A stretch of 14,388 nucleotides of DNA, taken from IMG/VR virus record IMGVR_UViG_2671180636_000001; one strand, given 5' to 3'. Origin of the DNA: a virus. Lineage: Duplodnaviria; Heunggongvirae; Uroviricota; Caudoviricetes. Every line of letters begins with the position of its first letter. Position 1 is the first letter of the stretch. The notes below the pieces were generated by a model. The model saw only the letters and a list, made by a program, of their open reading frames with translations, was not told where the DNA came from and made no database searches. Shown here one piece after another: positions 1 to 14,388 of this stretch. The translations under genes were made by a program, and so were the position numbers.

Positions 1-11
1 AAGGTTTTCAT
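1..11 (-). CDS. 5' end only (start codon) of the next minor tail gene downstream of H (lambda M-like); truncated by window edge
   Basis: Minus-strand ATG at 9-11 overlaps the H stop (8-10) in an ATGA junction, as at the lambda H/M boundary; the rest of the gene lies outside the window. Confidence 0.4.
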
Positions 12-2569
12 CGTCCACCTCCGGAGAACAGGCCACCATCACGCATCTGTGTCTGAATTTCATCACGGGCACCCTTGCGGGCCATGTCATACACGGCCTT
101 CATCATCTGTGGACCTGGCAGACCATTCGTACCGTCGTTCTGAATCACCACGTGATTGTTCTGATTAAAATTAATGCCTTCAGCCCGCCGCATCTGCGCC
201 GGACTTCCGGCACCGCCCACATAACCACCTTCCGCATAGCCGCGCATCAGCCGGTAGAGATTCCCCACGCCAATCCGGCTGGTTGCCTCCTTCGTGAAGA
301 CAAATTCACCACGGTGAACAATCCCCGCTGGCTCATATTTGCCGCCGGTTCCCGTAAATCCCCCGGTTGCAAAATGGAATTTCACCGCAGCGGCCTGAAT
401 GGCTGTACCACCTGACGCGGATGCGCCGCCACCAACAGCCCCGCCAATGGCGCTGCCGATACTCCCGACAATCCCCACCATTGCCTGCTTAAGCAGAATT
501 TCTGTCATCATGGACAGCACGGAGCGGGTGAAGCTGCGCCAGTTCTGTTCACTGCCGGTCAGCATCGCCGCCATATTCTGTGCAATACCATCAAAGGTCT
601 GCGTGGCTGCACTTTTAACCTGTGACATACTGTCCGTGGCGCTCTCTTCCCACTCACTCCAGCCGGACTTCAGGCCTGCCATCCAGCTCCCGCGAAGCTG
701 GTCTTCAGCCGCCCAGGTCTTTTTCTGCTCTGACATGACGTTATTCAGCGCCAGAGGATTATCGCCATACTGTTCCTTCAGGCGCTGTTCCGTGGCTTCC
801 CGCGCTGCCTGCCGGTCAGTCAGCCCCCGGTTTTTCGCATCAATGGCTGCCCGTTTTGCCCGTTGCTGCTGTGCGAATTTATCCGCCTGCTGCGCCAGCG
901 CATTCAGGTGCTCCTGATACGTAACCTTGTCACCAAGTGCAGCCAGCTGGCGTTTGTACTCCAGCGTCTCGTCTTTATGCGCCAGCAGGGATTTCTCCTG
1001 TGCGGACAGCTGGCGACGTTGTGCCGCCTCCTCCAGTACCGCGAACTGACTTTCTGCCTTCCACAAATCCCGGCGCTGCTGGCTGATTTTCTCATTCGCT
1101 CCGGCATGCTTCTCCAGCGTCCGGAGTTCTGCCTGAAGCGTCAGCAGGGCCGCATGAGCACTGTCTTCCTGACGATCGCCCGCATACACCTTCACGCCGG
1201 ACTGTTTCGGCTTTTTCAGCGTCGCTTCATAATCCTTTTTCGCCGCCGCCATCAGCGTGTTGTAATCTGCCTGCAGGATTTTTCCGTCTTTCAGTGCCTT
1301 GTTCAGTTCTTCCTGACGGGCGGTATATTTCTCCAGCGGCGTCTGCAGCCGTTCGTAAGCCTTCTGCGCCTCTTCGGTATATTTCAGCCGTGACGCTTCG
1401 GTATCGCTCTGCTGCTGCGCATTTTTGTCCTGTTGACGCTGTTGATCTACCCTCTTTTGGGCTGCATCCCGCTCCAGGCGTTTTTTTTCACGATCATCCC
1501 AGTAACGCGCCCGTGCTTCATCGTTAACGAAATAATCATCCTTGCGCAGATTCCAGATGTCGTCTGCTTTCTTAAACGCAGCCTCTGCCTTAATCAGCAT
1601 CTCCTGCGCGGTATCAGGACGACCAATATCCAGCACCGCATCCCACATGGATTTGAATGCACGTGCAGTCCTGTCTGCCCAGGTCTCCAGCGTGCCCATG
1701 TTCTCTTTCAGGCGGCGGGTCTGGTCATCAAACCCTTTCGTTGCGGCCTCGTTCGCCGCCTGCAATGCCCCGGCTTCATCGCCGGAACGCTGCAACTGAG
1801 CAACATACGCAATCTGCTCCGCCGTCACGTTATGGAACTGGCGTGCCATCGCCGTCAGCCCCGACGTCGGGTCTGTGGTCAGCTTCCCGAAGGCTTCAGC
1901 GACCTTGTCCACCTCCACGCCGGATGCATAGGAGAAACGCGCCACACTCTGGCTGATGGACGCAATCTGAGCCTCACCGCTTACCCCCGCCTTAACCAGT
2001 GCGCTGAGTGACTCGCTGGTCTGGTTAAACGTCAGCCCTGCCGCCTGCCCGGCTCTGGACAGGACCAGCATACGATCTGCCGTCAGTCCCGCCTGATTAC
2101 CGGAAAGGACCAGCGTTTTGTTGAAATCGGACAGGGTTGAGTTGCCCTGATACCAGGCATACGCCAGCGCACCGGTCGCCACCGCCAGCGAGGTGGCCCC
2201 CACCATCGGCAGGGTGATCGCGCCGGCAAGCCCCCTGAACATGGGGATCATCCCGCCGAAGGAGTCCTTAACCTGACCACCCTGTTGCAGCAGGATCAGC
2301 CAGGGATTCTGCCCCCCTGCAAGCTGCGTGGCCACGTCGGTGAACTGTGCAGGCAGCATACGCATGGCGGCTTTATACTGCCCGACGGAAATCCCCGCTT
2401 TCTGTGCAGCCAGCGCCTGTCGGCTCAGCGACTGTTCAACGACTGCCGCTGTTTTTTTCGCATCACTTTCCGTACCGGAAAAATGACGCCTGACTCTGGC
2501 CATCTGCTCGTCAAATCTGGCCGCATCCAGACTCAAATCAACGACCAGATCGCCTACCGGTTCAGCCAT
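8..2569 (-). CDS. H: Tail tape measure protein (lambda gpH-like), 853 aa
   Basis: Full-length 853-aa ORF; translation (MAEPVGDLVVDLSLDAARFDEQ... GLFSGGGR) is recognised as lambda gpH, with coiled-coil-rich centre and Gly-rich C-terminal segment; sits directly downstream of G/T as in lambda. Confidence 0.95.
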   Translation of the reverse strand: MAEPVGDLVVDLSLDAARFDEQMARVRRHFSGTESDAKKTAAVVEQSLSRQALAAQKAGISVGQYKAAMRMLPAQFTDVATQLAGGQNPWLILLQQGGQVKDSFGGMIPMFRGLAGAITLPMVGATSLAVATGALAYAWYQGNSTLSDFNKTLVLSGNQAGLTADRMLVLSRAGQAAGLTFNQTSESLSALVKAGVSGEAQIASISQSVARFSYASGVEVDKVAEAFGKLTTDPTSGLTAMARQFHNVTAEQIAYVAQLQRSGDEAGALQAANEAATKGFDDQTRRLKENMGTLETWADRTARAFKSMWDAVLDIGRPDTAQEMLIKAEAAFKKADDIWNLRKDDYFVNDEARARYWDDREKKRLERDAAQKRVDQQRQQDKNAQQQSDTEASRLKYTEEAQKAYERLQTPLEKYTARQEELNKALKDGKILQADYNTLMAAAKKDYEATLKKPKQSGVKVYAGDRQEDSAHAALLTLQAELRTLEKHAGANEKISQQRRDLWKAESQFAVLEEAAQRRQLSAQEKSLLAHKDETLEYKRQLAALGDKVTYQEHLNALAQQADKFAQQQRAKRAAIDAKNRGLTDRQAAREATEQRLKEQYGDNPLALNNVMSEQKKTWAAEDQLRGSWMAGLKSGWSEWEESATDSMSQVKSAATQTFDGIAQNMAAMLTGSEQNWRSFTRSVLSMMTEILLKQAMVGIVGSIGSAIGGAVGGGASASGGTAIQAAAVKFHFATGGFTGTGGKYEPAGIVHRGEFVFTKEATSRIGVGNLYRLMRGYAEGGYVGGAGSPAQMRRAEGINFNQNNHVVIQNDGTNGLPGPQMMKAVYDMARKGARDEIQTQMRDGGLFSGGGR

Positions 2570-2996
2570 ACCGGACTCCTCCTGCGATCCCTTCTGATAC
2601 TGTCATCAGCATTACGTCATCCTCCGTCATGTCCGCCACATCCGGGGAAGCGGGGATAACTTCATTCCCGTCCGGGCCAAAGCGGACACCTCCGGCAAGC
2701 CCTGCCGCTTTCTGCATCAGCACATCATCTTCAGGCTCTTCGTCAGCCTCGCGCCGGTTCAGCAGACTGAAATCCAGCGGATGCATCTCCGGATCGCTGA
2801 AAAACAGGCTGAGCACGGTGTACGTCAGCCCGGAAAAGTGCATATCCAGCAGAACATCATGAAAATAATGGGTACTGTAAAAGCGGTGCCAGTCGGCATA
2901 CTCCGTGGATGACATCCCGGCAAGCATGGCGCGCCAGTCGGGTCGCCCCATCTCACGCGCCAGTTTCAGGGCAAAACTCAGCTCACCGTCGAACAC
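2562..2996 (-). CDS. T: T portion of the tail assembly chaperone G-T fusion; expressed only by -1 frameshift from G, no independent start expected
   Basis: 144-aa open frame overlapping the 3' end of G in the -1 frame; slippery heptamer GGGAAAG on the minus strand at 2996-3002; ends in ATGA-type overlap with the H start. Confidence 0.85.
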   Translation of the reverse strand: MFDGELSFALKLAREMGRPDWRAMLAGMSSTEYADWHRFYSTHYFHDVLLDMHFSGLTYTVLSLFFSDPEMHPLDFSLLNRREADEEPEDDVLMQKAAGLAGGVRFGPDGNEVIPASPDVADMTEDDVMLMTVSEGIAGGVRYG

Positions 2997-3400
2997 TTTC
3001 CCGCAGAAACAGGCTCTGCAGGCCCGGCGTCCTCTGCCTGTTCAGGAGCATCATTCACCACAAACTCATACATACCGGACAGCCGGTACACCACGTTTTC
3101 AGCATGAGAAATTGCCTCTGTGGGCCAGGTGGTAAGCACTTCCTGCTCAATCTGTTTAACGGCTTCATTCATGGACGGCATCTGCGTCTTCTTCGGATGG
3201 TTATGCCACAGGGACATCGCAACCACAAAAGCGCCGGTTCTGATGGCGTCTTCCACAGTAAACTTCCGGTTGCTGTCTGACTCCGCCTGTTCTGCCTGCC
3301 GTTTCATCAGGTCGAGATGCTCAATACGCTGCAGGGCTGACAGTTCAGAAAGCGTGACGGTCACACCGTTATGTTCAAATGATTCGGTTTTCAGGAACAT
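2978..3400 (-). CDS. G: Tail assembly chaperone (lambda gpG-like), 140 aa
   Basis: 140-aa ORF (MFLKTESFEHNGVTVTLSEL...) recognised as lambda gpG; located between V and H; contains the frameshift site near its 3' end. Confidence 0.93.
   Translation of the reverse strand: MFLKTESFEHNGVTVTLSELSALQRIEHLDLMKRQAEQAESDSNRKFTVEDAIRTGAFVVAMSLWHNHPKKTQMPSMNEAVKQIEQEVLTTWPTEAISHAENVVYRLSGMYEFVVNDAPEQAEDAGPAEPVSAGKCSTVS
2996..3002 (-). other. Programmed -1 ribosomal frameshift slippery heptamer (G GGA AAG) for G-T synthesis
   Basis: Plus-strand CTTTCCC at 2996-3002 is GGGAAAG on the minus strand, inside the G/T overlap, the same heptamer as the established lambda G-T frameshift site. Confidence 0.8.
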
Positions 3401-3415
3401 CGCTGACTCTCCGGA

Positions 3416-4156
3416 TTAACTGGCGGTGACGTTGATTTCTGCAACCGCAGCAAACTCACCATTACCAGATACGACCGGAATGTTGACCTTGCCTGCAGCA
3501 ACACCTTTCACGGTGATGGTCATACCACTGACCGACACGGTGGCTTTTGTTTTATCCGCAGACACCGCACGGAAGCTCTTGTCGGTTGCGCCATCCGGCT
3601 GGAATGCCACGGTCAGCGTGGTGCTCTGCCCTTTCACTACGGAAGCACTGGCGGGTGTCACCGTCATGCCGGTCGTCGCCGTCACCGTGCTGCGATCTTC
3701 TGCCATCGACGGACGTCCCACATTGGTGACCTTCACCGTGCGGGTAATCACCTCCTTCGCCGTCACCGCCTTACCGATACTGCTGACCCAGCCACGGAAC
3801 ACATCGACCGTGCCGTTCGGGAAGCGGATTTTATAGGCACGGGTATCACCTTCATTAAACCACGCCAGCAGCGCCTGCTGCCCCTGCTCTCCGGGCATCC
3901 ACGCCAGCGTGAAGCTGGTATCTCCGGCAGATTTCTGCCCCTGCCCGGTCGCAGTCCAGTCTGCATCTTCATCATCGAGATAGCTGTCGTCATAGGACTC
4001 AGCGGTCAGTTCGCCGGGCGTCAGGTCTTTAACTTTTGCCAGACGCGACCAGTCAACGTCTGAAAGCGGGTTCGCATAAGGGTCACCGCTCCCCTTATAA
4101 ACCCACAGGGTGGTCCCGGCACCTTTCACCGGCATTGTAGGATTTGGTACAGGCAT
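3416..4156 (-). CDS. V: Major tail tube protein (lambda gpV-like), 246 aa, with C-terminal Ig-like domain
   Basis: Translation from [22 protein letters not shown]... recognised as lambda gpV; start placed at the internal ATG (4154-4156) preceded by a GAGGA Shine-Dalgarno rather than at the ORF-track start 10 codons upstream. Confidence 0.93.
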
Positions 4157-4163
4157 AGCGTCC

Positions 4164-4559
4164 TCACATTTCATAGATAATGACATAAGTCAGATCGGCT
4201 GAACTCCACAGGCCCGCATCATCGTCGCGCCGGTAGTCATAGCCGCTGGCCACCATACTGGTGATCAAATCTGACAGTGCCGGGATATCGCTCATCACAG
4301 GATAAATCCGGGACTCCATCCACGAATCCAGCTCTGAATCCGGCACCTGAGCAGGCAGGAAAACTTCAATATGCAGCTCCGCCTGCCAGGTATCGCTGTC
4401 CAGCTCTTCGCCCGTGTATTCAGCGCCGGTGAGATAAACGGCAATTGCCGGAAAATCTTCCTCATCAAAAACAGCGGGGCGACCATCAAAAAGCGTCGCC
4501 CCGGTGTCATGCTTCTCCAGTGCATCCAGTACGGCTGCACGGAGTTCAGTATGTTTCAT
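4164..4559 (-). CDS. U: Tail terminator protein (lambda gpU-like), 131 aa
   Basis: Translation [31 protein letters not shown]...YVIIYEM recognised as lambda gpU; start ATG at 4557-4559 overlaps the Z stop in an ATGA junction; the longer ORF-track N-terminus runs through masked N and is not real. Confidence 0.93.
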
Positions 4560-5194
4560 CGCTTTATTACCATTCTCAGTTGATGCTGCAGCGCATAGCN
4601 NNNNNNNNNNNNNNNNNNNNNNNNNNNNNNTTCGGAAGACGTTCACGCCGTATCCGTTCAATATTCTGTTTAAACGCCGTGGTCAGCGGCACCGCCATCG
4701 GGATTTTCACCACATCAATGGGGTAACGGTTTTTCCCGGCCACACGCTGCATAACATGCCACCGGCCGTTTTTCAGTTGCTGAATNNNNNNNNNNNNNNN
4801 NNNNNNNNNNNNNNNNNNNNNNNNNNNNNNNNNNNNNNNNNNNNNNNNNNNNNNNNNNNNNNNNNNNNNNNNNNNNNNNNNNNNNNNNNNNNNNNNNNNN
4901 NNNNNNNNNNNNNNNNNNNNNNNNNNNNNNNNNNNNNNNNNNNNNNNNNNNNNNNNNNNNNNNNNNNNNNNNNNNNNNNNNNNNNNNNNNNNNNNNNNNN
5001 NNNNNNNNNNNNNNNNNNNNNNNNNNNNNNNNNNNNNNNNNNNNNNNNNNNNNNNNNNNNNNNNNNNNNNNNNNNNNNNNNNNNNNNNNNNNNNNNNNNN
5101 NNNNNNNNNNNNNNNNNNNNNNNNNNNNNNNNNNNNNNNNNNNNNNNNNNNNNNNNNNGTTTTCAACGGCCTGCTCAAGACCTTTTATGGCCAT
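4556..5194 (-). CDS. Z: Tail completion protein (lambda gpZ-like); interrupted by masked N runs at 4600-4630 and 4786-5158
   Basis: N-terminus MAIKGLEQAVEN (start 5192-5194) and unmasked internal/C-terminal segments (IQQLKNGRWHVMQRVAGKNRYPIDVVKIPMAVPLTTAFKQNIERIRRERLP ... stop overlapping the U start) match lambda gpZ; true length uncertain because the N runs do not conserve length or frame. Confidence 0.8.
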
Positions 5195-5205
5195 ACATCC
5201 CCCTT

Positions 5206-5580
5206 TCAGCGGCGACGGTTAACGGCAGGNNNNNNNNNNNNNNNNNNNNNNNNNNNNNNNNNNNNAAGCCAGAGATGACAACTTCCGCCATCATCCGGCG
5301 AAACCCGATCTACCCAGAAATTTTCCTCACCGATGGTCAGCGTGTCTCCACGCCGCAGCTGCCGCACCTCATCAGTCCGGACAAACAGGGACGGGCTGGA
5401 GCCTTCAACGCGCACGCCCTGTCCGGCATAGCTGATATTTTCAGGGTCATCAAAAACACCACGTATCACCGCACCTGACTGCTCACCGGATGTCATGGTG
5501 GCTGACGTTCCCATGTACCCGCGTATCGTTTCATCGGCGCGGGCAATGGCAGCATCGAACAGGTTATCGAAATCAGCCAC
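5206..5580 (-). CDS. FII: Head-tail joining protein (lambda gpFII-like); contains masked run 5230-5265
   Basis: Translation MADFDNLFDAAIARADETIRGYMGTSAT...CHLWL[masked]PAVNRRR recognised as lambda gpFII; 11-nt spacer to the Z start as in lambda. Confidence 0.85.
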   Translation of the reverse strand: MADFDNLFDAAIARADETIRGYMGTSATMTSGEQSGAVIRGVFDDPENISYAGQGVRVEGSSPSLFVRTDEVRQLRRGDTLTIGEENFWVDRVSPDDGGSCHLWLXXXXXXXXXXXXPAVNRRR

Positions 5581-5591
5581 AGCGCCTCCCG

Positions 5592-5990
5592 TTATTGCAT
5601 TCTGGCCAGGCCGCGCTCTGTCATTTCGGCTGCCACACCGGCAGAGACACGAAACGCCGTTCCCGGCAGCACAAATGCCACAGGTTTATCCCGCGTGGCG
5701 TGAAGTGCATCAGTATGCAGCGTCACCAGTGCCACGACCGTGACCAGTTCAGCCGTATCCTGAATCACGGTATCCGGCTGCGCTGATACCACCTCATTTT
5801 CATGCCCGGTCAGCACATTTTCCCGGCTGAGAGGGGTGTCCTGACCGGCAGTTTCATCCGTGTCATCAAGCTCTTCTTCCAGCTCTGCCACACGAAGCGC
5901 CAGTTCTTCTTTCGTTCCCGTCAAACTGACATCGCGGTTCAATTGCTCACCCAGCTCCTGAAGACGGGCAATCAGTTCATCTTTCGTCAT
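5592..5990 (-). CDS. FI: DNA packaging / head assembly accessory protein (lambda gpFI-like), 132 aa
   Basis: Translation from MTKDELIARLQELGEQLNRDVSLTGTKEEL... recognised as lambda gpFI; start at the internal ATG (5988-5990) preceded by GGAGGA, not the longer ORF-track start. Confidence 0.93.
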   Translation of the reverse strand: MTKDELIARLQELGEQLNRDVSLTGTKEELALRVAELEEELDDTDETAGQDTPLSRENVLTGHENEVVSAQPDTVIQDTAELVTVVALVTLHTDALHATRDKPVAFVLPGTAFRVSAGVAAEMTERGLARMQ

Positions 5991-6031
5991 GAACTCCTCC
6001 ACAGAGAGAAAATGGCCCCGAAGGGCCATGA

Positions 6032-7057
6032 TTACGCCAGTTGAACGGACACGAACTCATCAGGATCAGCCAGCAGCATCAGCGGTGCTGACTGAATCAT
6101 GGTGAACTCACGCGCCGGATCGCCGGTGGTCACCCAGTTTTTCGGGTAACGGGCAGAAGCGTTAATGCCTTCGCGCTGTGCGTCCGCATCCTGAATGCAG
6201 CCATAGGTGCGCAGACCGCGAGCCTGAGTGTTCCCCAGCACCATCGTGTTGTCCGGCAGGAAGTTCTTTTTGACGCCGTTTTCCACGTACTGTCCGGAAT
6301 ACACGACGATGGCCACATCGCCATACATTCCCTTATAGGACACCGCTTTGCCCAGGTCTTTTACCGCTGTCTCCAGCTCGGAATGAGAGCCGCGACGGGT
6401 ATCCAGCTTCTCCTTGACGGCTTTGAAGGAACGGAACAGCGCCCAGCCTTTCGGGTCAAACACGATGATATTCACCACACCGCTGGCGTTCAGCGCGTAG
6501 GCTTCGATATCGTCGGTCGGGTCATACGTGGACTTGTCACGCTTGCTCCACTCCGTGACGCCGGACTGTGTGATGTTGTTCGCCGCACTGCGGCCCATAT
6601 CCACCTCAACCGGATCGAAGGCTTCACCGGTCATGGTGTATTTGCCCTTGAGCACGGCAGAAACTGCCTGCATCTCTTCGACCTGAGCAATGGCCAGCTC
6701 TTCGTCACGCATGTTCTGCATGATGATGCGACGGCGGCGGTAAGCCGGGTCCGCCAGATTCTGCGGATCTTCATCCGGCAGGCGACGCAGGGTCATCTGC
6801 GGATTCACCTCATGCTTGGGTTTGACATATCCCGGCGTAAATTCAGAGGTGGAGCCGCCACGGGAACGGATAACCTCACCGGAAACAATCGGCGAAACGT
6901 ACAGCGCCATGTTTACCAGTCCCGGAATTTGTGAGAGATAGACTTTCTCCGTAGTGAAGGGATAGCTCTCACGGAAAAAGAGACGCAGAAACAGCGGATC
7001 AAACTTAAATTTCTGCTCATTTGCCGCCAGCAGCTGGGCGGTTGTGTACATCGACAT
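6032..7057 (-). CDS. E: Major capsid protein (lambda gpE-like), 341 aa
   Basis: Translation MSMYTTAQLLAANEQKFKFDPLFLRLFFRESYPFTTEKVYLSQIPG... recognised as lambda gpE; start at ATG 7055-7057 (the ORF-track start 9 codons upstream is discounted). Confidence 0.95.
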   Translation of the reverse strand: MSMYTTAQLLAANEQKFKFDPLFLRLFFRESYPFTTEKVYLSQIPGLVNMALYVSPIVSGEVIRSRGGSTSEFTPGYVKPKHEVNPQMTLRRLPDEDPQNLADPAYRRRRIIMQNMRDEELAIAQVEEMQAVSAVLKGKYTMTGEAFDPVEVDMGRSAANNITQSGVTEWSKRDKSTYDPTDDIEAYALNASGVVNIIVFDPKGWALFRSFKAVKEKLDTRRGSHSELETAVKDLGKAVSYKGMYGDVAIVVYSGQYVENGVKKNFLPDNTMVLGNTQARGLRTYGCIQDADAQREGINASARYPKNWVTTGDPAREFTMIQSAPLMLLADPDEFVSVQLA

Positions 7058-7112
7058 AAAAAAATCCCGTAAAAAAAGCCACACAGGCGGCCTTTAGTGA
7101 TGAAGGGTAAAG

Positions 7113-7445
7113 TTAAACGATGCTGATTGCCGTTCCGGCAAACACGGTCCGTTTTTTCGTCTCGTCGCTGGCAGCCTCCGGCCAGAGCACATCCTCATAA
7201 CGGAACGTGCCGGACTTGTAGAACGTCAGTGTGGTGCTGGTCTGGTCAGCAGCAACCGCAAGAATGCCAACGGCAGCACCGTCGGTGGTGCCATCCCACG
7301 CAACCAGCTTACGGGTGGAGGTGTCCAGCATCAGCGGGGTCATTGCAGGCGCTTTCGCACTCAATCCGCCGGGCGCGGTTGCGGTATGAGCCGGGTCACT
7401 ATTGCCCAGCGGCTGGTAATGGGTAAAGGTTTCTTTGCTCGTCAT
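7113..7445 (-). CDS. D: Capsid decoration protein (lambda gpD-like), 110 aa
   Basis: Translation [41 protein letters not shown]... recognised as lambda gpD; start at the internal ATG 7443-7445, immediately downstream of the C/Nu3 stop. Confidence 0.95.
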
Positions 7446-7454
7446 AAACATCCC

Positions 7455-8060
7455 TTACACTGGTGTGTTCAGCAAATCGTTAACGGCATCAGATGCCGGG
7501 TTACCTGCAGCCAGCGGTGCCGGTGCCCCCTGCATCAGACGATCCAGCGCAGTGTCACTGCGCGTCTGTGCACTCTGTGGTGCTGCGGCCAGAATACGGC
7601 GGGCCGTTTCCACGGTCATACCGGGGGTTTCGGCCAGCACGCGTGCCTGTTCTTCGCGTCCGTGAGCCTCCTCACAGTTGAGGATCCCCATAATGCGACT
7701 GTTTTCTGCCGCAACCGCTGCGGTGATCTGCGCGTTCACGTCCGGCTGCGCCGCGCTGGCGTTCTCGCCCTCCGTCGCTTGCACCACGCCAGTAACGTCA
7801 GCCTGCGAAGCAGTGGCTGAAACAGTTGTTGATTGAGTCTCTTTGGTCATTCGCCCTCCTGAGAGACGGGATTTACGTGCATCCAGTGCATCACGCATGA
7901 CGGTGATCGCATCGGTACTGTTAACAAGTTCATCAGCCAGTCCGGCATCAATGGCCTCCTGACCGCTGTACACTGCAGCCTCGGTATCCAGCACAGCCTG
8001 CACGGACAGGCCGGTATATGCCGACACCTTCTGTGCAAACATCCGGCGGGTTGCATCCAT
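7455..8060 (-). CDS. Nu3: Capsid scaffolding protein (lambda Nu3-like), in-frame internal start within C, 201 aa
   Basis: Internal ATG at 8058-8060 in the C frame (MDATRRMFAQKVSAYTG...) sharing the C stop; position and length match the established nested C/Nu3 arrangement of lambda. Confidence 0.75.
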   Translation of the reverse strand: MDATRRMFAQKVSAYTGLSVQAVLDTEAAVYSGQEAIDAGLADELVNSTDAITVMRDALDARKSRLSGGRMTKETQSTTVSATASQADVTGVVQATEGENASAAQPDVNAQITAAVAAENSRIMGILNCEEAHGREEQARVLAETPGMTVETARRILAAAPQSAQTRSDTALDRLMQGAPAPLAAGNPASDAVNDLLNTPV

Positions 8061-8768
8061 CCGGGACTGCAATGTTTCCCGGACATCATCCGGTAGATGG
8101 CTGTAGGGGTTGCCATCCACCTTATGGCTGCCGCTGTAAATCAGCGTGATTTCNNNNNNNNNNNNNNNNNNNNNNNNNNNNNNNNNNNNNNNNNNNNNNN
8201 NNNNNNNNNNNNNNNNNNNNNNNNNNNNNNNNNNNNNNNNNNNNNNNNNNNNNNNNNNNNNNNNNNNNNNNNNNNNNNNNNNNNNNNNNNNNNNNNNNNN
8301 NNNNNNNNNNNNNNNNNNNNNNNNNNNNNNNNNNNNNNNNNNNNNNNNNNNNNNNNNNNNNNNNNNNNNNNNNNNNGCCACCATTCCGCCCGGTGTGTCN
8401 NNNNNNNNNNNNNNNNNNNNNNNNNNNNNNNNNNNNNNNNNNNNNNNNNNNNNNNNNNNNNNNNNNNNNNNNNNNNNNNNNNNNNNNNNNNNNNNNNNNN
8501 NNNNNNNNNNNNNNNNNNNNNNNNNNNNNNNNNNNNNNNNNNNNNNNNNNNNNNNNNNNNNNNNNNNNNNNNNNNNNNNNNNNNNNNNNNNNNNNNNNNN
8601 NNNNNNNNNNNNNNNNNNNNNNNNNNNNNNNNNNNNNNNNNNNNNNNNNNNNNNNNNNNNNNNNNNNNNNNNNNNNNNNNNNNNNNNNNNNNNNNNNNNN
8701 NNNNNNNNNNNNNNNNNNNNNNNNNNNNNNNNNNNNNNNNNNNNNNNNNNNNNNNNNNNNNNNNNNNN

Positions 8769-8774
<6 letters not shown>
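7455..8774 (-). CDS. C: Head maturation protease / minor capsid protein (lambda gpC-like); 5' part lies in masked runs (8154-8376, 8400-8839), start coordinate approximate
   Basis: Unmasked C-terminal 230 aa (EITLIYSGSHKVDGNPYSHLPDDVRETLQSRMDATRRMF...NDLLNTPV) and the 8377-8399 island (DTPGGMV) lie in one frame ending at 7455; start inferred from lambda gene length and overlap with B, cannot be read directly. Confidence 0.7.
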
Positions 8775-12535
<3,761 letters not shown>

Positions 12536-12561
<26 letters not shown>

Positions 12562-13081
12562 TCAGCAACCCCGGTATCAGTTCATCCAGCGCGGCTGCTT
12601 TGTTCATGGCTTTGATGATATCCCGTTTCAGGAAATCAACATGTCGGTTTTCCAGTTCCGGAAAACGCCGCTGCACCGACAGGGGGATCCCGTCGAGAAT
12701 ACTGGCAATTTCACCTGCGATCCGCGACAGCACGAAAGTACAGAATGCGGTTTCCACCACTTCAGCGGAGTCTCTGGCATTTTTCAGCTCCTGTGCGTCG
12801 GCCTGCGCACGCGTAAGTCGATGGCGTTCGTACTCAATAGTCCCTGGCTGGAGATCTGTCTCGCTGGCCTGCCGCAGTTCTTCAACTTCCCGGCGCAGCT
12901 TTTCGTTCTCAATTTCAGCATCCCTTTCGGCATACCATCTTATAACGGCGGCAGAGTCATAAAGCACCTCATTACCCTTGCCACCGCCTCGCAGAACGGG
13001 CATTCCCTGTTCCTGCCAGTTCTGAATGGTACGGATACTCGCACCGAAAATGTCAGCCAGCTGCTTTTTGTTGACTTCCAT
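12536..13081 (-). CDS. Nu1: Terminase small subunit (lambda Nu1-like), 181 aa
   Basis: 181-aa ORF (MEVNKKQLADIFGASIRTIQNWQEQGMPVLRGGGKGNEVLYDS...) recognised as lambda Nu1 with N-terminal winged-HTH; overlaps the start of A by 26 nt; lies immediately next to the cosB R sites. Confidence 0.93.
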
Positions 13082-13105
13082 TGTTCATTCCACGGACAAA
13101 AACAG

Positions 13106-13218
13106 AGAAAGGAAACGACAGAGGCCAAAAAGCCCGTTTTCAGCACCTGTCGTTTCCTTTCTTTTCAGGGGGTGTTTTAAATAAAAACATTAGGTTACGG
13201 CGAAGAAGAACGGAAACG
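13106..13218 (-). promoter_or_regulatory. cosB terminase-binding region with three R-site 12-mers (R3 13106-13117, R2 13151-13162 inverted, R1 13207-13218)
   Basis: Three copies of CGTTTCC(T/G)TTCT read directly: minus-strand copies at 13106-13117 and 13207-13218, plus-strand copy at 13151-13162; this matches the known orientation pattern of lambda R3, R2 and R1 between Nu1 and cosN. Confidence 0.85.
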
Positions 13219-13258
13219 CCTTAAACCGGAAAATTGTCATAAATAGCGAAAACCCGCG

Positions 13259-13270
13259 CGCCTTCCGCCC
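13259..13270. other. cosN (cohesive-end / terminase nicking site), 12-nt core; 5'-GGGCGGAAGGCG-3' read on the minus strand
   Basis: Flanks (..AAAACCCGCG | 12-mer | CGTAACCTGT..) match the lambda cos junction context from memory; the 12-mer itself matches lambda (GGGCGGCGACCT) only in its first six bases. Confidence 0.7.
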
Positions 13271-13305
13271 CGTAACCTGTCGGATCGCCGGAAAGGACCC
13301 GCAAA

Positions 13306-13322
13306 ATGATAATAATTATCAT
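13306..13322. promoter_or_regulatory. 17-bp perfect palindrome ATGATAAT-A-ATTATCAT between cosN and the right-end cassette; candidate protein-binding site
   Basis: Perfect 8-bp inverted repeat around a central base, read directly; function unassigned (cosQ-adjacent element or operator). Confidence 0.4.
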
Positions 13323-13469
13323 CTACATGTCACAACGTGCATCTACGCCATCAAACCACGTCAAATAATCAATTATGACGCAGGTATCGTATTAATTGAT
13401 CTGCATCAACTTAACGTAAAAACAACTTCAGACAATACAAATCAGCGACACTGAATACAGGGCAACCTC

Positions 13470-13703
13470 ATGTCAACGAAGAACAGAACCCGCAGAACAA
13501 CAACCCGCAACATCCGCTTTCCTAACCAAATGATTGAACAAATTAACATCGCTCTTGTTCAAAAAGGGTCCGGGAATTTCTCAGCCTGGGTCATTGAAGC
13601 CTGCCGCCGGAGACTGTGCTCAGAAAAAAGAGTTTCGCCTGAAGCAAACAAAGAAAAGAGTGACATTACTGAATTGCTCAGAAAACAGGTTAGACCAGAT
13701 TGA
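13470..13703 (+). CDS. Small basic ribbon-helix-helix-like DNA-binding protein, 77 aa (possibly DUF3950/YlcI-like; family assignment from memory, unverified)
   Basis: ORF with Arg/Thr-rich basic N-terminus, then a strand-helix-GxS/N loop-helix pattern typical of RHH (Arc/MetJ/CopG) folds (NIRFP / NQMIEQINIALVQ / KGSGN / FSAWVIEACRRRL); transcribed opposite to the structural operon; weak Shine-Dalgarno. Confidence 0.6.
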   Translation: MSTKNRTRRTTTRNIRFPNQMIEQINIALVQKGSGNFSAWVIEACRRRLCSEKRVSPEANKEKSDITELLRKQVRPD

Positions 13704-13760
13704 AGCAATTTAGATAATCGTGCAGACTACGCCCCCTCATATCACATGGAAGGTACTACA

Positions 13761-14171
13761 ATGGCTCAGGTTGCCATTTTTAAACAAATATTCGATAAAG
13801 TGCGAAATAATTTAAACTATCACTGGTTTTATTCTGAACTAAAACGTCACAATGTCTCACATTACATTTACTATTTAGCCACAGAGAATATTCATCTTGT
13901 TCTTGAAAACGATAATACGGTTTTAATAAAAGGACAGGGTAAGGTTGTAAATGTAAGATTTTCAAAAAATAAATGCCTTATAGAAGCCACCTTAAAAGGA
14001 TTCAAATCAGGAGAGTTATCATTTTACGAATACAGGAAAAATCTTGCTACAGCAGGGGTTTTCAGATGGATTACAAATATCCACGAAAACAAAAGGTATT
14101 ACTATACCTTTGATAATTCATTACTCTTTACTGAGAACATACAGAACACTACACAAATATTTCCGCACTAA
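13761..14171 (+). CDS. Hypothetical protein, 136 aa from the SD-supported ATG (141 aa from the upstream ATG at 13746); AT-rich, Tyr/Asn/Lys-rich; possibly DUF1398/YbcV-like (tentative)
   Basis: Clean ORF to a stop at 14169-14171; GGAAGG Shine-Dalgarno 7 nt upstream of ATG 13761; composition visibly AT-rich against the GC-rich structural genes; no motif recognised. Confidence 0.6.
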
Positions 14172-14179
14172 ATCATAAC

Positions 14180-14207
14180 GTCCGGTTTCTTCCGTGCCAG
14201 AACCGGA
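14180..14207 (+). terminator. Possible stem-loop downstream of the 136-aa ORF (8-bp stem GTCCGGTT/AACCGGAC, 12-nt loop); weak terminator candidate
   Basis: Inverted repeat read directly, 9 nt after the stop codon; no U-tract follows, so intrinsic-terminator function is uncertain. Confidence 0.3.
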
Positions 14208-14388
14208 CTCGCTGGCATGATGAAATATGTGTACCCGGNNNNNNNNNNNNNNNNNNNNNNNNNNNTGTACCCGGTAACCCCGGTGTGCATCGTTTTTGAT
14301 TATTCCCGCACACTCGCGCAGAAGGAGTTCCCCGTCGGGCTACGGTCTCTGTTAATACGGGAATACGGCGACGATTGGATTTGCCCCT

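Follow-up and report, generated by a model that had tools for sequence, protein, structure and literature searches.

The cos region of the window

The window, i.e., the whole stretch of 14,388 nucleotides that we analyzed (IMG/VR record IMGVR_UViG_2671180636_000001), is a lambda-like late region on the minus strand, with nu1, A, W, and B followed by further genes onward to H. Next to nu1 lies a cos site, the parts of which are listed in Table 1. Its 12-bp cohesive-end core reads GGGCGGAAGGCG and occurs only once in the window (0.01 chance matches expected). Compared with the lambda core, GGGCGGCGACCT, it is mismatched at bp 7, 8, 9, 10, and 12, while C11 is kept. In lambda orientation, the junction reads ...GGGTCCTTTCCGGCGATCCGACAGGTTACG/GGGCGGAAGGCG/CGCGGGTTTTCGCTATTTATGA... 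or, in a second rendering, ...GGGTCCTTTCCGGCGATCCGACAGGTTACG/GGGCGGAAGGCG/CGCGGGTTTTCGCTATTTATGACAATTTTCCGGTTTAAGGCGTTTCCGTTCTTCTTCG... (slashes delimit the 12-mer). A first-pass annotation had placed cos here with its R sites intact and had described five of the last six bases of the 12-mer as changed. Our alignment agrees with it on both counts, R3, R2, and R1 being identical to lambda and their spacings unchanged.

Table 1. Features of the cos region, the adjacent terminase genes, and two small ORFs
Feature	Coordinates	Strand	Remarks
12 bp between the cosN nick sites	13259..13270	-	bp 1 = 13270, bp 12 = 13259; from alignment to the lambda and DE3 cos sites and the lambda left end
cosN right half, bp 7-12, AAGGCG (lambda CGACCT)	13259..13264	-	5/6 bases changed; half nearest cosB
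cosN left half, bp 1-6, GGGCGG	13265..13270	-	identical to lambda
CG flanking the top-strand nick (lambda 48501-48502)	13271..13272	-	conserved in alignment
CG flanking the bottom-strand nick (lambda bp 13-14)	13257..13258	-	conserved in alignment
cosQ heptamer, GGGTCCT	13294..13300	-	distance to cosN as in lambda (alignment)
cosB R3, AGGCGTTTCCGTTCTT	13206..13221	-	identical to lambda bp 50-65; no indel between R3 and cosN
cosB R2, inverted relative to R3 and R1; plus strand reads CTGTCGTTTCCTTTCT	13147..13162	+	identical to lambda bp 109-124
cosB R1, CTGTCGTTTCCTTTCT	13106..13121	-	identical to lambda bp 151-166
nu1, terminase small subunit, 181 aa	12536..13081	-	98.3% identity to lambda Nu1; Pfam Phage_Nu1 E = 2e-101
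A, terminase large subunit	10620..12561	-	gpA 99.4% identical to lambda; 9-N scaffold gap at 11357-11365
Small ORF, 77-aa DUF3950 protein	13470..13703	+	position of the YlcI/YnfO-family gene of E. coli prophages
Small ORF, 141-aa DUF1398 protein	13746..14171	+	

The cosQ heptamer corresponds to what we take to be positions 48473 to 48479 of lambda, its sequence and spacing being seen directly in the alignment. From cosQ through R2, the alignment contains no indel relative to lambda. The I1/I2 spacers carry several single-base differences, and one nucleotide is deleted at lambda bp 137. The extent of R3 (bp 50 to 65) follows PMC9026076.

The window shows the hallmarks of a lambda-type cos: cosQ within about 24 to 30 bp upstream of the top-strand nick, adjacent terminase genes of the lambda family, and the outer CG pairs with the left half (first 4 to 6 bp, GGGC/GGGCGG) in the arrangement ACG/GGGCGG....../CGCGGG. 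The latter features were taken from PMC4669245 and from Vahanian et al. 2017 as cited in PMC9303873. Its cosB appears to be of the complex type, with R3, a predicted IHF site, an inverted R2, and R1. Only the canonical right half CGACCT is missing, and bp 7 to 12 vary naturally and are not treated as a defining feature of cos (PMC4669245). The site is not of the N15 type either, which combines GGGCGGCGTCCG with a single-R cosB and the N15 TerS, whereas the window has lambda Nu1 and a three-R cosB.

Both overhangs contain 10 G+C of 12, with nearest-neighbor free energies of -17.8 (variant) and -18.2 (lambda) kcal/mol, and they match each other at 7 of 12 positions. The twofold symmetry of the 16-bp cosN decreases from 10 bp (five pairs) in lambda to 8 bp (four pairs) in the variant: the CG/CG pairs and pair 2-11 are retained, pair 4-9 is gained, and pairs 3-10 and 6-7 are lost. 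None of the deposited phage records starts at GGGCGGAAGGCG.

Terminase genes and quality of the assembly

Nu1 of the window differs from lambda Nu1 only by K48R, A75T, and L132I, leaving residues 1 to 47, with the DNA-binding helix and wing, unchanged. The differences in gpA are T151S, D185E, L404R, and T466I. Both proteins are thus nearly identical to those of lambda, as the first-pass annotation had noted. Measured on the intact gpA homologue of locus L183, the Pfam domains GpA_ATPase and GpA_nuclease (endonuclease) span residues 47 to 285 and 322 to 600, respectively. Codon 404 (at about 11350, minus strand) lies in the stretch AGIDSQ(L/R)DRYE at the start of the endonuclease domain and adjoins a contig join, and L404R could possibly be a read-end error common to related assemblies.

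The A gene appears as two ORFs, and a genuine frameshift would favor impaired packaging. We rejected this candidate because the interruption is a 9-N gap with duplicated CCGCCGG on its edges, and taking out the N run regains a frame of 641 codons. The B gene has the same type of gap (9844 to 9859). In total, the window contains nine N runs (4600-4630, 4786-5158, 5230-5265, 8154-8376, 8400-8839, 8926-9173, 9844-9859, 11357-11365, and 14239-14265), several of which are edged by duplicated short k-mers (CCGCCGG...N9...CCGCCGG and TGTACCCGG...N27...TGTACCCGG), a feature typical of scaffolded short-read contigs. Because of these scaffold joins, A and B seem frameshifted, and C/Nu3, B, Z/U, and FII are partly masked.

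With nine such runs and duplicated junction k-mers, the variant 12-mer might itself be a sequencing or assembly artifact of a draft contig. However, the cos region lies within an unbroken stretch (11366 to 14238), and its exact sequence is found in 155 complete genomes, 23 plasmids, and 50 viral contigs. A local error is ruled out by the recurrence in complete genomes, and we give an artifact practically no chance.

Distribution of the variant allele

The first-pass annotation had proposed to look for the 12-mer in other prophages, and the search found it to be recurrent in E. coli genomes, plasmids, and viral contigs. Complete E. coli genomes, PLSDB, and GenBank phages were queried with a 38-mer consisting of the variant 12-mer, 4 nt to its left, and 22 nt to its right. 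Of the 5,426 complete E. coli genomes, 155 carried the exact variant, at a total of 166 sites, 150 of them chromosomal and 16 on plasmid records. The canonical 52-mer gave 8,414 sites in 4,488 complete E. coli genomes, the variant making up about 2% of the lambda-type cos sites in this collection. Plasmid records accounted for 16/166 variant sites vs 20/8,414 canonical sites, and the variant is strongly over-represented on N15-like phage-plasmid replicons. PLSDB contained 23 non-mobilizable plasmids of 34 to 92 kb with the variant, from E. coli, Shigella sonnei, E. albertii, and E. fergusonii, and a flank-pattern search of IMG/VR gave 50 viral contigs. The IMG/VR contig of locus L008 is essentially the window itself. 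Among GenBank phages, the variant was found in YDC107_1, which is filed under Ravinvirus, and in PhiR46_1. An exact 31-mer had no match among the GTDB species representatives, where E. coli is a single genome, and literature searches with the 12-mer and its reverse complement retrieved no phage paper.

A sample drawn by flanks only, and hence unbiased for the 12-mer, comprised 119 new loci among the matches listed: 116 were canonical, and three were singletons (GGGCGGCGACCG, GGGCGACGACCT, and GGGCGTCAGGCG). The left half varied at bp 6 only, in 2 of these 119 listed cos sites. At sites with a base other than T at bp 12, the right half was AAGGCG in the overwhelming majority, with CAGGCG, CAGACG, and CTGACG as rare relatives.

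The first-pass annotation had also named a finding that would overturn its reading, namely, that the 12-mer is the common end of a known lambdoid group with a terminase differing from that of lambda. Its first half held, since the 12-mer is a common end of a recognizable set of elements, but their terminase does not differ from that of lambda.

Flanking sequences and cassette-like behavior

In the comparison with lambda, 20 mismatches are concentrated in a divergent patch of about 180 bp that extends across cos (lambda 48427 to about 102), outside of which the flanks of the window are at least 98% identical to lambda. Most of the flank differences are ordinary polymorphisms common to canonical-cos relatives, e.g., 2H10 and Perceval. 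The right-end intergenic sequence had initially been suspected to form a mosaic junction. Divergence near cos is indeed present, but the patch lies on both sides of cos, and the true breakpoint is about 360 bp to the right, at window position ~13632 (13632 to 14376), where the lambda-like sequence (97%) stops at lambda 48141. Beyond this point, about 600 bp of lambda (47528 to 48140, including lambdap79) are missing, and the next stretch is 78% identical to the lambdap78 region. Just to the right of cos lie the two small ORFs of Table 1, which run in the opposite direction to the late genes.

Locus L069 was the closest relative with a canonical cos that we found, and it differs from the window at 5 positions of the 6-bp right half vs 3 of 260 flanking positions (Fisher p = 3e-8). 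The flanks contain no mismatch in ~130 to 134 nt on the left and three in 130 nt on the right (lambda bp 35, 78, and 80). Loci L010 and L039 differ by a single mismatch in 260 flanking bases, and some loci with identical flanks (30 nt on the left and 60 nt on the right) carry either allele. The variant 12-mer had 16 haplotypes on its left flank and 7 on its right. It was maintained on at least 26 different flank haplotypes and was paired with lambda-type R3, with a phage 21-like cosB (L010), and with a satellite-type cosB next to a Nu1-family gene. Because the mismatches are packed in the core, the same flanks carry either allele, and the flank and cosB pairings are many, the allele appears, from these sequence comparisons, to move as a very short cassette and not by gradual point mutation.

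Two routes could lead to such a cassette. Homologous exchange might take place within the highly conserved stretches that border cosN on both sides. Alternatively, a hybrid concatemer might be packaged into a chromosome with mismatched ends, and the resulting heteroduplex would segregate both alleles after replication. Such segregation has been shown for the 2-bp mismatch between lambda and N15, at a fourfold cost (Feiss et al. 2015, PMC4669245). Either route would fit the pattern described here.

Terminases of the variant carriers

We extracted Nu1 and gpA by tblastn, locus by locus, from every fetched locus with cos and at least 2.7 kb of downstream sequence. For gpA, the comparison comprised 27 variant-cos and 38 canonical-cos loci with a full-length lambda-type protein of at least 95% identity. 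The gpA proteins of the variant-cos loci were 98.9 to 99.7% identical to lambda gpA, and no substitution was common to all 27 of them. In locus L151, which carries the variant cos, I459V is the sole gpA difference from lambda, and it is also present in 21/38 canonical-cos loci.

The first-pass annotation had considered that the altered half-site could be compensated for in the endonuclease domain of A, and specificity changes in gpA or Nu1 would indeed allow efficient cutting of the variant. Two gpA substitutions point in this direction. T466I, which lies in the Pfam endonuclease domain, was found in 15/27 variant vs 8/38 canonical loci (Fisher p = 0.008, the loci being non-independent), and L404R was seen in 3/27 variant loci (the window, L008, and L016) and 0/38 canonical ones. 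L404R is, however, private to the lineage of the window, and T466I is neither necessary (12/27 variant loci do without it) nor sufficient (8 canonical loci have it) as a compensating change. Linkage is the simplest reading of the T466I enrichment, although mild tuning could also be conceived. Among the carriers, Nu1 falls into two haplotypes, with identities to lambda of about 98% and about 93%. The latter haplotype has its differences within residues 71 to 148, outside the DNA-binding domain with its helix (17 to 24) and wing (31 to 39), and most canonical loci have L132I as well. In addition, lambda TerL is non-specific for the right half of cosN (PMC4669245). Since no gpA substitution is common to all variant carriers, and the gpA of L151 differs from lambda by I459V alone, compensation is not supported, and we regard it as highly unlikely.

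Natural cosN variants in other phages and satellites

Apart from bp 7, 8, 9, 10, and 12 and the symmetry of cosN, the window matches lambda in cosQ and its spacing, the CG pairs, bp 1 to 6, C11, the distance between cosN and R3, and the three R sites. Other natural right-half variants are known. The cosN of N15 and phiD326, which we read directly from the N15 left end as GGGCGGCGTCCG, shares G at bp 12 with the window allele, and, in experiments, it is cut by lambda TerL no less well than the lambda site (PMC4669245). It differs from lambda at two positions (bp 9 and 12) and from the window allele at four (bp 7 to 10). Moreover, the variant carriers have lambda-type Nu1 and a three-R cosB, while in N15 the cosB is simple, with a single R, and the TerS is a distinct one. 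Gifsy-1 is changed at bp 8, 9, and 11 (PMC4669245), and mEp213/LLS has the cohesive end GGGCGGCGCGCT, a right-half variant of a 12-nt 5' overhang. Unlike the window allele, these have 2 to 3 positions changed, to other sequences, and their terminases and head genes are far from those of lambda. The allele of the window is a further member of this class of natural cosN variants, and the most extensive among those compared.

Two phage-plasmids among the carriers, PhiR46_1 (L137/L184, PV340565) and YDC107_1 (L138, CP025712), are N15-like linear replicons, each with telL/telR, ParAB, and a primase, but have lambda-type Nu1 and gpA and a three-R cosB instead of the N15 terminase and simple cosB. 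In locus L010 (IMGVR_UViG_3300039332_000035, 1561 to 2400), the variant 12-mer is joined to a phage 21-like cosB and a 21-like nu1 start. Only about 35 codons of this nu1 remain before a fusion to gpA at residue 56, and L010 is presumably a defective deletion derivative.

The 12-mer is also shared, together with cosQ, by the satellite-type loci L142, L146, and L169, putative lambda-dependent satellites (PICIs/helper-embedded elements), where it is followed by an unrelated cosB and a Nu1-family (Rpp-like) gene without gpA. That the variant family is specific to satellites was rejected, as related satellite-like cosB sequences also occur with the canonical 12-mer and most variant sites have a lambda-type R3. 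In L142 (2060 to 7204; also in L146, L169, L148, L171, and L115), a satellite-like element lies within a lambda-type major capsid gene. It consists of a capsid-E-like ORF, a D-like ORF, AlpA, cos with the variant or a related 12-mer, and a 180-aa Nu1-family gene, again without gpA, and downstream of it lie a truncated E, FI, Z, U, and V. Others have described comparable elements, namely, the helper-embedded satellites and PICI Rpp systems. In the L142 group, the right halves are AAGGCG, CAGACG, CTGACG, and CAGGCG, the last being that of L115, whose full 12-mer, GGGCGTCAGGCG, has a T at bp 6 as well.

Use of the variant site

PhiR46_1 combines the features of an N15-like linear phage-plasmid (telL/telR, ParAB, and a primase) with a complete lambda-type morphogenesis module and the variant cos. 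Only N9D, S21A, and T466I separate its gpA from that of lambda. It belongs to a panel of lambda-related temperate phages that others have plaque assayed, and a later strain table and the GenBank host field give it as an isolated phage. A chromosomal prophage of APEC E14033 with the variant has annotated nu1, A, W, B, and C that are intact. With the allele present in PhiR46_1 and in this intact prophage, the variant site is used by propagating phages, and we infer the nick positions from the sequence.

These carriers bear on the proposal, made in the first-pass annotation, that the prophage is packaging-impaired. If the allele caused a partial or complete packaging defect, its carriers would be decaying prophages or poor packagers. 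The low frequency of about 2% would fit this, as would the lowered twofold symmetry of cosN. Some carriers are clearly defective, such as L010 with its truncated nu1 fused to A. Furthermore, none of the lambda mutants tested has five right-half changes, and the assembly of the window is too fragmentary to reveal an intact prophage. On the other hand, an identical 12-mer on at least 26 flank haplotypes and three cosB types is unlike a decaying site, full-length A is intact in 27 carriers, and the 16 sites on phage-plasmid-sized replicons and 23 on PLSDB plasmids from four species indicate horizontal spread. PhiR46_1 was, according to the sources cited above, isolated as a phage. Impaired packaging is thus unlikely as a property of the allele, although the copy in the window, a fragmentary draft, might still be impaired. 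Replacing five of six bases may nevertheless carry a quantitative packaging cost, since the published tolerance covers single and double changes and natural variants of 2 to 3 bp.

This tolerance is well documented in lambda. Mutations in bp 7 to 12 of cosN have a minimal phenotype, whereas the symmetric changes in the left half are severe (Xu & Feiss 1991, summarized in PMC4669245), and the asymmetry of the half-sites depends on the neighboring cosB (Hang et al. 2001, summarized in PMC4669245). Natural variation is found mostly in bp 7 to 12, while the CG pairs flanking the nicks and cosQ are conserved, and lambda with the N15 form of cosN gives a wild-type phage yield using lambda TerL (PMC4669245). 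According to Vahanian et al. 2017, as cited in PMC9303873, the conserved positions are the first 4 bp plus two flanking bp per side, and the window variant retains every one of them. That the terminase tolerates this half-site, one of the options raised in the first-pass annotation, is supported by our data and is what both lambda studies predict.

We thus favor, at roughly 80% probability, that the variant is a functional and naturally circulating cosN allele that is cut by essentially unmodified lambda terminase. All known determinants of cutting are intact: the CG pairs, bp 1 to 6, cosQ, the spacing between cosN and R3, the R3, R2, and R1 sites, the Nu1 helix and wing, and gpA. The replacement is confined to the permissive right half, and the mechanism, which we infer from lambda biochemistry, would be as follows. 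Nu1 bound at R3 would anchor one gpA protomer for the bottom-strand nick between bp 12 and 13, in keeping with the finding that TerS at R3 positions TerL for this nick (PMC4669245). The position of the nick would be measured from R3 and be largely independent of bp 7 to 12. The second gpA protomer would read the conserved left half (CG/GGGCGG) and make the top-strand nick, and termination would be handled by cosQ, which is conserved in the window. Both chromosome ends would derive from copies of one cos, and their overhangs would be mutually complementary.

Alternatively, the terminase might nick the variant at shifted positions, and the true overhang would then be other than the 12-mer. TerL is reported to be inaccurate when improperly anchored, and the variant termini given here are predicted ones. 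However, the anchoring elements, the distance between cosN and R3, and both CG pairs are unchanged, and the cut point is measured from R3: according to the title of Higgins & Becker 1994 (reference list of PMC4669245), terminase measures its cut 47 +/- 2 bp from an R site. We consider shifted nicks very unlikely.

As only the change-tolerant half of the cutting site differs, the site is an ordinary natural variant and poses no packaging puzzle. What first looked like one is largely resolved by the known tolerance of the half-site proximal to cosB. What may be new is a change of five of the six bases, together with the fact that the allele acts like a small cassette that can be swapped while the flanks stay the same.

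Possible cohesive-end types in lambdoid phages

In the 119 flank-sampled sites among the matches listed, which comprise several cosB specificities and are conditioned on exact flanks, bp 7 to 12 are nearly as invariant as bp 1 to 6 and cosQ. In these listed sites (L018 to L136), the core from cosQ to about bp 34, including CTATTTATGA, is almost invariant despite very different R3 regions, and this conservation reaches well past the positions genetically known to matter. The alternative state is one discrete allele at about 2%, present in prophages, phage-plasmids, and satellites, and intermediates are very rare. This discreteness sits uneasily with bp 7 to 12 being free of selection and hints at population-level selection for compatible ends. 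However, the sample is tied to exact flanks, and conservation covers the entire -30 to +34 core.

One tentative and rather doubtful explanation is that the cohesive ends of E. coli lambdoids form discrete compatibility types, selected for end matching among co-resident, recombining lambdoids. A concatemer of two types would give chromosomes with ends matching at 7 of 12 bp, and two overhang mismatches already lead to a fourfold lower yield (PMC4669245). If the idea were correct, the variant would be a partial barrier to genetic exchange or co-packaging and would spread as a 12-bp cassette via mismatched-end heteroduplexes.

In practical terms, cos and terminus finders that match GGGCGGCGACCT miss about 2% of the lambda-type cos sites of E. 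coli and a large share of the cos sites on N15-like phage-plasmids. Likewise, lambda-end oligonucleotides and cos-based ligation tricks would not anneal to variant genomes.

Overall, the divergent 12-mer signals neither a new terminase specificity nor a dead prophage. The allele would represent a natural confirmation that lambda terminase places the bottom-strand nick by measuring from cosB and not by reading bp 7 to 12. Its cassette-like distribution hints that exchange between lambdoid phages, and with their satellites, may be influenced by the compatibility of cohesive ends.

What the first reader, a model, noticed from the sequence alone, without database searches (positions are those of the whole stretch)
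13470..14171. AT-rich two-gene cassette next to cos: RHH-like DNA-binding protein plus 136-aa protein of unknown function
Two co-oriented plus-strand genes lie just beyond cos, opposite in orientation to the packaging and structural operon and visibly lower in GC than the rest of the window. The upstream one has the strand-helix-loop-helix signature of ribbon-helix-helix regulators and antitoxins; the downstream one carries no motif I can assign. Small RHH gene followed by a larger partner is the usual layout of toxin-antitoxin and some phage-defence or regulatory modules, and the late-region end of lambdoid prophages is a known site for accessory cargo. Caveats: the genes are about 57 nt apart rather than overlapping, a 17-bp palindrome upstream (13306-13322) is only a candidate operator, and related genes probably exist in other lambdoid prophages as conserved genes of unknown function (DUF3950/DUF1398-like), so this may be known-but-uncharacterised rather than new.
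Basis: partly seen in the sequence, partly recalled or inferred. Interest (0 to 1): 0.6.

Follow-up and report, generated by a model that had tools for sequence, protein, structure and literature searches.

The report
Known prophage gene pair ynfO–ydfO
The two genes are real but already catalogued: they match the uncharacterised ynfO–ydfO pair that sits next to the packaging site of lambda-like prophages in most E. coli, and nothing here supports a toxin–antitoxin or defence module.

Summary
Both ORFs exist exactly as described: 13470-13703 (77 aa) and 13761-14171 (136 aa). They lie on the + strand with a 57-nt gap, just past cos, opposite to the packaging operon, and are AT-rich (44% and 31% GC against 56.5%).

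They are DUF3950 (YlcI/YnfO) and DUF1398, in the same layout as E. coli K-12 Qin nohA–ynfO–ydfO. YdfO has a solved structure (2HH8, about 75% identical). The segment matches DNA in 4480 of 5426 complete E. coli genomes and is present in phage lambda.

- **RHH fold:** plausible for the 77-aa protein but not statistically proven.
- **Toxin–antitoxin or defence reading:** not supported. DUF3950 occurs without DUF1398 in Stx phages, and DUF1398 occurs alone as ycgX. Near-identical YnfO pairs with DUF1398 alleles only 76% identical. YdfO overexpression is reported as protective. PADLOC finds nothing.
- **The 17-bp palindrome:** it is a Fur box. The K-12 equivalent binds Fur in a gel shift. A perfect FNR box lies 75 bp further on, and FNR binds there in K-12.

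Best reading: a dispensable accessory ("moron") cassette under host regulators, with unknown protein function.

New lead: in phage satellites, DUF3950 is fused to a small-terminase DNA-binding domain.

The parts
12536..13081 (-). Context: small terminase subunit Nu1 (NohA/NohD homologue), first gene of the packaging operon
   Evidence: ORF. RefSeq annotates the homologue as 'terminase small subunit'. It is 99-100% identical to the E. coli Nu1/NohA-type genes in loci L004-L010.
13259..13270 (.). cosN equivalent (the 12-nt cohesive end). This is a variant: GGGCGGAAGGCG on the lambda strand, against lambda GGGCGGCGACCT
   Evidence: Alignment with lambda and other lambdoid cos regions. The variant occurs in 8 of 73 sequences matched (fetched loci plus the window itself).
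13294..13300 (.). cosQ equivalent (AGGACCC, the complement of lambda GGGTCCT)
   Evidence: The position is invariant in the alignment. Calling it cosQ rests on my own knowledge of lambda cos.
13302..13322 (.). Fur box. The 19-mer at 13302-13320 matches the consensus GATAATGATAATCATTATC at 16 of 19 positions.
   Evidence: One match in the window against 0.00 expected from 200 shuffles. The homologous K-12 'nohA -233' site (22.3 bits) shifted with Fur in a gel assay and was cloned from in-vivo-selected Fur-binding fragments; the 'nohB' site scores 25.3 bits (PMC2189734). The minus-strand site GTGACA-16-TATCAT matches 10 of 12.
13368..13400 (.). Imperfect inverted repeat ATCAATTATGACG / CGTATTAATTGAT. 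It is a candidate operator of unknown binder and overlaps the left half of the FNR box
   Evidence: the repeat finder pair I2, 13-nt arms, 85% complementary. The stretch is conserved in lambdoid homologues. No binding data exist.
13396..13409 (.). Perfect FNR box TTGATCTGCATCAA, centred 67.5 nt upstream of the ynfO ATG
   Evidence: One exact match in the window against 0.01 expected. The sequence is identical in 101 of 103 related sequences. The identical K-12 site is bound by FNR in ChIP-chip and EMSA (PMC1802558) and in ChIP-seq (PMC3688515).
13431..13436 (+). Inferred -10 element (GACAAT) of a rightward promoter for ynfO. It would place the FNR box at about -41.5, the class II geometry
   Evidence: Inference from the sequence only. 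The generic sigma-70 scan did not call a + strand promoter here.
13470..13703 (+). ynfO homologue: 77 aa, basic (pI 10.9), DUF3950 / YlcI-YnfO family, probably an RHH-like DNA-binding protein
   Evidence: Pfam PF13132 at E 2e-20; NCBIfam NF041551 at 35.2 bits (cutoff 30); phrog_949. It is 96% identical to the E. coli YlcI/YnfO cluster P0001-P0003, and K-12 ynfO has the same length and layout. AF2 and Foldseek results. pI.
13748..13753 (+). Shine-Dalgarno-like GGAAGG, 7 nt before the ydfO ATG at 13761
   Evidence: Read directly from the sequence.
13761..14171 (+). ydfO homologue: 136 aa, DUF1398, soluble (no hydrophobic segment), with the fold of PDB 2HH8
   Evidence: Pfam PF07166 at E 3e-43. 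PDB 2hh8 (E. coli YdfO) at E 2.9e-67 over residues 1-135. RefSeq calls the homologue 'DUF1398 domain-containing protein'. The highest 19-residue Kyte-Doolittle window is 0.39.
14185..14210 (.). Hairpin just downstream of ydfO (TCCGGTT..AACCGGA) with no T-run. Possibly the end of the cassette; function unknown
   Evidence: Read from the sequence. The terminator scan did not call it.

Best explanation
This is the conserved cos-proximal accessory ('moron') cassette of lambda-like prophages, and it matches E. coli K-12 Qin ynfO–ydfO in layout.

**Gene 1 (YnfO, DUF3950).** It encodes a small, very basic protein that most likely forms a ribbon-helix-helix-type dimer and binds DNA. It probably acts as a transcriptional regulator.

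**Gene 2 (YdfO, DUF1398).** It encodes a soluble cytoplasmic protein with the orphan fold of PDB 2HH8. It is dispensable for phage growth, non-toxic, and stress-responsive in K-12.

**Regulation.** The cassette is read against the late/packaging operon. Its upstream region, between cosQ and the ynfO start codon, is nearly invariant and binds two host regulators: Fur (box at 13302-13320) and FNR (box at 13396-13409). I infer that in a lysogen ynfO, and probably ydfO with it, is transcribed rightwards from an FNR-dependent promoter with the box at about -41.5. I also infer that Fur gates the region under iron-replete conditions. Expression would then track anaerobic, iron-poor conditions such as the gut.

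**Relationship of the two genes.** They are neighbours of convenience rather than an obligate pair, and they are not a toxin–antitoxin system.

**Shown here or in cited work:** gene identity, families, distribution, separability of the two genes, Fur and FNR binding at the homologous K-12 sites, dispensability of the lambda DUF1398 gene.

**Inferred:** the RHH fold and DNA binding of YnfO, the direction and promoter served by FNR and Fur, expression in lysogens, and any host benefit.
For: **Families.**

**Matching layout in K-12.** ynfO (234 nt), a 57-nt gap, then ydfO (411 nt), next to nohA. The DLP12/lambda variant reads ylcI, ybcW (opposite strand), ybcV, bor.

**Structure.** YdfO is solved as 2HH8; E = 2.9e-67 to the window protein.

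**Prevalence.** DNA matching the query segment is found in 4480 of 5426 complete E. coli genomes, and 2637 hold at least 80% of it contiguously. In 79 of the 80 closest viral contigs, DUF1398 lies 56-59 nt downstream of ynfO (one contig: 138 nt).

**Moron features.** GC is 0.31-0.44 against 0.565. The genes are counter-oriented to the late genes. Lambdap78 (DUF1398) is non-essential in lambda (PMC10695390).

**RHH-like fold.** AF2 gives coil 14-18, H19-32 and H37-54. The top Foldseek hits include Arc, NikR, CdbA, ParD2, MazE9, CopA and AtaR. The pI is 10.9, with a basic N-terminal arm.

**Satellite context.** DUF3950 genes occupy the slot between alpA and the primase operon, divergent from it, next to repeated TGGTACGTACCA palindromes. 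This is a repressor-like position.

**Host regulators.** The Fur box matches 16 of 19 with 0 expected, and the K-12 homologue was gel-shifted and came from in-vivo-selected Fur-binding fragments. The FNR box is perfect, with 0.01 expected. The K-12 homologue is bound in ChIP-chip, EMSA and ChIP-seq, and the authors propose FNR activation masked by Fur. The FNR box is identical in 101 of 103 related sequences. The spacer is nearly invariant even where Nu1 is only 36% identical.

**Stress response and lack of toxicity.** ydfO rose 116-fold after ionic-liquid shock, and its overexpression is reported to raise oxidative-stress resistance (PMC4077768). PdhR loss lowers ybcV about 10-fold (PMC7660256).
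Against: - No statistically significant RHH match: Foldseek best E = 0.48; hhalign against Arc gives probability 1.8%.
- The AF2 model is a monomer of moderate confidence (pLDDT 67).
- The generic promoter scan found no + strand sigma-70 site upstream of ynfO. Its best hit there is a leftward promoter-like site (10 of 12) overlapping the Fur box and pointing at cos and Nu1.
- All published work assigns the Fur and FNR sites to nohA, not ynfO. A nohA::lacZ fusion showed low activity and little FNR effect. The gene that these sites control is therefore unresolved.
- In Stx phages the DUF3950 gene keeps its coding sequence but lacks the Fur and FNR boxes, so host control is not a universal property of the family.
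- In one data set ybcV went down under copper stress while iron-uptake genes went up.
- No terminator was detected after ydfO.
Confidence: 0.65

Rival explanations
1. The pair is a type II toxin–antitoxin or abortive-infection/defence module. YnfO would be the RHH antitoxin and autorepressor, and YdfO the toxin or effector.
For: A small RHH-like gene sits upstream of a larger gene on the same strand with a short 57-nt gap. The location is an accessory-cargo site with low GC. In 79 of the 80 closest viral contigs the two genes are adjacent.
Against: - DUF3950 is found in 155 phage records but DUF1398 in only 43.
- Stx phages have DUF3950 alone at the same position.
- K-12 ycgX is a DUF1398 gene with no DUF3950 neighbour.
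- Lambda and DLP12 have an opposite-strand gene and about 560 bp between the two.
- YnfO proteins 97-100% identical to the window's pair with DUF1398 alleles of either 100% or 76% identity, so there is no co-variation.
- The YnfO C-terminal tail is replaced in lambda-type genes beyond residue 55.
- PADLOC finds no hit for YnfO and only a chance-level one for YdfO (Csx23, E = 0.023).
- No known toxin family or fold was matched.
- YdfO overexpression is reported as protective rather than toxic, and ybcV is among the ASKA-library overexpression genes in a glycogen screen (PMC2853380, listed but not read in detail).
Confidence: 0.06
2. YnfO (DUF3950) belongs functionally to the packaging boundary rather than to YdfO. 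It would be a small DNA-binding protein that acts at or near cos, or on late/packaging gene expression. Possible roles include modulating terminase access, excluding other cos phages, or mediating helper–satellite cross-talk. DUF1398 would be unrelated cargo that landed beside it.
For: - DUF3950 keeps the same counter-oriented position immediately upstream of the small-terminase gene in phages with non-homologous packaging systems: lambda Nu1/A and the Stx-phage HNH + Terminase_2 + TerL set. In the Stx phages, homology starts exactly at the DUF3950 ATG.
- Two distant homologues, P0213 and P0180, are fusions of DUF3950 with the N-terminal DNA-binding part of Terminase_2. For P0213 both domains pass the Pfam cutoffs (28.6/25 and 45.4/26.1). 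For P0180 the scores are 28.9/25 and 29.1/26.1.
- The fused C-terminal part aligns to the small-terminase DNA-binding domain 2cmp, though weakly (E = 0.54).
- The fusions sit in PICI-like satellites, and YlcI/YnfO genes are listed in cf-PICIs of Enterobacter (PMC13612085).
- K-12 cryptic prophages retain nohA/nohD–cos–DUF3950 although most morphogenesis genes are lost.
Against: - There is no experimental link to packaging.
- I know of no report that lambda needs this ORF. The reference record J02459 does not even annotate it.
- No cos-like DNA was found next to the satellite copies.
- There is no sequence similarity to Rpp or other solved terminase-interacting proteins.
- The fusion could simply combine two DNA-binding modules in a satellite regulator.
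Confidence: 0.2
3. YdfO is a virion or envelope component, as database labels suggest ('head protein' in PHROGs and RefSeq phage records; 'putative envelope protein' in lambda records).
For: phrog_413 is labelled 'head protein'. Lambda records carry 'putative envelope protein' or 'head protein'.
Against: - There is no signal peptide or hydrophobic segment; the highest 19-residue Kyte-Doolittle window is 0.39.
- The gene is oriented against the late structural operon.
- It is non-essential for lambda plaque formation.
- It is absent from most phages that carry DUF3950 and share the lysis region.
- A chromosomal paralogue, ycgX, lies outside any annotated prophage.
- The labels look like propagated annotation with no experimental source found.
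Confidence: 0.02

Closest known systems
E. coli K-12 Qin prophage ynfO (b4533) – ydfO (b1549), next to nohA
   Same: The order, strand relations and gene lengths (234 and 411 nt) are the same, as is the 57-nt spacer. The cos-to-ATG spacer with its Fur and FNR boxes is almost identical. The closest E. coli YnfO cluster is 96% identical, and the solved E. coli YdfO (2HH8) is about 75% identical.
   Different: The window carries the other DUF1398 allele, 100% identical to copies in E. albertii, Escherichia sp. and E. coli 582. It sits in an apparently intact lambda-like structural region rather than a decayed cryptic prophage. Its cosN 12-mer is a variant.
Phage lambda right end / DLP12: ylcI-like ORF – lambdap79 (ybcW) – lambdap78 (ybcV) – bor
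   Same: The same two families lie in the same orientation between the lysis genes and cos. DNA identity is 88%. Lambdap78 is non-essential.
   Different: Lambda has an insertion of about 560 bp carrying an opposite-strand gene between the two. Its DUF3950 protein diverges after residue 55 (64 aa) and has no annotated feature in J02459.
Ribbon-helix-helix regulators (Arc/MetJ/CopG superfamily, including RHH antitoxins such as ParD, MazE9 and AtaR)
   Same: The size is similar and the predicted order is strand-like segment, helix, loop, helix. The IRFP...NFSAWV pattern fits, there is a basic N-terminal arm, and most of the nearest structural neighbours are RHH proteins.
   Different: No significant sequence or structure score was obtained. 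Dimerisation and DNA binding are untested. No cognate toxin is evident.
Lambda morons bor and lom (lysogen-expressed accessory genes in the late region)
   Same: Low GC, an insertion between conserved late functions, dispensability and proximity to bor in lambda. The features of bor and lom themselves are from my own knowledge.
   Different: Bor and Lom are envelope proteins with known phenotypes. YnfO and YdfO are cytoplasmic, and no phenotype is tied to a mechanism.
Listeria TERi system (the prophage protein TerI blocks the terminase of invading phages)
   Same: Conceptual analogue only: a small prophage-encoded accessory protein that acts on DNA packaging (bioRxiv 10.1101/2025.02.27.640495).
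   Different: No homology was tested or seen, the host and phage group differ, and no packaging phenotype is known for YnfO or YdfO.

Membership tests
DUF3950 / YlcI-YnfO family (Pfam PF13132, NCBIfam NF041551) | Profile match above the curated cutoff | tested here: met
   PF13132 scores 72.8 bits (cutoff 25, E 2e-20) over the full 30-position model. NF041551 scores 35.2 bits (cutoff 30).
DUF1398 (Pfam PF07166; YdfO/YbcV/YcgX) | Profile match above the curated cutoff and similarity to the solved member 2HH8 | tested here: met
Ribbon-helix-helix (RHH) DNA-binding superfamily | N-terminal beta-strand followed by two helices (beta-alpha-alpha) | tested here: inconclusive
   The AF2 monomer (pLDDT 67) has extended residues 14-18, then H19-32 and H37-54. 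Most of the top 50 Foldseek PDB hits are RHH proteins, but E is at least 0.48. hhalign against Arc puts the strand and helix 1 in the right register, but probability is 1.8%.
Ribbon-helix-helix (RHH) DNA-binding superfamily | Obligate dimer that forms a two-stranded antiparallel ribbon inserting into the DNA major groove | not testable with these tools
   Only single-chain prediction was available, and there are no binding data.
Type II toxin–antitoxin module | The two genes co-occur as an obligate pair | tested here: not met
   155 phage records carry DUF3950 against 43 with DUF1398. Stx phages have DUF3950 alone, and ycgX is DUF1398 alone.
Type II toxin–antitoxin module | The downstream protein belongs to a toxin family or is growth-inhibitory | tested here: not met
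   No toxin family was found in Pfam, NCBIfam or PADLOC. No toxin-like fold appeared above noise. The literature reports that YdfO overexpression increases oxidative-stress resistance. Toxicity was not measured here.
Type II toxin–antitoxin module | Tightly coupled operon with a co-varying antitoxin C-terminus and toxin | tested here: not met
   The gap is 57 nt here, and lambda and DLP12 have about 560 bp with an opposite-strand gene. Near-identical YnfO is paired with DUF1398 alleles of 100% or 76% identity.
Known anti-phage defence systems (PADLOC-DB v2) | Match to a defence-system protein model | tested here: not met
   YnfO has no hit. YdfO has only Csx23 at E = 0.023 and 12.7 bits, which is chance level.
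Phage 'moron' (independently expressed accessory gene in the late region) | Atypical base composition and insertion between conserved phage modules | tested here: met
   GC is 0.31-0.44 against 0.565. The genes lie between the lysis genes and cos and are variably present among related phages.
Phage 'moron' (independently expressed accessory gene in the late region) | Dispensable for lytic growth | tested here: met
   From the literature: lambdap78 is non-essential by CRISPRi and earlier genetics (PMC10695390). No data exist for the DUF3950 ORF.
Phage 'moron' (independently expressed accessory gene in the late region) | Own promoter and terminator, with expression from the repressed prophage | tested here: inconclusive
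   The upstream region binds FNR and Fur in K-12, and ydfO and ybcV transcripts respond to stress and to PdhR in K-12. However, no + strand promoter or terminator was called by the scan, and no transcription start is known.
Fur box | Match to the 19-bp consensus plus demonstrated Fur binding | tested here: met
   The match is 16 of 19 at 13302-13320, with 0 expected. Binding was shown for the K-12 homologue, which differs at two positions, not for this exact sequence.
FNR site | TTGAT-N4-ATCAA plus demonstrated FNR binding | tested here: met
   A perfect match lies at 13396-13409. The identical K-12 sequence TTGATCTGCATCAA (printed on the other strand) is bound in ChIP-chip, EMSA and ChIP-seq.

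The most novel reading that the evidence does not exclude
DUF3950 proteins would be a previously unrecognised class of small RHH regulators tied to the packaging boundary of cos phages and exploited by their satellites. In lambdoid prophages, YnfO would be produced from an FNR-activated, Fur-gated promoter that earlier work credited to nohA. It would act on DNA near cos or on late/packaging expression. Satellites would carry their own copies, some fused to a small-terminase DNA-binding domain, to control or hijack the same step. YdfO would then be an anaerobiosis- and iron-responsive lysogenic-conversion protein with a new fold and function.
Probability: 0.15. Interest if true: 0.6.

Novelty: already known. 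Interest (0 to 1): 0.25.

Why it matters
As found, it matters little: these are catalogued y-genes present in most E. coli and in phage lambda.

Three modest points follow from the work.

- **Regulatory sites may be credited to the wrong gene.** The Fur and FNR sites long assigned to the cryptic-prophage gene nohA lie in the divergent region shared with ynfO. One study lists the target as 'nohA/ydfO', and none considered ynfO. These sites may in fact control ynfO–ydfO. That would make the cassette an oxygen- and iron-responsive prophage function in a gut bacterium, and reporter fusions could test it directly.
- **DUF3950 tracks the packaging boundary.** It keeps its position across unrelated terminase systems and is fused to a small-terminase DNA-binding domain in satellites. 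This gives an orphan family a concrete hypothesis.
- **Database labels look unfounded.** 'Head protein' and 'putative envelope protein' for DUF1398 appear to have no experimental basis.

Tried and rejected
- **Toxin–antitoxin or defence reading.** Rejected on distribution, lack of co-variation, absence of toxin or defence profiles, and literature reports of non-toxicity.
- **Sequence proof of RHH.** Nothing significant came from phmmer or a profile against PDB sequences, or from hhalign against Arc and NikR.
- **Translational read-through fusion.** ynfO and ydfO are in the same frame, separated by a single TGA, and 233-aa 'fusion' proteins exist in databases. These have W at the TGA, so they are gene calls made with the wrong genetic code. 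The spacer is 56 or 58-59 nt in many relatives, so the shared frame is not conserved. Rejected.
- **Apparent homologues in unrelated taxa.** Hits in Nanosynbacter, Kitasatospora, Flavobacterium and others, mostly on contigs of about 3.5 kb or at contig ends, carry lambda-type sequence at identities typical of lambda. I read them as lambda control-DNA contamination; they were not compared with lambda directly.
- **cos-like DNA next to the satellite DUF3950 genes.** None found.
- **Known RNA families in 12900-14388.** Only chance miRNA-model hits on the cosB hairpin.
- **Copper-stress paper as support for Fur co-regulation.** ybcV was among the down-regulated genes, so it gives no support.
- **'Phages produce persisters' paper.** Its nohA/nohD entries are amino-acid changes in a sequencing table and have no bearing on this question.
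- **Profile scan of viral contigs.** It returned only near-identical loci, so it did not widen the context survey.
Full report
**1. Observation**

The window ends with the left end of a lambda-like packaging and structural operon on the minus strand. Nu1 lies at 12536-13081, with the large terminase subunit and head genes further left.

To the right of Nu1 the alignment with lambda places several features:
- the cosB-side sequences;
- the cosN equivalent at 13259-13270;
- cosQ at 13294-13300.

A longer reading of the second ORF from 13746 lacks a ribosome-binding site, whereas GGAAGG lies 7 nt before the ATG at 13761.

GC falls from 0.565 in the structural region to 0.444 in the first gene and 0.314 in the second. 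The 17-bp palindrome at 13306-13322 is present.

**2. Identity**

The 77-aa protein is a DUF3950 / YlcI-YnfO family member: Pfam E = 2e-20, NCBIfam above its cutoff, and phrog_949. The 136-aa protein is DUF1398: Pfam E = 3e-43 across the full model. It is about 75% identical to E. coli YdfO, whose NMR structure is PDB 2HH8.

The K-12 reference shows the same arrangement in the Qin cryptic prophage. It reads nohA, then a 388-bp spacer, ynfO (234 nt), a 57-nt gap and ydfO (411 nt).

DLP12 and phage lambda carry the sister arrangement: ylcI, ybcW (lambdap79, opposite strand), ybcV (lambdap78), bor. In lambda the DUF3950 ORF is present, with 94.5% identity over residues 1-55, but J02459 has no annotated feature there.

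The 1139-bp segment running from cos through ydfO matches DNA in 4480 of 5426 complete E. coli genomes. In 2637 of them at least 80% of it is contiguous.

**3. Is the first protein RHH-like?**

A full HMMER scan of 1.84 billion representatives found only 108 relatives, so the family is narrow. Many of those are frameshifted lambda control reads.

The genuine divergent members share [KR]xIRFPxxLIExI...NFSAWV[IL][ED]AC. An AF2 model built on 20 of them reached pLDDT 67. It has an extended segment at residues 14-18, then helices at 19-32 and 37-54.

Foldseek against the PDB gave no significant hit (best E = 0.48). However, most of the top 50 are RHH proteins: Arc, NikR, CdbA, ParD2, MazE9, CopA(SO), AtaR, TacA and MatP. 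hhalign against Arc aligned the strand and first helix in the correct register but without significance.

The protein is very basic, with pI 10.9 and an N-terminal arm of pI about 12. I regard an RHH-type DNA-binding dimer as likely but unproven.

**4. Is it a two-gene module (toxin–antitoxin or defence)?**

Several independent lines argue against it.

- **Distribution.** tblastn finds DUF3950 in 155 phage records and DUF1398 in only 43.
- **DUF3950 alone.** In Stx-converting phages the DUF3950 gene stands alone and counter-oriented, between the KilA-N/lysis genes and an HNH–Terminase_2–TerL packaging set unrelated to lambda Nu1/A. DNA homology to the window begins precisely at its ATG.
- **DUF1398 alone.** K-12 ycgX has no DUF3950 neighbour.
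- **No co-variation.** Among the 80 viral contigs with the closest YnfO (97-100% identical), 79 have DUF1398 downstream. It comes in two alleles, about 100% and about 76% identical to the window protein, so the partners do not co-vary.
- **Interrupted pair.** Lambda and DLP12 have about 560 bp and an opposite-strand gene between the two.
- **No defence or toxin signal.** PADLOC has nothing. No toxin family or fold appears.
- **Not toxic.** The literature reports that YdfO overexpression raises oxidative-stress resistance (PMC4077768). The lambda DUF1398 gene is non-essential (PMC10695390).

The two genes are frequent neighbours, not an obligate pair.

**5. What the palindrome and the spacer are**

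The stretch between cosQ and the ynfO ATG is almost invariant among lambdoid phages. This holds even where Nu1 is only 36% identical.

None is expected by chance. The homologous K-12 site, 'nohA, -233', scores 22.3 bits. It was shifted by Fur in a gel assay and had been cloned earlier from in-vivo-selected Fur-binding fragments. The DLP12 copy, 'nohB', scores 25.3 bits (PMC2189734).

*FNR box.* A perfect box, TTGATCTGCATCAA, lies 75 bp further right at 13396-13409, with 0.01 expected. It is identical in 101 of 103 related sequences. The identical K-12 site is bound by FNR in ChIP-chip and EMSA (PMC1802558) and in ChIP-seq. The ChIP-seq authors placed 'nohA' among operons where FNR activation is proposed to be masked by Fur repression (PMC3688515).

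*Which gene is controlled?* One study lists the target as 'nohA/ydfO', and the others name nohA only. None considered ynfO. The only reporter tested faced nohA and was weak and FNR-independent.

From the sequence I infer a rightward class II arrangement. The FNR box centre is at 13402.5, GACAAT lies at 13431-13436, and the start would be near 13444, 26 nt before the ynfO ATG. This is an inference: the generic promoter scan did not call it. The same scan found a leftward promoter-like site (10 of 12) whose -10 lies inside the Fur box. The direction or directions served remain open.

**6. DUF1398**

No function can be derived.
- The protein has no hydrophobic segment, so the labels 'envelope protein' and 'head protein' are unsupported.
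- In K-12, ydfO rose 116-fold after ionic-liquid shock.
- ybcV falls about 10-fold in a pdhR mutant, and PdhR sites are reported at ybcV/ybcW and in ydfO.
- ybcV was up in a sabinene-adapted strain and down under copper stress.

**7.

Two distant DUF3950 proteins, P0213 (120 aa) and P0180 (129 aa), are fusions with the N-terminal DNA-binding part of the Terminase_2 small subunit. Both domains pass the Pfam cutoffs in both proteins, only marginally for Terminase_2 in P0180. The fused part aligns to the solved small-terminase DNA-binding domain 2cmp, though weakly (E = 0.54).

They lie in PICI-like satellites. The gene order there is integrase, an AlpA-like gene, then one or two plus-strand DUF3950 genes divergent from a primase operon. 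In L042 and L043 a separate Terminase_2 gene and a faint capsid-like gene follow.

The divergent spacer holds repeated TGGTACGTACCA palindromes. In L042 the satellite lies beside a truncated small-terminase gene of a lambdoid prophage that has its own DUF3950 gene. YlcI/YnfO genes are also listed in Enterobacter cf-PICIs (PMC13612085).

Taken with the constant position of DUF3950 in front of unrelated packaging modules, this suggests that DUF3950 belongs functionally to the packaging/late boundary or to helper–satellite regulation. I keep this as the main rival, at about 0.2.

**8. Verdict**

The feature is real and already known: E. coli ynfO–ydfO and the lambda right-end ORFs, function uncharacterised. 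It is best read as a dispensable, host-regulated accessory cassette whose two genes are separable. The toxin–antitoxin or defence idea is not supported. The candidate operator is a documented Fur box.

Interest is low. The residual value lies in re-assigning the Fur and FNR sites to ynfO–ydfO and in the DUF3950–terminase-domain fusion in satellites. Both are testable.

Noticed in passing
window 13302-13322: The 'candidate operator' palindrome is a Fur box, matching the consensus at 16 of 19 positions. The homologous K-12 sites, published under nohA and nohB, bind Fur. The box also overlaps the -10 of a strong leftward promoter-like site (GTGACA-16-TATCAT) that points at cos and Nu1.
   Followed up: yes
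window 13396-13409: A perfect FNR box, TTGATCTGCATCAA, lies 67.5 nt upstream of the ynfO ATG and is identical in 101 of 103 related sequences. FNR binding is published for the K-12 copy but credited to nohA; only the nohA-facing promoter was ever tested.
   Followed up: yes
window 13259-13270: The cohesive-end 12-mer differs from lambda at 5 positions (GGGCGGAAGGCG against GGGCGGCGACCT), while both flanks are nearly identical. This variant occurs in 8 of 73 sequences matched (fetched loci plus the window itself), including E. coli 582.
   Followed up: partly
window 13701-13763: ynfO and ydfO are in the same reading frame, separated by a single TGA. Public 233-aa 'fusion' proteins (P0234, 761 members) have W at that codon, so they are gene calls made with a TGA=Trp code. 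The spacer is 56 or 58-59 nt in many relatives, so the shared frame is not conserved.
   Followed up: yes
loci L003, L011-L038 (genome contigs): The cassette appears in assemblies of unrelated taxa such as Nanosynbacter, Kitasatospora, Flavobacterium and Cohnella. The hits are mostly on contigs of about 3.5 kb or at contig ends, at identities typical of lambda. This looks like contamination by lambda control DNA, possibly the sequencing spike-in amplicon of the lambda right end. The same source floods the protein databases with frameshifted variants.
   Followed up: partly
L042 5590-6363; L043-L046: Phage satellites carry one or two DUF3950 genes between alpA and the primase operon. One of them is fused to the N-terminal DNA-binding part of a Terminase_2 small subunit. 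The divergent spacer (L042 5445-5589) contains repeated TGGTACGTACCA palindromes.
   Followed up: partly
L042 6400-8900: The satellite's integrase end abuts a 61-aa Terminase_2 fragment, an HNH gene and a DUF3950 gene of a lambdoid prophage. The satellite appears to be embedded in the helper's small-terminase gene, as described for helper-embedded satellites.
   Followed up: no
lambda J02459 48139-48303 (complement): The reference lambda record has no annotated feature over its DUF3950 (ylcI-like) ORF, although the ORF is conserved and is annotated in other lambda records.
   Followed up: partly
window 13761-14171 and database labels: DUF1398 proteins are labelled 'head protein' (PHROG 413, RefSeq phage records) or 'putative envelope protein'. 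The protein has no hydrophobic segment, is encoded against the late operon, and is non-essential. The labels look like propagated errors.
   Followed up: partly
window 4600-5265, 8154-9173, 9844-9859, 11357-11365, 14239-14265: Runs of N (9 to 440 bases) interrupt the structural genes and the region just after ydfO. ORF calls crossing them are unreliable, and composition dips there are artefacts.
   Followed up: no
window 13100-13167: A long inverted repeat lies on the cosB side between Nu1 and cosN (aaaggaaacgacag...cgtttcctttc). It draws chance hits to miRNA models in Rfam. It probably belongs to the terminase-binding region.
   Followed up: no
lambda lambdap79 (ybcW), PMC10695390: CRISPRi scored lambdap79 as essential although genetics says it is not. 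The gene is co-oriented with the late transcript that must cross cos, so a dCas9 roadblock with polar effects on Nu1/A is a likely explanation.
   Followed up: no
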